From a virus, in IMG/VR virus record IMGVR_UViG_3300011115_000650: DNA of 64,000 nucleotides; one strand, written 5' to 3'. The translations under genes were made by a program, and so were the position numbers. This document shows, one piece after another, positions 1-64,000 of the stretch (position 1 is the stretch's first letter; every line of letters begins with the position of its first letter). The notes under the pieces are model-generated. The model saw nothing but the letters and a program-made list of their open reading frames with translations, did no database searches and was not told where the DNA came from.

Positions 1-170
1 TCCTGATGACGTGCTTGACCTGTTGTAGTATCGCAGTAACCACCTTCTGTTAAACAAAGGATATCAAAATGTGTACCTGGGTGCTTTAGCACTGCACCTG
101 CCATGCTATATTCGGCATCATCCGGGTGAGGAGCTAAACATAATGCTCTATTAAAATTTAAAAACTTCAT
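1..170 (-). CDS. PIG-L/LmbE-family N-deacetylase (5' part; runs off window edge)
   Basis: Manual translation from ATG at 170: MKFLNFNRALCLAPHPDDAEYSMAGAVLKHPGTHFDILCLTEGG. The HPDD motif is typical of PIG-L. TAATG overlap with the upstream gene. Not in the ORF track. Confidence 0.85.
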   Translation of the reverse strand, partial: MKFLNFNRALCLAPHPDDAEYSMAGAVLKHPGTHFDILCLTEGGYCDTTTGQARHQ

Positions 171-1018
171 TATTTTCTTTTTAAGTTAAATAAAAATCCA
201 TGTGGTGCAAATAACCTTATACCGTATCTTCTTAGAAAATCTCTAAAAGCATCTGAGACTGTATCGTGTTCTCCTGTATAGGTGATTTTTTCCACGTTAA
301 TAGTTAGCTCATTTACTTTAATAAAAGGGTACTCCATTTCAAAGGTAAAATTCTCAACCTTGTAGTAAGAAATTAACTTTATAAATTCTTTTTTAATTGT
401 ATCAAATATACTGTGTTTGTCTTCTAGGGAAGGTTCTTCAACCATTTTAACTAGCTTTGCAGGAGCACCGACATAGATGCCTTTAGGTGTTGTTAGAGAC
501 TTAGTTACGGTAGCTTGAGCGCCAATGACTACATTATCTGTAATATCTACTCCACTCATAATAACTGTCTTCCATCCTACAATAACATTGTTACCTATTG
601 TAACTCCTTGAAATAATCTAGGGTAACCTTCTAAGACGGATGCCCAAAAGCCATGTGTAATAATATCTACATCGTGAGATAGTCCTACATCGTCTCCAAT
701 TGTGACTGGACAAGCTAGATTAATATGTCCTGTGTGACATACCACTCTATTACCTATTTTTAATTTAGCGTCAGGAAATCCTGCTGCTCCTCCTCCGATA
801 AACATTCCTCTCGAGTCGGTCGGAACATTAAAGAAATAATCTCCGATAATAATCTCTTCAGCATTAGCTCTAAATCGATCTCCTACTACACTATTAGCTC
901 CTATTTGAAACTTACCTCTAACTCTAATATCTATATCTCTACCGTATTTAAAATTATCTCCTAATATAATTTCACTACCTTCAATATGTACATTTTTTTC
1001 TTTATCTTCAAATACCAT
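170..1018 (-). CDS. Hexapeptide-repeat (LbH) acyltransferase
   Basis: VTIGDDVGL, VTIGNNVIVG and ITDNVVIGAQATVTK repeats; GAPAK motif. Confidence 0.85.
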   Translation of the reverse strand: MVFEDKEKNVHIEGSEIILGDNFKYGRDIDIRVRGKFQIGANSVVGDRFRANAEEIIIGDYFFNVPTDSRGMFIGGGAAGFPDAKLKIGNRVVCHTGHINLACPVTIGDDVGLSHDVDIITHGFWASVLEGYPRLFQGVTIGNNVIVGWKTVIMSGVDITDNVVIGAQATVTKSLTTPKGIYVGAPAKLVKMVEEPSLEDKHSIFDTIKKEFIKLISYYKVENFTFEMEYPFIKVNELTINVEKITYTGEHDTVSDAFRDFLRRYGIRLFAPHGFLFNLKRK

Positions 1019-1665
1019 TATATAATCCCTCCACTTATGTTAATATTCTGTCCAGTAATATACGAAGTTTTTATCAAATAATCAACTGTATTATAAAGCT
1101 CTTGAATACTTCCCCATCTTTTTGCTGGGATATTATTTTTGATAGTCTCTCTAAAAGACTCTGGAATTTTATAGGTCAGTCCTCCATCAAAGTATCCTAA
1201 CTGTAAACTATTACAAGTTACATTCTTTCCTATATTTTCTAATGCAACTGTTTTTGTAAAACTGTCTACAAATCCTTTACACCCTGAATATATACTTGTG
1301 CTTATAACTGGATGGTCTGCTAGTACTGATGAGAGTAATACAATTCTTCCATACTGTTTCTCTCTCATTTGAGGTAATGCACAAGAGGTTACGTTTATAG
1401 TTCCTTTGATATTAATATCAATTTGTTTTAGTACCTCAGAGTAACTATCTTCTGTATACTTATGTAAGAAACTATCGTAGTTATATCCACTTAAGTTAAT
1501 TAGTATATCAACTTCGTTCGTATTAAAAAATGACTGTACAGCAGCGTAATTAGTTACGTCTACATCTTTAGAACCTACTGCAATTATGCTATAGTGTTCT
1601 TTTAATAAGGGGACTAGTTGACTTCCTAACCCTCCTGTTCCTCCAAATAGTGTTATCGTTTTCAT
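1018..1665 (-). CDS. SDR oxidoreductase, FabG-like
   Basis: GGTGGLG Rossmann motif, YSGCK catalytic motif, C-terminal YITGQNINISGG. Confidence 0.88.
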   Translation of the reverse strand: MKTITLFGGTGGLGSQLVPLLKEHYSIIAVGSKDVDVTNYAAVQSFFNTNEVDILINLSGYNYDSFLHKYTEDSYSEVLKQIDINIKGTINVTSCALPQMREKQYGRIVLLSSVLADHPVISTSIYSGCKGFVDSFTKTVALENIGKNVTCNSLQLGYFDGGLTYKIPESFRETIKNNIPAKRWGSIQELYNTVDYLIKTSYITGQNINISGGII

Positions 1666-2348
1666 TTTATTTCAATTTTGCTAGACCAGTTACTACTCTC
1701 CCTATTCATATGTTGTATGTAGTGCTTCTCATCTTCTGGAAGATTTTCTGGATCATAGTAGAAAGGAGCATGTTTTACTATGTAAGGAGTTCCTACTCTT
1801 AATGTATCGTTACTCCAATCTGGCATAGTACCCGGTGCATGAACTGCAAATGTGGTATCTATAGGATGTGGATATAACCATATATCTCCATCTAATATAC
1901 CATTTGTCCAGTAATCAGATTCGTATCCGTGCACCCATTTGTTAAGTGGGTAGTTTAGATCAATATCATCTATCCTGATTGACATGCCTACTTTAGACTT
2001 ACTGTACTTAGTAGCATAGTTAATTAAATCTCCAATAAAGTTATCAGGTACTTGTTCCTCAGGAATTATATCACTGTCATTAAACACATACCAGTTCGAT
2101 ATTAGTTTTATAAATTTTGGATGGCCTGCCTGTACTAGTTGCAAAAAAGCTTTACTACTATTCGGAACGATATCGTTAACAAAGACATCGACTCCTGATA
2201 TTTTATACCAGTCTAATAACGGCTGATATGTAGATTGATTATCTATGATTACTATGTTGGTATAACCTTTTTTCTGTAGAATCTTCACCTGTTCTACTAG
2301 TGGATGTAACCTATCTCTGTTTAAAATGACTATTGGTGTATGTTTCAT
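1662..2348 (-). CDS. GT-A fold glycosyltransferase (GT2-like)
   Basis: IIDNQST motif, DSD (DxD), PIDTTFA. Confidence 0.75.
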   Translation of the reverse strand: MKHTPIVILNRDRLHPLVEQVKILQKKGYTNIVIIDNQSTYQPLLDWYKISGVDVFVNDIVPNSSKAFLQLVQAGHPKFIKLISNWYVFNDSDIIPEEQVPDNFIGDLINYATKYSKSKVGMSIRIDDIDLNYPLNKWVHGYESDYWTNGILDGDIWLYPHPIDTTFAVHAPGTMPDWSNDTLRVGTPYIVKHAPFYYDPENLPEDEKHYIQHMNRESSNWSSKIEIK

Positions 2349-2354
2349 ATTAAT

Positions 2355-3293
2355 TTATTTTTTCCATTTAATAAGACCAGCTCCCCAGGTCCATCCTGAT
2401 CCAATTGATGCTAGTAACACTGTATCTCCATCTACTACTTTTCCTGACTTAACTAATGTATCTAATGCAATTGGAATAGACGCGGCAGCTGTATTAGCAT
2501 ACTTATCCATAACTGTAATTACTTTCTCAAAAGGAAGTCCTACTTTATCCGCAACAACTTCTAACATTTTTATCCCCGGTTGATGTGGAACTAAAAAAGC
2601 TACTTTGTCAATTGGTATGTTATTTGTTTGGAGTATATCGTTAATTGCAATTGGTAGATTATTGGTACCTGTTTCAAAAACTGCTTTACCATTCATTTTA
2701 AACTTACCTCCTATAGGAGTAGTAAAGGCTTCTTTACCTCTTCCATCTGAATAGATCTTTGTAGTTATCCATCCTTCATCTGATTTAGATAATACAACTG
2801 CTCCAGCTCCGTCTCCAAAGTATACACAATCCCTACTCTCCTTATTTGTAATTTTAGAATACGTTTCAGAAGCTATGAGTAAGATATTTCTATATGCTCC
2901 AGCTTCTATGAGAGGAGTTGCTATATTTAATCCATATAAAAACCCTGAGCATACTGCATTAACATCGAAACTTGGACAGCTTACTTCTAACTTCTCTGCT
3001 ACAATACAAGCAGTCGATGGAGATATTCTATCTGGACTCGAAGTAGCTATTATCATAAGATCTATTTCATTCTTACCTAATCCTGAGTCTTCAATAGCTT
3101 TTAGAGCTGCTTTATAAGCTAAATCAGACGTTAGTTCGTTATTTGCTGACCATCTCCTCTCCTTTATTCCTAAATGATTTTCTGTCCACTTTGCATTCGC
3201 TCCATACCAAGTTTCTAACATTTCATTAGTTACAATTGCATCAGGCAGGTATGAACCAATTCCAGCAATATTTACGTTATATTTTTTACTCAT
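2355..3293 (-). CDS. fabH: 3-oxoacyl-ACP synthase III (FabH-like)
   Basis: AVCSGF catalytic Cys, FGDGAGA, PHQP, YANTAAASIP. Confidence 0.93.
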   Translation of the reverse strand: MSKKYNVNIAGIGSYLPDAIVTNEMLETWYGANAKWTENHLGIKERRWSANNELTSDLAYKAALKAIEDSGLGKNEIDLMIIATSSPDRISPSTACIVAEKLEVSCPSFDVNAVCSGFLYGLNIATPLIEAGAYRNILLIASETYSKITNKESRDCVYFGDGAGAVVLSKSDEGWITTKIYSDGRGKEAFTTPIGGKFKMNGKAVFETGTNNLPIAINDILQTNNIPIDKVAFLVPHQPGIKMLEVVADKVGLPFEKVITVMDKYANTAAASIPIALDTLVKSGKVVDGDTVLLASIGSGWTWGAGLIKWKK

Positions 3294-3294
3294 A

Positions 3295-4146
3295 TTAATA
3301 CTGTGCTATCATTCCGTATTCATCAAATATAGGCATTTTCCCCCATTTCTCCAACCATTTAGTAGTATTTTTTTCTTCTGCTTTTTTTTGTCTTTGAGAT
3401 GATTGACCTCCATTTTCTTCTAATCTATGAGAACCTCTTGCTCCAAAGTGCCATACTATAGAACTAAGTGGTAGTACAAACCTAACCCCATGCTGTAACA
3501 TTCTTAAAAATAAATCCATATCGTCCCAAGACGTCGGAGCAAATCTAGGATCGTTACCTCCTACTTCATTCCACACAGACTTTTTAACCAGTCCTGATAC
3601 TCCTTCTCCTTTTGGAATTTCAAAGTATTCATTTATCTCTTTAAATTCTTCGATCCAATTCTCAAATGCTTGAGCTAAAAAGCTATCATGATAACATCCG
3701 AAAATATCTTTGCTTACTATAGTGGTTCCCGGTCTCTGAGGAGATCCAAACATATCCGGTTCTATTCTATATGAATTAACCCATAACTTTTCTTCTGGAT
3801 ATGCTTGATGTATCTTTAGCAATTCAATATCCCAGTCCTTAGTGACATAAAAATCTGAATGAAGAAAATTAATATATTCGGTCTCTACTCTTTCAGCACA
3901 GAAATTCATTCCCCCTCCAATTCCTTTCGGTAAATCTGTATGAATATCTATATAATGTGTGATATTGTAGGCTTTTGCATTTTCTACTAACCATTCATTC
4001 GTACCATCAGTACAATTTTCAGCATGTATAATAAAAGAAGCGTCTTTAAAGTAGCTGTTCTTTCTTACCGACTCTACTGCTAATTTTAGATACGGTAGGT
4101 TATTATATGTTGATATACAATGTGTTACCGGGTTAGAAGGTACCAT
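3295..4146 (-). CDS. GT2 glycosyltransferase
   Basis: ISTYN, CTDGT, HSD, VGGNDPRF...WDDMDL. Confidence 0.85.
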   Translation of the reverse strand: MVPSNPVTHCISTYNNLPYLKLAVESVRKNSYFKDASFIIHAENCTDGTNEWLVENAKAYNITHYIDIHTDLPKGIGGGMNFCAERVETEYINFLHSDFYVTKDWDIELLKIHQAYPEEKLWVNSYRIEPDMFGSPQRPGTTIVSKDIFGCYHDSFLAQAFENWIEEFKEINEYFEIPKGEGVSGLVKKSVWNEVGGNDPRFAPTSWDDMDLFLRMLQHGVRFVLPLSSIVWHFGARGSHRLEENGGQSSQRQKKAEEKNTTKWLEKWGKMPIFDEYGMIAQY

Positions 4147-4768
4147 AATAGTTATTTTGTTTTTCTTGTCTTTGAATTGTCTTAGGATGAATTAAATCTA
4201 ATCCATGATAGGTTGGAAATACTTCTCCTAATAGTAACTCAGTAGATTGTAATCTCTCATGCACCCTACCATACCATTGAATATCTTTCCTATTCTTACA
4301 TAACCTGGTTTGATAGTCTGGATAGTTGATCCAGTTTTTATCGTTTAGATTCCATCCCCATTTCTTAATATGTTCATGAGTTATACCTTCTACTGTATTG
4401 ATTCTTGGTATCAAGAATACATCGTGGTTAGGATTAAGGTCTAAGATCTCAGGAAGATTCCCTAGTAAGTCTTTTCCTAAATACTCATCAGCATCTATGA
4501 AAAAGATATAATCCCTTGTACAATGATTCTTTAGATTGTTTTTAAATGTAGCAAAGTCTCCATTTAGTCCAAAGTATATTCTATGGTATTCGTATTTACT
4601 ACCTACGTTGTATTTAACCGCTACCTCTTTTACTTCTTCGGTAGCAGTATTATCTAATTGAACTACTATTTCATCTTCGGGTCTAATATGTTCGTTTAAT
4701 TGGTCTAGTAGCCGTTCTAGTTCTTGATGTTCATTACAGGCCGTAATTGCATAACTGATTGATGGCAT
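4133..4768 (-). CDS. GT2 glycosyltransferase
   Basis: ITACNE, FIDADE, YPDYQTRL, VHE. Confidence 0.88.
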   Translation of the reverse strand: MPSISYAITACNEHQELERLLDQLNEHIRPEDEIVVQLDNTATEEVKEVAVKYNVGSKYEYHRIYFGLNGDFATFKNNLKNHCTRDYIFFIDADEYLGKDLLGNLPEILDLNPNHDVFLIPRINTVEGITHEHIKKWGWNLNDKNWINYPDYQTRLCKNRKDIQWYGRVHERLQSTELLLGEVFPTYHGLDLIHPKTIQRQEKQNNYYGTF

Positions 4769-4771
4769 AGA

Positions 4772-5236
4772 TTACTTCTTTTTAGATTCTTGTACGTCAA
4801 AAAATCCAATATAGCCTAGAGCTTCTATGAAATCTTTACCGAAGAACTTCATCGTCGAAGCATCTGATTTAAACTTGATGCCTTTATTGGCTAGTTGTTT
4901 CTTTTCTTCTGTGGTTAGTTTTCTAACCTGTATACCACACCACTCTACTAATCCTGATTGAGGACTGATGCCTAAAAAGACTGTACCCTTCTCAGGGAGG
5001 TTAATTGTGTTGGGGTACCAGATCCTCCCCTCTTCATCGATATGTTTGATGTCTTTGTATAACTCCGGTAGAGTTTCTTCGTAAGCCTCTATATCAAATT
5101 CGTCTACAGTCTGAGCATCAGTGGTTGAACACCCACAGCTAAAACAGTAGTAGCTGAATAAGGTTTCGTTGAGGGGGGACTTATAACAAGCATCCCCCTG
5201 GCATTTTGGACATAATATTAATGTATCTTTTTCCAT
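4772..5236 (-). CDS. Hypothetical protein with N-terminal Zn ribbon
   Basis: CPKC...CFSC; co-oriented in the operon. Confidence 0.7.
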   Translation of the reverse strand: MEKDTLILCPKCQGDACYKSPLNETLFSYYCFSCGCSTTDAQTVDEFDIEAYEETLPELYKDIKHIDEEGRIWYPNTINLPEKGTVFLGISPQSGLVEWCGIQVRKLTTEEKKQLANKGIKFKSDASTMKFFGKDFIEALGYIGFFDVQESKKK

Positions 5237-5237
5237 G

Positions 5238-6545
5238 TTAATCTATCTTTTTCAATTTTGGTAGTTCGATCTTCTTTAGAGTCGGTAGTTTTAAGATTAC
5301 AGGTTTAGTAAACTTCTCTTCTACGATCTTACCCAATACTTCGGTCATAGCCTCTAGAGAGAATTCAGTCTTGGCTTTGTGTGCCTGTCTTTTACCTGAG
5401 GTCTCAAACTTCTTATAATCATCAAATACCGTCTTCCACATTCCTTTTAGTGCTATGTCATCGACTTGGAACCAACTCGACTCCTTAATCAACATATTCG
5501 GTACTACAGAAGAAGGATGTAGTGGGTGTAGCTGGCCAGGCAATAAAAAGCTAAATTGCGGATCAAGGAAATCCAGCTGACCAGACCACCCTGAAGCGAT
5601 GACCAATTTCTTAGATTGTGTAAATTCTAATAATGGTCTTCCGTATCCCTCTCCTTTTGTAATAGATACCATCGCTCTTACCTTTGGATGATTATATAAA
5701 TCATTCATATCCTTATCATCCACCTCTCCATGTAGTACGTAGATTGAAGGTAGATCACCTTTAATAGACTTCCTGATGATGTCTATCTTTCTTAGTATCT
5801 CATCTCGGTCCATTATCGAAGCACCTGCTTGAGAGGTCTTTAGTACTAATGCCGGTCTAGATTTCTTATTCTTATATGCTTCCAGGAATGATTTAATCAT
5901 ATAGCCTACATTCTTTCTATCATGACCAATCTCTCCTTGCATCCAATGCCCTACGAATAGAAAGCAGAAATCCTCTTTTATATTATCTAATGTATGGACT
6001 AATTCTGTCTTTTCCAACTTTTCTTGATAGAAATATTTTGTTACGTCTAATCCTTCAAACAATACTTCAACCGGTTTCTCTAACTTAACCTGCTTTATAG
6101 GCTGGCCGTTCTGGTCCTGGATTGTAAAGTTAGCTTCTTGGAATACTTTTTGGGCATGCTTAGAAGATACTAGGGTTAGATTCATTCTATTTATACCCTC
6201 CACCCATGATGGGTCACAGATCGTAGTCTCAATACCTGCTGTCAGGCCTAGATTAAAGGTCTTACCTACGGGTTGGAATTCATTAGGTACAGTAATCTGT
6301 ATCCAATACTCAGGCTGTTTAGGTAATTGGTTACCTTGTAGGATTAGAGGTTGCATCCATCCCCATTCCTCTTTATTCTTTTCTATAAAATTCCATGGAG
6401 TCGCTCCCCATCTCTGAGATAGTATCTTAATCTCCCATTCCTCTTTCTTTAATGTGTAGAGTGCTTTAATGAAATCTCTACTACGTGCACCATACCCAGA
6501 ATAAGTATCTGGGCAGGCTGATATAACGCATAACGGTTTGTTCAT
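5238..6545 (-). CDS. GT4-like (GT-B) glycosyltransferase
   Basis: SGYG N-terminus; GEGYGRPLLE...SGWSGQLDF. Confidence 0.88.
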   Translation of the reverse strand: MNKPLCVISACPDTYSGYGARSRDFIKALYTLKKEEWEIKILSQRWGATPWNFIEKNKEEWGWMQPLILQGNQLPKQPEYWIQITVPNEFQPVGKTFNLGLTAGIETTICDPSWVEGINRMNLTLVSSKHAQKVFQEANFTIQDQNGQPIKQVKLEKPVEVLFEGLDVTKYFYQEKLEKTELVHTLDNIKEDFCFLFVGHWMQGEIGHDRKNVGYMIKSFLEAYKNKKSRPALVLKTSQAGASIMDRDEILRKIDIIRKSIKGDLPSIYVLHGEVDDKDMNDLYNHPKVRAMVSITKGEGYGRPLLEFTQSKKLVIASGWSGQLDFLDPQFSFLLPGQLHPLHPSSVVPNMLIKESSWFQVDDIALKGMWKTVFDDYKKFETSGKRQAHKAKTEFSLEAMTEVLGKIVEEKFTKPVILKLPTLKKIELPKLKKID

Positions 6546-6688
6546 ATTTTTAATGTTTTTACTTTTATTAGATTGATGAGTTCTTCAAAGGTACCTACAG
6601 TTTCAACCTCTTCATCTTTTATTTCAATACCGTACTTAGATTCAATAAGCTGTAGTATTTCAATTTTGTATACTATATTCTCTTCCAT
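6542..6688 (-). CDS. Truncated acyl-carrier-protein-like peptide (48 aa), no DSL serine
   Basis: Manual translation MEENIVYKIEILQLIESKYGIEIKDEEVETVGTFEELINLIKVKTLKI resembles ACP helices II-IV. ATGA overlap with the next gene. Confidence 0.6.
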   Translation of the reverse strand: MEENIVYKIEILQLIESKYGIEIKDEEVETVGTFEELINLIKVKTLKI

Positions 6689-6703
6689 ACCTATAGTAAT
6701 TAC

Positions 6704-8146
6704 CTAATAAGTTAGTTTGTGTCTGATTTGTTTTTTAGGTATATCTTTTACTTCGATGAATTGGAAGCTTGGACGAGGTTTAAACGTTGTAAATGTCTCT
6801 TCTAGAGTCTCGATAACATTCTCACACATATGAGGTGATGTCATCTTGGCTTCAGAGGACATAACCCATTCTCTCCCTTTCATTCCCTTTGATTCTCTAA
6901 TGCTTTTAGGTAGGTTGTACACTTGTTCTATTGCTTGAGCTACCTCTCTAAAATCACATCTATCATCGAAAATATAAGGTGTAGGTACCGAACCTACTAG
7001 TGATAGATTTGAAGGGAAGACCGGTACCGCCCACTCACCACACTTCTTATAAGTACCGAAGTGATTGGAACAAAAGTTTTCGTCGAAGTCTATCCAATTA
7101 CCCTCCTCATCTTCAAACCTCATCTGATCTTGCATACCACCGGTTACGTTACCGATGATCATAGTACCTGTGATTAGAGATTCGGTTAGAGATAATCCCC
7201 ATCCTTCATTCGAAGATATCAAAGCAGTAACATCAGCTAGATTGTATAGGTAGTTCATCTCCTGTACCCCGTACACCTTATCGGTTATTACAACGTTACA
7301 GAGTTCTGGATCACATAATAGGTCTTTGACTGCAAGTAGATCGGTTCCATTCTCGTCTACCGGTTGGGTGTGTAGTAGTAGGACACATTTCTTAGCCTTC
7401 TCCTCACCAATCTTTTCACAAAACTGTCTATAAGCTAGTATTAGATCGGAGGTAGATTTCCTACGTATGTTTCTTGCATTATAAAATACTACATACTCGT
7501 AATCCTTCTCTCCGAATACAGTCTTTTTGAAGGCCGTAAACCGGTCGTTTTGTTCCTTATCTGTCTTATCGATAGGATAGAAGTGTTTTGGATTAATACC
7601 ATGTGGTATATACCTCAATACCTTCCCCTCTTGTTTAGGTCCTAGGACTAGCTTATTAATGTTTAGGGTCTGTTTTGAAATCGCCATCAAAGCATCACAA
7701 GATTCATAGTAGGGTTCATTATAGAGAGGTGCTGGTAGATCATCCCAGATGTTTAGATAGATCATCGGGATCTTTCTTCTAATCTCATTCTCCATCTGAA
7801 ACAACCATATCCAGTATCTTGGATCGGTGAAGAACATAATAGCATCTGGTTTCTCTATATCTATCAATTGACGGATAACTTCTGGAGAACCATACCCATT
7901 GTGTGGATACATGATGATTGAAGAATCTTCGATGTCGTTATGACCATTAGTGTCTAGGGAGAGATCTAGTCTCTTACCATGCTCGGGGTGATTAATGCCC
8001 GCTCCTAGATTAACCCAATTAAATCGGTGTGAGGTTCCGACCACGATCTCTCTTGCCATGGTAGCGATTCCAGATTGCATTCTGATATCGTCAGATAGTA
8101 ATAAGATCTTCTTACGTTGTTGTTGAGGTATGTACCCTGCTTTCAT
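6704..8146 (-). CDS. GT4-like (GT-B) glycosyltransferase
   Basis: ARNIRRK, NEGWGLSLTES, TGGMQDQ. Confidence 0.88.
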   Translation of the reverse strand: MKAGYIPQQQRKKILLLSDDIRMQSGIATMAREIVVGTSHRFNWVNLGAGINHPEHGKRLDLSLDTNGHNDIEDSSIIMYPHNGYGSPEVIRQLIDIEKPDAIMFFTDPRYWIWLFQMENEIRRKIPMIYLNIWDDLPAPLYNEPYYESCDALMAISKQTLNINKLVLGPKQEGKVLRYIPHGINPKHFYPIDKTDKEQNDRFTAFKKTVFGEKDYEYVVFYNARNIRRKSTSDLILAYRQFCEKIGEEKAKKCVLLLHTQPVDENGTDLLAVKDLLCDPELCNVVITDKVYGVQEMNYLYNLADVTALISSNEGWGLSLTESLITGTMIIGNVTGGMQDQMRFEDEEGNWIDFDENFCSNHFGTYKKCGEWAVPVFPSNLSLVGSVPTPYIFDDRCDFREVAQAIEQVYNLPKSIRESKGMKGREWVMSSEAKMTSPHMCENVIETLEETFTTFKPRPSFQFIEVKDIPKKQIRHKLTY

Positions 8147-8183
8147 TTATGTGTAACTTTAGTTTAGTGTTGTAAGGGGGGTT

Positions 8184-8375
8184 TTAAATGCTACCGGTAT
8201 AATAGGTATTCAAAGTATTGTTGATCATAGACCTGAATTCAGGATCTGTGACATACAAGTACATCGACCTATCGGTTAGCTTTTGTAGGGATAGCTTTGT
8301 TCTTACACAAGCTACCTTAAAATCGTCAAATAGCTGTGTATTGACTTTTACCGAGGTTAGTTGTTGTTCTTTCAT
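8184..8375 (-). CDS. Small hypothetical protein, possibly ribbon-helix-helix DNA-binding
   Basis: LTSVKV strand followed by two predicted helices; ATATTTAT-type motif upstream. Confidence 0.5.
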   Translation of the reverse strand: MKEQQLTSVKVNTQLFDDFKVACVRTKLSLQKLTDRSMYLYVTDPEFRSMINNTLNTYYTGSI

Positions 8376-8445
8376 TGTTAAATGTATTATCTATATTTAT
8401 AAATATATAGATGTACACCTAAACAACCTGCTTTCTTAAATAAAA

Positions 8446-9393
8446 TTATGATTCTTTTTTGACCGCTACCGGACCTTTATCACAGAATTCTGTATGGTTG
8501 AAGCTACAAAAATTGCAGAGCGGTCCAGGTTTAGCTTCATACTCCCTATCGGTCTTATACTTACCGTCTGGTGTGAAGACTTCGTTGATGAAGGCGATAA
8601 AATCTTCGTAAGCTTGTCTGAGTTTGATCTTACCGTTTGCGGGTTGGAATTGTTGGATCCTTGGTATTGGAAATTCTGCTGATTCGAATACCTTTCTCTT
8701 TACGATAAAAAATTCAACATGAATCTTCTCTTCCGGTACTCCGGTTAGTTCGGAGAAGAACTTCTTGTATAGTATGATTTGGTTTAGCTTGGTTTGATCC
8801 TTCTTCTCAAAATCTGACCAGCCTTTAGTAGAGGTTTTAATATCGTAGATTGTATATCTATCTAGGATACTATCGTAGAGTACAAAATCGATATGGCCTC
8901 TAAAGAAAACATTGTCTATCCCTGTATTAGCCTTTAAAATAACGGGGATCTCTATTCCTATTAGTTCTGTATCACGTTTGGTAAAATAACTGCTTCTCCT
9001 CTTTCTAAACCAGTTTAAGATAGTTATACCGTCTTGATAGAATTCTACTAATTCTTCAGGAGTGGAGAAGTGTACACCCTTACAATCTTTGACTGCTTTC
9101 TTGTACACCTCTCTAAATCTCTCCTTAAAGAAATCTTCTATATCGATTCTATCGGCTGCTGCTCCAGATTCTTCAAACATCGTCTTAAGGTATTCCTGTA
9201 ACGTTTCATGAATCGCAGTACCAAAGGTAGTATGAATGGAAGGCTTGAAATCCTGCTTCTTCATAATATAGTTCAAAGACCACTGATGAGGACAGTGACG
9301 GTAGGCAGAGTATTGGCTATAAGATACAGTCTTCTGAAATCTATAATCTACCTCTACCTTTGGTATCTTGATTCGGTTAGTTTTTTTGGCCAT
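8446..9393 (-). CDS. PD-(D/E)XK Cas4/RecB-like exonuclease
   Basis: SYSQ..Y..CP, GTAIH, GHID, DIKTS, Q..Y, C-terminal CxxC...C. Confidence 0.88.
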   Translation of the reverse strand: MAKKTNRIKIPKVEVDYRFQKTVSYSQYSAYRHCPHQWSLNYIMKKQDFKPSIHTTFGTAIHETLQEYLKTMFEESGAAADRIDIEDFFKERFREVYKKAVKDCKGVHFSTPEELVEFYQDGITILNWFRKRRSSYFTKRDTELIGIEIPVILKANTGIDNVFFRGHIDFVLYDSILDRYTIYDIKTSTKGWSDFEKKDQTKLNQIILYKKFFSELTGVPEEKIHVEFFIVKRKVFESAEFPIPRIQQFQPANGKIKLRQAYEDFIAFINEVFTPDGKYKTDREYEAKPGPLCNFCSFNHTEFCDKGPVAVKKES

Positions 9394-9661
9394 ACAGTCG
9401 TCTTATAATGTCTCCTAATTCTCTATCGTTAGGTGTTTTTGTAACTAGGTCTTGGATTGTGTTTAGGGTCGTGATTTCCTTTTTAAGGTATTGAGCCAGA
9501 TCGAGGGCTTCTTCATAGGCATGCTGTAACATATTCTGATGATTATTATCACCTAATGTAGTACCGTACTTAAGTAGCCCTCTATCTGCTCTCGATTTTA
9601 GATCCTCCATCACCGACGTTGTAATAGGGTCTTTTGGTTTTTCTATATAGCTGTTATCCAT
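9377..9661 (-). CDS. Small helical protein, possibly all-alpha nucleotide pyrophosphatase-like
   Basis: R...G..KYGT.L...LQHAYEEALDLAQY pattern common in phages. Confidence 0.5.
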   Translation of the reverse strand: MDNSYIEKPKDPITTSVMEDLKSRADRGLLKYGTTLGDNNHQNMLQHAYEEALDLAQYLKKEITTLNTIQDLVTKTPNDRELGDIIRRLYGQKN

Positions 9662-9683
9662 TATAATGGTTTGATGAGAGGGG

Positions 9684-9953
9684 CTAGAGGTATCTAAACC
9701 TTGCCCCTATTTTTAGAATTGTTTCTTCTTCTTCCTGGGTCAGTTGATTCCATCTACCAGATATACTTGATAGGTGTTCTTCAAATATCTTCTCACCGGC
9801 AGACATTCTAGAATGATCTACAAAGTTTTTCATTTCCAGGTCTCCGTTTTCTATTAAAGCTTCTATTAGCTTTTTAATATCCTCTGAATCGCATTCGTAT
9901 AGAAAATCATCTACGTCTATTTCTAGATCTTCGTTTACATCAAATCTTGGCAT
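9684..9953 (-). CDS. Hypothetical protein
   Basis: ORF track, co-oriented. Confidence 0.65.
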   Translation of the reverse strand: MPRFDVNEDLEIDVDDFLYECDSEDIKKLIEALIENGDLEMKNFVDHSRMSAGEKIFEEHLSSISGRWNQLTQEEEETILKIGARFRYL

Positions 9954-9956
9954 AAA

Positions 9957-11033
9957 TTAGTTTTTAGTTGGGATTAAACATTGAACACCGTACTCATCTG
10001 CTTTGATTTCCCACTTAAAATCAGATGTTAAGTAAAATGCTTTACCGCCGTATTTTCCATTCTCTCTTACATCAATTAATTCTCTACAGCTTTTTCTAAA
10101 TAATTTTACATCTTCAATCCATTCATTCATATTAACCTCTTTTGATTCTAGGGGTTGATAGAAATACTTTAGTAGTAACTTAGTTTGGTCTGAATCTGCT
10201 TCTTTAAATGCTTCAATAAGTAAATCATTCGGTACAAAAATAGATTCATCGAAGATATTCTCTTTTAACTTGTCTTCGATTACAGCCTGCCACTTACTAC
10301 ATACGTGACTGTGGACTGTTTTTAAATCGCTTCTTGAGATTGATTGTTGTGTTAATTCTGCTATTGGCATATTTGTTGGTTTAATTTCTTCAGTTGGAGG
10401 TACAAATCCTTCTGGCATAAGTTTGTAGTTTATGTTTAAGTAACTCTTTTTTAAAGCTTCAGAACAGCAATAACCTACGTGAGAAGGAAAGTTTGCTTGT
10501 GAATGATTTATAATTAAACCATATTCTCCTTTTTTAACGTTTCCTCCATTTGGAAAATCTACTAAAGCTTGAATATACCTGCCTATATGACTAGAAAGAA
10601 TATCATAGTACTTAATTTGTTCAGGGATTATTTCCGCCCATCCTCCCCTATCTGCATCGTAAATACATCCGCATCCTTTTGCTCTTCCATACCATCTAAT
10701 AGTATCCCACTCGTCTAATCTAATTTCATCTAAAGAAACAATTGGACCTCCACCACAATCATGTAAACATTTGAATTTAGTACCTACTGGGTATAATCGT
10801 CTAGCTTGTTCTAGTAATGATTCTTTTCTTCTTTCAGATTCAAATAATATCCATGTACCTTCTTTAAAGAATTGACGTACGTCATCTGAAGGGTAGCTGG
10901 TAGAGCCTTTGTCACGAAGTTCCCATTTCATATGAACTCTACCTTCTTCTACTTTAGTAATAGTGTAGATAGTCTCCTTATTAGTATAGTGGTAAAATCT
11001 CTTTCCAACTAAATTGCCTGTTAATGTATTCAT
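9957..11033 (-). CDS. Hypothetical multidomain protein
   Basis: 358 aa ORF downstream of a host-type promoter. Confidence 0.7.
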   Translation of the reverse strand: MNTLTGNLVGKRFYHYTNKETIYTITKVEEGRVHMKWELRDKGSTSYPSDDVRQFFKEGTWILFESERRKESLLEQARRLYPVGTKFKCLHDCGGGPIVSLDEIRLDEWDTIRWYGRAKGCGCIYDADRGGWAEIIPEQIKYYDILSSHIGRYIQALVDFPNGGNVKKGEYGLIINHSQANFPSHVGYCCSEALKKSYLNINYKLMPEGFVPPTEEIKPTNMPIAELTQQSISRSDLKTVHSHVCSKWQAVIEDKLKENIFDESIFVPNDLLIEAFKEADSDQTKLLLKYFYQPLESKEVNMNEWIEDVKLFRKSCRELIDVRENGKYGGKAFYLTSDFKWEIKADEYGVQCLIPTKN

Positions 11034-11120
11034 AACGTTTTTATTTTTTAAATACTGATGCGATTAATTTTTCTATTGCTTGATAGTCTATTTCCATAAC
11101 TATTTGTTTATATACTATAA

Positions 11121-11153
11121 CTAAAGATAAGAACTGTTCTTCATATAACCAAC
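11121..11153 (-). promoter_or_regulatory. Bacteroidota-type promoter (-33 GTTG / -7 TATCTTTA)
   Basis: Minus strand GTTGG-N20-TATCTTTAG; the same spacing recurs at many sites. Confidence 0.65.
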
Positions 11154-11161
11154 TTTTTTTT

Positions 11162-11440
11162 CTAAGCTTCACCTTTTATATGAGAGTAGTATTGAGTGAA
11201 AACTTCCACCCCCGGAGAATCTTTTACCAGATAATCTATAACTTTGGCATGAGAGGCAATTACTTCAGACGACTCATTAGCATACTTAATCAAATTAATG
11301 ATATCGGTATTTTGAGTATGCTGTTCTTTGTCTAAGAGGTTTACTACCTTGGTTAGACTCTGTAATTGAAAACTCAATGCAATACTGTAACATAACGAGA
11401 ATAATGTTACGATTGAAAGTATGATTATAGCTGTTATCAT
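11162..11440 (-). CDS. Membrane-anchored coiled-coil protein
   Basis: Likely start MITAIIILSIV (ATG ~11440); TM segment then coiled coil. Confidence 0.6.
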   Translation of the reverse strand: MITAIIILSIVTLFSLCYSIALSFQLQSLTKVVNLLDKEQHTQNTDIINLIKYANESSEVIASHAKVIDYLVKDSPGVEVFTQYYSHIKGEA

Positions 11441-11469
11441 ATATGATTTTATATTTTGAAGATATGTTA

Positions 11470-11709
11470 TTACCCTTTTTCTTCCACAGTACGTAACTGT
11501 TCTGGGATAAACTCCTGGTTGACTGCACCGCATTTAGAACAAGCAAAGATTGGAATTGGTACTACAGCATCTTGGGTGGTACCGGTTAGAAACTTAGAGG
11601 CTTTTCTTAGTAGCACTCCTTGAATGAAGACTTGGTTCTGACATTCATCACATTCAAAGGCAACGGTCTTGTTTAGAGATACGTTTAGTTTAGGGGTTTG
11701 TTGTTGCAT
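11470..11709 (-). CDS. Zn-ribbon protein
   Basis: CDEC...CSKC. Confidence 0.75.
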   Translation of the reverse strand: MQQQTPKLNVSLNKTVAFECDECQNQVFIQGVLLRKASKFLTGTTQDAVVPIPIFACSKCGAVNQEFIPEQLRTVEEKG

Positions 11710-11728
11710 ATTTATTCTGTTTATATAA

Positions 11729-11760
11729 TAAAGATAAGTTATATCTTACAGACTAGCAAC
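11729..11760 (-). promoter_or_regulatory. Bacteroidota-type promoter
   Basis: GTTG...CTTATCTTTA on the minus strand. Confidence 0.6.
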
Positions 11761-11825
11761 TATTAGACATAAAAAATCCCCTTATAAAAAAGGGGAAATT
11801 AATTTATAGTGTAGGTAGAATTTCT

Positions 11826-12038
11826 TTAAACCGTAGGTACATCCTCGGCAAAGAAGTTAGATAGAAACTTAGCCAGTCCAGCTACAATCAACACCCCTAC
11901 AGCAATATTTTTATAATCACTAGCAAAGCTGATAGTTGATACCGTCATCGCACCTGCTAGTAGAGCATCTGCAGTACGGCGTATTCCCTTTGGTGTTGGT
12001 TTCCAGTAATAGAACCATCCGAATTTTATTTTGTTCAT
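11826..12038 (-). CDS. Small 2-TM membrane protein (holin-like)
   Basis: Two hydrophobic segments; CTATTTAT motif upstream. Confidence 0.55.
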   Translation of the reverse strand: MNKIKFGWFYYWKPTPKGIRRTADALLAGAMTVSTISFASDYKNIAVGVLIVAGLAKFLSNFFAEDVPTV

Positions 12039-12065
12039 AGTAAGTCTATTTACAATAAATAGTAC

Positions 12066-12094
12066 AAAAAAAGGTAACCATTACTGATTACCTT
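12066..12094 (-). terminator. Intrinsic terminator of the tRNA/tmRNA/HEG transcript
   Basis: AAGGTAATCA-GTAA-TGGTTACCTT hairpin followed by a T run. Confidence 0.8.
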
Positions 12095-12116
12095 CTAGTG
12101 GAGACTTACAATAGGG

Positions 12117-12734
12117 CTACTTTACTTTTTTACCTCTTACCCATCCTTCAGGTACTGGATCATCTTTTGTTATCTTTCTAACCTCTACTCCATTTGTGAT
12201 GTATCTTACACCGTACTGAGAGTTTAACACTCCTTTCTGTTTTAAAGCGTTTGCTAATCCGATTTTCTTTTTCGTCTCTTCTCTATGCTTCCTACCTATC
12301 CAGTTTGGTACTGTAGGTTTACGAGTTCCACTTTCGTAAAGCTTTTTATTTCTTTCACTACATATTTTGGAAAACTTTTCTTTGAAGACCGGGTCTTTTA
12401 GTTTCTCTTTAAACCCTCGAGTAGCAGCTAAGTGTGCTCCACCTACACCTCCTGTTTTTAAATTCATACAGTTGAGATCTTTCATTAGATCGTCATTAAC
12501 AAGTTCTTTCTCTCTCTCAGCTAACTCCTCACGAGTGCTATAATACTCTAAAATTTCACATTTAAAATTAGATTTACCGTGCTTTCTAATAGCTCTTCTT
12601 AATCTTGTACCACTTCCAAGATAACCATCTTTTAAATTTGAAGTAGAATGCATTCCTACATAATACTCTCCGTTTAAAAGATTGGTTGTCTTGTAGATGA
12701 AGTGATGTTTTTTACTTTCATTGATGTTTGCCAT
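12117..12734 (-). mobile_element. GIY-YIG homing endonuclease (Seg-like, NUMOD3) at the tmRNA 3' end
   Basis: FIYKTTN...YYVG...YLGSG...F..EIL; GRKHREETKKKI; probable ATG at 12734. Confidence 0.88.
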
Positions 12735-12778
12735 ATCTATCTTTATAATAAATAGTACAAAAGTCAAAAAAGTGCCCG

Positions 12779-13326
12779 AGGAGATGACGGGAGTCGAACC
12801 CGTGTCTTGATATGGAAACGTAACACCAACGTCTCACACGCTTAGCTACTCTGTTCTACTCAGAAGCAGGAGGTAGATCTAGGGTGGAATGCTTATCTCA
12901 GCAGCAGACGTACGAAACGTTCCCTTGATTAGTAATGGGACTGTAGTGGTAGCTACAGTAGGTCCACCACTTGGTTGATTCGGGTTCAACCAAGAAAACC
13001 TTTAGAGATCACCTACCAAAGGTAAATGATTAACTCAACCGCCCCGATTACACACATTCTTGACGGGGATCATTCCAACATTGTGACCACTTTACGGTAG
13101 TTGGATATGCAAATTTTGTAACTATTCTGTTCCAAGGTCAGTCACCAACCTGAAGATTACGCTGCTACAGCAACTGACTCGAAAGCCATGTTGATGATAG
13201 ATGCACCGATTTCTTGACGAGATGTTTTTTCTGCGTTTATTGTTTTACAAGTATTTAAGGACGTTCATGCTTTGTCCGCGTGTGGTGCTACCCTTCTGCA
13301 TACCAATCAAATGCCAGGACATCCCC
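12779..13326 (-). ncRNA. ssrA: tmRNA, ~548 nt, tag AEKTSRQEIGASIINMAFESVAVAA*
   Basis: 5' GGGGAUG pairs with 3' CAUCUCC including G3-U70; T-arm GGUUCGACUCC; resume context AAUAAAC|GCA; tag ORF 13157-13234 ends in AA. Confidence 0.93.
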
Positions 13327-13338
13327 ATATTATTTTAG

Positions 13339-13437
13339 TAGTCAGGACAGGATTCGAACCTGTATGAAATATCTTAGGCATGTTTCTTCGCGTTTAATAC
13401 TTCTCACCGTGTGCGTCTACCATTCCGCCACCTGACT
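13339..13437 (-). tRNA. Atypical Leu-like tRNA shell with non-canonical anticodon/variable region
   Basis: Acceptor AGTCAGG/CCTGACT, D-arm GCGGAATGGTAGACGC and T-arm ACAGGTTCGAATCCTGT present; central ~48 nt form no standard anticodon stem. Confidence 0.6.
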
Positions 13438-13499
13438 ATTTAGACTTCTAAAACCCATCTCTTATCGAGGTAAGGAAACTTAGTCCAATGTTTTTTGCG

Positions 13500-13576
13500 T
13501 AGTCAGAGCCGGACTCGAACCGGATAAGTAACCATTACTGGATTCGGAACCCGTTCCTCATTACACCCATCTGACT
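13500..13576 (-). tRNA. Atypical tRNA-like gene (possible anticodon CCG on a short stem)
   Basis: Acceptor AGTCAGA/TCTGACT, T-loop GGTTCGAGTCC; weak D arm; GGG-TTCCGAA-TCC. Confidence 0.5.
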
Positions 13577-13694
13577 ATCATTAAAAGGTAATGGAAGTTC
13601 CTCGACCTCTTCCTAAGTTCAGTACCTTTGTGCCCTGCCCTTTGTTTTACACCTCTTTAAATAAATATAAGTACTTTACTTCGACTTTCCAACT

Positions 13695-14117
13695 TTAGTC
13701 TACAATAGTTTCCATTGTATGTGGTACAATCCATCTAATACAGTCCTGAGGTAATCTATTGATGTGTTTGTAGTTATTAATGTATCCCATCATATTAGCC
13801 GACCCTATTGCATTAGCACTATGTACTTTAACAGTTACTACCGGTTTGCCTTCTAACCATTGATCAACTAACCACTTAGTACAGTCCATACCTGTCTTCT
13901 CAGTTATGTTATCATAGTCTAGAGTGTAGTTGTGATAGACATTTGTATGCCATTCCTTCATTGCACTATCTCCTAAATCATGATCTAGTGAAATTAGTTC
14001 GATATTTTCTAGTCCTATCTCGTTGATAGTATCTACAAATTCATCGTAATTACGAACCACAATCCACTCTTGATCGATTGGTGTTCTTAGATCGTCTAAG
14101 TATATTAACTTTTTCAT
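13695..14117 (-). CDS. Cyclic-phosphate-processing receiver-domain protein
   Basis: YLDDLR, ISLDHDLG, TG.DC..W and VHSAN motifs. Confidence 0.78.
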   Translation of the reverse strand: MKKLIYLDDLRTPIDQEWIVVRNYDEFVDTINEIGLENIELISLDHDLGDSAMKEWHTNVYHNYTLDYDNITEKTGMDCTKWLVDQWLEGKPVVTVKVHSANAIGSANMMGYINNYKHINRLPQDCIRWIVPHTMETIVD

Positions 14118-14120
14118 ATG

Positions 14121-14202
14121 TACCTCTGGTAGGACTCGAACCTACAATGTCTGTGACTCCTGATCCTAAATCAGGCGGCTATACCAATTCGCCTACAGAG
14201 GC
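14121..14202 (-). tRNA. tRNA-Leu(UAG)
   Basis: GCCTCTG/CAGAGGT acceptor; CCTGA-TTTAGGA-TCAGG; long variable arm. Confidence 0.92.
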
Positions 14203-14328
14203 AATTTACAACTTTTAACAGGTCAGTATGAGTTGCCAACATATCCAGTTTACGATCTGGCTCTCTAGTGTGCTTCGATATTGAGAGGCTGAGAGGAACT
14301 ACGACCTTGTGGCCTGCAAGGTACATCG

Positions 14329-14400
<72 letters not shown>

Positions 14401-14525
14401 ATCTAATAAGGCAACCTGCTATTTACTAAACCTTATAAAAGGCTTAGCTTTACCTCCTACCCTTGGTTAGCTACTCCAAAGTTTAGATATAGGATGCAGG
14501 TGGATCTGACTCCAGGTATAATGTG

Positions 14526-14600
14526 TACAGTATACGGGATTCGAACCCGTGATCTTTTCCGTGAAAGGGAAACGACTTAAGCCGACTTGTCCAATACTGC
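14526..14600 (-). tRNA. tRNA-Glu(UUC)
   Basis: TTTCC-CTTTCAC-GGAAA; GCAGTAT/ATACTGT acceptor. Confidence 0.92.
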
Positions 14601-14684
14601 ATTAGGAGCTATGAGCCATCCCGAGTAGGCGCCTCCGGTACTAAATGACCGGGTTCTTCCATGTTAAACTATCATAGCCTGTTA

Positions 14685-14873
14685 TTAATACTTATTAGCA
14701 CTACCTACACATCTATTGAATGCACTCTCTGCTTCTGAGATATTACTGTAGGTATATTTTGGGTTGGTGTTATGTCCACTTACCGAGAAATTATTTAACT
14801 TCTTAGTAACCGGATTTACTTCCGCCCATAGATTGTGTCCGCTCTTTTTTAGGATTAGCACTTTGTTATTCAT
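14685..14873 (-). CDS. Hypothetical protein
   Basis: 62 aa, own host-type promoter at 14894-14925. Confidence 0.65.
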   Translation of the reverse strand: MNNKVLILKKSGHNLWAEVNPVTKKLNNFSVSGHNTNPKYTYSNISEAESAFNRCVGSANKY

Positions 14874-14893
14874 GTTGTTTTCTTTTTATATAG

Positions 14894-14925
14894 TAAAGAT
14901 AAGTAATTTAATTCAATCGACCAAC
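14894..14925 (-). promoter_or_regulatory. Bacteroidota-type promoter
   Basis: GTTGG...CTTATCTTTA on the minus strand. Confidence 0.6.
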
Positions 14926-14942
14926 TTTATATTCTTGAATTG

Positions 14943-15024
14943 TTCCGCCGAGAGGACTCGAACCTCTGAACCCGTTAGGGAGGGGATTTACAGTCCCCTG
15001 CAATTGCCACTATGCGACGTCGGA
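14943..15024 (-). tRNA. tRNA-Tyr(GUA)
   Basis: GGGGA-CTGTAAA-TCCCC; variable arm; one acceptor mismatch. Confidence 0.88.
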
Positions 15025-15128
15025 ATTTTAATTTAAAAAACAATCTTATAAACCTCCTTTAAGGTGTCTTTCAGATACCCAGGCATGGAGCCAGGGCGTT
15101 GTTTGCCTCTGAACAGCTTTTTGTATTG

Positions 15129-15199
15129 TTACCGCAAATGGATTCGAACCAATACTGACAGAACCAAAAACTGGAGTGCTACCATTACACTATGCGGCA
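15129..15199 (-). tRNA. tRNA-Gln(UUG), mismatched anticodon and T stems
   Basis: TGCCGCA/TGCGGTA acceptor; loop TTTTGGT; stem CCAGT/TCTGT has only 3 pairs. Confidence 0.7.
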
Positions 15200-15275
15200 G
15201 TATCTAGTAGCTTGATATCTGATCAAGGCCATGTCTTAGTAACCTTTTACGGTCTTCCGATCTCCTACTAGTTTG

Positions 15276-15347
15276 CACCGAGTCAGGGAATCGAACCCAT
15301 GTCCATGTAAGGTTTTGGAGGCCCACCGCTTCCTTAAGCTACCCGGC
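15276..15347 (-). tRNA. tRNA-Trp(CCA), degenerate
   Basis: GCCGGGT/ACTCGGT acceptor, G discriminator, loop CTCCAAA; short D arm, imperfect stems. Confidence 0.68.
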
Positions 15348-15403
15348 ATTTATCTATGTATATATATTAAATATAAGAACTTTCTTTTGACTTTCCAACT
15401 TTT

Positions 15404-16159
15404 TTACAAGTATTTTATGTCTACTGCACCTTCTTTAGTTATTAAAATAGCTGTTTTATTTTCAACCCAGTCTCCTGAGTTTAGATAATGGTAATTGTTT
15501 ATTTGACGATTAGCGGGTTGATGTATATGTCCACAAATCACTCCTTGACATCCATTGTATTGAGCTAATTTAATAGCTGCTGTTTCGAAGTCGTTTATGT
15601 AGTTGGTTGCTAATTTAACACTAGACTTAATCTTCTGTGAAAGAGATAGGTAAGGTAATTTTCTCCATACTCTATATCTATTATACCATCTATTCAACCA
15701 CAATGCTAGATCGTATCCAACTGAACCTATCTTGGCAAGCCATTTGTATTTTGTTGTGAATATATCTATTACATCTCCATGAAATATGTAGTACTTGTCC
15801 TTTATGTACACATCATCTATAAACCACTTAGTTGTCTCCAGTACGTAGTCTTCCCTGATTTCGATATTGGTAAACTTCATACCAATAAATTCAGCTAAAA
15901 ATTCATCATGATTACCTCTAATCCATATTATCTTAGTTTTGTGAGATAGCTTGAGTAGTTTGGAGATAACTTTAGTGTGTTGTTTTCTCCACTTAGTTCC
16001 TCTTTGTAATGCCCATCCATCTACTATATCCCCATTTAGTATCAATAGGTCAGTTTGATGTGTGTCTAAGAACTCAATGAATTCTTTTGTTTTACTGTCT
16101 TTTGTACCTAGATGTAAATCTGATACAACGATTGCTTTGTATTTAATTCCAGTACCCAT
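15404..16159 (-). CDS. LpxH-like metallophosphoesterase (UDP-2,3-diacylglucosamine diphosphatase family)
   Basis: SDLHLG, GDIVD, GNHD, HGD, GHIH, NSGDW; likely start MGTGIKY. Confidence 0.85.
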   Translation of the reverse strand: MGTGIKYKAIVVSDLHLGTKDSKTKEFIEFLDTHQTDLLILNGDIVDGWALQRGTKWRKQHTKVISKLLKLSHKTKIIWIRGNHDEFLAEFIGMKFTNIEIREDYVLETTKWFIDDVYIKDKYYIFHGDVIDIFTTKYKWLAKIGSVGYDLALWLNRWYNRYRVWRKLPYLSLSQKIKSSVKLATNYINDFETAAIKLAQYNGCQGVICGHIHQPANRQINNYHYLNSGDWVENKTAILITKEGAVDIKYL

Positions 16160-16841
16160 AATCTTGTTTATACCAATTTTCATTATTTCTGTTTAACCAT
16201 GATGACCAAGCTAGCTTTATCATATAGCCTACACCCTTATTATCAAAACGTCTAGGAGAGGTGTAGACAAACCTATTTAGTATCTTGAACTTGTTAGGTT
16301 TAATTTTTTGAGATAGATGATAATCTTCTGCTATCTTATCTTCTTGATTAAATCCACCTAACTTGTTGAATATTTCAGTCTTAAATAACATAAATCCACC
16401 TACAGCAAAAGGTTTTGTTACCCAAGATATCAACTGTATAACATCAAATATCCTATATACCCAATTGTATTCCCCTGTTAATGTTTTGAATCTACACGTA
16501 ACTAAGTCTAAATCTTTAGTAGTGATACTATCGAGTGATTTTGCTAATAAGTCTTTATCCCTTATCTCCATATCAGCATCTAGGAATAGGACATATGGTG
16601 TTGTAACCAATTTAGCTCCATTATTACGTGCAGTTGCTGGTAGGCCTCCCTCTGTAATCTCTACACCAGGGTACAACTCAGGCATAAATTTACCAATATA
16701 CACACTACGTAATCTACCTGTCGAGGAATCTGCTACTATAATTCTACACTGTATCGATTGTTGCTTTAGCGATCTAAGTGTTCTAAATAGTTTAGTACCT
16801 TCGTTCTTACACGGTATAACAATTGTTAGTAATTCGTTCAT
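16143..16841 (-). CDS. GT2 glycosyltransferase
   Basis: IVIPCKNE, FLDAD, GGFN...AED, TSPRRF. Confidence 0.9.
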   Translation of the reverse strand: MNELLTIVIPCKNEGTKLFRTLRSLKQQSIQCRIIVADSSTGRLRSVYIGKFMPELYPGVEITEGGLPATARNNGAKLVTTPYVLFLDADMEIRDKDLLAKSLDSITTKDLDLVTCRFKTLTGEYNWVYRIFDVIQLISWVTKPFAVGGFMLFKTEIFNKLGGFNQEDKIAEDYHLSQKIKPNKFKILNRFVYTSPRRFDNKGVGYMIKLAWSSWLNRNNENWYKQDYGYWN

Positions 16842-17041
16842 AAATAGTCGTAAATTAATTCTTCACCATATTGCATCGTCCGTAGAGTCCTAAATTTAGC
16901 TTCATCGTCTAACGGTTTGGCTTCATTGATATCTAGAGACCATTGTGTCTTACCTCCATCGGCTAACCCGGTGAAGTATCCCTGTTCTCCTAATACAATA
17001 AACCAATCCCGTTGTTCGTTTTTTTGTTTAGTCTTCTTCAC
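16838..17041 (-). CDS. Hypothetical protein
   Basis: ORF track, overlapping stop/start. Confidence 0.6.
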   Translation of the reverse strand: MKKTKQKNEQRDWFIVLGEQGYFTGLADGGKTQWSLDINEAKPLDDEAKFRTLRTMQYGEELIYDYL

Positions 17042-17219
17042 CGCTAACTATTTTAACTAGTTGATAAATACAAAACCCTAGTATGGTAGATAATGTTACG
17101 AGCAATATACCTGCTGCTATAAAAACTCCAATAGCCCTTGCTGTCTCATTTACTGTTGATGCTACTATGCCTCCTATTATTAGTAGTGTTATTAGGGTTG
17201 CTATTATTTTATTTTTCAT
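17028..17219 (-). CDS. Small 2-TM membrane protein
   Basis: Two hydrophobic segments. Confidence 0.6.
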   Translation of the reverse strand: MKNKIIATLITLLIIGGIVASTVNETARAIGVFIAAGILLVTLSTILGFCIYQLVKIVSGEED

Positions 17220-17244
17220 TGTTTAGTATTGAGTTAATGTATTG

Positions 17245-17568
17245 TTAGTCTTCTTTACATTTATCACATTGAGTAGAACATTTCTTAAAATCATAATCTT
17301 CTTGAGCATTGGCACAACATTCATCATGACAATAAAAATCTTCCTCATCATTAAAAAGATTATGAATAACTTTATCCCAATCAGCTGCCCATATTATTTT
17401 TTTAATCAATGCTCTTAGTTCTTCTTCTGAAAGAATGTATTTGTTTTCTTCCTTCTTAACATTACATTGCATATAATTTCCTTCATCATCAGGGTCACAC
17501 TTTACTTTGAAATGTGTTACTTGGTTACCACAAGGAATATATATAGTTTGTTTATTTAGTTTATTCAT
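17245..17568 (-). CDS. Hypothetical protein (paralog of 22436-22798)
   Basis: MNKL..IYIP ... KEENKYILSEEEL. Confidence 0.62.
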   Translation of the reverse strand: MNKLNKQTIYIPCGNQVTHFKVKCDPDDEGNYMQCNVKKEENKYILSEEELRALIKKIIWAADWDKVIHNLFNDEEDFYCHDECCANAQEDYDFKKCSTQCDKCKED

Positions 17569-17604
17569 TATTTATTTTTTACAAATATACGAAATATTTT
17601 TATA

Positions 17605-18066
17605 TTAAACAACTTTTTCTAAACAATATCTTATTCCAGCTTCATAAGCTTCTGTTGGTGAGTTAAAATAATGTTGGTATAAGTACTCGGTTTCTTCTTC
17701 ATTCATCTCTTTTAATTTATCAGAATGTATATATCTTTTATACCCTATTAGTGATAAATTTGTAACCACCCATTTAAAATTATGAACATTTGGTTCATTT
17801 ACTACTGAAATAAATTTATGGTGTTTCTCATACAACCACATTATAACATCTGCTATGGTTGGGGCATTAATATTTAAACTAGTCCACTGAACTGAATTAG
17901 CATTCGTATCAAAGTAATAGTGTGATAACGGATGTATTTCACCTGATTTGTAATGTTTAAAATATGAATGTCTACCTAATTCATAATCATTATCTTCAGT
18001 TTGAAGATATTCAAATCCTTTTTCTTTTAACAATTTAGCTAAAAGATAACTTATTGGTTTATTCAT
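17605..18066 (-). CDS. Hypothetical protein (family shared with 23262-23699)
   Basis: AP....WL.EK...FNSPTEAYEAGI pattern. Confidence 0.68.
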   Translation of the reverse strand: MNKPISYLLAKLLKEKGFEYLQTEDNDYELGRHSYFKHYKSGEIHPLSHYYFDTNANSVQWTSLNINAPTIADVIMWLYEKHHKFISVVNEPNVHNFKWVVTNLSLIGYKRYIHSDKLKEMNEEETEYLYQHYFNSPTEAYEAGIRYCLEKVV

Positions 18067-18361
18067 TGTTTAATAGTTTTAAAATTACATATTCTTTTGA
18101 TGGGTCTATATTTTTTGCTTCTAAAAATTCATTTAAAGTATCACACTTATACCAATTATCTCCTGATACTCCTTTTGTAAATGTAAAATCTTTAATTAAT
18201 TCTTTAACTTGTTCATTTGTTAATGTAGATGTAGTTCCTATTATCTTATGTTTATCTAATCCTTTCACCTTTAAATGATGTGTTAATCCTTCACTATTTG
18301 AATTACGTGAAATCTCATCAAATCCAAGTGTTATTCCATTATATGTTGTTAGTGTTTGCAT
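18059..18361 (-). CDS. Hypothetical protein
   Basis: ORF track. Confidence 0.6.
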   Translation of the reverse strand: MQTLTTYNGITLGFDEISRNSNSEGLTHHLKVKGLDKHKIIGTTSTLTNEQVKELIKDFTFTKGVSGDNWYKCDTLNEFLEAKNIDPSKEYVILKLLNNE

Positions 18362-18371
18362 TAGTTAAGTT

Positions 18372-18692
18372 TTAATATAAATCTTCTGAAAATAATCTAT
18401 CCCCTCTTATTTCATTCAAATCTAATACTTGATTTTGTTTTAATGCAATTTGCAATCCTTCTTCACGACTGACAAATCTATTTTTAGATGTTAAGAAGCC
18501 TTGTTCATTTTCGCCACTTTCTGCATCTCTTAAACCAGTTATTGCACATTTTGAATAAATACATTGTCCGTGTCTTAAACCACAAAAAACAATCCCTTTA
18601 TCTAAATTTGTGGGAAGATATACTTCTATTGGCATTTCTTTTTTAAGTTCAATTTCTTTATACCAAATTGCGGCACATAATATTCGTTCCAT
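18372..18692 (-). CDS. Conserved phage protein
   Basis: ILCAAIW, GLRH, QGFLTSKNRFVSR, LFSEDLY motifs. Confidence 0.75.
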   Translation of the reverse strand: MERILCAAIWYKEIELKKEMPIEVYLPTNLDKGIVFCGLRHGQCIYSKCAITGLRDAESGENEQGFLTSKNRFVSREEGLQIALKQNQVLDLNEIRGDRLFSEDLY

Positions 18693-18710
18693 AGTACTCT
18701 ACTTTATTGT

Positions 18711-19097
18711 TCAATTAGATTGTATAACTTTAAAAAATATTGATTTAGGATAGTACCCACCAAATACAAACACTGTAACTGGACACAACCACAAGATATG
18801 CTCTGTAGATACTTCTTTGTAGAAGCCTCCAAATTGGATTGGATGACCGTACTCTTCTAATACTTCTACATCCGCTCCCATACCCGTCATTACTAATTCA
18901 CTTTCACTACCTTTAAAATCTTCATCACTAATCCTTAATATTACTTCATCACCGTTATTAGATAACCGGTCGAGTAGAGTATCCGCACCTGCTACCATAG
19001 CTAGATTACCTTTGGTGCCTAGTCCTGCTTCTAAAAATTCAGGTAGGTCAATAAACCACCCTTGTTCGTCTTTGTAAAATCTGTGTACTGCTAACAT
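18711..19097 (-). CDS. DUF6717-like protein
   Basis: WFIDLP, MVAGADTLLD, WLCPVT..VFG..P. Confidence 0.7.
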   Translation of the reverse strand: MLAVHRFYKDEQGWFIDLPEFLEAGLGTKGNLAMVAGADTLLDRLSNNGDEVILRISDEDFKGSESELVMTGMGADVEVLEEYGHPIQFGGFYKEVSTEHILWLCPVTVFVFGGYYPKSIFFKVIQSN

Positions 19098-19297
19098 ATT
19101 GATTGATTTAAAATGATTATTACTATAGAGATACTTACCATTACGGCATTAATATACTTTACCGAACCTTCATCATACTCAAAGTACTCTTTAAGGTTCT
19201 TTACTTGGCCTGTAATCTGTAGAGCTTTATAGATAGCTAGATTACTGTAGAGTATTAGTATGGATGCTAATACGATGTTGAGTGTTGTGTGTATCAT
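19091..19297 (-). CDS. Small membrane protein
   Basis: Two hydrophobic segments. Confidence 0.55.
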   Translation of the reverse strand: MIHTTLNIVLASILILYSNLAIYKALQITGQVKNLKEYFEYDEGSVKYINAVMVSISIVIIILNQSIC

Positions 19298-19308
19298 AAC
19301 TTGTTTTA

Positions 19309-19776
19309 TTATAGTGTTAAATATTTTCTACAGATGTCTGCTTGTTCCTTTAAAGATTGTTTTCTAGCAGCAGCAGAAGCAGCAGTAGCAGCAGCAGCAT
19401 AAATAGCAGTAGTAGCATCAGCATCAGTATAAGCAGCAGCATAAGCAGAAGTAGCAGCAATATAAGCAGCAGCATAAGCAGAAGTAGCAGCAGCATTTAA
19501 TTCATCTAAAGTAATAATTCCATTACCATAATTTATTGCAGCATCAACGGCGGCAATACTTCTATCATCTTTCATAAGATGTCTAACAGTATTAGCACAA
19601 TGACCCTTAGCTAGTGTTAATTCTCGTAAGTTGTCAGGATAGAGTTTTGCATATGCCCATAACATCCAATCGGCTCTTTCACATGTTGTAAATGCTTCTT
19701 GCAATGTTTTATCCTTTACCCAGTTTAGTGCTTCTTCACAAGCATTAATGTTTTCTAGTTGTTCTTTAAATATCAT
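19309..19776 (-). CDS. Imm5-like helical protein with Ala/Tyr low-complexity repeat
   Basis: ACEEAL.W, R.DWMLW, DDRS..A, AAATSAYAAAY repeats; flanked by a 19-bp direct repeat. Confidence 0.65.
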   Translation of the reverse strand: MIFKEQLENINACEEALNWVKDKTLQEAFTTCERADWMLWAYAKLYPDNLRELTLAKGHCANTVRHLMKDDRSIAAVDAAINYGNGIITLDELNAAATSAYAAAYIAATSAYAAAYTDADATTAIYAAAATAASAAARKQSLKEQADICRKYLTL

Positions 19777-19788
19777 AACTTGTTTTAT

Positions 19789-19908
19789 TTAATTTTCATA
19801 TTCATTATTACAGCAATCACATCTATAATAATACTGGTTGCTAAATCCCCATACTATTTTATAGAATGTTTTAAATTCCTGGCAAAATTTACAATATAAG
19901 TGTTTCAT
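19789..19908 (-). CDS. 39-aa Zn-ribbon peptide
   Basis: Manual translation MKHLYCKFC...RCDCCNNEYEN; promoter at 19928-19959. Confidence 0.5.
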   Translation of the reverse strand: MKHLYCKFCQEFKTFYKIVWGFSNQYYYRCDCCNNEYEN

Positions 19909-19927
19909 TAATTACTTATTTATATAC

Positions 19928-19959
19928 TAAAGATAAGGACTTTATTTTGACTTTCCAAC
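19928..19959 (-). promoter_or_regulatory. Bacteroidota-type promoter
   Basis: GTTGG...CCTTATCTTTA on the minus strand. Confidence 0.62.
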
Positions 19960-20682
19960 TTTAAAAGAAGAATTTTCATAAATTAAATATTCTCCGCTAC
20001 TATCCTGAGTATCGATGAAGTAGTATCTTCCTCCGGTTGATTTACCTTCGATATCAATTTGTGATTGATAGGTATGTCCAACTACTTGGATTAGTTCTTT
20101 CTTTAGTATACTCTCTTTATTTGCCTTCATTAAGTATTTAGGTCTAATCCATATTGGAGTCTGACCTTCACTGTCTCCACCTTGGTCTCCAAATCTGGTA
20201 GGAGTAAAAGAAAACTGCTTTGGTTTATATGTAAACAGTTCATTTAAGTCTGTAGCTAGAGTATCAATAGACCAACTCTTATAGAACAGAGGACCAAAGG
20301 TATTATCTAGAAATAGATGTGATACACCGGCATGTGTACACAATATGTTCTCAAATTGGTATGCCATTTGTAGGTGTTCTCTATTCTCGTCTATAACCTG
20401 AACGATAGAAGGTGCTAGATTACGTTGATAGCCACTCGTACCCGTATACCCTACTTCAGGGAAGTAATGGTGATCGTGATTACCGATTAACAGTACTACT
20501 TCTTTACCAGATGTCTTCTTGTATTCAATAATCTCTTTGAAGTTATGAATCTGGTCTATACCTGGTATATCAAACGAATCAAAATAGTCTCCAATAAAAA
20601 TTACTCTGTCGGGGTTTTCTTGATGCACCATTAGTTTCCAGGTTGCTCGACCGTGTACATCGCCAATAAAAATTGTTTTCAC
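19942..20682 (-). CDS. Calcineurin-like metallophosphoesterase
   Basis: GDVHG, GDYFD, GNHD, HAG, GHT. Confidence 0.9.
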   Translation of the reverse strand: MKTIFIGDVHGRATWKLMVHQENPDRVIFIGDYFDSFDIPGIDQIHNFKEIIEYKKTSGKEVVLLIGNHDHHYFPEVGYTGTSGYQRNLAPSIVQVIDENREHLQMAYQFENILCTHAGVSHLFLDNTFGPLFYKSWSIDTLATDLNELFTYKPKQFSFTPTRFGDQGGDSEGQTPIWIRPKYLMKANKESILKKELIQVVGHTYQSQIDIEGKSTGGRYYFIDTQDSSGEYLIYENSSFKVGKSK

Positions 20683-20683
20683 T

Positions 20684-20947
20684 TTATCTAAATTTTAATT
20701 CTAATATAATACAAAAAATTATGCCTACGGCAAATATTCCACTCCACAATAAACCTTCTTTAGCTCCTTTACTCAAGATAAACTTATTACTATTCATCCC
20801 ACATCTATATCCATGCATCCAATATTCTCTTTCACTTGATGTTCCCTCATTGTTCATATTCTCCCATGCTTGTTCGGCTTGTAGTTTCTCTTTATGTCTC
20901 CGTAGCTTTCTCTTAGTAATAGCTTCTTCACTCATGTCTGCTGTCAT
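20684..20947 (-). CDS. Hypothetical protein with C-terminal TM segment
   Basis: ORF track. Confidence 0.58.
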   Translation of the reverse strand: MTADMSEEAITKRKLRRHKEKLQAEQAWENMNNEGTSSEREYWMHGYRCGMNSNKFILSKGAKEGLLWSGIFAVGIIFCIILELKFR

Positions 20948-21201
20948 AATTTATTCAGTTTAGATTGTCCTAATGTATAAATTTGATGGAAGTCTTCCCA
21001 TTCTTCAGGAGTTAGTTCTAATAGTCTTTCTCCAACACTTCTTAATTCCCAGTCTTCACTACCCTTTTCTATAAAAGCAATAACAAAACAATAAGGAGTG
21101 TCATCAATTCTTTCAACCCATTTAACTATTTCATATAATGGTTTATCTTTTTTAGTAGATGTGGATTCTCTAAATTCAAGATTGTTTATTCTAATTTTCA
21201 T
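20944..21201 (-). CDS. Hypothetical protein
   Basis: ATGA/ATAA overlaps with neighbours. Confidence 0.62.
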   Translation of the reverse strand: MKIRINNLEFRESTSTKKDKPLYEIVKWVERIDDTPYCFVIAFIEKGSEDWELRSVGERLLELTPEEWEDFHQIYTLGQSKLNKL

Positions 21202-21437
21202 AACTTACTTATTTTATATTCTACTTCATCAATTAATTCACCTGGTATTCCATCACAATAAAATCTACCCATTCCAAACTTTTCTTTTATTTGTGTAAAT
21301 TTAAAACCTGGATATGTAATAAACTTTTCAAATTGTCCGTCTAACCATTTAATAAATTCATCATCTCCTAAACTTAATCCATAATGTCCTTCCTCTAAAT
21401 AGTTTTTATATTTTTCATTAAATTGTTCTATGTTCAT
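21198..21437 (-). CDS. Conserved phage protein (QIKEKFG motif)
   Basis: QIKEKFGMGRFY. Confidence 0.68.
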   Translation of the reverse strand: MNIEQFNEKYKNYLEEGHYGLSLGDDEFIKWLDGQFEKFITYPGFKFTQIKEKFGMGRFYCDGIPGELIDEVEYKISKL

Positions 21438-21441
21438 AATT

Positions 21442-21723
21442 CTATATTTTATTATTTAGTAAATAATCATCTAATACAGATGTTATACTTTCTTTGTTTA
21501 TTTCTACACTTGGAATATACATTTGAGAACCTTCATTCCAAATCTTACCATTCTGTAAATAAACACTATCAGCAGCTTTCTCTAATAACTCTTTACCAAA
21601 TTCTCTTTGATTTTCCTCTAATTGTTTGATTAGATATTCAGCATTATGTGAATATAAATGATTTATTTTAGCTCCATCTTTTTCTAATATAAACGGTTCA
21701 AGTATTTCTTTTATTGATTTCAT
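21442..21723 (-). CDS. Hypothetical protein
   Basis: ORF track. Confidence 0.6.
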   Translation of the reverse strand: MKSIKEILEPFILEKDGAKINHLYSHNAEYLIKQLEENQREFGKELLEKAADSVYLQNGKIWNEGSQMYIPSVEINKESITSVLDDYLLNNKI

Positions 21724-21755
21724 ACTTCTTGTATTTTAGTTTGTATCATAATTGT

Positions 21756-21962
21756 TTATTTAGATTGTCTAACTATTTTAACTGATGTATTGTTTTGTAA
21801 TTTAACATTAGGTGGTTTCAATTCTTCTAAATTATCTTGTATCCAACTTTCTGTTACTTGTTCTATTGGTGTATTAGGATGGTCTTTAGTAATTAAAGTA
21901 AACGTGGTATTTTGATTACTTCTTCCGTTTAGATTACAATTAATTATTTTTATTATAGTCAT
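21756..21962 (-). CDS. Hypothetical protein
   Basis: ORF track. Confidence 0.55.
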   Translation of the reverse strand: MTIIKIINCNLNGRSNQNTTFTLITKDHPNTPIEQVTESWIQDNLEELKPPNVKLQNNTSVKIVRQSK

Positions 21963-22201
21963 AATTGTTCAATATAAAGTTTAAATAATTCTTGTGTTGT
22001 ATGAGGTACTTCTTCTTCCCCATAATCTCTCCATTGATTTAAATCATAGTCATAACAATAATTATCAAAACACCATTTATTAAATTCTATACAATGTTTT
22101 TCAACAAACTCATTAATATTCTCCACTATCAATTTATTCTTATCATGGGATAGTTCAAAACTTCCATATCTATCCCAGATTTGTTTTTCTATTTTATTCA
22201 T
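21959..22201 (-). CDS. Hypothetical protein
   Basis: ORF track. Confidence 0.6.
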   Translation of the reverse strand: MNKIEKQIWDRYGSFELSHDKNKLIVENINEFVEKHCIEFNKWCFDNYCYDYDLNQWRDYGEEEVPHTTQELFKLYIEQL

Positions 22202-22204
22202 TGT

Positions 22205-22426
22205 TTATTTTTTAAATATTAATGTGTCACCTACTGAATATTTGTTGCAACTATCTATAAAAAAATTAATATTATAATCACCAATAGCATATCCGTATTT
22301 ACATATCATTAATTGATAATTTTCGATTTCTTTTGAAGTTATTACAGGATTATGTAAATTACTTTTTAATCCACACCCAATAATAAACATAGATGCAATA
22401 AGTAGTGTTGTTAATATTCTTTTCAT
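22205..22426 (-). CDS. Small putative lipoprotein
   Basis: MKR + hydrophobic core + IIGC lipobox. Confidence 0.6.
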   Translation of the reverse strand: MKRILTTLLIASMFIIGCGLKSNLHNPVITSKEIENYQLMICKYGYAIGDYNINFFIDSCNKYSVGDTLIFKK

Positions 22427-22435
22427 TTTATTTAT

Positions 22436-22798
22436 TTATAGTATTAAGTTAATGTATTGTTCTTTTATAGGAGCATCATAATCACGTCTTTCATAATTTC
22501 TTTCTTGATATTCTCTTTTTACACCTGCTATAAAAGCATCACTAATTACTTGTTCCATTTCTTCTTTACTTAGAACATACTTGTTTGTTTCTTCTTTTAA
22601 CCAATGAGTAGGATAATTATCTTCTATATCACTTGTGTTAAAGTTATTTGGAAGTTGAAAGTAAGCTGTTCCTATTCTAGGATTTAATAAATCATTCCCT
22701 CTATTTTCTAAAATAAAAATAGCAGTTTTGTCTTTAGGTAATTCATCCTTTACACTTACAGGTACATATACCTTATCTGTTATTGTTAGTTTATTCAT
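22436..22798 (-). CDS. Hypothetical protein (DUF551-like core)
   Basis: VSVKDELP...PTHW; shares its ends with 17245-17568. Confidence 0.62.
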   Translation of the reverse strand: MNKLTITDKVYVPVSVKDELPKDKTAIFILENRGNDLLNPRIGTAYFQLPNNFNTSDIEDNYPTHWLKEETNKYVLSKEEMEQVISDAFIAGVKREYQERNYERRDYDAPIKEQYINLIL

Positions 22799-22802
22799 TG
22801 TT

Positions 22803-23111
22803 CTATTTTTTTCTGTCTTCTCTTATCATAGTTAATACCATATTAGATATAGTATCGTACCCCTTAACCTTATTGATTAATTTCCCATCCTCTCTAAAAT
22901 TAAATACCACACCCAGTTCATCAACTATCTCTAATTCATTAGCAGTTGTATGAGATAGATTACCTAATGCTACTTCGAGTTGAATATTTCTAACGTCGTA
23001 TTCTGTTAACTCTACTTCTCCAATATAGTATTTGGGTGGTGGTATGATGGGTATTACCACATGACCGCTTTTAATCTTTATAACCTTATAGTTATTATTT
23101 AGTACTTTCAT
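22803..23111 (-). CDS. Hypothetical protein
   Basis: ORF track. Confidence 0.6.
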   Translation of the reverse strand: MKVLNNNYKVIKIKSGHVVIPIIPPPKYYIGEVELTEYDVRNIQLEVALGNLSHTTANELEIVDELGVVFNFREDGKLINKVKGYDTISNMVLTMIREDRKK

Positions 23112-23261
23112 AGCTTTTGTATTTGTTTTTCTCCAACATATAAATCTGGAAATAATCTTCCTTTTAGGTTTTCACTATCAACTAAGTAATACCATGTACC
23201 TTGATGAGTTTCTCTTGTATACCAAATATACATTTCCTTATCATGCCATTTAGGATATTCT

Positions 23262-23696
23262 TTAGCTATTACTTTTACTTTTTCCATCTTTTACAATTTC
23301 AATTAATTTAATTAAACAAGCTTGTTCTGCTTCTTCGTAGGTATTAAAATAAACCATCTGATTATAATACTTATAATGATTATAATCACATTCCGTTATC
23401 CAAAAATAATAAGAACCTTCCACTCTTTTATGTAATAAACCATCTATTTCATACTTCTCTCTAAACCATCTAAATGCTTGTTGGTATAGTGGTGCTAAAC
23501 ATTCACCTTCTCTAAGAAAATCTTGTTTAAATGAAATTGAATTAGGAGAATAACCATGCATCCCATCAGTAATACATAATTGTATGTTATCTCCTTTATA
23601 TTTAGGAGTATTTGTCCAAAAAGTAAAACACTCTTCATCAAATCCAATTGACTTCATATCAAGACTTGGTTGATACGGCACAAATTCTTTAGTCAT
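23262..23696 (-). CDS. Hypothetical protein
   Basis: Likely start MTKEFVPY; APLYQQAFRWFREKY...TYEEAE. Confidence 0.68.
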   Translation of the reverse strand: MTKEFVPYQPSLDMKSIGFDEECFTFWTNTPKYKGDNIQLCITDGMHGYSPNSISFKQDFLREGECLAPLYQQAFRWFREKYEIDGLLHKRVEGSYYFWITECDYNHYKYYNQMVYFNTYEEAEQACLIKLIEIVKDGKSKSNS

Positions 23697-23720
23697 AACC
23701 TTATTTATTTTATTATACAA

Positions 23721-23752
23721 TAAAGATAAGGACTTTATTTTGACCAAACAAC
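23721..23752 (-). promoter_or_regulatory. Bacteroidota-type promoter
   Basis: GTTG...CCTTATCTTTA on the minus strand. Confidence 0.6.
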
Positions 23753-23753
23753 T

Positions 23754-23996
23754 TTATTTTAACCAAAATTTCCACCATGGTTTTGAAGGAGTTACCTTAG
23801 GCTTACCCACTAACGTGATGTGGTTGTAGAGAGAGTTTATAGTCTTATAAACTGTGTAGTGTTGGGTTGGAGGTATTTTAGAGATGTTGACCTGTATATG
23901 GACAGGAACGTGTAGTATTTCTCCATTCTCCATTATCTGAAGTTCAGTATCTACGATGAGATACTCTTTGTTTAGATGTTTTGTATTTCGAATCAC
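23754..23996 (-). CDS. Hypothetical protein with KPWWKFW C-terminus
   Basis: ORF track. Confidence 0.55.
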   Translation of the reverse strand: MIRNTKHLNKEYLIVDTELQIMENGEILHVPVHIQVNISKIPPTQHYTVYKTINSLYNHITLVGKPKVTPSKPWWKFWLK

Positions 23997-24058
23997 CCGG
24001 CATATAAGTATTATTCGTGAACAAAATGATATGTTAGTATCTAGTATAAATATATAGC

Positions 24059-24094
24059 CTAATTGGAAAGTGGTGCTTTAATTGTTGGGTGTGA
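24059..24094 (-). pseudogene. Relic thyA 3' end (SHPTIKAPLSN*)
   Basis: TCA CAC CCA ACA ATT AAA GCA CCA CTT TCC AAT TAG downstream of the HEG; the active thyA ends SHPAIKIPLSN*. Confidence 0.88.
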
Positions 24095-24104
24095 TTAAAA
24101 TACA

Positions 24105-24929
24105 CTAATCTACAAACATCCAATTGTATTTATTTGAGTTGCATCTGTAGTTAACTAATCCTCTCGTAATACCAAAAGCTTTTGCTGCTTCCTGACCTGT
24201 TTGATAGAGAACACCATCAGCTTTTACTTTCTTGCTATTTGAAGGCTTGATTGTTCTAGCATTAGCGTACTCTCTAAGCTTCTGTTTAGTTTCTTCCGTA
24301 TGGGTCTTTCCGTAAAATGGATTGTTAGCTCCTGACCTATCTCTACATTTACCGCAAGCTTTAGACGTCGGATCTATTCTTGCTCCACAATCACAAAAGG
24401 TACGTCCTCCTTTCCAATTTGGATTATTATCACCTTCATAACTTCGACGATTATTCGTACACCTCTCGATCAACTCGGTTGGCTTTTGCTTGCCTTTCCA
24501 GTACCCTTCCTTTCCATACATTCCATTATTCTGTCCTCTAACCTTAGTAGACCTCTCCTCTCGCTCTTCTGCTGATAGAGAATCCCAATACTGCTTTGCT
24601 GTTATTGATTTCTTTTCAAGGTACTCCGGATCGGTGTAGTTGATAAAACTAGAGGTATCACCACCGGTTCCTCCTTCAGTTAGGTTGTATCCGTTTTCGA
24701 TAGCGTTCTTTTCTTTAATCCAGTAAACCTCTCTACTGTTAAGATCTTCCTTATCTATACACTCTTCTAAGATACACTTTGTAAAATTCTCTAGCCCATA
24801 CTTCTGTATAGCTGCTTTGATTAGCTTGCCACTACCAAAATACGAATCGAAGTTAGATCCGCTATACTGTCCAATGTACATTTTTCCATTGAGATTATTT
24901 TTAATCTCGTAGACTATAAATCTTTTCAT
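24105..24929 (-). mobile_element. GIY-YIG homing endonuclease with NUMOD3 repeats
   Basis: IVYEIKN...MYIG...YFGSG, GYNLTEGG, NPFYGKTHTEETK. Confidence 0.9.
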
Positions 24930-24984
24930 ATTGATACTGTGTTAGGTTTACCCTTTAATATAAATATCAGAAAAGTAGAAAAAG

Positions 24985-26148
24985 CTAATTAGAAAGTGGA
25001 ATTTTTATAGCTGGGTGGCTTTGATATCCTTCGATAATAAAATCACCAATCTCATAATGTGCGATGTCATCAACTTTACTATTTAGTATTTTTAACTTCG
25101 GTAATGGGTATGGCTCCCTACTAATCTGTTCCTTAACACCATCAATTTGATTTAGGTAGATGTGACAATCTCCCATATTCGCAATTAATTCATCAGGAAC
25201 CATATTAACTTCTTTGGCTATGATTTCTAAAAGTAGAGCATAACTTGCGATGTTGAATGGGGTACCCAACGGAACATCTTGACTTCTAGTATTATACATT
25301 AAAGAGATTGCTCTGGTTGGGATATTCCATTTATTCATTAACTCAATTATGATGTCATCTTCATTTCTACTATGTCCATAATCTAATAATGATTCATATT
25401 TAAGAACATCAATAGCGTAATCCTTTCTTTCATTTAAACTCAACTCTCTTGTATAAACTTGAAATCCATAATGACAAGGTGGAAGTACCATTGAATCCAA
25501 TTCTCCAACATTCCAAGCATTAACCATTAATCGTCTTGAGTCTGGATTTGTTTTAAGGTCGTTGATTAGGTTTGCGATTTGGTCAACTGCACTCGTTTCT
25601 ACTACAATACTATCATCTGACATATTGTACATTTCCTCAAATTTTCTACGTCTAACATTAGTTGTTTCCCATCTTCTCCATTGATGTCCATAAATTTTTC
25701 CGAGTGACCCCCATTTATTAGCAAACTCATCATCTGTTTTGATTTTGTTGATAAATTCTTCTTCTGATAATATCTCACCATTTTCATTAAATGGTGTTGG
25801 TTTTATTTTTTTACCACCATCTATTTTTAAATAAAAATCATATACTTCTTTATTTTGATTAATTTTTTCAAAAAACGATTTATATGCGTCACCTGTCCAG
25901 ATATTACATTCATTATCAACTAAGTACTTAATATTAGTATCTCCACGTAAGAACCAAAGAAGCTCAGTTACCATAGTTTTAAAAGCTATCTTCTTGGTAG
26001 TTAGGAGTGGAAATCCTTCGGACATTTTATGTCTTATCTGTCTTCCAAATACTGATATAGTACCCGTTCCTGTTCTATCTTGTTTAGTTACCCCATTGTC
26101 TAAAATGTCTTGGAGTAGGTCTGTGTATTGTTTATCTATTGTATTCAT
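24985..26148 (-). CDS. thyA: Thymidylate synthase with large insertions
   Basis: DRTGTGT, ELLWFLRG, PDSRRL, LPPCH, RSQD..LG.PFN, GDCHIY. Confidence 0.95.
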   Translation of the reverse strand: MNTIDKQYTDLLQDILDNGVTKQDRTGTGTISVFGRQIRHKMSEGFPLLTTKKIAFKTMVTELLWFLRGDTNIKYLVDNECNIWTGDAYKSFFEKINQNKEVYDFYLKIDGGKKIKPTPFNENGEILSEEEFINKIKTDDEFANKWGSLGKIYGHQWRRWETTNVRRRKFEEMYNMSDDSIVVETSAVDQIANLINDLKTNPDSRRLMVNAWNVGELDSMVLPPCHYGFQVYTRELSLNERKDYAIDVLKYESLLDYGHSRNEDDIIIELMNKWNIPTRAISLMYNTRSQDVPLGTPFNIASYALLLEIIAKEVNMVPDELIANMGDCHIYLNQIDGVKEQISREPYPLPKLKILNSKVDDIAHYEIGDFIIEGYQSHPAIKIPLSN

Positions 26149-26509
26149 AACTTTCTATTTTTGTATCTTTGTATGTTATTGTGATTAGTTTGGTTGGTAT
26201 GTTTGCTTCATCCATAGCTTTATTATGACCATCAGGATAGTGTAACATTTTACTTTGCGCTTCTAATTCCTTTCTTAAATCTAAATTTTTGTAAGCAATT
26301 CTAAACCTTTCATCTCTACTCAATTCCCTTTCCTCAATCTTTAATCCCCACTTTTCAGAGAACTCAGGATTGGTTTTACATTTGTTGATGAACTCTTCTT
26401 TCCCATACCAATCACCATATATTTGATTTTCACCTTGCACAACATCGTGAATATATGTGAGGTAATTCTCATACGCTTCATCAATAATCTGTTGTTGTTC
26501 ATTATTCAT
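26132..26509 (-). CDS. ThyA-insertion-derived hypothetical protein
   Basis: Four collinear blocks match segments of the adjacent ThyA; flanked by a 20-bp direct repeat. Confidence 0.7.
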   Translation of the reverse strand: MNNEQQQIIDEAYENYLTYIHDVVQGENQIYGDWYGKEEFINKCKTNPEFSEKWGLKIEERELSRDERFRIAYKNLDLRKELEAQSKMLHYPDGHNKAMDEANIPTKLITITYKDTKIESYEYNR

Positions 26510-26522
26510 AACTTTCTATTTT
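26142..26522 (-). repeat. 20-bp direct repeat AAAATAGAAAGTTATGAATA (26142-26161 and 26503-26522)
   Basis: Exact copies spanning two consecutive start codons. Confidence 0.85.
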
Positions 26523-26987
26523 ATCGTTGATATATTTTACTAATTGATCGGCATATTCTACATACCATTGTCTGTAGTTGTGAAACATTTTATCCTTTAT
26601 TTCTTCGAAATCACTATAGTGTTTGAAGCAATAATGTAGCCCTTCTTGTTTTATTCTTGATTGAATACGAATCCAATCTTCCTGAGTATTTACTTCTACT
26701 TCGTATCTTTCTCCGCCTACGTATCTATTCAAAGGTATTGTGTATTTGAAAGATTCACTATACTCTACTACGTCTTCTATCCATCTTAAGATTAGGCCTT
26801 CAGGATAGTTTTTATCTAAGTCTTCGGCAATATCTGACATATTAAAGTAATAGATATCTCCGAAATTAGCTATTCTGCCTACTTCATCACTCACCCAATA
26901 TTCAAATTCTACTTTGTGCTTCTCGCAGAATAACTTTACGTATTTATTGCAAATTTCTTTGTATTGTTCTTGTAATCTTGGTTTCAT
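26502..26987 (-). CDS. Hypothetical protein
   Basis: Likely start MKPRLQE; ends KIESYE*. Confidence 0.62.
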   Translation of the reverse strand: MKPRLQEQYKEICNKYVKLFCEKHKVEFEYWVSDEVGRIANFGDIYYFNMSDIAEDLDKNYPEGLILRWIEDVVEYSESFKYTIPLNRYVGGERYEVEVNTQEDWIRIQSRIKQEGLHYCFKHYSDFEEIKDKMFHNYRQWYVEYADQLVKYINDKIESYE

Positions 26988-27010
26988 ATTTTTATAGTTT
27001 GTTTTTAATA

Positions 27011-27592
27011 TTAGTCCCACCATTCGTGAGATCTTTCTTCTAAAATTTTCCATAGTAACTTATTAGCCCTTTTCTCATTAGCTAACCCCACATACAAACT
27101 TAATCGGTCTTTATCTACTTCATCTGGACGTTCTAGCTTTACTTTGCGTAATGTATTTGGATACTTTGCTAAATAATCATCAAACTTCTCCCATACAATC
27201 GTACTGTCCATTGTAGAGTAATCTGGATAGTCTTCACATGGTGTAAAGCTCCATTTAAACTCATGATAGTCATATTTCTCCAGACCGTAAAACTCTTCTA
27301 ATTTCCTTTCTAATAAGTTTAACACTGTAGTCATATCACGGTTATTTCTTTCAATACCCATATGTCTATTACTTTTAACTAAATGCTTTCTTTGAAATTC
27401 AATCTTCTTCTGTAGCATTCTTAGTATGAATGAATCATCCCAATCTCTATCTTTCCATAGAGTTGGTATCCATCTTATGATGTTGTGTATACTATAGCAA
27501 AAATAGTGTATTCTATAATTTACATGTCTATACCATAACTTTCTATCCCATGCTGAATCGTTAGGTACTTTTAGTTTGTGATAAGTTTTCAT
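27011..27592 (-). CDS. Conserved phage protein
   Basis: LWKDRDWD and C-terminal WWD motifs. Confidence 0.72.
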   Translation of the reverse strand: MKTYHKLKVPNDSAWDRKLWYRHVNYRIHYFCYSIHNIIRWIPTLWKDRDWDDSFILRMLQKKIEFQRKHLVKSNRHMGIERNNRDMTTVLNLLERKLEEFYGLEKYDYHEFKWSFTPCEDYPDYSTMDSTIVWEKFDDYLAKYPNTLRKVKLERPDEVDKDRLSLYVGLANEKRANKLLWKILEERSHEWWD

Positions 27593-27930
27593 TATTTAAC
27601 AAATATTTGAATTAATATAATTAAGATACTCAATCCCAGACATACTAGAGTCTTAGGTGTTAGCGGTTCTTTAAATAATAGATACGATAAAACTGTAAAA
27701 ACGATAGCTCCTAATCCAAAACCAATTAATCTTGAGGGCCATAACTGACCATCGAATGCTTCAACAAAGCATTTTACCGATTTCATGAACATATACGTTA
27801 CCGGTATACCCATTAATAAGGAAAACCATAGGTTATTCTTAATCCAATCTATCTTTAACTGTCCCTGTAACTGTAGGAACGTTATCACTTGTGCCGTTAA
27901 TCCCCATAGTATCCCGTAGAGTATTTTCAT
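27592..27930 (-). CDS. 4-TM membrane protein (SMR/DMT-like)
   Basis: Four hydrophobic helices; FKEPLT motif. Confidence 0.65.
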   Translation of the reverse strand: MKILYGILWGLTAQVITFLQLQGQLKIDWIKNNLWFSLLMGIPVTYMFMKSVKCFVEAFDGQLWPSRLIGFGLGAIVFTVLSYLLFKEPLTPKTLVCLGLSILIILIQIFVK

Positions 27931-27999
27931 TATTGGTGTATTCGTGTAAGTATGTGTTCTGCCATAAAAAAAGTCCTTATAGTTATTACTGTTATATAA

Positions 28000-28031
28000 T
28001 AAAGATAAGGACTTTGAATTGTGTTTCCAAC
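28000..28031 (-). promoter_or_regulatory. Bacteroidota-type promoter
   Basis: GTTGG...CCTTATCTTTA on the minus strand. Confidence 0.62.
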
Positions 28032-28043
28032 TAATAGTTCGGA

Positions 28044-28190
28044 TTACTTCTTGATGCTAGTAGTATCTTTTACTACTTTAGTAGTGTCTACTTTTACTGC
28101 AGTTGAATCTGTAGTAGGTGTTGGAGCGGTAGTTGAACTACAAGCTACTAAAACGATTGATGCTACTAGAGCTACGATGATTGTTTTCAT
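28044..28190 (-). CDS. 48-aa Thr-rich lipoprotein
   Basis: Manual translation MKTIIVALVASIVLVAC|SSTTAPTPTTDSTAVKVDTTKVVKDTTSIKK; LVAC lipobox. Confidence 0.78.
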   Translation of the reverse strand: MKTIIVALVASIVLVACSSTTAPTPTTDSTAVKVDTTKVVKDTTSIKK

Positions 28191-28223
28191 GTTTTGTTTT
28201 TAATTTTACTGTTTATAAATAGT

Positions 28224-29873
28224 TTAGAATCCCATGTCCATTCCTAGATCTGGTTGTTGTTCTGTTTTCTTGTCTTCTTTCTTAGTAAAGATTACTGACT
28301 CGGTAGTTAGGATAGTGCCTGCTACTGATGCTGCATTCTCTAGAGCGATCCTGGTCACTTTAGCTGGATCTAATAAACCCGTCTCATATGCATCCACTAC
28401 CTTACCTAATTTAGCGTCATAGGTAGCGTTTGTAATATCAGCAGTTTGAATATCATGTAAGATTGCATACCAATCTTCGATACCGGCATTACTTAAGATC
28501 TTCCTAAACGGTGCTTGACAGGCTTGATGTATAATCCTTACACCCTTTCTTTCATTCTCTGACCATTCCGTAGTCTTACTAACCGCTTGATTAAAGGCAT
28601 TGATCAGAGCTACTCCACCTCCAGGTACTATACCTTCAGCTAGAGCGGCCTTGGTAGCAAATAATGCATCCTCTACCCTATCCTTCTTCTCTCTCATCTC
28701 TACTTCTGAATTACCTCCTACTGTAATAATGGCTACACCTCCAATTAACTTACCTAATCTCTCCTGTAACTTCTCTTTCTCGTAAGGTGATACTCCAGGT
28801 CTATCTAATTGATCTTTGATCTCTTGAGCTCTTAACTTAATTGCTTCTTCGGTTCCTTTACCGTCGATGATAGTTGTCTTCTCCTTATCTACAGCCACTG
28901 TCCTAGCTTTGCCTAGCATAGTCTCTAACTGCATAGCATTGAGTTTCTCCAACTTTAAGCCCTTGTCCTTACTTATCACCTGTCCTCCGGTTAGAATAGC
29001 GATATCCTCAAGCAATAGGGTTCTACGCTCACCAAAGTCTGGTGCCTTAACTGCGCAAACCTTTACAATACCTCTCATCTTGTTAACGATTAGAGTAGCT
29101 AGAGCTTCATCACCGAAGTCTTCTGCAATCAATAACAAAGACTTATTCTCGGCATTTGCCTTAGATAGGACCTGTACCATCTCTTGAGCAGTATTAACTC
29201 TACCGTCATAGATCAAGATATAAGGATCATCTAATACACTCTGCATGGTGGTGTTGTTGGTAACGAAGTAAGGTGATTTATAACCTCTATCAAACTGCAT
29301 ACCCTCGACTACTTCTAAAAAAGTCTCTCCGGTCTTAGATTCTTCAATCGATACCAAACCCTCTCTACCTACCTTCTCTAAAGAGGTTGCGATTAGGTTT
29401 CCTACCTCTTCATCACCATTACCTGAAATCATAGCCACTTGCTTGATCTGAGCTTCGGTAGAGATGTCTTGAGCTTGTAGCTTTAATTCCTCTACCACTA
29501 ACTTTACTACCTTGTCTATACCCTTCTTAACTTCAACCGGGTTAGTTCCTTGGTCGATTAGCTTTAAACCATCTTCAACGATCGTAGTCGCTAATATGGT
29601 TGAGGTTGTAGTACCATCACCTGCTTCATTAGCAGATTTGATTGAGACTTGCTTAACTAGTTGAGCTCCGATATTCTCTACCTCGTCTTTTAGTTCCGTA
29701 AAAGCTTTGGCAACAGCAACACCATCTTTGGTTACCCTAATGCCATTTACTTTGTCTTCAATTAAGACCGTTCTACCACCAGGTCCTAGGGTCGAAGAAA
29801 CTGCTAGGTTTAGTTTCTTAATGCCCTGGGCTAGTTTTGTTTTTAGTTCTGTGCCTGTTATGTTTTCTATCAT
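28224..29873 (-). CDS. groL: Chaperonin GroEL
   Basis: [30 protein letters not shown]. Confidence 0.97.
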
Positions 29874-29876
29874 ATG

Positions 29877-30281
29877 TTATAGTGTTGAATTTAATGCGGT
29901 TAGAGGTGTTTCAATATCATTCTCCGGTAATACTGGTGTCTCTATTAATAGTTGTTTAAGCGTCTCTTGTCTAGCTACGGGAGTGTCTACGATTCTAGAT
30001 AAGATTTCGGTTACTTTAGTGATGTAGTATTCTTGGTTATCAATACTTATACGCTGGCTACTCATCTTTGGTACTATAACCTTTACTCCTGGATAGAGTT
30101 TGGGTTCAGATACTAATTGACCGGTGTGCCAGTTAAAGGTACTGTCTACTGCTACTACTTCAGCTATCTCAGGTCTTTCCTTACCCATATCCGGGATTAT
30201 GATATTACCTGCCATCTGTTCTTGTTCTTCGATGGGTTTTAAGATTACATGTCCATTTAATGGATCTAGTGTTGATGTCAT
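29877..30281 (-). CDS. groS: Co-chaperonin GroES with C-terminal extension
   Basis: PLNGHV, GNIIIPD..KERP, EVVAV; adjacent to groEL. Confidence 0.88.
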   Translation of the reverse strand: MTSTLDPLNGHVILKPIEEQEQMAGNIIIPDMGKERPEIAEVVAVDSTFNWHTGQLVSEPKLYPGVKVIVPKMSSQRISIDNQEYYITKVTEILSRIVDTPVARQETLKQLLIETPVLPENDIETPLTALNSTL

Positions 30282-30529
30282 ATACTTGATTCTTGTTTTA
30301 ATTCTTCTTTGGGTGATTCTTCGATAAGAGGTTGGACAGTTTGGTCATCTTCAATAACTTCGGCTTCAGGAACTAATTCAACAAAGTACAATACGCCATC
30401 TTTCTTCAAGACTTTGTCTGCACCTAGTTGCTCTTTCCAGGATTCGATGTTAGGTCGATATTCTTCTTTTAACTTACGTTTTAGGACATAGAGGCTGTCC
30501 TCATGCTTGATAAACTCTGTACGAAACAT
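30278..30529 (-). CDS. Hypothetical protein
   Basis: ORF track. Confidence 0.65.
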   Translation of the reverse strand: MFRTEFIKHEDSLYVLKRKLKEEYRPNIESWKEQLGADKVLKKDGVLYFVELVPEAEVIEDDQTVQPLIEESPKEELKQESSI

Positions 30530-30570
30530 ATTTTAATATAACTAATTTATTTTATAAAACCAACTTTCTT

Positions 30571-31179
30571 TTAATGTTTTTTCATCTTACACATAATATC
30601 TTTTATGTATAACGTTTTTAGATGTATTAGATCTAATTCCTCTTCGGTTAAATTTATATCCTCGTGAATCCACATCGCATATACTGTACCGTATTTAATA
30701 TGATCTCCAATTCTAAACATGTATGATGTCTCAATACCGTGATAACGATTTATGTCTACTACTGCCGGTCTTGGATAATCTTTACCCACTCTTACAAATC
30801 CTCCTTCTGAGTTATGTAGTTCTAGTAGGGTCTCGCATACCGGGCTGATCGGTACTTTTTGATAATCTAACATCATCTCCCTAGTCGTTACATCAGCTTT
30901 TTCATAGGTCATTGATGCATAGTTAAACGGTAGTCCATTTATGGCTGCATTACCGTTGTGGTACTCTACTACTGCTACTCGATTGGCTCCTAATAGAGTT
31001 CTAATCTCAACTAATACTTCATTGATTAGTGCACGATGTTCGGTGTTGTGTAAAAAATCTTTAGCTTCATCAACAGGTTTACTAAATTTCTTCTTTACCC
31101 AGGTCACTATATAGGGAGCAACTGCTGCCAGTATACCACCCACTATCATTCCTACTGTCTTTAGTATGTCTTCGTTCAT
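30571..31179 (-). CDS. Putative holin (single TM + GAF-like soluble domain, T4 T-like)
   Basis: N-terminal TM, then L.EIR..LGANRV...YHNG...SMTYE. Confidence 0.55.
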   Translation of the reverse strand: MNEDILKTVGMIVGGILAAVAPYIVTWVKKKFSKPVDEAKDFLHNTEHRALINEVLVEIRTLLGANRVAVVEYHNGNAAINGLPFNYASMTYEKADVTTREMMLDYQKVPISPVCETLLELHNSEGGFVRVGKDYPRPAVVDINRYHGIETSYMFRIGDHIKYGTVYAMWIHEDINLTEEELDLIHLKTLYIKDIMCKMKKH

Positions 31180-31230
31180 TTAAGCTAATTACTCTAATAA
31201 ATAGTCTAACATCTCCGAAAAGTTTAGTGT

Positions 31231-31941
31231 TTATACAGCATTTTTTAACTTCCAAACATACCCTTTGTGTGTTTTAATATGCCCGTGAACACACCTACTT
31301 ATTCCCGATACATTAAATCCATCTTTAATAGCATCCTCCATCTTATCGTAGTCCTGCACTTCTTCTAAAGTGTCTTTGTCGAGACAGATTACAGCTTTAT
31401 TAAAACCAGGCCTACCAATCTGCCATCCGGGGTATTTAACTAGGTCAGTTTTATTTATAAACTTAACCTCTCCGTTTTTATGTATATGTATATTACCGGT
31501 AGCTAATGCTCTCCCTTTTCGTCCTGCAGATAAATAACATTCACGATTGCAATAATTAGCTACAGGTCGTACATGTGAATTAATTCTAGAGTTTTCTTTA
31601 CCGCAACTACTACATATAATAGTAGTTTGTCTCAGCTTTTCTTTTTGAACCTCTTGTTTTAGTCTCTGGTATACTCTACTGCTCGGGATATATCTTTTTT
31701 TAGTTTTATTTTGTTGACACATTGCGTAAGCAGCATAGAGTAATTTGCTATTTCCTCGATGTATTTCACATAGCAATAAATGAGCGATAAAGTGTTCTTT
31801 AGCTGTCAAAGCTACTATGTTTTCCTTACTATTATCACCTCCTAAACATTTAGGTACTACGTGATGTTTTTCTACATACCCTTCTAATTGCCTACTCTTT
31901 GCTCTTGATATTAGACTGTCGTACAATGTACTGTAGTTCAT
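31231..31941 (-). mobile_element. HNH homing endonuclease with NUMOD1 C-terminus
   Basis: EKHHVVPKCLGG.N...LTAKEHFIAH; GISRC..G..KTHKGYVW; likely start MNYS. Confidence 0.9.
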
Positions 31942-31976
31942 ACTGTCTTTATTATAAATAGGCAAACTATGTGGCT

Positions 31977-34286
31977 CTAGTGACCTTCTTTCATATTTTT
32001 TGCAACAGCTGGTTCTGCAATAAGTTTAACCCCGTCTAGCGGAGTTGTATTTTCCATACAGTCTTGAACTATAGGTACTGCTCTCTCTACATCCTCTCTC
32101 TTAACAGAACAGACTAGTTGATCGTGTATCTGTGCTATAACTACTCCGTCGATACCTTCTTGTCTAAATCTCCTACTAATCTGAAGTGCTGCTCGATTTA
32201 CAATAGAAGCTGCTAAACTTTGGATCTGGAAATTAAGTACATTATTTAGACCGTTTTTATAGTCTCTATATAAGCTAAGCACCTTTTCTTTACCGTAGAT
32301 CCTTTCTAGATCTTTTCTAACCTTCCAATCAAGTATACCATCTTGTATCTTACCGTAGATTGCTTTTACTTTAGGTAGGTGTCTTATTCTACCTACTTTA
32401 TTTTTAATATACCCGTGAGTTTTTACAAACTCTCTAGACTCCTCTCTCCACTTTTTAAGCTCTGGGAATCCGTTTAAATAACCTTCGACAAGTTTTTCTC
32501 CTTCTTTTTTATCTATGTTTAGAGACATTGCGAGAGCGTAACCCGACATTCCATACGGCACTCCTAGAGAGTAGGCTTTAGCGGTCTGTCTTTTAACAGG
32601 ATTTACCTTTTTTAAGTAGTTAGGTGCTTTTGTATGTGCACTCACTCCTTCTAGCTTTTCAGTTTGAATAGCAATATGCGAATAAAAATCTAGATCTTCT
32701 CTAAAGATACGTTTTAACTCATCGTCTCCTGCTACAGTTGCGAATACCCTAGGCTCTAAAGAAGCGTAATCTGTATCAATAAACATCCTACCTTCTTCGG
32801 CTACCAAGAACGCTCTCACTAGATTATTATAGTGTACGATTATAGGTGCTGCCTCTCCATCTTCTTTAGGCTTGGGTAACTGCTGTAGATCCGAACCGTA
32901 TCGACCTGAAACTGTGCCGTGTTGTTTGAAGTAGAAGTAGTACCGGCCATCTTCGTGGTTGTCATGAAACCTATCTACGTAGGTGGATTTAATCTTGAGT
33001 AGTTTATTGTACACCCTGATATTCTCTGCCCACTTTTCGGTCTTAGCTATCTGCTCAATAACATCATCGTCGAATTGAGGCTTACCACTCGCTGTCGTAG
33101 ATAGAGGTTTTCTACCCAAGACATTGAAAGCAATCTGCCCTAATTGGTCTTTGGACTGTATATTAAAGAACTTACCTTCGTTATCTTCTTTCCATAGTTT
33201 GAGGCTTACCTTTAACACCTGCTCTGCAGGTAATAGCTTAACGTCTCCCGTTAATAAAAATTGTTTTAACTCACCCTCTGGTAATGTCAAAACAGTGGCT
33301 TTATTCAAGGTAAATTTACCTGTCTTCTCCGATCTTGGTAATTCGATACCTGCTTGTTCGATCAACTCCTGAGCATAAGTACCCTTAGCAGAAGGTGGGT
33401 AGGCTTTGGTAGCCATGTCTATGACCCATTGCTTGACCTTGGTCTCTTTTAATAGCTCTTCCATTACCAACCTAGCATGTTCGGCTAGATCTACTTCAAT
33501 CTTCTCTTTAGTATCCTTGATTAATTCCATATCTAATTCAACACCATACTCCTCCATCGGGATCGTAACCTCTCTATAAATCGGCATCACCTCTTCTTCA
33601 AAGAAAAACTTCTCTAGTTTCTCCTCCTCTAATTTAACGATGAAATGGTTATAGATACGTAGAGTTAGATCAGTATCAGCAGCACCATACTTAGCTAGTA
33701 CATCCAGGTCAGCTTTATAGATCTCGTAATTATCCTTGGTCGTACTCCCACCATTCCTTTTAATACTCTCCTTCAACTCTATCTGTTCTTCGTTAGCATC
33801 CGATTCAACATCTAGTCCGATGTGCTGCTGGATTAGTTTAGCAATAGGTTTTAAACCAAATGCACTCCCCATTCCAAATGCTCCTTCTTCGTTTACTGTA
33901 TGTACCAGTAACATCGTATCAGCATGTAGATGAGGTATGAGATCTAGTTTGTAAAAGTTCTTAATAAACCTCAAATCGAAAGCAGCATTATGACAAACGA
34001 TCTTTTTACCTATCAGTAGGTTTAGGACTTTAAGAGCTAACTCTTGACAGCTTCTACCGCTGATGGTCAATTCTTCGAGTTTACTATTCTGATAAGCCAT
34101 CGTTGGCATATAAAAGCTCTCTCCTTCTTTACCGCAAATAGAAAAACCGATCACCTGACCCTTACGGGGATTAAGTGAATCGGTTTCTATGTCTAGAGTT
34201 AATAACTCGTAGGTACGGATATGTTCGATTAAGGCTTTTAGAGTCTCTTGACTATCTACGGTTGTATATTTCTTTTGTATTAGCAT
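31977..34286 (-). CDS. polA: Family A DNA polymerase with 3'-5' exonuclease
   Basis: DIET (ExoI), HNAAFD, YGAAD; DYASLEPR, R..AK...LG..YG, QIHDQ. Confidence 0.95.
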   Translation of the reverse strand: MLIQKKYTTVDSQETLKALIEHIRTYELLTLDIETDSLNPRKGQVIGFSICGKEGESFYMPTMAYQNSKLEELTISGRSCQELALKVLNLLIGKKIVCHNAAFDLRFIKNFYKLDLIPHLHADTMLLVHTVNEEGAFGMGSAFGLKPIAKLIQQHIGLDVESDANEEQIELKESIKRNGGSTTKDNYEIYKADLDVLAKYGAADTDLTLRIYNHFIVKLEEEKLEKFFFEEEVMPIYREVTIPMEEYGVELDMELIKDTKEKIEVDLAEHARLVMEELLKETKVKQWVIDMATKAYPPSAKGTYAQELIEQAGIELPRSEKTGKFTLNKATVLTLPEGELKQFLLTGDVKLLPAEQVLKVSLKLWKEDNEGKFFNIQSKDQLGQIAFNVLGRKPLSTTASGKPQFDDDVIEQIAKTEKWAENIRVYNKLLKIKSTYVDRFHDNHEDGRYYFYFKQHGTVSGRYGSDLQQLPKPKEDGEAAPIIVHYNNLVRAFLVAEEGRMFIDTDYASLEPRVFATVAGDDELKRIFREDLDFYSHIAIQTEKLEGVSAHTKAPNYLKKVNPVKRQTAKAYSLGVPYGMSGYALAMSLNIDKKEGEKLVEGYLNGFPELKKWREESREFVKTHGYIKNKVGRIRHLPKVKAIYGKIQDGILDWKVRKDLERIYGKEKVLSLYRDYKNGLNNVLNFQIQSLAASIVNRAALQISRRFRQEGIDGVVIAQIHDQLVCSVKREDVERAVPIVQDCMENTTPLDGVKLIAEPAVAKNMKEGH

Positions 34287-34292
34287 ATATAG

Positions 34293-34324
34293 TAAAGATA
34301 TGAAATACTATTCAAACTAACAAC
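34293..34324 (-). promoter_or_regulatory. Bacteroidota-type promoter upstream of polA
   Basis: GTTG...CATATCTTTA on the minus strand. Confidence 0.55.
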
Positions 34325-34854
34325 TATTTTCTTTGCTTATCATGCATCCATTGACCATCGTAGAGTTCAGCGGGTTGACATTCGTGGAAATAAATCTGAG
34401 CCACTCTTGCGTTTTCTTCAATAAAAATTGTCTCGTGTACGTATAAAAGTGTACCCATGAACTGAGTTTCAAAGCCTGGATCAAATACCGGGCTATTAAT
34501 TATCGAACCATTACGGTATAGTGAGGAACGCTGCTTAATAAATGCTACTCTATTATCGGGTATCTTACATCCTTCGTTAAAGGTTATATCGTATACACCT
34601 GGATATAAGATCCATCCTATTGTACTGTCTAGAGTGGTTAAGCTTTGAGGGGTATAGGTAGTGAGATGTGTTTTATCTTTTAGTACCTTGCCAATCTTTC
34701 TTACCACCACTTCATGAGGGGTATTGATTTCGTTAGGCACACCTATTTTATTCACCTGTTTTAAGGTAAGGTCATAACCCACTTGAGCTGGTTTGCCTTG
34801 TGTGTGTTCTAATAGTAATAGACCTTCGTCTATGATTTGTTTTGAGTTTAACAT
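34324..34854 (-). CDS. Trimeric dUTPase / dCTP deaminase family
   Basis: GYDLT, RSSLYR, DPGF, RVAQI. Confidence 0.88.
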   Translation of the reverse strand: MLNSKQIIDEGLLLLEHTQGKPAQVGYDLTLKQVNKIGVPNEINTPHEVVVRKIGKVLKDKTHLTTYTPQSLTTLDSTIGWILYPGVYDITFNEGCKIPDNRVAFIKQRSSLYRNGSIINSPVFDPGFETQFMGTLLYVHETIFIEENARVAQIYFHECQPAELYDGQWMHDKQRK

Positions 34855-34855
34855 T

Positions 34856-35212
34856 CTAGTTATGTATTAGTGTATTTGTTGTTAATAAGTCTCTCAATTC
34901 GTAGTATATGTCCATGCTTGGATCGATATAAATTACCTCTCCTGCTTTATATAATACAGGTACTCCTTGACGGAGTATTCGGGCATCTTCTAAGAAAGTA
35001 AACTTACGGGTACCTGTAAAGACGAATAGGTCTTGAGATAGGTGTTTATAAGGGACTATATTGTTTAGTTTCCTTCGTCTTCTATCACAACCACAATCCT
35101 CCTTACCTCTCAATCTGGCGATAAACGTAGCTAGTTTATCCAGGCCAAAAAACTTGGTAAACTTAGCTACACTATCTCCTAGTCCTACTGCTTTAGTACT
35201 TCTTACTTCCAT
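34856..35212 (-). CDS. Hypothetical phage protein
   Basis: GLGDSVAK...DCGCDRRR.KLN motif. Confidence 0.65.
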   Translation of the reverse strand: MEVRSTKAVGLGDSVAKFTKFFGLDKLATFIARLRGKEDCGCDRRRRKLNNIVPYKHLSQDLFVFTGTRKFTFLEDARILRQGVPVLYKAGEVIYIDPSMDIYYELRDLLTTNTLIHN

Positions 35213-35912
35213 TTGCTAGTTCTATGTTTTTGTAGAACTCCGCTCTTGCAGAATCTTCATTTAGAAAGCATCCTGTCAACTTAGCTGTTTGCATTGATGC
35301 ACCTTGATGTTTAACACCTCTACACGATACACAGTTATGTGTTGCATTAATCATTACAGCTACTCCTAGGTTATCCTCACAGATCGTATTTACTGCATTG
35401 TGAATAGCTACAGTTAACTGCTCTTGTATAGCTCCTCTTCTTCCGAAGTGCTCTACAATACGGTTTAACTTAGATAGTCCTACTACCCTGCCGTGTTCAC
35501 TAGGTACGTACGCTATCGATACTGTTCCTGAGATAGTTTCAAGGTGATGACTACATACACTAGTTACTGGTATATTACTTTCTTGGACAATCCCAGAATA
35601 TCCATCGCTTGGAAAGCTAGTAATTTCGTCCATCAGCTTATACCTACCTGCAAATTTATCTTTGACGTAAGCCTTAGCCACTCTCTTAGGTGTATTAGAA
35701 CTATTTGGATCATTCTTCCAATCCACTCCTAGAGCGGTTAGGAAATTACCAAAATGTAGAGCAGCTTCTTCGATGATAGCCTCTTTATCTCCTTCTGTTA
35801 ATTCACTCTTTCCCTCTTTTAGGTTATGAGCTAATTGCAGAGAGATGCCATTAGCATGACCGGGTTGAGCTATTTCTAGCTCATCGATTTTTATTTCTGT
35901 GTGTTTATTCAT
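35193..35912 (-). CDS. folE: GTP cyclohydrolase I
   Basis: TPKRVAK, SVCSHH, GLSKLNR, QEQLT, HNCVSCRG. Confidence 0.95.
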   Translation of the reverse strand: MNKHTEIKIDELEIAQPGHANGISLQLAHNLKEGKSELTEGDKEAIIEEAALHFGNFLTALGVDWKNDPNSSNTPKRVAKAYVKDKFAGRYKLMDEITSFPSDGYSGIVQESNIPVTSVCSHHLETISGTVSIAYVPSEHGRVVGLSKLNRIVEHFGRRGAIQEQLTVAIHNAVNTICEDNLGVAVMINATHNCVSCRGVKHQGASMQTAKLTGCFLNEDSARAEFYKNIELANGSKKY

Positions 35913-36105
35913 AATCTATAATATATGGACTTTATTGCTGTTCTCCAACTGCTTGTAATTCTTCTTGAGAAGGTTCCCAATTAAACTGTGATTCAGGCGG
36001 TAGCCCGTTTTTCTTCTTTTTTGCTTTTTGTACTCCGTAAATTAAACTACCTATACAGGTAGCTATAATTAGTACCACGATTGTTAATACTGTTGTTGTC
36101 ATAGA

Positions 36106-36492
36106 TTAGAAACTTAAGGTGTAGATAATTCTGATTGAAATTGATTGGGGGTCGTATTTTGATATCTCAGCATCTTTAGCTACTTGAAAATCTAAAGAAG
36201 AACCGTTTTTGGTTTGTACCCATAGTTCTTTAATGAATTTGGTATCTGTAATTTCATTTTTCTCGTTACGGATTAATTCAAATACCGCTACTTTTGTTTG
36301 TGTTACTGTCATTTTGTTTGTGTTTAAATTTAATGTTGTTCCTGTTGTTACATATCCTTGAAAACTGCTAGTATCGAACCACTTTGTAGTCATGTCTAAG
36401 TATGTTACGACTGGTGTTGCTGTAAGAGTTCCACCGTTTGCTACATATGCACCTAGCGAAGTTAGAGCAGGTCCTGTTGTTGATGTATTCAT
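36106..36492 (-). CDS. Hypothetical protein (start uncertain)
   Basis: ORF track. Confidence 0.55.
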   Translation of the reverse strand: MNTSTTGPALTSLGAYVANGGTLTATPVVTYLDMTTKWFDTSSFQGYVTTGTTLNLNTNKMTVTQTKVAVFELIRNEKNEITDTKFIKELWVQTKNGSSLDFQVAKDAEISKYDPQSISIRIIYTLSF

Positions 36493-36502
36493 TATTATTT
36501 AT

Positions 36503-36781
36503 TTAGTTATCTAATAAATTTCTCCATCTCTTTTGAGTTTCCCATGGATTACTCACATACTCGTTTATTTCTTTCATAGCCGATTCTGTAGTTTCAAAAG
36601 CTATTGATTTACATCCTACATTAACAGTACACCCTCTACTAAGGAATCTTACTGTAATTTCGTACTCCTGTAATACTTCTTGTTTACTTCGTCTATACTC
36701 TTTTTTATCTGGGTAGCATTCTTCTACCGGTATTGGCGGTATTTCAACGTCTAATGGTGCTAATTTGTCAAAGCTTGGCAT
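36503..36781 (-). CDS. Hypothetical protein (start uncertain)
   Basis: ORF track. Confidence 0.6.
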   Translation of the reverse strand: MPSFDKLAPLDVEIPPIPVEECYPDKKEYRRSKQEVLQEYEITVRFLSRGCTVNVGCKSIAFETTESAMKEINEYVSNPWETQKRWRNLLDN

Positions 36782-36811
36782 TTTACTTGTTTTTATGTTT
36801 GTTATTTAATT

Positions 36812-36913
36812 TTATCCTAGTCCAAAGACTACATGTGCAAATAGTAAACCTAGTATACTACTTACTACTATTATACCTATTTCAAATAAGGTATCTTTTG
36901 TTTTCTGTGTCAT
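36812..36913 (-). CDS. 33-aa single-TM peptide
   Basis: Manual translation MTQKTKDTLFEIGIIVVSSILGLLFAHVVFGLG; follows the last array repeat. Confidence 0.5.
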   Translation of the reverse strand: MTQKTKDTLFEIGIIVVSSILGLLFAHVVFGLG

Positions 36914-36914
36914 G

Positions 36915-37109
36915 TTATGTATTTAATGTTTTACCGTACTTTTTTAGAATGTATTGTAGTTTAGACATTCCTTTGCTTAATCCTTCTACTGTAGGTACTT
37001 CTTCATCATACATGGTTAGTCCTTCTACAATTACGGACTCTGCTTCTACACAATCAAAGCAAAATCCCATTCTTAGCTCTTTTTCTCTATTGCAGCATTT
37101 ACATTTCAT
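36915..37109 (-). CDS. Cassette ORF, Zn-finger-like, ends KTLNT
   Basis: CKCC...CFDC. Confidence 0.65.
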   Translation of the reverse strand: MKCKCCNREKELRMGFCFDCVEAESVIVEGLTMYDEEVPTVEGLSKGMSKLQYILKKYGKTLNT

Positions 37110-37112
37110 AAT

Positions 37113-37319
37113 TTATACGTTTAATGTTTTATTCCATATTGTACTAAATACAAATGTGTTTCCCTCTTGTCCCTTTCCCGAAATATTCATTCTTTTATTG
37201 GTATTTTCACATACAACATATTCGATGCCCTTTGAGTCTAGTTTACCAGTGTAGTTTTGATGTGTTTTTCCGCATCTACCGCAGTTATCTGTTTTCCACT
37301 TATTACTAGTCTTTTTCAT
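37113..37319 (-). CDS. Cassette ORF, ends WNKTLNV like QueE
   Basis: CGRC..H...C. Confidence 0.65.
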   Translation of the reverse strand: MKKTSNKWKTDNCGRCGKTHQNYTGKLDSKGIEYVVCENTNKRMNISGKGQEGNTFVFSTIWNKTLNV

Positions 37320-37328
37320 ATTATGCGT

Positions 37329-37523
37329 TTAGTGTTTTATTAATAGATCTAATTCAATAATTTCTGGGTAGCCGTAGTAAGATTTTTTCTCTAGTATTTC
37401 TTTAACATATGATTCAGCATCTGCTTTATTAAAGAATACTTTAGCGTATTCAAAGTCATGCGGTTCGTACTCCATCTCTCCACATACTAAATAGCATTTC
37501 GGTTTAGGGATATCTAGTTCCAT
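37329..37523 (-). CDS. Cassette ORF, hypothetical
   Basis: ORF between repeats. Confidence 0.62.
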   Translation of the reverse strand: MELDIPKPKCYLVCGEMEYEPHDFEYAKVFFNKADAESYVKEILEKKSYYGYPEIIELDLLIKH

Positions 37524-37540
37524 ATTATACGTTTAATGTT

Positions 37541-37801
37541 TTATACTTTTTCGTACGTTGCTTCGAATATGTCTGGTTTACATGGGTAGTACTCTCCTTT
37601 TATGCCTCTGATTATATAATCGCCTATTGAAGCAACCATCTCTCCTTCTAGGGTTGGTATCTTTATACATGATTTACCATTATCATCTCTTGAAACTTTA
37701 AAATGTGATACTTCATTAATTGAAAATTCATCAAGACATCTGAAGTTTCCATCGTACTGTACCGCTTCAATTACTACTGGTTTTTTTCTGTATTGTGCCA
37801 T
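37541..37801 (-). CDS. Cassette ORF, common phage protein
   Basis: YRKKPVVIEAVQ...TLEG.M....GDYII.G..GE.YPCKPDIF..TYE. Confidence 0.8.
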   Translation of the reverse strand: MAQYRKKPVVIEAVQYDGNFRCLDEFSINEVSHFKVSRDDNGKSCIKIPTLEGEMVASIGDYIIRGIKGEYYPCKPDIFEATYEKV

Positions 37802-37832
37802 ATTATACGTTTAGTGTTTTTTAACTAACTTT

Positions 37833-37916
37833 CTATTTTTTACTTCTATCGTGTATTGTTATTTCGATTCCTCCACAAAGAAATATGATTATTATTAATA
37901 TTACGACTGCTACCAT
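37833..37916 (-). CDS. Cassette ORF, 27-aa hydrophobic peptide
   Basis: Manual translation MVAVVILIIIIFLCGGIEITIHDRSKK. Confidence 0.45.
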   Translation of the reverse strand: MVAVVILIIIIFLCGGIEITIHDRSKK

Positions 37917-37917
37917 A

Positions 37918-38769
37918 TTATACGTTTAGTGTTTTATCCCAAGCGGATATATGTAATCTTGTTAAGCCTCTAAATCTATACTTCTTAGCCATCTCTAATA
38001 CGAATTGAGTACGCTCATGGAAGTCAGTTTGACTATCTAGTCCCGGCATACAAACCACGTTGGTAAGAGGTATGCGATATGGTACGATAAAGTCACGGAA
38101 TACTTCCTTAACATCATCTTCAGTTGAAATAACGAACTTAAATTGATAGTTATCATGCTCCATAATACGTTTAATAGCGTCTGGATTGATACGTTGTTTC
38201 TCAGTCATACCTGAGTTGGATAGCTTTGGTGAGCAGTTGATTTGACTTAACCAACTAAATAACTCATCTTCAATTACTATAGTACCGTTAGTTTCTATTT
38301 CATGGTACGGTATACATTCTTCAGTACTACCTGGTTGTTTTAATTCCCAATTACTCCAATACTCTAAAAAATTAACAATCGCCTCTTGATGTCCTTTAAT
38401 TGTAGGTTCACCACCAGTCCAAATAATGTGGATAGTACCATCTAGAATATCTTCATAGATACCTTGTTCCTTCCATTGATCAATCAGATATTGAAACTCC
38501 TTATCTTCACCTCTCCATAACCATTGTGATGTTGAATCACAGGTCCAGGTTGCTTTACCTTCAGCATGTAAATCACCGACGAATATCTCTCCGTCTTCTA
38601 GTTTTTCTTCTTTAGCTAATTGATTAGTAAACTTACGACTCATACCACAGGTTAGGTTGCATATACCTAATCTAACGAAATAAGACGGTACACCGCTACT
38701 TATTCCCTCTCCTTGGACTGAATAGAAGTCTGAGCTAATCAATAACTTGTTTGGATCTATTTTACTCAT
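37918..38769 (-). CDS. queE: 7-carboxy-7-deazaguanine synthase (radical SAM)
   Basis: FYSVQGEG, FVRL..CNLTC...CDS, TGGEP, IETNGT, SPKL. Confidence 0.93.
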   Translation of the reverse strand: MSKIDPNKLLISSDFYSVQGEGISSGVPSYFVRLGICNLTCGMSRKFTNQLAKEEKLEDGEIFVGDLHAEGKATWTCDSTSQWLWRGEDKEFQYLIDQWKEQGIYEDILDGTIHIIWTGGEPTIKGHQEAIVNFLEYWSNWELKQPGSTEECIPYHEIETNGTIVIEDELFSWLSQINCSPKLSNSGMTEKQRINPDAIKRIMEHDNYQFKFVISTEDDVKEVFRDFIVPYRIPLTNVVCMPGLDSQTDFHERTQFVLEMAKKYRFRGLTRLHISAWDKTLNV

Positions 38770-39052
38770 TTGGATAATATTTATTTAATAATTTGTTTTC
38801 TTTTTCTAAGCAAGGATAACAAACATATCCTCTACTTACAGTGTTTAATGCTTGATCGTAGGACGATAATTGGTCTAATTCCTGAGATTCTTCTTCTGTT
38901 AGATCGTTACGTTCTAAATTTTTCCACCACTCTTCTCCCCATTTTTCTTTCTTTTTTTCTATCTCAGGAACAGGCATTGTCATTGCCTGGAATCCATAGT
39001 ATAATTCTTCAGGTTTAAATTCATTTCCACAGAATTGACATTTGTTACTCAT
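38762..39052 (-). CDS. Zn-finger hypothetical protein
   Basis: CQFC...CYPC. Confidence 0.62.
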   Translation of the reverse strand: MSNKCQFCGNEFKPEELYYGFQAMTMPVPEIEKKKEKWGEEWWKNLERNDLTEEESQELDQLSSYDQALNTVSRGYVCYPCLEKENKLLNKYYPNE

Positions 39053-39055
39053 AGG

Positions 39056-39205
39056 TTATTTTTTTACTACTTCTTTAGCAGGATTTGTGGCTGCTTTCCA
39101 TTCAGATTTAGATACGTACTCCCACTGAGTACCTATCATTTGATGGGCTTGTTGGTCAGATACTCTGACGATGTTTGATGTTTTTCTGTTCTTTAGACAC
39201 TTCAT
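39056..39205 (-). CDS. Small hypothetical protein (49 aa)
   Basis: Manual translation MKCLKNRKTSNIVRVSD...WEYVSKSEWK. Confidence 0.55.
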   Translation of the reverse strand: MKCLKNRKTSNIVRVSDQQAHQMIGTQWEYVSKSEWKAATNPAKEVVKK

Positions 39206-39245
39206 AGTTTTACCTCCATGTTTTTATTGTTAGTTAATATAAGGA

Positions 39246-39680
39246 CTATTTGTTGAATAACCTACGTACTTTATTTCTAATAGGTAGGTACCAATTTTCG
39301 TAGAAGAAAGTTTTTAATTTAAACGAGGTACTAACATCTTTAGTAAATTCATTTAAGTACCCCATTAACTCCATCATCTCTTGTTCGGTATAAGCTACCC
39401 CCGGTAACTCTTTTTCTTCATAGATCCATTTACCATCTACAATGTCTACTAACATATCTCTTTTGATAGGCTGTAGGAAATAGGTCTTTACCTGATCTAG
39501 GATCGTTCCTATATCTTTTGTCATTAAATCTCCATACGTAACCTGGTAGTCAGGTATACCGCAGATTTCAAAAGCTTGACTGTATCTCAGCTTCTTGGTT
39601 GGTAATCTAAATCTACAACTTGGACTGCTTGACGACCAGTAGGTATACCACGTACTAGTGCTCCATCTTGAATATGACAT
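39246..39680 (-). CDS. Hypothetical protein
   Basis: MSYSRWS..WY.YW N-terminus. Confidence 0.65.
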   Translation of the reverse strand: MSYSRWSTSTWYTYWSSSSPSCRFRLPTKKLRYSQAFEICGIPDYQVTYGDLMTKDIGTILDQVKTYFLQPIKRDMLVDIVDGKWIYEEKELPGVAYTEQEMMELMGYLNEFTKDVSTSFKLKTFFYENWYLPIRNKVRRLFNK

Positions 39681-39836
39681 ATCTTAATTTAAAATTGATT
39701 TAATGTAATTTAAACAATACTGTAGGGTTGGGTATTCGTTTAATACTCCTAAGAAGGTAAGGTGCTGTTCTCCGCATAAACCCAACCCATGCTGTAATGT
39801 GTGTAGTAATTCGTGCATAACTTTTTATTTGCTGTT

Positions 39837-40322
39837 TTAAGCTTTAGGGTCTTGATATTCTATATAACTCTTTGAATCTGCATAGCTCTTAAGAGGTGTG
39901 TAGTTTACCGATAACCAGTTCTGTGCTTGTTGAGGTGTGATAGATTCCTTGGTACAGGTAGCAAAGCCAGCTTCTGATTCATAAGCAGTCACTAGATGTA
40001 TCTGTAGAGCTGGATTGGATTCAAATATAACTGCCATAGCTAAGAAAATCTCTTTAGTTATATGTTGTATCGTAGGTTCACAGTCTTGATCCTTACCGTT
40101 TAAAGACATATTCCATACCTTTTGATCTTCTTGTACAGGTAGTATCGGACTCTGTATCACTGTATCTCCTCCAAGTGTTTCCTCTACCCAGCCAATTCCT
40201 ATTCTCTTAACTTCAGCCTCTGCTACTTCATAGTCACCGGGTTGATTTCCGGTGTAGTCAAAAATAAGTTCGTAGTTATAGGTCTTAAATACTCCTCTAG
40301 ATGTAATGTTATTTTTTTGCAT
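39837..40322 (-). CDS. Degenerate QueD/PTPS paralog lacking catalytic His/Cys
   Basis: TY.YEL.F, EVKR, PT.Q.I.KEIF and AYES layout of the T-fold; no HGH or C motif. Confidence 0.55.
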   Translation of the reverse strand: MQKNNITSRGVFKTYNYELIFDYTGNQPGDYEVAEAEVKRIGIGWVEETLGGDTVIQSPILPVQEDQKVWNMSLNGKDQDCEPTIQHITKEIFLAMAVIFESNPALQIHLVTAYESEAGFATCTKESITPQQAQNWLSVNYTPLKSYADSKSYIEYQDPKA

Positions 40323-40335
40323 ATTTGATTATGGT

Positions 40336-40806
40336 TTATAGATTGCTGTATATAGCAGAGTTTTTTGAATTTTCAAAAAATTCTACCCTCACAACTTTTA
40401 CTCTTCCTTCTGTCTCCTCTTGTATAAACCGGTTAACTTTGTTATATATGTACTCCGCAAATCGTTCTGCTCCTACTGGACCTTCCAGTACTCTTAACTG
40501 TATTACTCCTTTCTTGTCTAATTCTCTAAACAACTCTAACTCAGGATCGTCAGGTGCTAAGACAGTTGTATGGTCAAACATATAGTCCATCCACACTTTT
40601 GCATTCATGCCGTCAATTTGAGTTTTAGCTCTTTTTAAAATTCCAAAATCAGCTACCCAGCTTCTATGATCTAAATCTCCTTCGAAGGTAATATCGAAGT
40701 ATACAGCATAGCCATGTAATTTTGAACAATGCGTATCAACAGCCTTCCATTGACGAAATACTGTACTAAAGCCTTCGTACCTTTTTCTACTATTAAATTT
40801 TTCCAT
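40336..40806 (-). CDS. queD: 6-carboxy-5,6,7,8-tetrahydropterin synthase
   Basis: CSKLHGY, DFG, FDHT, GAERFA, FEN. Confidence 0.9.
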   Translation of the reverse strand: MEKFNSRKRYEGFSTVFRQWKAVDTHCSKLHGYAVYFDITFEGDLDHRSWVADFGILKRAKTQIDGMNAKVWMDYMFDHTTVLAPDDPELELFRELDKKGVIQLRVLEGPVGAERFAEYIYNKVNRFIQEETEGRVKVVRVEFFENSKNSAIYSNL

Positions 40807-40807
40807 T

Positions 40808-41530
40808 TTATTTTTTTAATTTTAAAGTTTCTATATTCTCTATACTCCAATTAGATATCTCCGATATTGTATATACGGCGTAACCAGCTTCTTTAAAAGT
40901 CTTACCTATGTGTAGTCTATCATGTTCTTTTAATTTATGGCTAGTAGCTGCTACTGCTACCGGCGTTATTATTTTACTCGAATTCAAACACCTCTTACGT
41001 AACGTACTCATATCGATACCTATACTTTTATGTGCAGTTAGTAAAGATGAGAAATTTCCTATTGGGGTTATGTAAATGTATTTAGCTTTTCCCCCCACTC
41101 TTAAAGGGCTTTCTTGAAACTCTACTACAGTGCAAGAACCTCTAGATCCTGTTGCTAAATCTAAGTAACTTACCGTTCCTGCAGGAGAAGCTCTCTTGAC
41201 CCTATTCCGTAGCTTAACTTTCAACTCTACTAACTGATCTGCTTCTAATCCTCTGTACGTATTTCCCCCTTCACCACCAGATGCTATGTTATAAAACTGA
41301 GAACTTTCTACTGCGTTTAACAGCTTTATCCACTTTATTTCGCCTTTTCGAGTATCCTCAACATTAATATACCTCTCCAGTATAATTCTAGTAAAGTTAT
41401 CAGCACCATACTTTTCGATAGCTCTTTTTAGTAACTTACCTGAGCCTATGTAGTTATTTGATTCTGGACCTTCGTATTTTCCTATATAGCTCTTACCGTT
41501 AACTAAACATACTGTTAAATATACAAACAT
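40808..41530 (-). mobile_element. GIY-YIG homing endonuclease
   Basis: FVYLT...SYIG...YIGSG, FYNIASGG. Confidence 0.87.
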
Positions 41531-41593
41531 ATCTTTATTAATAAATAGTGCCGAAGTTAAAAAATAGTACTTCGGTAGTGCTTACCGTATATT

Positions 41594-42103
41594 TTATAAG
41601 TATTTTGATATCTGTTCTAGTCTTTGTTCAATAGTTCCTGTGATGGTAATAAGTTTTTCTGTCGGTACGTACTCTCTAATAAAGTCTACGAATAATCCAT
41701 CTACTTTCTTCTGGAGTTCTTCGTTTAATCTTTCAGGGTCGTATACAAATCCGAATTCAATCGGTATATAGAAGAAGTTATCAACTTGATGTTTAGTTTC
41801 CTCAAATAACTCTATCATCGGACTAACATCAATACTTGGATGCAAGATCCTGGTATAGATTATACAATCAATAATACTACGGGTAGATAACACGTTTTGA
41901 TGTGTTAGGTAGTTTTGATATGCCCAGATAGAGAGTTCGTTGATAACGATCTGCTTTTCATGCTCAGAGAAGTCTAGCATCTTACTAATCTTATACACAG
42001 GTCTAGAAAACCCGTCTGTAATGTAGTAGTCTGGATATGTTCTCTGAACTTCTTTTAGTAGCGTGCTTTTGCCTACGCCATGGCTGCCTACAAGTATTTT
42101 CAT
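41594..42103 (-). CDS. P-loop nucleotide kinase (AAA_28/NMP-kinase-like)
   Basis: GSHGVGKST; RSIID; FYIPIEF. Confidence 0.78.
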   Translation of the reverse strand: MKILVGSHGVGKSTLLKEVQRTYPDYYITDGFSRPVYKISKMLDFSEHEKQIVINELSIWAYQNYLTHQNVLSTRSIIDCIIYTRILHPSIDVSPMIELFEETKHQVDNFFYIPIEFGFVYDPERLNEELQKKVDGLFVDFIREYVPTEKLITITGTIEQRLEQISKYL

Positions 42104-42128
42104 ATAGTCTTAATATAAGTTATTCTAT

Positions 42129-42698
42129 TCAATCTTCCAACTTAAAGATATTCTCTTTAAAAAATTTCTTCCAACTATCTAAAGAAGTTTCTCTTAACAG
42201 GTCATACATTTCGTCTAATGAGGTTGCGGTATTGTTAACAGCCGTAAACCTGACTACCTCACCTTCGTCCACTCCTTCGGTTACTTTATGGATTACCGAA
42301 CCAACGGTAGGATATTTACCCTCCCATGCTCTAATTTGAGGATCTTTACCCTTCAATTCCTCGTAGTAAGTTATCAATCCGGGGTGTCCGTTATAGATTG
42401 TCCGAGGACTATAACTAGCAATGAATTGCCCTGGGAGGATTCGTAGATATCCGTGAAGTGTTATGATATTACTGTTTAGGATATCCTCTTGGAGATAATG
42501 TTCTAATAGGGGATTAAACGGTATTGTTTTTAACTCACATCCCTCTGCTTTTAAGAATGTAGCTACTTTTTCGTTTAGCCTCTTAGGATTATTTGTGACT
42601 AGTATTTTAGGTACGGCATTAAGGAGGTTACAAATGTCGTAGACCTCCTTTCCCGTTTGACTTACAAATACTGTCCAATCAAGTTTAGCAAATGCCAT
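42129..42698 (-). CDS. PurN-like formyltransferase (DpdN-like)
   Basis: GYLRILP, NGHPGL, G..IHKVTEGVDEG. Confidence 0.85.
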   Translation of the reverse strand: MAFAKLDWTVFVSQTGKEVYDICNLLNAVPKILVTNNPKRLNEKVATFLKAEGCELKTIPFNPLLEHYLQEDILNSNIITLHGYLRILPGQFIASYSPRTIYNGHPGLITYYEELKGKDPQIRAWEGKYPTVGSVIHKVTEGVDEGEVVRFTAVNNTATSLDEMYDLLRETSLDSWKKFFKENIFKLED

Positions 42699-42701
42699 AT
42701 C

Positions 42702-43634
42702 TTACTGTCCCATTGTTTTTGTGGTATAATAATATTTAGACTTTAAACCTATATTAACTAAAGATTCTTTAGTCGCTCTCACTGGACATATATCTAAAGA
42801 TCCTCTTCTAGCATATAACAACATCACACTACATTCTTTCACCATTGGGTTCTTCATGATTTCGGTATATAGTTTTTCGGCACAAAACTCATGAAACTCG
42901 TTTACCTCTCTTAGAGAAATAACTAGTTTTAGTAGTTCTTGTTTATTAACTGTACCTCTATGTGTTACGATATTAAAGAATGCCGTACCGGTATCTTTTT
43001 GCTTGGTATGTCTACATCTTGATCTTAAGACGTTTGTAAAGAATGAAAAGTCTCCAGGTAATGTAGATGTATCGTCGATGATACTATAGAATTCCTTAGC
43101 TTGATAGTCTGTGATCTCTAATGCCTCTAATTCTTTATCGGTTAAACTCTCGTATAAATCTACATAACCTGTACCAGGATCGTAACTAAGTTTGCGATCA
43201 TCTCCGGATCTAAAGAATTTAACTTCAACATTTGCACCAATACATTGACTGATATCTTTTTGAACTTGTGTTTCATAATTGTAAATAGCTTCATCTACAG
43301 TCTTACCCATCTTACACATATCAAACGTGTTGAGGTATAGCTTAAATGATTTTGATTCTACCATAAATTCTGAGGTAGAAGGACAGATGATTTTGAGAGT
43401 ACCTGCTAGCGGTAATCCATTCTCTATAAGAAAAGTTGCTTCGTGACAATGCCAGACATCATATCCAACAAATTCATTACCGGTTATTCCCCAGTCTTGA
43501 CGTGCTGCTGAACGTGGCATTGGATTTAACTGCGAAGGATCGAAGGTTTCTGTGTAGACAGCGTATGAGTTTGCGGAGCCTAGAGATCTAGCTGCTGCAT
43601 CATTCATTGAAAGGTTACTAGTGTTTATTGACAT
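42702..43634 (-). CDS. queF: NADPH-dependent preQ0 reductase (bimodular QueF)
   Basis: ESKSFKLYLN, RSRC...QKD, FHEFCAE, YARRG. Confidence 0.9.
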   Translation of the reverse strand: MSINTSNLSMNDAAARSLGSANSYAVYTETFDPSQLNPMPRSAARQDWGITGNEFVGYDVWHCHEATFLIENGLPLAGTLKIICPSTSEFMVESKSFKLYLNTFDMCKMGKTVDEAIYNYETQVQKDISQCIGANVEVKFFRSGDDRKLSYDPGTGYVDLYESLTDKELEALEITDYQAKEFYSIIDDTSTLPGDFSFFTNVLRSRCRHTKQKDTGTAFFNIVTHRGTVNKQELLKLVISLREVNEFHEFCAEKLYTEIMKNPMVKECSVMLLYARRGSLDICPVRATKESLVNIGLKSKYYYTTKTMGQ

Positions 43635-44406
43635 AGCTTTTAAAGGTTTTAACGTTTTTGAAGATTAGATCTATCTGCTCGGGTGTTAGCTCGATATCTA
43701 GGTTATCGGCTAGTTTTGCTTTGGGTTTAGGTTGTACTAGACCGTGTTCACCTAATTCATTACCTAACCATCCGTTGATGATTGGAGAGCTGGTATCGAG
43801 AGAATACAAGTGTTTGGTTAGATGCGGTTGATAGTACTTATATAACTGAAACTCTACCGGATCTTGACATCCAAGTAAATGGAACTTATACTTACCTTGA
43901 TTTGCGTAGGTAAACCTGTTGGCATACCACCAGTTTAAGAATCTAAATCGAACTGTTACGAAATCTGATTGAGGTATTAGGTCGAAAGGTAATGCTATGA
44001 TATCTACTTTGTGTTCGGTGTAGAAATCAATACAGTTAGCGATCTGTTCGAAAGTCTCTCCCTGACATACTCCAATATACTCTAAGTCATCGGATTTAAA
44101 GTTGCTTAGATAGTTTTCAGCATTAGTCAAGGTCTGCATATAGTCATTAACCTTATCTGGTAATACTAGATGGGTTGGTTTGTATTCTTCTCCTAATTCA
44201 TATAACTCCCCCATGGGTATTGACTCTCCTAATTCAAAAGCTGAATTATCTAAGATAGAATAGGAAGCAGTCTTTAGCCTCTCTCTATAGTAGTCAGCAT
44301 ACTCTTTGTCTTGGTTTAATAAGTGACCTAAGACATAGGGGTAGTCCGAAATTAGATCATGGTAGGGAAATAACTGTTTAGGTATTTCGTGGGATATTTT
44401 CATCAT
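43618..44406 (-). CDS. Divergent TGT/DpdA-like guanine transglycosylase (DpdA3-like)
   Basis: ILDNSAF, LPD, VCQG, HLLG and SLDTSS motifs of the TGT barrel; located between queC and queF. Confidence 0.75.
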   Translation of the reverse strand: MMKISHEIPKQLFPYHDLISDYPYVLGHLLNQDKEYADYYRERLKTASYSILDNSAFELGESIPMGELYELGEEYKPTHLVLPDKVNDYMQTLTNAENYLSNFKSDDLEYIGVCQGETFEQIANCIDFYTEHKVDIIALPFDLIPQSDFVTVRFRFLNWWYANRFTYANQGKYKFHLLGCQDPVEFQLYKYYQPHLTKHLYSLDTSSPIINGWLGNELGEHGLVQPKPKAKLADNLDIELTPEQIDLIFKNVKTFKSYVNKH

Positions 44407-44422
44407 GTTTGTTGTTTAATAA

Positions 44423-45304
44423 TTAATGAAATTCTGCTAATACTTGTTCTACTTGACTCTTTGCAAATTGCCAACTCACAGGCCCAATTTCATCAGCATA
44501 TTCTACAGGATCTGGACGACCTAATTTAATAAATGCTTCAATACGTTCTACTGATGCTGCTGATTTGTAGTCAGAAAACCATACCATTTCAGCATCTTCA
44601 GAATTACCTATTACGTGTTGGATTGGTTTATAAGATGTATTAGTACGCTTATATACCTCATCAAAATCTAATCTTAATTCTTCACAGCATTTCAAACCAT
44701 CTTCCAATATACCAAATTTATCAATATCAAGATATGGAGTATAGAATGATACTAATTCAGAATCCCAATTACCGATTCTAAATGCTTCCATATCAGCATC
44801 TCTAAATTGTTGTCTACAGTCAGGGTATATAGCATGGTCTCCAGCATGTATTCCTAGAGCAATTGCTACTTGATGTTTATCACCGGTAGTAGCTAGAGAT
44901 AGTGCAACTGCTTGTATAATAGAACTAAATATCTTATTACGATTAGGTACAACAGTTTCTTTCATGTTGTCTTGTTGGTAGTGTCCTTCGGGGACTTCGT
45001 TACCGCCTGTAACTAGAGCTGAATTTAATAGCTGAGCTAGACCATCTAGTTTGATTACTTGATGCTTTACTATAGGATACACTTCTCCCCAGCCTCCAGG
45101 AGCTCTATCTGCTGGATATACTCTAGTCGGTAATGTATTAATATACTTTACTAACGATTGTGCTCGTTCTAATTCTACTCTATGCTTTTGACCATAGTCG
45201 AATGATAGAGCGGTTACTTCATAGCCATTGGCAAGTAGATGAAGTAGTAATGTACTACTGTCTAACCCCCCGCTAAGGCTTAATACTGCTTGTTTTTTGT
45301 TCAT
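44423..45304 (-). CDS. queC: 7-cyano-7-deazaguanine synthase
   Basis: SGGLDS, FDYGQKH, VPNRN, YPDCR. Confidence 0.95.
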   Translation of the reverse strand: MNKKQAVLSLSGGLDSSTLLLHLLANGYEVTALSFDYGQKHRVELERAQSLVKYINTLPTRVYPADRAPGGWGEVYPIVKHQVIKLDGLAQLLNSALVTGGNEVPEGHYQQDNMKETVVPNRNKIFSSIIQAVALSLATTGDKHQVAIALGIHAGDHAIYPDCRQQFRDADMEAFRIGNWDSELVSFYTPYLDIDKFGILEDGLKCCEELRLDFDEVYKRTNTSYKPIQHVIGNSEDAEMVWFSDYKSAASVERIEAFIKLGRPDPVEYADEIGPVSWQFAKSQVEQVLAEFH

Positions 45305-45377
45305 ATAAAAATTAAAATTATTAATACAGGGTGTATTATTTTATGAATCGATTAACCCTATAACCGATATATTAAAT

Positions 45378-45947
45378 TTATGCTTTTTGTTTAAATCTTC
45401 CAATAAATCGACCGTGTATTTTTTCATGGCATTCTACACAAACTGCTTTACCGTTCTCAACACTAAAAGCTTTACTTAAATCTTCACTTATTGGAACTAT
45501 GTGATGAGCATGTAAGTAACTTTTTGCACCACAGTCTTGACAGGTGTAATTATCTCTCTTAAAAACTTCCTGCCTCCACTCTTTCATTTTAGGGTCATTC
45601 CTCTTTTTTTGATTAGCACCCGTTTTACCTCCTTTCCAGTTATTATTTGCAGGACCTGTTTGATTACGTCCATATGCAGGATTGTCTTTTCCTTTCTTAA
45701 ATTGAGTTTGTTTTGCTTTTTCCGATACTTTTAAAGCTTTTGAGAGATTTGCTTTATGTGATTCTGATTTAGGTTTTCCAGTTAATGCTAGAGATAGTTT
45801 CTCTCTCATTCCTGGAGTACATCTTTTCTCTACAGTGCTCTTATTAGCACACTTCTTACTACAGTATTCTCTTTTTAAATAATTCTCTTTTGATGTTCTA
45901 GTCGTATTTTCGAATTCAGCTCCACACACTTTACACGTAGGTTTCAT
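45378..45947 (-). mobile_element. HNH homing endonuclease with NUMOD3
   Basis: RDNYTCQDC...HAHHI...NG...C..CH...H; GKPKSESHK. Confidence 0.88.
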
Positions 45948-45973
45948 AGTCACTCTTATTTATTATAAATAGT

Positions 45974-46015
45974 AAGACCTCCGGGTAAACACAAGACTGC
46001 TTGTTTTTTACTCAT
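45974..46015 (-). pseudogene. Relic queC 5' end (MSKKQAVLCLPGGL)
   Basis: Upstream of the HNH gene; the active queC begins MNKKQAVLSLSGGL. Confidence 0.85.
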
Positions 46016-46020
46016 ATAAT

Positions 46021-46296
46021 TTAAAGGGTTGTTGTTGAGTTAGTGTAATAGTTTTCTGCTTTTGCTTTACGGGCTATTCCATCAGCATCTATAATGCTTT
46101 TATAGGCTGGGTTACCGAAAAACTCTCTTAGGAAAGGTCTGGTGTATAACATTACCTTACCTGTATAGGTTCGGGTTGATATTTGTCGGGTAGATACAGG
46201 AGTTTTTTGCTCTAATGCATACTTGTAAACAGATTCACCTAAGTTCTTACCTGCCGGGTAGCCTAGGAAATCAAAGAGGGATAAAAATTCATTCAT
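46021..46296 (-). CDS. Hypothetical protein
   Basis: SLFDFLG..AG...G..V; Y.GKVMLY. Confidence 0.68.
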   Translation of the reverse strand: MNEFLSLFDFLGYPAGKNLGESVYKYALEQKTPVSTRQISTRTYTGKVMLYTRPFLREFFGNPAYKSIIDADGIARKAKAENYYTNSTTTL

Positions 46297-46334
46297 AACG
46301 TGTAATTGTTTTTTATTAATATAAGGAATATTGG

Positions 46335-46793
46335 CTAAGCCGCCAACTTTGTATTGCTGATTTGTTCGATATGGTTGTGTAGTTCTTCTAGATTACCATC
46401 GAAGTTATCCATCAACTCTATAACCTCTTCTTGACTGATACGGAAATACTTTGCAAATCCTTTCCTAAGGTTTATCAATCTCTGTGCTTCATCTTTTTCG
46501 TAGTCTTGAATCAATCTACGATACTTTTCCATGTATAGACTCTGTATATCTCTTTTCTTTTCTGGGCATACTACTGCATCCATTTTTTCATTCATTTCAT
46601 GAATAGCTAGTTGAGCCATCCAGTAGTACGAAGATAGATCATAGTCCCCATTAATAATACGTTCTAACATAGGCCGGTATTCACTCAGGGTCTGTGGTAA
46701 TTGATAGTTTCTCCACCATTGAAACTTGTTGTACTTAATAGGTTTGAGATGACCGATTTGAGTTAAAATAAACTCCTTACTCTGTACTTGCAT
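46335..46793 (-). CDS. Hypothetical protein
   Basis: ORF with a host-type promoter at ~46808-46839. Confidence 0.68.
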   Translation of the reverse strand: MQVQSKEFILTQIGHLKPIKYNKFQWWRNYQLPQTLSEYRPMLERIINGDYDLSSYYWMAQLAIHEMNEKMDAVVCPEKKRDIQSLYMEKYRRLIQDYEKDEAQRLINLRKGFAKYFRISQEEVIELMDNFDGNLEELHNHIEQISNTKLAA

Positions 46794-46846
46794 AACTTAT
46801 TTTGATATAAAGATCAGTACTCTATTTTAAAGTAGCAACTTTATTT

Positions 46847-47443
46847 TTATACGTATACTTTACCTTTTATACCTGGACACATTTGTTTAATTTCTTTTTT
46901 AGTATATTTCTTACTTACTGGTGTATTACTTAAATTAAGACTTCCTCCTATTTTTAAACCTTGCGGTAAGGTAGTAATTGGAGTATTGCTTAAATAAAGA
47001 TCTCCTCCTACTTGTAAACCTTGAGGTAATGATGCTATTTTAGTATTGCTTAAATAAAGATCTCCTCCTACCTGTAAACCTTGTGGTAATGATGCTATTT
47101 TAGTCTTACCTAAATAAAGATCTCCTTTTACTTCTAAATCTTGAGGTAATGAAGTTATCTTGTTGGAAACTAAGTAAAGATTTCTATCTACTTTTAAACC
47201 TTGTGGTAATGTAGTAATTGGAGTATTGCTTAAATAGAGACTACCTCCTACTTCTAAATCTTGCGGTAGGGATGTTATTGGTGTATTGCTTAAATTGAGA
47301 TCACCTTTGCTACCATTGGTTACATACTGCTTAATCTTTTTTTGTAGAGCTATTGCATAATTTTTCTTACGCTCTTCTTTAGAACGTCTAGGAACTAATA
47401 TTGATTCCTCACTTTCTCTTAGTATGTCTAGTAATTTAATCAT
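46847..47443 (-). CDS. Leucine-rich repeat protein (20-aa units, ~7 repeats)
   Basis: LxLSNTPITSLPQxLxVGG repeats; leader MIKLLDILRE. Confidence 0.88.
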   Translation of the reverse strand: MIKLLDILRESEESILVPRRSKEERKKNYAIALQKKIKQYVTNGSKGDLNLSNTPITSLPQDLEVGGSLYLSNTPITTLPQGLKVDRNLYLVSNKITSLPQDLEVKGDLYLGKTKIASLPQGLQVGGDLYLSNTKIASLPQGLQVGGDLYLSNTPITTLPQGLKIGGSLNLSNTPVSKKYTKKEIKQMCPGIKGKVYV

Positions 47444-47444
47444 T

Positions 47445-48191
47445 TTACTTTATACCAATTATATTTGTAAATGTTTTAATATCTTTAGCACTCATCTGTT
47501 TGTCCAAACCATCATACCCATCAATCTTACCACCGTCTAATACCGCTAGTGCTACTACTTCTAGTTCTTTATACCTCTTAGGGAAAGCTTCTTTTAGCTT
47601 TTGTATTAATTCTGGAGACTTCACTCTAATATAGTAAAAAGTGACATTGTTAGTGTAGTAGTAATCATTGAAGTGATCGGGGGCTTTGTAGGTGGTACAC
47701 CAAGCTGAATCTTTACCTCCACCTTCACAATCTCTAAAAGAGAAATAAGATAAACCTAACTTACGAGATGCTTCGTGAGTGTGTGGAGACATGATTAGTA
47801 ATCGATCATTGTCTATTACGGTATCGTAATCACTCTCTAGATCTTTTACCGATACTGCTTCTCCTGATTGATTGATTTGATTTACTTCATCGTGTAAAGC
47901 TTTAAAAGATTTAAACTGATTGATATCTTTGGTCTTAGCCTTACCTTTGTTAAGAAAGGTGTTATACTCTTCAACAGTATTGCGTAGATCATCTAGATCA
48001 GGTTTCTCTGTTATCCAAATCTTGGACATCCACCCAACGTATTTCTTTTGAGGTGTTGGATCTATTTCGATAAGCTTCTTTAGATCTTCCTCAGATAGTT
48101 TGCCTTGTTGAACGTATTGCTTGCCTAGCTTTACATTTTCTAGTATAGTAACTTTATTCTCTCTTAGTAGTTTTGGGTTTGTAAATTTCAT
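47445..48191 (-). CDS. Hypothetical protein, possibly virion-internal
   Basis: IDPT..KKY..W, KDINQFKS, AWCT motifs; LxE-containing N-terminus. Confidence 0.65.
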   Translation of the reverse strand: MKFTNPKLLRENKVTILENVKLGKQYVQQGKLSEEDLKKLIEIDPTPQKKYVGWMSKIWITEKPDLDDLRNTVEEYNTFLNKGKAKTKDINQFKSFKALHDEVNQINQSGEAVSVKDLESDYDTVIDNDRLLIMSPHTHEASRKLGLSYFSFRDCEGGGKDSAWCTTYKAPDHFNDYYYTNNVTFYYIRVKSPELIQKLKEAFPKRYKELEVVALAVLDGGKIDGYDGLDKQMSAKDIKTFTNIIGIK

Positions 48192-48206
48192 AGTTATATT
48201 AAATAG

Positions 48207-49163
48207 TTATACTCTAACGTCATCTTTTATACCAGGGTACATTTGTTTAATTTGTTCTTTAGTATATTTTTTAGATATCGGTGTATTACTTAAATTAAGA
48301 CTTCCTCCTACTTTTAAACCTTGCGGTAATGAAGTTATTGAGGTATTACTTAAATTAAGACTTCCTCCTACTTTTAAACCTTGCGGTAATGAAGTTATTG
48401 AGGTATTACTTAAATTAAGACTTTCTCTTACTTCTAAATCTTTAGGTAGTGAAGTGATTGGTGTATTGCTTAAATCAAGATATCCTCCTACTTCTAAATC
48501 TTGAGGTAGAGATGTTATTTTAGTATCATCTAAATAAAGATCTCCTCCTACTTTTAAACCTTGCGGTAATGAAGTTATTGAGGTATTACTTAAATTAAGA
48601 CTTTCTCTTACTTCTAAATCTTTAGGTAGTGAAGTGATTGGTGTATTAACTAGCCAAAGAGATGCTCCTACTTCTAAATCTTGAGGTAGAGATGTTATTT
48701 TAGTATCATCTAAATAAAGACTTCCTCCTATTTTTAAACCTTGCGGTAATGAAGTTATTGAGGTATTACTTAAATTAAGACTTCCTCTTACTTCTAAATC
48801 TTTAGGTAGTGAAGTGATTGAAGTATTCCTTAGATTAAGATATCCTTTTACTTCTAGACCTTCAGGTAATGTAGTGATTGGTGTACCGCTTAAAAAAAGA
48901 TCTCCTCCTACTTTTAAACCTTGTGGTAAGGTATTAATTGGAGTATTGCTTAAATAAAGATCTCCTCCTACTTTTAAACCTTGCGGTAATGAAGTGATTG
49001 GAGTGTTTTTTAAATTAAGATCACCTTTGCTACCACCAGCTATATACTGTTTAATCTTTTTCTGTACAGCTATTAAGTGATTCTTCTCACGCTCTTCTTT
49101 AGATCGTCTAGGAACTAAAATTGATTCCTCACTTTCCCTTAATATATCTAATAATTTAATCAT
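48207..49163 (-). CDS. Leucine-rich repeat protein (20-aa units, ~13 repeats)
   Basis: 60-bp tandem units, some exactly duplicated; first 25 aa identical to 46847-47443. Confidence 0.9.
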   Translation of the reverse strand: MIKLLDILRESEESILVPRRSKEEREKNHLIAVQKKIKQYIAGGSKGDLNLKNTPITSLPQGLKVGGDLYLSNTPINTLPQGLKVGGDLFLSGTPITTLPEGLEVKGYLNLRNTSITSLPKDLEVRGSLNLSNTSITSLPQGLKIGGSLYLDDTKITSLPQDLEVGASLWLVNTPITSLPKDLEVRESLNLSNTSITSLPQGLKVGGDLYLDDTKITSLPQDLEVGGYLDLSNTPITSLPKDLEVRESLNLSNTSITSLPQGLKVGGSLNLSNTSITSLPQGLKVGGSLNLSNTPISKKYTKEQIKQMYPGIKDDVRV

Positions 49164-49201
49164 ATAGTACTAATAAATAGGTTTATACCTATATAAAACA
49201 C

Positions 49202-49402
49202 CTACTGAGCAGGTGGTGGCTGTTGTAGGGTATTTGTTCCTTTTACATGTTTAGGGGTAAAAGGACAGTGTCTACATTTTGACCCGCAGCACTGTCCTCT
49301 CTCCTTATGGTACCTTTCTGTAAATACCACTCTACCGTTTTCTAAGTAGTAGTGTATGTTTAGTATAAAGTCTGGTTTCATTGTTATTTTTAAACTTCGC
49401 AA
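49202..49402 (-). CDS. DUF5522-like Cys-rich protein
   Basis: VFTE.YH..RG.CCGS.CRHCPF. Confidence 0.75.
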   Translation of the reverse strand: MRSLKITMKPDFILNIHYYLENGRVVFTERYHKERGQCCGSKCRHCPFTPKHVKGTNTLQQPPPAQ

Positions 49403-51237
49403 CTTCCACCTGCACAGGCTACCTGGTCGGTTAAATCCGTATTGTCTTCTAATTCAATAACCTTACTTAGATCTATGGCATGTAAGTGATGTAGCATTTC
49501 GTTATACTTCTCTTCGGTACAATCCTGAAATGGGGCTTGGACATAAGTGTGATCTGAGAATGGTAAAACAGATAGTCCGTTAAAGGTATCTTTCCACTTC
49601 CACATCCATTGTCCAACTTCCTGCCATTCATTCTCCTTGATTGAAATAGTAGCTGATACGTTATTGGTATTCTGGCCTTTTCTATGTCCAGCTCTAACCC
49701 ATTCTGTATTAAACTTTCTAACTCTTTCTAGTAGCTCTAAAGCTGATTCAGTTCTTAGTATAGAACCTTGAGGTGCTTTTTGTGGTACTGAGATTACAGC
49801 TTGAATGGTAGGCTTGAAGAAATCATCTTCTATTAATTCAGGGTGATTGATAAATAGGTAGTTGTAGATAGCTTCATTCTTACCCACTCTCACCGTTCTT
49901 ATATAGTGATCATTATGCCAGGCATGTATACCTGATGATGTACCTAGGACTAAAGAACTTGTACCAGAAGGTTTAACCGTAGTAACTCTCGCTGCTTTAT
50001 TTATGCCTAAGATATCTGCTACACGTGCATTCTCGTCTTTGGCTAATTTAGCTGCTTTTTCTAAGTCGTAGTTTAGGATCTTACCTGAACCAATACCTGT
50101 CATTCCTATTCCTAGTAAAGCATCCTTTTCTGTGGTCTTCTTCCAGATATCTCTTAGGTAATGGAAATCTGTATAAGCAGCTTGTAGGGTACCGATTAGT
50201 GCTGCTGCTTTAACTCTTTGATCTAAATCTTCTTGAGATTCAATATCAGATACATTTACTTCACATAGGTTACAGAACTGATATGGACGTAGAGCGATCT
50301 CACAACATGGATTCGTACCCCAGTCTTTATCGTTGGAGAAGTATAGGCCTGGTTCTCCTGAACCTGATAATTCAATCTTCTTCCATAACTTGTAAAATTC
50401 CTCTTCATCGATCTTATGTCTTAATATGACTGCTGAGTTGTTAGCACGGCCACGTTGAGGATTCTGCTCCCACCAATTACCGAACTTACAAGTCAACATT
50501 GCTTCATCATCGAGATTAAATAGAGAGATTAGTGCCGCTCTACGAATACCTCCTGATAATACTGCATCAGCTTCAAAGCAAACTATATCATGACACTCTA
50601 GAGTAGTTAGTTTCTCTCCTGTAGCCTTTCTTTCGAAGATCTTTTGAATCTGGAATAAACACTCTTTTAAAGGTTCTGGTCCAGGTGCTTTACCTCCAGA
50701 TGTGATTAGGAGAGCTCCTTTTTTGCGTATGTCTCTGAAATCAAATTTAGGTAAAGGGCTGCCTGTGAAATAAGCCTTACATAATGCTCTGATAGCATCC
50801 GCCCACCCTTCTATACTATCACTCACCAAGAAACGTTTAGTCTTAGTAGGTACTTTGATCTCAGGTAGTTGATCTACGTGATGTCCTTGTACTGAGAATC
50901 CTACTCCACATCCAGATAACAATAAAAACATTGCTTCTGAAAATGATCGGTAGTCATCGATTGGTAAGAAGGAGCAGTTGTAGATACGTGCGTTATTTAA
51001 TTCAATCGGTCTTCCACCAAATTGTAGAGATCTCATCGAAGGTAAGACCTTCTTGGCATGTACCAATTCATAGGCTTTTACGATCTCTTGTTTTAGATCC
51101 GGGAATCTCTCGATGTGCATGTCTCTATTACGATCCACGATCTCATTCCAGGTCTCTCTTCTTTCTAGTTCTTTGTTAAATCTTGCATACTTCATGTAGA
51201 CTGTTATGTCCGATAAAATGCTTTGGGAAATGTTCAT
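49390..51237 (-). CDS. nrdJ: Class II (AdoCbl) ribonucleotide reductase
   Basis: YNCSF, GGIRRAA, TNPCCEI, NLCEV, VKPSGT, C-terminal CAGGSCEV; no NrdB nearby; likely ATG at 51237. Confidence 0.92.
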   Translation of the reverse strand: MNISQSILSDITVYMKYARFNKELERRETWNEIVDRNRDMHIERFPDLKQEIVKAYELVHAKKVLPSMRSLQFGGRPIELNNARIYNCSFLPIDDYRSFSEAMFLLLSGCGVGFSVQGHHVDQLPEIKVPTKTKRFLVSDSIEGWADAIRALCKAYFTGSPLPKFDFRDIRKKGALLITSGGKAPGPEPLKECLFQIQKIFERKATGEKLTTLECHDIVCFEADAVLSGGIRRAALISLFNLDDEAMLTCKFGNWWEQNPQRGRANNSAVILRHKIDEEEFYKLWKKIELSGSGEPGLYFSNDKDWGTNPCCEIALRPYQFCNLCEVNVSDIESQEDLDQRVKAAALIGTLQAAYTDFHYLRDIWKKTTEKDALLGIGMTGIGSGKILNYDLEKAAKLAKDENARVADILGINKAARVTTVKPSGTSSLVLGTSSGIHAWHNDHYIRTVRVGKNEAIYNYLFINHPELIEDDFFKPTIQAVISVPQKAPQGSILRTESALELLERVRKFNTEWVRAGHRKGQNTNNVSATISIKENEWQEVGQWMWKWKDTFNGLSVLPFSDHTYVQAPFQDCTEEKYNEMLHHLHAIDLSKVIELEDNTDLTDQVACAGGSCEV

Positions 51238-51276
51238 AGTTTTACTGTTCAATTTATTTGTTAAGTTGTTAAGATT

Positions 51277-51306
51277 ACAAAACCCCTAACTAGTAAGGAT
51301 AGGGGC
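51277..51306 (-). terminator. Putative intrinsic terminator
   Basis: CCCCTATC-CTTACTA-GTTAGGGG followed by TTTT. Confidence 0.5.
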
Positions 51307-51341
51307 TTGTATTATTTGAAAAATTGTGGTCTAAAACTCTA

Positions 51342-51539
51342 CTATACGTTAGGGCGTAGAGAGTTGATGTAAAAAGTATAGTTCTGCGGAGGCTTAATAG
51401 AGCTCAGAGTAGTATGCGGTGGTGAAGTAGCACCAGTAACCTCTTTTACTAATCTGCTAGTAGGTTTAGTTACCGGATATTTTATAGGATTCAATACGTT
51501 CCCACTCTTCTTGTATATGCTTAAAATACTCTGACTCAT
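51342..51539 (-). CDS. Small hypothetical protein
   Basis: CTATTTAT motif upstream. Confidence 0.6.
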   Translation of the reverse strand: MSQSILSIYKKSGNVLNPIKYPVTKPTSRLVKEVTGATSPPHTTLSSIKPPQNYTFYINSLRPNV

Positions 51540-51574
51540 AATAATCTTTATTTGTATTAATAAATAGTCTGTAT

Positions 51575-52954
51575 CTACCCAATATTACCTAATTCATAGA
51601 ACTTTTTACTTAGTAAATCTTTTTCGCTTTGATTAAATACCCCAAATCCAGACCCACTTCCTAATTGCATGGGTTGAGCTACGACATCCTCTCCTAACTC
51701 CGAAGTCTCGATCACAATCTTACCTGTTGAAGTATCTACAGTAGCACCATACGACATACCATCCATTCCATACCTATTCTTCATAATATGAAATCTACCC
51801 GTACCATTGACCTTATCCTGTCTTTGTCTTGATAGCGACATTGCAAAATCGGCAATCATCATCTTATCGTACGAACCTGCTGCTTTATCCCCTTCAATGA
51901 TATTATCCTTAGCCCCAGCACGATTAACCTGTGATACAGTCCAGACTGGTACTTTTAAATCTCGAGCCAATCCTTTGGCTGCTGTGTAAACGTCATCAAT
52001 CTCTTCTTTCTTCTCTGTCGATTTTCTCTTTGATTTTAATAGATCGACGTAATCGATTATGATGATATCTGGTACGATACCCAAGTCTTTACATTTCTGT
52101 ACATGGGATTCAATAGTTGATATCGAAGCACGGCCGGGTGAATACTCCTTAACGATTAGTTTGCCGGGTAGGGTAGCGATTAACTCCTCTACTTCTTTGC
52201 GGTGTTCGCCTAGTTTATCTACGGGTATTCCTGAGAAGCAAGCATCGTACCGTTTTCCAACATAAGATTCAGATAACTCTAGAGTATAGTGTAGTACGTT
52301 ATAGCCTAGTTTTACTGCGGTAGCACCTATAGAAACTAAGCACCATGATTTACCACCGCCGGGATTACCAAATATAATACCGAAATCTCCTGCACCTAAC
52401 CCACCCATTAGTAATTCGTTGATCTTCTCCCAGTCCGAAGGTATCGAAGATCGATCCTCTACTCTATACCTAGTCTCAATATCCTTAACGTATTCGTGTC
52501 CGATATTCTTATCCTGACCTGCTTTCAAGGCTTGGTCAATAATACTCCTAATACTGTCATACTGCCCGGATTGTAGTAGATCTACAGATGAAAATAGAGC
52601 GTTCTTTAATTGTTGGTTCTTACAGAAGGTAGAAAACTCTTGCTCTACGTATTCCTTATCGTCGTTAGTTATCTTATAGGCTTCTTTTAGCTGTTCGATA
52701 ACCGATACTTTCAATACTTCGTTTGAAATCTTCTTTACCTCTACCTGTAGAGAATCTAGAGAAGGAGTGGTGTTGTAGGTTCTATAGTATCTTCCTATCT
52801 CTTCAACAATCCACTTATGTGCTGGGTTATCAAAAGATTCAGGTTCTAATACGTCGTGTATGTTCTGTAGAAATTCTTTATGCTTTAATAGCGAAGCTAG
52901 TACTTTGACTTGGAATCCTACTCCATACGTACTTAATTTTGATAGTGATGTCAT
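51575..52954 (-). CDS. Replicative DnaB-family helicase
   Basis: GNPGGGKS, YTLEL, IIIDYVD, SQVNR, KNRYG. Confidence 0.93.
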   Translation of the reverse strand: MTSLSKLSTYGVGFQVKVLASLLKHKEFLQNIHDVLEPESFDNPAHKWIVEEIGRYYRTYNTTPSLDSLQVEVKKISNEVLKVSVIEQLKEAYKITNDDKEYVEQEFSTFCKNQQLKNALFSSVDLLQSGQYDSIRSIIDQALKAGQDKNIGHEYVKDIETRYRVEDRSSIPSDWEKINELLMGGLGAGDFGIIFGNPGGGKSWCLVSIGATAVKLGYNVLHYTLELSESYVGKRYDACFSGIPVDKLGEHRKEVEELIATLPGKLIVKEYSPGRASISTIESHVQKCKDLGIVPDIIIIDYVDLLKSKRKSTEKKEEIDDVYTAAKGLARDLKVPVWTVSQVNRAGAKDNIIEGDKAAGSYDKMMIADFAMSLSRQRQDKVNGTGRFHIMKNRYGMDGMSYGATVDTSTGKIVIETSELGEDVVAQPMQLGSGSGFGVFNQSEKDLLSKKFYELGNIG

Positions 52955-52991
52955 ATATAACTAATTTAATGTTTTTTTATTTCTTAGCCAA

Positions 52992-54011
52992 CTAGTTGAC
53001 CTTGAAATATCGGAGATAGTCGAAGGTGTCGTAGATCCATGTAGATACATTGGGTATAGAATTTCCTAAATAATCTTCATTGTATAATTTTAGAAAGCTT
53101 GCCTTATCTAGAGTACTATTTGGATTGTTTATAACATTGTCTACCGTAACTATATCTTCTTCCGGTAAGTTAACATCGTGTAGATCCATTAGGAGTTTAT
53201 TGATTAGTAGCTGTTGTCTAAAATCATGAATCTTTTTAAACTTATCCTGCGTTAGTTCTGCGTGTTTTAAAATCTTTTCAATCGTAACCAACTCATCTCC
53301 CCCTAATTCCGGTACCATTTTTAATAACGTCTTCATACCTATTCCATGTACACCGGGTACATTATCGGATTTATCTCCTAGAAGGATCTTCTGGGTTAGA
53401 AAGTTTATCGCCGATACACCGTATTCTTCTTTTACACTTTTAGGGGTATAGAATTTTTTCTTGATCGGTGAATAAACCGTTACTCTATCAGAGACTAATT
53501 GAAGATAATCTTTATCCGAAGACATGATATGTACCGAAGTACCTGCTTTACCGGTGATATAACCTATGACATCGTCTGCCTCCACCTTATCGATACTTAG
53601 TAAATCTACTGGAAGACATTTTAGATAATCTACCAGTCGTACGATTTGGTTTGTGATTGCATCTGATTCTTCTGCTTGAGTTTCAAAGCCTTCCCAGTTA
53701 GATATCTTATTAATCTTTCTGTTAGCTTTATACTCTGGATACAGGTATCTTTTATTTGTAGATCCTCCATGCCCATCGAAGACCAGGATGACACGCGTTG
53801 GTTTGATATGTCGGATTGCAAACCCTATAGACTTTAAATACCCTGTTAATCCTCCGATATGATTGCCTTGTGGATTGATGTGATTGATCATTACAAAGCT
53901 CCTTAGGAAGGTGTTGAGAGAATCGACAAGCAAGATCTTGCTGTTTCGATGCGAAGACTCTTGCTTGGATTCTTTTAGGCTATCAATGATAGCTTGAAAT
54001 TCTTTATTCAT
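52992..54011 (-). CDS. 5'-3' exonuclease / flap endonuclease (T4 RNase H-like)
   Basis: VFDG, YKANR, EADD, SSDKD, GDKSDNVPG..GIG. Confidence 0.93.
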   Translation of the reverse strand: MNKEFQAIIDSLKESKQESSHRNSKILLVDSLNTFLRSFVMINHINPQGNHIGGLTGYLKSIGFAIRHIKPTRVILVFDGHGGSTNKRYLYPEYKANRKINKISNWEGFETQAEESDAITNQIVRLVDYLKCLPVDLLSIDKVEADDVIGYITGKAGTSVHIMSSDKDYLQLVSDRVTVYSPIKKKFYTPKSVKEEYGVSAINFLTQKILLGDKSDNVPGVHGIGMKTLLKMVPELGGDELVTIEKILKHAELTQDKFKKIHDFRQQLLINKLLMDLHDVNLPEEDIVTVDNVINNPNSTLDKASFLKLYNEDYLGNSIPNVSTWIYDTFDYLRYFKVN

Positions 54012-54016
54012 ATACT

Positions 54017-55090
54017 TTATTCTGCTTCTGAAGCATCGAAGATATCTCGTGTATCCTCTGCCGCTTCTTCAATAAGATCGAAGTCTGTTGATCCTAAAAC
54101 TGATAACCATTCTTGTGAGTGATCTTTTTTGTATTGATCGATTGCTTTCTTATCGTCAGCTATAAAGCCATGTGAGGTCATGACAATCTTACCTTCCGTC
54201 TCTACACCTGTAACGTGATTTTTGTCACAGGAGATTTTAGTACGTTTAGCAAATTGTACTGTCTTACCACCTTTGGTTGCCTTGATCTTATTAGTACCTG
54301 AGTTAGCGATGTTACCAAATGTAACCACCATACTAGCATCAAAGTACATCGTATCTCCACCTTTATTCTTTAGCTTTGGTTGCTCCATTGGTGATCCAGG
54401 TTTTAAAACCCACACCTTATTAATAGCTACAAAAGTATTAGTGTAAATTTGATTTGACTTACGTGATAAAGGAAACTTCTGATTGATGAAATTACCGAAT
54501 TGAGTCGACATCGCTCCTGCGTTCCATTCGTTGTTATTGGATGCTTTCTCTACCGACATTCTACAGGGAATTGAACCTACTGAGTCCCAGAAGAAGCATA
54601 GTTCATAAGGTAGTTTACCTCTCTTCTGTTCATCTAAGATATCTACTACAAACGCAGCAACATCTTCAATAGTTCCTAATTTCTCTCTGTCGACATATAA
54701 AAAGAATCCATCATAGTCCACAACCTCTCCAGTTACAGGATCGGCTACTTCTTCGAATTGGAAGCCCATCTGACGGGCATGTTCCCAAGACCATTTCATC
54801 TCGGTGATAATCAAAACAGGTAAGATGCCCATCTTCTGTGCCTGTACGGCAGCTTCTAGTAAACAAGTCGTCTTACCTGTATCTGAATGACCTCTCAATA
54901 ACGTTATATGCCCGATAGGGATTCCAGGTACACTTACTGTGTCTTGGAATGCTTGTGATAAAGGTATCCAGGTTTGAGTTTTAAACTTTACCGGAGATGA
55001 GGATAGGTTTTTTGATTTCTTAAACCCGCTCAAATCAGGTGTAGCGTTGATCGCACTAGATAACTTTGCATTTAGAGATGCTTTAGCCAT
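54017..55090 (-). CDS. RecA/UvsX-like recombinase
   Basis: GIP.G.IT...G.SDTGKT, WDSVG, KGG. Confidence 0.88.
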   Translation of the reverse strand: MAKASLNAKLSSAINATPDLSGFKKSKNLSSSPVKFKTQTWIPLSQAFQDTVSVPGIPIGHITLLRGHSDTGKTTCLLEAAVQAQKMGILPVLIITEMKWSWEHARQMGFQFEEVADPVTGEVVDYDGFFLYVDREKLGTIEDVAAFVVDILDEQKRGKLPYELCFFWDSVGSIPCRMSVEKASNNNEWNAGAMSTQFGNFINQKFPLSRKSNQIYTNTFVAINKVWVLKPGSPMEQPKLKNKGGDTMYFDASMVVTFGNIANSGTNKIKATKGGKTVQFAKRTKISCDKNHVTGVETEGKIVMTSHGFIADDKKAIDQYKKDHSQEWLSVLGSTDFDLIEEAAEDTRDIFDASEAE

Positions 55091-55118
55091 ATTGTTTTTG
55101 TTGTTGTTTTTTTGTTAA

Positions 55119-55934
55119 TTAGAAAGGAAGGTCGTCTTTAAATAAATCGTCGAATGCTTTATCAACGTCTTTTACTGGTTTAGCAGCTAGAGAATAATTT
55201 GATTTTGGTTTCTCTGCTACTGGTGCTGTAGGTACTACCGTATCATCTTCTGCTGCTGTTTCACTTGGATTCAACCACTCCAATAACGAATTCTTCATCT
55301 CTTCATAACCGTACTTCTTGAATAGTGTTAAGGTTTCTGGTTGAGTTGTTAACCATAGTTTAACTTGTTCAGAATCTGAAGATAGTGGTGTGATCTTAGT
55401 TCTTACTCTTACCTTTGACTGATTATAGCCCGTACCATTGGTAGCAGCATCAGTTGTTTCGATAGTTAGATCTCTACCCTCTACTGGATCGGTATAATCT
55501 TGTACATCTTCGTCTTCAGCGATTGCTAATAACTCTATGTAGATCTGCTTACCAAACTCCCATAACCTTACACCCTTGTCTTCTTCACCTCTTACGATGA
55601 TAGGTGCAAACACTCTCATCTTAGGTGCTAGCTTTTTAGCCATAGCCCAGTTGTCTTTGTCGCTAGTCTTTTTTAACTGATCTGCGAACTCAACGATAGG
55701 GTCCTTTTCACCGAAATTTAACAATGAGATCATTGTACGGTTTCCGATACCGTAATGAAAAAATACCTCTTTAAAAGGATTTGATTTGTCGTACGCCGAC
55801 GGTACGATCCTTACTGAATGTTTCCCCACAGACGGTTTCCAAATCACCTGTGATAGGTCCTTTTTTTGACCCCCTCCACTCTTTTGTTGAAGAGAAGTCA
55901 GCTTGTTTTTGATGGCTGATAAATCCATACCCAT
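55119..55934 (-). CDS. Single-stranded DNA-binding protein (gp32-like)
   Basis: WKP..G...VRIVP, LWEFGK, DPVEGRD, acidic DDLPF tail. Confidence 0.85.
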   Translation of the reverse strand: MGMDLSAIKNKLTSLQQKSGGGQKKDLSQVIWKPSVGKHSVRIVPSAYDKSNPFKEVFFHYGIGNRTMISLLNFGEKDPIVEFADQLKKTSDKDNWAMAKKLAPKMRVFAPIIVRGEEDKGVRLWEFGKQIYIELLAIAEDEDVQDYTDPVEGRDLTIETTDAATNGTGYNQSKVRVRTKITPLSSDSEQVKLWLTTQPETLTLFKKYGYEEMKNSLLEWLNPSETAAEDDTVVPTAPVAEKPKSNYSLAAKPVKDVDKAFDDLFKDDLPF

Positions 55935-55989
55935 GCTGTTTTGATTTTATTGTGAATAAATAATTAAAATAGTTAATACTATCATCTAT

Positions 55990-56021
55990 CAAAGATATGA
56001 TAAATAATAATGCTTTCCAAC
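55990..56021 (-). promoter_or_regulatory. Bacteroidota-type promoter (exact TAnnTTTG)
   Basis: GTTGG...TATCTTTG upstream of ssb. Confidence 0.68.
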
Positions 56022-56032
56022 TCTTTTTTTAA

Positions 56033-56449
56033 TTAAAGAGCTACGATGCGGTGAATTTTTGTTTTTAGTTGTCTTAGGTCTGGACCTTGAGTTAGTAGGA
56101 CTGTATTTCTATAGTCTGTCCAGTTTACCCTGTATTGAGGGTCGATTACTCCATTATTCACCTGGCGAATTAGAGCATTCAAGCCATTGATGGTGTAGAG
56201 TGTATTGGTTTCTTTCTTTCTATGTAGTAGAATTGTACTCGGGAGTACGGAGTTGCTTGAGTTATGCGGGTCGATATTGTAGGTTAGTATAAATTCTTCT
56301 CCATCTACAATCTCTAATACAAATACTTTGCTGTACAGTATGCTGTAATGCGTCGTAACTGTAGCGAGTGTTTCTTCTAAGTTTAACTTAGGTGTAAATG
56401 TACAAAATAATTTATTCCCCAATTCGTAAATATTTATCTGTTCTGTCAT
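56033..56449 (-). CDS. Conserved hypothetical protein
   Basis: LFCTF, TYN, HRKKETNTLYTIN; likely start MTEQ. Confidence 0.7.
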   Translation of the reverse strand: MTEQINIYELGNKLFCTFTPKLNLEETLATVTTHYSILYSKVFVLEIVDGEEFILTYNIDPHNSSNSVLPSTILLHRKKETNTLYTINGLNALIRQVNNGVIDPQYRVNWTDYRNTVLLTQGPDLRQLKTKIHRIVAL

Positions 56450-56465
56450 AACTGTTTTTAATATA

Positions 56466-57788
56466 TTATAAATAGCTGGAAATCTGTAGAGAATCGTAAT
56501 TCTTACCAACTTTTCCTCTTATCCTTAATCCTCTCTTGTTTACAATCTCTCTAATACCGGTTAGTACTTGTTTACCATCTTCTAGAGAATAATCTACCAG
56601 GAATGAATCATAGACCACTAGTACTACTTGACTCTTCTTACCCTGTAGTACTTGATTTATCTCTTTTAGGATTTCTACGTTAGAATGGGTTTCTGCGTTT
56701 TGAATTACATAGTTAAATACTTTCTGTGGGTTTAAAGAGTTCTTTGGGAGATGCAAGGGTCTCCCTGTTCTAAGTATAGTCTTTCCGTTCTCTTGATACT
56801 CATTCCACAGGTTTTCTATGTATGCCTCTATTTTTTGGAAGAAAGGTATGGTTTTATACTCCTTCTGTACACTTCCATACATCTGTCTAAAGCTTATCGA
56901 TTTAGCTTGTTGATACTCTTCCTCCGATAGTTCCTCTTTATCAAAATAGATTCTACCTAACTGAGTGTGTATGGATAGAGACGGGTCGAATGTATGACCG
57001 ACCAAGTCAGCAATCAAAGCTAGATGATAGGCTTCAAAATCATACTCCACAAATAAATCATTCTTAGGTATAAAAGATTGTCTCGAACCATCTTCCTTGT
57101 TTAGGGCCAGGAAGTTTATAGCATTGAAGGCATTAGTGGGCCGGGTGGTTAGGTTATATAGGTTATAGGACGTATAGATTACATTATCCTTAATTGAATA
57201 AGGTTCCCAGGTAGGATCATAGAATCTATTGAATCTATTCTTATCCAGGCCTATTCCATTTTGTTCTATTAGAAGGTATTGTTGGGTTAGTTCTTGGTAG
57301 AATTTATGGTCGGTCTCCTTTCCTATATAGTCTTTTAGATGTTCGTATAAATTCTCACATCTCTCGTAGTGTTTAGTTACCGGTATGATTTGATTTATGC
57401 TGGTATTATAGGTGTGGTCGGTGTAGAAGTTTTGATATACTTTTGGAGTGTAATCGAATATGATATGTTTATTCTCTTGATCTAATACAACCTGGTTTAG
57501 GTCTATAATGTTTTGATGTTTAATAAAACTTGTAGTTAGTTTTAGATCCGGGCAGTATAGAGTCTTGTAATTAGCTAGATGTGCTTGTATATCTTCTAGA
57601 TCAAGACTAAAAGTCTCACTATGGTCAATAGGTAAGATATATCCCTTGTATTGATTTCTTAAGTATACTAAACAAACCTTATTTAAGTACGGGTGATAAT
57701 TATCGTTCTGTAAAACTACCTGTACATAACAACTCTCGTATACTAACAATCTCTGTAATTGCTCTTTAGTCTCAACTATGAAATACAT
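56466..57788 (-). CDS. Second, compact family A polymerase-like protein
   Basis: TTRP.N; motif A YDFEAYH; motif B AK...F..MYG; FNY.IQ; motif C VYDSF. Confidence 0.78.
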   Translation of the reverse strand: MYFIVETKEQLQRLLVYESCYVQVVLQNDNYHPYLNKVCLVYLRNQYKGYILPIDHSETFSLDLEDIQAHLANYKTLYCPDLKLTTSFIKHQNIIDLNQVVLDQENKHIIFDYTPKVYQNFYTDHTYNTSINQIIPVTKHYERCENLYEHLKDYIGKETDHKFYQELTQQYLLIEQNGIGLDKNRFNRFYDPTWEPYSIKDNVIYTSYNLYNLTTRPTNAFNAINFLALNKEDGSRQSFIPKNDLFVEYDFEAYHLALIADLVGHTFDPSLSIHTQLGRIYFDKEELSEEEYQQAKSISFRQMYGSVQKEYKTIPFFQKIEAYIENLWNEYQENGKTILRTGRPLHLPKNSLNPQKVFNYVIQNAETHSNVEILKEINQVLQGKKSQVVLVVYDSFLVDYSLEDGKQVLTGIREIVNKRGLRIRGKVGKNYDSLQISSYL

Positions 57789-57849
57789 ACAACCTTTATT
57801 TAGTTTGAAGTTATGAACTTATTTTTATACTTCCAAACCTTTTACACAT

Positions 57850-57883
57850 AAAAAAAACCGGTAAGTTTTATTTTACCGGCTTT
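57850..57883 (-). terminator. Intrinsic terminator
   Basis: GCCGGTAA-loop-TTACCGGT followed by a T run. Confidence 0.78.
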
Positions 57884-57935
57884 CTTGTTATTTGTTCTAC
57901 TATCCTCGAATTGTAATACGTTGTTAAGATCTTTA

Positions 57936-59000
57936 TTATTTTTGGATTAAGTAATGTTTTTCAAGCTTTTGCCTATTCATAACTCTAGAATCGTATCCAT
58001 CATCATCCTTAATTTTATACTTATCTCCCTCTATTTTAGCTATTTCACCAAAAATACCTGTAAGACTAAGTACGTTCTTACCTACTATAACTTTTGTTGC
58101 TGGAGTTATACGTACATAATCACCATCAGCTAAGGCCTTCTGAGCGGCGTATGATAAGTCTTCATTTAATTGTGCTCCACCATAATTACTGGGATCAGTA
58201 ACTATTTCGATTGCTTTATCAATTGCTTGTTCGATACTCAACATTCCTGTGTGATAATCTTTGCTTAATTGAATTAACGATTGGTCCATCTTTTCATTGA
58301 ACATTCCTGATGGTTTAAGTTCTTCTGGTATGTTGTCTGTGATAGTTTCCCCGTAAACGTCTGTTCCGTCTGCTACATGTTTTACACCCCAAGCTTTAAT
58401 AGTCTTTCCTATTTGCGCTTTGTCTATAGTTTCTGAGCTATCCTCTGCATATCCCATATCCTCTTCTTTAAGAATACCTGCTAATTTTTGCATTCTTCTT
58501 ACTTCGTTTAACTGTGTTTTCATTTCATTCATATTTGGTTTAGTGTAACTCCAAAATTGTTCTACATCTCCAACTGGAGTATCTCGGTACTTACTTCTTA
58601 GTATATATTGAATAGAGAATCCATCTGATGATGGTTTTTGATCGTAATATTTACGAATATTCGGTACTGTATCTTCTATATCAGAATCTAAATTAAGCCG
58701 TGTCGGTAACAATCCTTGAGACTGTCTTGCTTTTTCAGCTGCTGAACCAGCGGCTATTCTGTTATTTAACGATTTAACACTAGCCTCTGTATCTTTAACA
58801 TTCTGTATTCTTGTGCTCTTAGCTTTCTCAGCTGCTGCTTTATAAGAATCTGGTGTTCTTTTTGAAACCTGGTGGGTACGTAAAGCTTTTTTTAAGTTGA
58901 AGGTTAGTGTATTAATTTCATCGGTAGTTAATTCTCCGTTAGCTGCCATAGCTTCTAACTTCTTCATTAAATCCTCGTTGTACACTTCTTGTAAATTCAT
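57936..59000 (-). CDS. Hypothetical late protein, possibly a processed internal head protein
   Basis: Multiple LxE sites (LQE, QLNE, ILKE); RMQKLAGI motif; CTATTTAT upstream. Confidence 0.62.
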   Translation of the reverse strand: MNLQEVYNEDLMKKLEAMAANGELTTDEINTLTFNLKKALRTHQVSKRTPDSYKAAAEKAKSTRIQNVKDTEASVKSLNNRIAAGSAAEKARQSQGLLPTRLNLDSDIEDTVPNIRKYYDQKPSSDGFSIQYILRSKYRDTPVGDVEQFWSYTKPNMNEMKTQLNEVRRMQKLAGILKEEDMGYAEDSSETIDKAQIGKTIKAWGVKHVADGTDVYGETITDNIPEELKPSGMFNEKMDQSLIQLSKDYHTGMLSIEQAIDKAIEIVTDPSNYGGAQLNEDLSYAAQKALADGDYVRITPATKVIVGKNVLSLTGIFGEIAKIEGDKYKIKDDDGYDSRVMNRQKLEKHYLIQK

Positions 59001-59059
59001 TTTGATGTTATCTGATTTATAATAAATAGTCTGGTTTATGCAAAAAAAAAAGTTTTTAC

Positions 59060-59662
59060 TTACTTACTAAACTTATTATAGTCCTCACCAATAAAAGCAG
59101 TCAGGCCAGGGAAAGTAGGATCTTTCATCATAGTCAATCTACGGTTTGTATCAAGGATCCCGGATACTTTACCCCCATTTTGAATAGTATCGTATTGAGG
59201 ACCGCTGATCTGCCAAAATAGACTCGTAGTTTCATACGTAATGTAATCGTATTCGCTATCTGATTTGAGTAGTGAGTCATGAGTTGACTTATCAACCTCG
59301 ATAACATATCCTGATTGTCCTCTCTTTTTAACGAAGTATCTTATTATAGATCCTCGTTTGTAGTCTGTAGACGTTGGTTTGGGGTAGTACGGTACAGGGA
59401 TTTGAAAGGTAGGTTGACTGCCTGCACTAGCAGATCGGCCGGTTCGAAAGGCTTCCTGGCCATTAGTACTGGCATTAGAAGCTAGATCGGCAGGTTGTAG
59501 TATCTGAGAAGGTCCTTGTACGGGATCTTTTCCAGTAAAGACTTGACCGTTATAGGTCTTATAGTAGTAACCGGAATAGTTTGAACCGTTTAGTGTAAAC
59601 TCTCCTCCATTTGTTTTCTGGTTGGTTAACACTCTATTTAATGGGTAATATCTTATTGACAT
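59060..59662 (-). CDS. Hypothetical structural-module protein
   Basis: Follows baseplate genes. Confidence 0.62.
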   Translation of the reverse strand: MSIRYYPLNRVLTNQKTNGGEFTLNGSNYSGYYYKTYNGQVFTGKDPVQGPSQILQPADLASNASTNGQEAFRTGRSASAGSQPTFQIPVPYYPKPTSTDYKRGSIIRYFVKKRGQSGYVIEVDKSTHDSLLKSDSEYDYITYETTSLFWQISGPQYDTIQNGGKVSGILDTNRRLTMMKDPTFPGLTAFIGEDYNKFSK

Positions 59663-59665
59663 GGT

Positions 59666-62600
59666 TTATACAATATTGTTAATCTCACGTATAGTAGTAT
59701 TTGCTGTAATCTGTATATTTTGATTCTTGAAATAGTTTATAATGAAATTAGTGTAGTTTGTAGGATTATTTCCTGCAGGTGTACCATCATCGTTATAGAC
59801 AGGGGCATACTTTGATAAGTACTGAAATAGCGTATCTGTAGGTTTATATATAGCTGAAGTACCGGTTACTGCACCTTTTAGCACTGATTGCCACTGAGCT
59901 TGAATTCCCTGCTCTAACGTAGGGAATGTTTTTGTAGCTTTCCCAGTATTACCTACATTACCTGGATTTTTTGTTTTATACGATAGAGTATTTGGTTTAA
60001 ATCCTTCGTTTACTGTCTGTGCTGTTAGTAAAAGTTTTGCACCTTTGCTTAATGTTGGTAGAGCTTTCTCTAACGCAGGTTTATATACATCTTTTACTAT
60101 TTGAGTATCTCTTGCATTGAACTGTACGTAACCTCCATAGCTATTAGATATACCTTTAGGTATAAATGTTCTCGGTGTAGATTGTTTAATCACCTCTTCT
60201 ACAGGAGTACCTTCCGGCAGGTTAATCATCAATGCTCTAATCGAAGTAGTCCATTGGTTATTTTGAATAGTATGACTGATACCTGCTATTGTAAATCCAA
60301 CCAACGGCTTGGCATCTTTCCCGGTAGGCGATACATACTGAATAGGTAGTCTATTACCAGGTATTGTAAATGCTTCAAATAGAGGTATACCGCTAATTCC
60401 GTCTAGAGTCATATTAAGAGCTAGCGGTAAAATACCATTTGCTGTTATAGTTCCTTTAGCTAGTTGTTTACTGTTTTTTATTTTTAATAATACATCTGTA
60501 TAGTAGTTTAAGACCCCTGGTATGTTATCTTGATTAAGCTGGATTGAACCACGAGGTGCGTTACTAAATCCATACGTAGTGGTTAGTTGTTTATTAAATG
60601 CATTAGCTTGTATATAATTTTGTTCCTCTACCTGTTGAGCAGCTGCTTGTTGCGGGGATGGTGGTGGTGTTGGGGTGGTAGCTAGTACTGGTATGTTTGC
60701 ATTAAACGGTGTAACAGTGCTTGCAAGGTAGGGTGGGTTTGGAGTAGGGAATGTGACAGACGGTACACTATTCACAGGATTAGGTGCTATAACTGTAACG
60801 TTTGAAGCAGGGGTAGAGTTTAGTGTGATTTTTGGTGTTGCATTAGGACTTGGATTTACTTTTAGTCTATCTCGAAGTCTGTTATTAATTGCAACAAACC
60901 CACTCCCATCTTTATTTAGCCCCGAACTATTTAGATCTTTAGTGTCTGGGTTATACATAGCAGTAATAGCTAGAGTGCTTCCTAGAGCTGTACTAGCTTC
61001 AGTTTTTAAACTAAACTCTCTAACTGTTGCGGTACCCAATCCAAATACCGGTATTATAGGTATAACTTCTTCTTTACTCGCTAAATTTTGTGTATCAAAG
61101 ATTGTAATCACATCACAACTCTGATCAGGTACTATATTAAAGATATTGATACCCCCGATTGCTTTAGAAATATCTGTTAGAATTTGCTTTAGGTATGAAT
61201 TCAATAAGATATTCTTTGATTTATCGCTTGACATCAATCCTTCGTAGATCTTTAGTAAGTAGTCTACGTTAACAAAGATGTTCATAGTGTGTCCTCGGTA
61301 ACGGTCGTTCTTATCTTCAAACGACAAGCCGGTTACGCGTATCTTATCGTTTACCGTACATTCTGCTGTCAAAGGTCCAGGTGATACTATCTTACTTAAA
61401 TCTGTGATACCTTTCTTTAGTAACAGGTCCTGTAATTCTTCTGTAGTTGCATTACATTCAATTAAACATACTGTCGGATCGACAGATACTTGTTGGGGTA
61501 GGTGCAGGCACAGATTAGTATCTGGGTGAAAGTCTAGATAGACTATTTGCTTTCTAATATTATCCCCAGTGTAGATTAGACATGAATTATTGATATAGGC
61601 CAGTAACAGACTCAACGGTATATAAGTTAGAACCGTAGTTGAGGTTGGTGAGGATGTCTTAGTAGTAGTCTCTACAGTAAGGGTAGTATATTTTACGAAG
61701 TCTGCTAGCTTTAAAGGTGCTACCTTGTTTGCTGTTGTACCTTTACTCCTATCTCTCATGTACCTCCTACTAAACCCGTGTTTAAAATTATCGTAGATAT
61801 CACCGGGAGTTTTACTCGAATCTATTAGGTTTAGATAATCTTTACCTGTTGAGAATACTTCTTTCATCTTAGCTTCAAAACCTGCTAAGTTAGGAGTTGT
61901 ACTGTAAGCATTAGCGTTGGCAAAGTTCTTAACTTCGGTTAGGAAACCTTTTAAAGCTGAGTCTACTATTATCGGAGTGGTTTGATTGGTAGCAGTTCCG
62001 CCTTGTGAAGGCTGTGTAATTGCTGGCATATTCTCCTGACTATTAATCTTCAAAGATTCAGCTAATGAACCTAGACCGGTAACTTTAACTGTACAATCAT
62101 AGCTTCCGTCTCTATTCTGTACCCATTCGTAGTTTGTAATAAACCCAAGCATTGCATCATAGTTATATCCACTCTCTATTCTTTTCTTCTGTATTTCATC
62201 TTTGATGTCATCTGAAGTAATACCTTTTGCAAAAGCATCTATAGTCTGTACAATTGTAGTCTTGACATGCCCTTCGTTATCAACGTATGTACTATGTCCC
62301 CATTCAATCAAGCAGCTAAATCCTAGTCTAAAATATAACATATCTAAGATAGATAGCTGGTTTAGATTCCAGGCCTTAATCTTAACTGTTGCAGAATATA
62401 CTGCTCCTACTGGTGGTAGAGATTCAACTGTCAGAGATACTATACCAGGCATAGGTCTATACCCCAACTCTCTAATACCTCCTGCTCCATATGCTCCACT
62501 ATAAGGATCTTGTTTAGTTCCAATTCCAGACCTCATTGTAACAGGTTTATCAACACCATCTCCTGCAGTCGACGCTCCTCCTGATAGAGTCCAGTGCTTT

Positions 62601-62839
62601 GCTAATTCTACTCCATTTTGAACAGGAACCTCTCCGTCCATTAACTTTTCAATAATATCTGCATCTTGCATTATTTCTGTAAAGGAGGACATTTTAATCC
62701 AACAGTTCTTGTTACCTAGGTATAACAAATCTGTGTGAGTTCTTAACCCTGTTTGACTAAGTATATTTACTCTCTGTTCTAATTGATTTAAAATTCCTTG
62801 ATCGAGTGCTCCTCCAATTACATTATCGGGTGTTAACAT
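59666..62839 (-). CDS. Large baseplate hub / tail-associated protein with C-terminal lysozyme-like domain
   Basis: PMPGI, LIEWG, GNYD-like, H.I....WTT hub motifs; C-terminal E...NPGN...YAP...N..NY. Confidence 0.62.
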   Translation of the reverse strand: MLTPDNVIGGALDQGILNQLEQRVNILSQTGLRTHTDLLYLGNKNCWIKMSSFTEIMQDADIIEKLMDGEVPVQNGVELAKHWTLSGGASTAGDGVDKPVTMRSGIGTKQDPYSGAYGAGGIRELGYRPMPGIVSLTVESLPPVGAVYSATVKIKAWNLNQLSILDMLYFRLGFSCLIEWGHSTYVDNEGHVKTTIVQTIDAFAKGITSDDIKDEIQKKRIESGYNYDAMLGFITNYEWVQNRDGSYDCTVKVTGLGSLAESLKINSQENMPAITQPSQGGTATNQTTPIIVDSALKGFLTEVKNFANANAYSTTPNLAGFEAKMKEVFSTGKDYLNLIDSSKTPGDIYDNFKHGFSRRYMRDRSKGTTANKVAPLKLADFVKYTTLTVETTTKTSSPTSTTVLTYIPLSLLLAYINNSCLIYTGDNIRKQIVYLDFHPDTNLCLHLPQQVSVDPTVCLIECNATTEELQDLLLKKGITDLSKIVSPGPLTAECTVNDKIRVTGLSFEDKNDRYRGHTMNIFVNVDYLLKIYEGLMSSDKSKNILLNSYLKQILTDISKAIGGINIFNIVPDQSCDVITIFDTQNLASKEEVIPIIPVFGLGTATVREFSLKTEASTALGSTLAITAMYNPDTKDLNSSGLNKDGSGFVAINNRLRDRLKVNPSPNATPKITLNSTPASNVTVIAPNPVNSVPSVTFPTPNPPYLASTVTPFNANIPVLATTPTPPPSPQQAAAQQVEEQNYIQANAFNKQLTTTYGFSNAPRGSIQLNQDNIPGVLNYYTDVLLKIKNSKQLAKGTITANGILPLALNMTLDGISGIPLFEAFTIPGNRLPIQYVSPTGKDAKPLVGFTIAGISHTIQNNQWTTSIRALMINLPEGTPVEEVIKQSTPRTFIPKGISNSYGGYVQFNARDTQIVKDVYKPALEKALPTLSKGAKLLLTAQTVNEGFKPNTLSYKTKNPGNVGNTGKATKTFPTLEQGIQAQWQSVLKGAVTGTSAIYKPTDTLFQYLSKYAPVYNDDGTPAGNNPTNYTNFIINYFKNQNIQITANTTIREINNIV

Positions 62840-62853
62840 ATAACTTTTTTATT

Positions 62854-63159
62854 TTATCTTAATGAATTAATTCGTGTATAGTTCGCTAGTACACTTTGTA
62901 TATCCGCTGGTATTCTTAACTGCTTACCTAGGGGCGGTATCAAACTATCTCCAGGTAGAGCGTTAGCGGATGCTAGAACCCAGTACAAGCTACTATCTTT
63001 ATAGTAGTTATACGCTAATAGGTCTAGTCTATCTCCTATAGTTGGTATAATATAAATATCACTTTCTGTCACAGGGATGTCTGGGTAAATATTATTTAAG
63101 TAGTATCTTTTACCCGATGGTGTTTTTGTTGCGGGTACGGCAAGGTATCTATTTGGCAT
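62854..63159 (-). CDS. LysM/tail-X-like baseplate protein
   Basis: GDRLDLLAY.YY.D..LYWVLA.AN...G.QLRIP. Confidence 0.82.
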   Translation of the reverse strand: MPNRYLAVPATKTPSGKRYYLNNIYPDIPVTESDIYIIPTIGDRLDLLAYNYYKDSSLYWVLASANALPGDSLIPPLGKQLRIPADIQSVLANYTRINSLR

Positions 63160-63170
63160 ATCTTATGTAC

Positions 63171-64000
63171 TTATAGGTTTAGAGCTCTTGGTGTTTGATT
63201 CAAAAATCGATTTGCTACTTGTGGATTAACTGTTCCTGGTATGCTAGGCGGATTGCGTGGTAGGGCAACTGTCTGTCCAGGAGCTGGTTTAGGTCCGAAT
63301 TGAGAATTTTTACCTACTCCAAATTTATTACCTTGTGATGAGTTGTCGGTTGGATTAGGAGTTATTAAAGGTGTTATGTTAGCATTATCAGGATTGTTTG
63401 ACCTATTAGCACTTGGTATCCAAGATCTTCTTGCTAAGAAATCATGTATAGGTGTAAATTGACAAGATACTTCCAGGACGTGTGGTAGTTGGTACATATC
63501 CTCATCCTTACCGCCCTGACCGTCATCGGCAGTAATCTCCCAAGGTGAATCATCCGGTATAGTTATATTCATAGATGTAAAGAAGCCTGGCTGCCTTACG
63601 ATGTAATCTCCTATAGTTAATCTAGTTATGGGTGCTCTCATAAATCCACTTCCTAGATTGGTTCCATTTGTTCTAATAAAGCTTTGATAGTCTGGATATA
63701 ATTGAGAAACTAAGTAGTTTAACTTTCTGTATAGAGGTCTCATCTCCTGTCTAGTCTGCGGAGCTATTTTAAATGAAAACGATAAGCTTCGTGTAAATCC
63801 ATTGTAGGCATAAAAGTTTTCTCCTCTACCCACATACTTTACTGGTGAGTATTCTGCTGCATGATTATCTTGGATTGCAGTCAGGAAAGCTCTAAATACT
63901 AGTAAGCTAGCACCAGCCGCTCCTTCACCTGGCTGATCTGGACTATCTACTTCGATTGTTTCAATATTAAACTTGACTAAGTCTTTCGGTACTCTACCTG
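63171..64000 (-). CDS. Tail-tube initiator / baseplate protein (5' end beyond window)
   Basis: Frame open to the window edge (..FRAFL..I.DN.......YVGRGE.FY.Y.GF.R..SF.F..AP..RLTIG). Confidence 0.7.
   Translation of the reverse strand, partial: GRVPKDLVKFNIETIEVDSPDQPGEGAAGASLLVFRAFLTAIQDNHAAEYSPVKYVGRGENFYAYNGFTRSLSFSFKIAPQTRQEMRPLYRKLNYLVSQLYPDYQSFIRTNGTNLGSGFMRAPITRLTIGDYIVRQPGFFTSMNITIPDDSPWEITADDGQGGKDEDMYQLPHVLEVSCQFTPIHDFLARRSWIPSANRSNNPDNANITPLITPNPTDNSSQGNKFGVGKNSQFGPKPAPGQTVALPRNPPSIPGTVNPQVANRFLNQTPRALNL

Follow-up and report, generated by a model that had tools for sequence, protein, structure and literature searches.

The window analysed here, the whole stretch of 64,000 nt of viral DNA, carries on its minus strand a queC gene that is preceded, in reading order, by a relic of the start of queC (46015-45956), an HNH endonuclease gene (45947-45378) and a 73-nt leader, after which queC itself extends from 45304 to 44423. 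The left flank of this arrangement is a resident gene in the ORF list (46021..46296, minus strand, 91 aa) that belongs to no family, finds no match in Pfam or PHROG and has its stop codon 5 nt ahead of the ATG of the relic. In the ORF list, queC is one continuous open frame of 293 aa, which Pfam recognises as QueC (E 1.4e-37), and it opens at 45304 with MNKKQAVLSLSGGLD. The HNH gene is an ORF separate from queC, housed neither in an intron nor in an intein, and an Rfam scan of 45200-46100 at E values up to 10 returned chance-level matches only, with no intron family among them. The minus strand reads exactly as the original prediction had described it, from the relic with its run-in into CTATTTATAAT, through the HNH gene, to the queC start MNKKQAVLSLSGGLD.

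The relic begins with the ATG at 46015 and consists of a 19-codon frame, MSKKQAVLCLPGGL followed by TIYNK, that is closed by a stop codon at 45958-45956 and runs into CTATTTATAAT. Its head (45995..46015, minus strand) corresponds to codons 1-7 of the resident queC and keeps the original start codon with its upstream context, and its tail (45956..45994) to codons 8-14, ending in GGL, followed by five out-of-frame codons and the stop. Over these 14 codons the relic and the working start have 11/14 residues and 28/42 nucleotides in common by manual count; they lie in direct orientation and share an identical run of 15 nt covering codons 3-7. A six-frame scan of the whole window found matches to the queC start of at least 8/14 at these two places only, a level reached by 0/30 shuffled windows, and local protein alignment of the 240 nt before with the 400 nt after the HNH gene scored 60, as compared with 38 for the best of 82 mismatched control pairs. 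The junction falls immediately after the Leu codon of the SGGLDS PP-loop, so that the breakpoint does lie, as claimed, inside this ATP-binding motif. The mirror case that had been proposed at thyA is likewise real, both by direct reading and by its flank-similarity score, and is of the 3′ type; the same flank-similarity screen applied to the other nuclease-like ORFs of the window (after polA, at 56033-56509 and at the tmRNA) gave nothing above control.

The history of the locus is best read against L002, a near-identical contig whose flanking genes are 94-98% identical in protein to those of the window and which has neither relic nor HNH gene at queC. In L002, queC directly follows the homologue of the upstream resident gene (95.6% identical to it), and the window differs by a net insertion of 711 bp whose ends fall within codons 8 and 16 of queC, in the region of the SGGxDS codons of the PP-loop. 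One 25-nt stretch of L002 matches the window twice, once in the relic and once, 711 nt away, in the working start. The first 21 nt of the relic and the 14 nt ahead of its ATG are identical to L002, with the BLAST segment ending at 45995; the working copy differs from L002 through codon 16 and is then identical to it from codon 17 for more than 100 nt. The codons of L002 from 8 to 16 differ from both copies in the window. This comparison provides a near-isogenic empty allele as a control, and it shows the cassette to be a recent gain in the window phage relative to L002. It also bears out the idea of an HNH gene at the queC 5′ end with a replacement N-terminus: the L002 queC start corresponds to the relic head and not to the working copy. 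In a comparison set beforehand as a refuting test, the relic proved to be absent from the nuclease-free queC loci of L002, L006, L010, L013, L029 and L033. Two natural alleles differing in only 27 nt are available as substrates for the HNH protein.

Beyond its head, the relic parts company with the resident allele. By manual count its tail agrees with L002 at 10/22 nt and with the relic of the HNH-carrying L034 at 15/22 nt; judged by these matches, the relic is a chimera with a head from the resident phage and a tail brought in with the cassette, where it would serve as the left homology arm. What, then, is the source of the working gene start? Codons 1-16 (45257..45304, minus strand), the SGGLDS codons included, form a working replacement 5′ end that allele comparison assigns to a donor, and the rest of queC (44423..45256) is, by the ORF list, the Pfam QueC match and the tree, of resident type. 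Over codons 1-13 the working copy is nearest to L013 (95% identity), followed by L088 (92%) and L003 (85%), whereas its identity to L002 is no more than 67%; yet in a tree built without the first 22 QueC residues the window and L002 come out as sisters (support 99/93). Taken together, these comparisons show the working 5′ end and its leader to be foreign: they are the native queC 5′ region of another phage. The original prediction had stressed the heavily different codons of the two copies; the difference is real, but instead of a purpose-made recoding it reflects such a native 5′ region complete with its leader RNA. The pattern is one of co-conversion of flanking target sequence with the HNH gene, with codons 1-16 and the leader of donor type and the remainder of queC of resident type. 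Downstream of the junction, co-conversion shows no simple gradient: the sequence immediately beyond codon 16 is 100% identical to L002, and identity declines only at a greater distance in the 3′ direction, within patches whose nearest matches are other phages. These 3′ patches are treated here as separate mosaic events, and they indicate that ordinary mosaic recombination is active in queC. Short patches at the junction itself occur in nuclease-free alleles as well: the 5′ region of L265 is of L010 type but becomes cassette-type from codon 14 onwards, and L209 differs from L010 at codons 13-14 only.

The donor-derived leader (45305..45377, minus strand) consists of a predicted 41-nt H-type pseudoknot at 45367-45327 and an AT-rich stretch leading up to the ATG of queC. 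The element occurs as a single copy in the window, is absent from L002 and is found natively ahead of queC in nuclease-free phages; it precedes two QueC families with only 27% mutual identity. Both helices of the pseudoknot are supported by covariation: 94% of the cells of the alignment are paired, 0/500 shuffles reached so high a value, and 7 pairs are changed on both sides. Nested folding is no more stable than that of shuffles (z = -0.56), so it is covariation and not energy that supports the structure. In viral contigs a loose pattern gave many chance matches, and only those with a pairing stem were kept; the pattern is confined to phage contigs, and a scan of 185,579 prokaryote genomes returned one match, in an archaeal genome bin, that is probably due to chance. 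In its outline the leader resembles the preQ1-I riboswitch (RF00522), being a small pseudoknot of the H type whose third loop is A-rich and which is placed directly before queC, but it differs in having longer stems (7 and 5-6 bp) and no loop-2 nucleotides for ligand contact. In 45200-46100 no preQ1 family, the covariance model RF00522 included, appeared at E values up to 10, no Rfam family fits the leader, and it is called riboswitch-like here by its predicted shape.

The free-standing HNH gene (45378..45947, minus strand, 189 aa) is identified by Pfam (PF01844, E 2.9e-8, above the cut-off), by PHROG HNH endonuclease families (best E 5.8e-19) and by structure, with the HNH endonuclease 5h0m as the best solved match (E 2.9e-5); one further PHROG match is annotated as a terminase small subunit. 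The protein begins with a Cys-pair module and ends in an HNH/zinc motif, the two being joined by a basic linker, and its catalytic and cysteine residues (His-His, Asn and Cys-x-x-Cys-His positions) are conserved in five aligned lineages. The HNH motifs are intact and, with dN/dS values of 0.10-0.22, the gene is under purifying selection. A promoter-like motif, CTATTTATAAT (45962..45972, minus strand), lies 14 nt ahead of its ATG and is found ahead of the HNH gene in L034, L088 and L089 as well. The general form TATTTAT[AT]A[AT] has nine coding-strand copies in the window, each 7-21 nt ahead of an ATG that opens an ORF, and three copies on the other strand, none of which precedes an ORF. CTATTTAT is no mark of the element: it stands in front of ordinary genes too and is, by its distribution, a general promoter-like motif.

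How widespread is the arrangement? Six contig groups, the window and five more, have this HNH lineage immediately 5′ of queC, with protein identities of 52-78%. Most of these groups have nuclease-free sister alleles; in the queC tree, a sister without the nuclease is found for the window, for L088 and for L003/L004. In about 45 additional queC contigs the HNH gene is absent, so its distribution among relatives at one and the same locus is patchy. A DNA search of a phage genome collection matched only Flavobacterium phage immuto, in queC alone (68%), and its queC has neither HNH gene nor relic. The relics of the window, L034, L088 and L089 all end at the same queC nucleotide although their upstream genes differ. 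Each of the four has a codon for Leu, Val or Ile at the junction where most empty alleles have ATG, which is hard to square with an origin of the relics as recent leftovers of cutting in an SGGM allele. For relatives within this HNH family, the duplicated ends that flank the nuclease belong to genes other than queC. HNH divergence roughly tracks that of queC, which also fits long residence with rare transfer.

On these grounds we consider it likely that the locus holds an intron-less homing cassette with a free-standing HNH endonuclease at its core, targeting the PP-loop (SGGxDS) codons and keeping its target whole by means of a replacement gene start. The cassette would have three parts: a short decayed copy of queC codons ~6-14, which would be the left arm of homology; the HNH gene, preceded by a promoter-like motif of its own; and the donor's native queC 5′ region, that is, the pseudoknot leader and codons 1-16, with which the right homology arm would start. 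During coinfection of a cassette-bearing and an empty phage, the HNH protein would make its cut in the empty queC at codon 14/15 or a few bases to either side, and repair of the break would use the genome with the cassette as its template. Upstream, the gene start that belonged to the recipient would persist as a dead stub, and the HNH gene with a complete foreign gene start would be copied into the recipient queC, which would thereby remain one intact frame with no need of an intron or intein. The first arrangement probably arose by one-sided, illegitimate break repair, with a donor that had the HNH gene simply upstream of queC as the template. Contig L039, which is truncated within its HNH gene, is a candidate for such an ancestral layout of HNH gene, leader and queC without a relic. 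The left crossover in the window, with its 21 nt of identity, also fits a one-sided step with a microhomology junction, for which one-sided homing in T4 is the experimental precedent. It is from sequence that we infer cutting at the SGGxDS codons, immunity of cassette-linked alleles and one-sided repair as the mode of first insertion. A Met-to-Leu change as the determinant of immunity was tried and rejected as inconsistent across the HNH-carrying groups: L039, L089 and L037/L090 retain the common SGGM codons in their working copies, so this change cannot be the sole basis of immunity, if it is any basis at all.

The most serious competitor, which we nevertheless regard as improbable, is that the block is a passive mosaic module, moved by ordinary homologous recombination, with the HNH protein retained for another job such as help in packaging or action on host or competitor DNA, and not cutting queC. 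The protein itself lends some colour to this idea, since its best structural match, 5h0m, is one that we take to be a phage HNH and not a characterised homing enzyme, one of its PHROG matches carries a terminase annotation, and it evolves under purifying selection with a divergence that tracks queC; moreover, recombination patches occur in queC away from the HNH gene too. It is harder to see, however, why a passive block should place the HNH lineage at exactly the same queC nucleotide in four lineages with different upstream genes, why the transferred tract in the window should end within two codons of the junction, why conversion patches in nuclease-free alleles should begin at the same codons, and why same-family HNH relatives should be flanked by duplicated ends of other genes.

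The direction of change could also be reversed, L002 having descended from a cassette-bearing ancestor by deletion between the two gene-start copies. Homing elements are expected to be lost over time, and the 15-nt identical run of codons 3-7 could support such a deletion; the product, however, would be a hybrid, and L002 is not a deletion product because its codons 8-16, being of the common nuclease-free SGGM type, match neither copy. The leader pseudoknot is missing from L002 as well, and the relic tail of the window is closer to the relics of other HNH-carrying contigs than to L002, all of which makes this descent very unlikely. A local tandem duplication of the queC start, with the HNH gene landing independently between the copies, would account for their direct orientation, and short duplications do occur at insertion sites. 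But the copies differ at 14/42 nt while the flanks are 90-99% identical to L002, the working copy and leader match the alleles of other phages, and the same junction recurs in unrelated backgrounds, so we give this explanation next to no weight. As to an assembly chimera of two phage strains, the window comes from a viral metagenome, and strain mixtures are common; yet the relic/HNH junction is spanned by contigs assembled in two other studies (0-1 differences), a further contig extends over the new start of queC, these contigs taken together show 0-2 differences, and the same architecture is found in four other assemblies, and an artefact is accordingly the least credible of these explanations. 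The contigs of four runs contained no joint that skips the cassette; no RNA run is listed among those carrying the window sequence.

If the homing interpretation is correct, a free-standing homing nuclease can live inside a phage protein-coding gene without intron, intein or split gene by carrying a spare gene end. The 5′ version would be the more demanding one because the cassette must supply start signals, and here a whole regulatory leader is carried. Short 'orphan' ORFs beside phage nuclease genes become readable as homing scars, and the start of a phage core gene may differ in its history from the remainder of that gene, a point of importance for phylogeny and for the analysis of recombination. 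Could homing also spread regulatory RNAs? Tentatively, and with somewhat less than even confidence, it may be proposed that end-replacement homing is a general strategy of phages, undescribed for them so far, which at gene starts moves cis-regulatory RNA; in the present case a riboswitch-like leader would have been newly installed before queC, and a selfish nuclease would have rewired the control of 7-deazaguanine DNA modification. A literature search, mostly without subscription journals, found neither a phage report of a homing nuclease replacing the end of a gene nor a paper tying homing endonucleases to phage queC.

The principle of gene-end replacement has been published for 3′ ends in fungal mitochondria and in yeast, and the queC case appears to be its 5′ version in a phage. 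The fungal mORFs create gene hybrids in Allomyces macrogynus (atp6) and in Glomus sp. (atp6, atp9, cox2 and nad3) (PMC3630166). As at queC, the end of a gene is present twice, on either side of an endonuclease gene: the in-frame copy in use is diverged and of foreign origin, the native copy left stranded is the one that agrees with an endonuclease-free relative, and neither intron nor intein is involved; the queC relic follows this only in part, its head matching L002 at 21/21 nt but its tail being cassette-borne. The fungal elements replace the 3′ (C-terminal) end, encode LAGLIDADG or GIY-YIG enzymes and reside in organelles, whereas at queC a phage gene has its 5′ end replaced, the nuclease is of the HNH type, and the replacement must bring translation start signals and a leader RNA. 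The WHO elements at FBA1 (aldolase) of Torulaspora and Lachancea yeasts, for which allele-specific cleavage has been demonstrated (Coughlan et al. 2020, PMC7282813), similarly home into a conserved protein-coding gene, replacing one gene end per integration without splicing. They differ in their nuclear eukaryotic setting, their intein-like zinc-finger nuclease, the replacement of the 3′ end and their clusters of relics; the queC locus has a single relic and is known from sequence, WHO cleavage from experiment. Closest in habitat are the free-standing endonucleases of T4-type phages, with intron-less homing by SegF, SegG and MobE and genes-in-pieces such as Aeh1 nrdA and T4 gene 60 (PMC2988022, PMC2790892). 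Like the queC nuclease, these are patchily distributed, sit beside or inside conserved genes and spread by break repair with co-conversion, but they are intergenic or leave the host gene coding for two separate polypeptides, whereas queC stays in one piece because, it would seem, the duplicate gene start travels with the nuclease. One-sided homing with microhomology junctions has been demonstrated in T4 with an experimental intron system (PMC2988022); there, homology on one side only is combined with a microhomology junction on the other, which is the very step proposed for the first relic, although at queC that step is read from the scars it would have left.

All genes in the queC part of the window lie on the minus strand according to the ORF list, and direct reading of that strand confirmed the noted layout of a queC-start copy, a motif, an HNH endonuclease gene and a complete queC. 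A 91-codon gene ends at 46021, and five bases past its end an ATG (46015) opens a 19-codon frame, here called the relic, which begins with 14 residues that nearly repeat those of the queC start and close with GGL; past GGL it continues out of frame until the stop codon (45958-45956). Positions 45972-45962 hold the promoter-like motif CTATTTATAAT, the HNH ORF occupies 45947-45378 (Pfam HNH, E 2.9e-8), and a spacer of 73 nt, which holds a leader element, separates it from queC (45304-44423; Pfam QueC, E 1.4e-37), whose neighbours are, by Pfam, a DpdA-like gene, queF and a formyltransferase-like gene. Between the relic and the start of the working gene, 11 of 14 residues are the same, as are 28 of 42 bases; elsewhere in the window's six-frame translation, and in 30 shuffles, no site matched the queC start at 8 or more of 14 residues. 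The sole cultured relative found by DNA match is Flavobacterium phage immuto. The encoded QueC (293 aa) has only three cysteines, its C-terminal part is without a Cys-x-x-Cys cluster, and its Pfam match does not extend beyond position 186 of the 210-position profile; the zinc site of bacterial QueC may be missing.

Of 32 viral contigs found to carry a relative of queC, L002 comes from nearly the same phage, two upstream genes being 94% and 96% identical at the protein level and the DpdA-like gene and queF 98% identical. The comparison with nuclease-free queC loci that the original prediction had proposed came out in its favour: L002 has no HNH gene, and its queC follows the upstream gene directly, the ATG lying five bases past the latter's stop. 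BLAST aligns L002 with the window in two collinear segments, and 25 bases of L002 align twice, with the relic and with the working start, 711 bases apart. On the left, identity to L002 covers the 14 bases before the relic and the first 21 bases of its coding sequence, past which the two differ at 12 of 22 bases; on the right, the working copy is unlike L002 through codon 16 and identical to it for more than 100 bases from codon 17. Codons 8-16 of L002 are of the common nuclease-free type (SGGM in the PP-loop ATP-binding motif, against SGGLDS in the window) and agree with neither of the two copies in the window, so L002 did not arise from the window arrangement by deletion. The block was gained in the window after its split from the L002 lineage. 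Elsewhere in queC, a patch in the 3' half (44460-44760, codons about 183-270) with two indels is nearer to L017, L025 and L022 than to L002; it appears to be a separate recombination mosaic that does not adjoin the nuclease gene. Two paralogous repeat proteins (46847-47443 and 48207-49163, minus strand; 198 and 318 aa) have about their first 25 residues in common and similar tails, and between these ends differ in the copy number of a leucine-rich-like repeat unit some 20 residues long; the layout of repeats in this region differs in L002, with many overlapping BLAST segments.

The HNH lineage is found directly 5' of queC in five contig groups besides the window, with protein identities to the window HNH of 78% (L003-L005, the same contigs as L034-L036), 75% (L039/L091, where the contig ends inside the HNH gene), 63% (L088), 55% (L089) and 52% (L037, L038 and L090). 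A queC relic stands directly 5' of the promoter-like motif in L034, L088 and L089; none was seen before the HNH gene in L037 and L090. In the window and these three contigs alike, the relic ends one base past the codon after Gly-Gly. This junction codon is not ATG in any of the four, and SGGM is retained in the working copy of three HNH-carrying groups; both observations fit the homing reading less well. The L089 relic is complete and keeps its ATG; those of L034 and L088 have lost about the first five codons. The tail of the window relic shares 15 of 22 bases with the L034 relic, against 10 of 22 with the resident L002 allele, which argues that the tail arrived with the cassette and that the left crossover fell within the roughly 21 shared bases.

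In a queC tree built after dropping the first 22 residues, the window groups with L002 (support 99/93), L088 with the nuclease-free L006 and L274 (100/93), and L003/L004 stand beside the nuclease-free L209; L039, L089 and L037 are placed elsewhere, and about 45 further queC contigs have no HNH gene. The affinities of codons 1-13 of the window's working copy (L013 95%, L088 92%, L003 85%, L002 67%) conflict with this tree of the remaining queC. Catalytic and cysteine positions are kept across the HNH proteins, and pairwise dN/dS is 0.10-0.22 for pairs with unsaturated dS.

Where does the new start come from? Between the HNH gene and queC, the 73-nt spacer carries a conserved element in the window, L034, L088 and L039; the same element is native directly before queC in many nuclease-free phages (L006, L010, L013, L029 and at least 20 others), occurs once in the window and is absent from L002 and other window-type phages. 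Since the leader is native to nuclease-free phages, the working start is the donor's own 5' region including that leader; the replacement N-terminus originally proposed held, and its different codons are not a purpose-built recoding. The leader (41 nt, 45327-45367, minus strand; also in L006, L010, L013, L029 and L168-L276) is predicted to fold as an H-type pseudoknot, both helices being backed by covariation: the first, of 7 bp, has an invariant 6-bp core that includes a G-U pair and a closing pair that varies among U-A, C-G and G-C with zero mismatches, the second shows changes on both sides at all six pairs, and loop 3 is A-rich. Overall, 94% of cells are paired, and none of 500 shuffles scored as high. 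No Rfam family matches the leader, and its pattern occurred in phage contigs only, in none of the bacterial genomes scanned. It also precedes a second QueC family, 27% identical to the window QueC, in at least five other phage contigs (L228 4136-6022; L173, L199, L206 and L275), where it lies about 7-10 nt past a Bacteroidetes-type promoter and is followed by a tiny ORF, QueC (Pfam QueC, E 7e-15) and a DpdA-like gene; the tiny ORF encodes 34-43 aa, very basic and rich in Ala, Gly, Arg and Lys, with an SKS end in four of five cases.

The motif ahead of the HNH gene, TATTTAT[AT]A[AT] or in its longer form (C)TATTTAT[AT]A[AT], has nine coding-strand copies in the window (59028, 56474, 51566, 45971, 41547, 31960, 28221, 12754 and 8405, minus strand), each 7-21 bases ahead of an ORF-opening ATG; none of three copies on the opposite strand precedes an ORF. 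At least three of the ORFs so preceded encode nucleases (the HNH at queC, the ORF after polA and the GIY-YIG at the tmRNA), and since several others are ordinary genes, CTATTTAT is promoter-like and phage-wide. At queC it shows where the nuclease unit begins and is no sign of a homing site, and it is possibly a late or middle promoter of this phage.

How might a gene start become stranded in this way? The HNH enzyme would cut nuclease-free queC at the PP-loop codons, and a cassette-bearing genome would template repair, the relic serving as left arm and the part of queC past codon 16 as right arm; the recipient would gain the nuclease gene together with a complete foreign start, its own start being left as a stub. 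The final layout, with queC as one reading frame, is seen directly in the window. The first relic probably arose through one-sided repair templated by a donor in which HNH simply precedes queC, its left junction presumably forming without homology, as experiments have demonstrated for one-sided repair with T4 introns (PMC2988022). The window stub retains its original start codon and terminates 8 bases short of the HNH ATG, so its translation may deliver ribosomes to the nuclease gene.

Possible conversion scars are found among alleles that share an upstream gene (L010, L209, L265 and the HNH-carrying L034). L265 has no HNH gene; its leader and codons 1-12 are of L010 type, and a cassette-type patch spans codons 13-18, the run from codon 14 being identical to L034 for its first 14 nt. 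L209 differs from L010 solely at codons 13-14, Met to Leu. Both may be immune alleles or products of conversion, and their pattern would be expected if breaks here were sometimes repaired from the donor working copy alone, which is indirect evidence for the position of the proposed cut. The window tract right of the junction is two codons only and points the same way.

Could the arrangement have come about otherwise? Passive recombination involving a non-homing HNH, loss of the block from L002, local duplication and assembly error are, even taken jointly, unlikely. Loss would have to account for L002 codons 8-16 resembling neither window copy, and an assembly error for the relic/HNH junction being bridged, with 0-1 differences, by contigs from two other studies, of riverine and freshwater metagenomes, and for a further contig that includes the new queC start. 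The sequence comparisons thus favour the original prediction of an HNH homing element in the queC 5' end with a replacement start.

The proposed parallel at thyA likewise held up, as a 3' case within 24058-25030 (minus strand): thyA ends in SHPAIKIPLSN, a GIY-YIG gene lies past it (24929-24105), and 3' of that gene SHPTIKAPLSN with a stop is left as a stranded copy (24093-24058); flank similarity scores 48 against a control maximum of 38. The suggested search for duplicated gene ends, made at 82 loci with HNH relatives, yielded four more above control level: two 3' ends of apparent DNA methyltransferase genes (L115 1-842 and L052 1-1186), one 5' end, where a gene start occurs twice and the second copy ends right past a GGGA motif (L076 2861-3594), and a longer duplicated segment (L145 1481-3140). 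Their HNHs are more distant relatives of that in the window (31-44% identity).

In the phage literature searched, nuclease genes lie between genes or divide them into pieces (PMC2988022), and no account of gene-end replacement was found. Replacement of 3' ends has been published for mobile endonuclease ORFs of fungal mitochondria, in Allomyces atp6 and four Glomus genes (PMC3630166), and for the WHO elements at yeast FBA1 (PMC7282813). The queC case merits attention for its clean natural control, its 5' geometry and its hitch-hiking, putatively regulatory RNA. It is a variant of this already known end-replacement principle and, in contrast to the fungal ORFs and WHO elements, involves a 5' end, an HNH nuclease, a phage host and the co-transfer of a putative regulatory leader.
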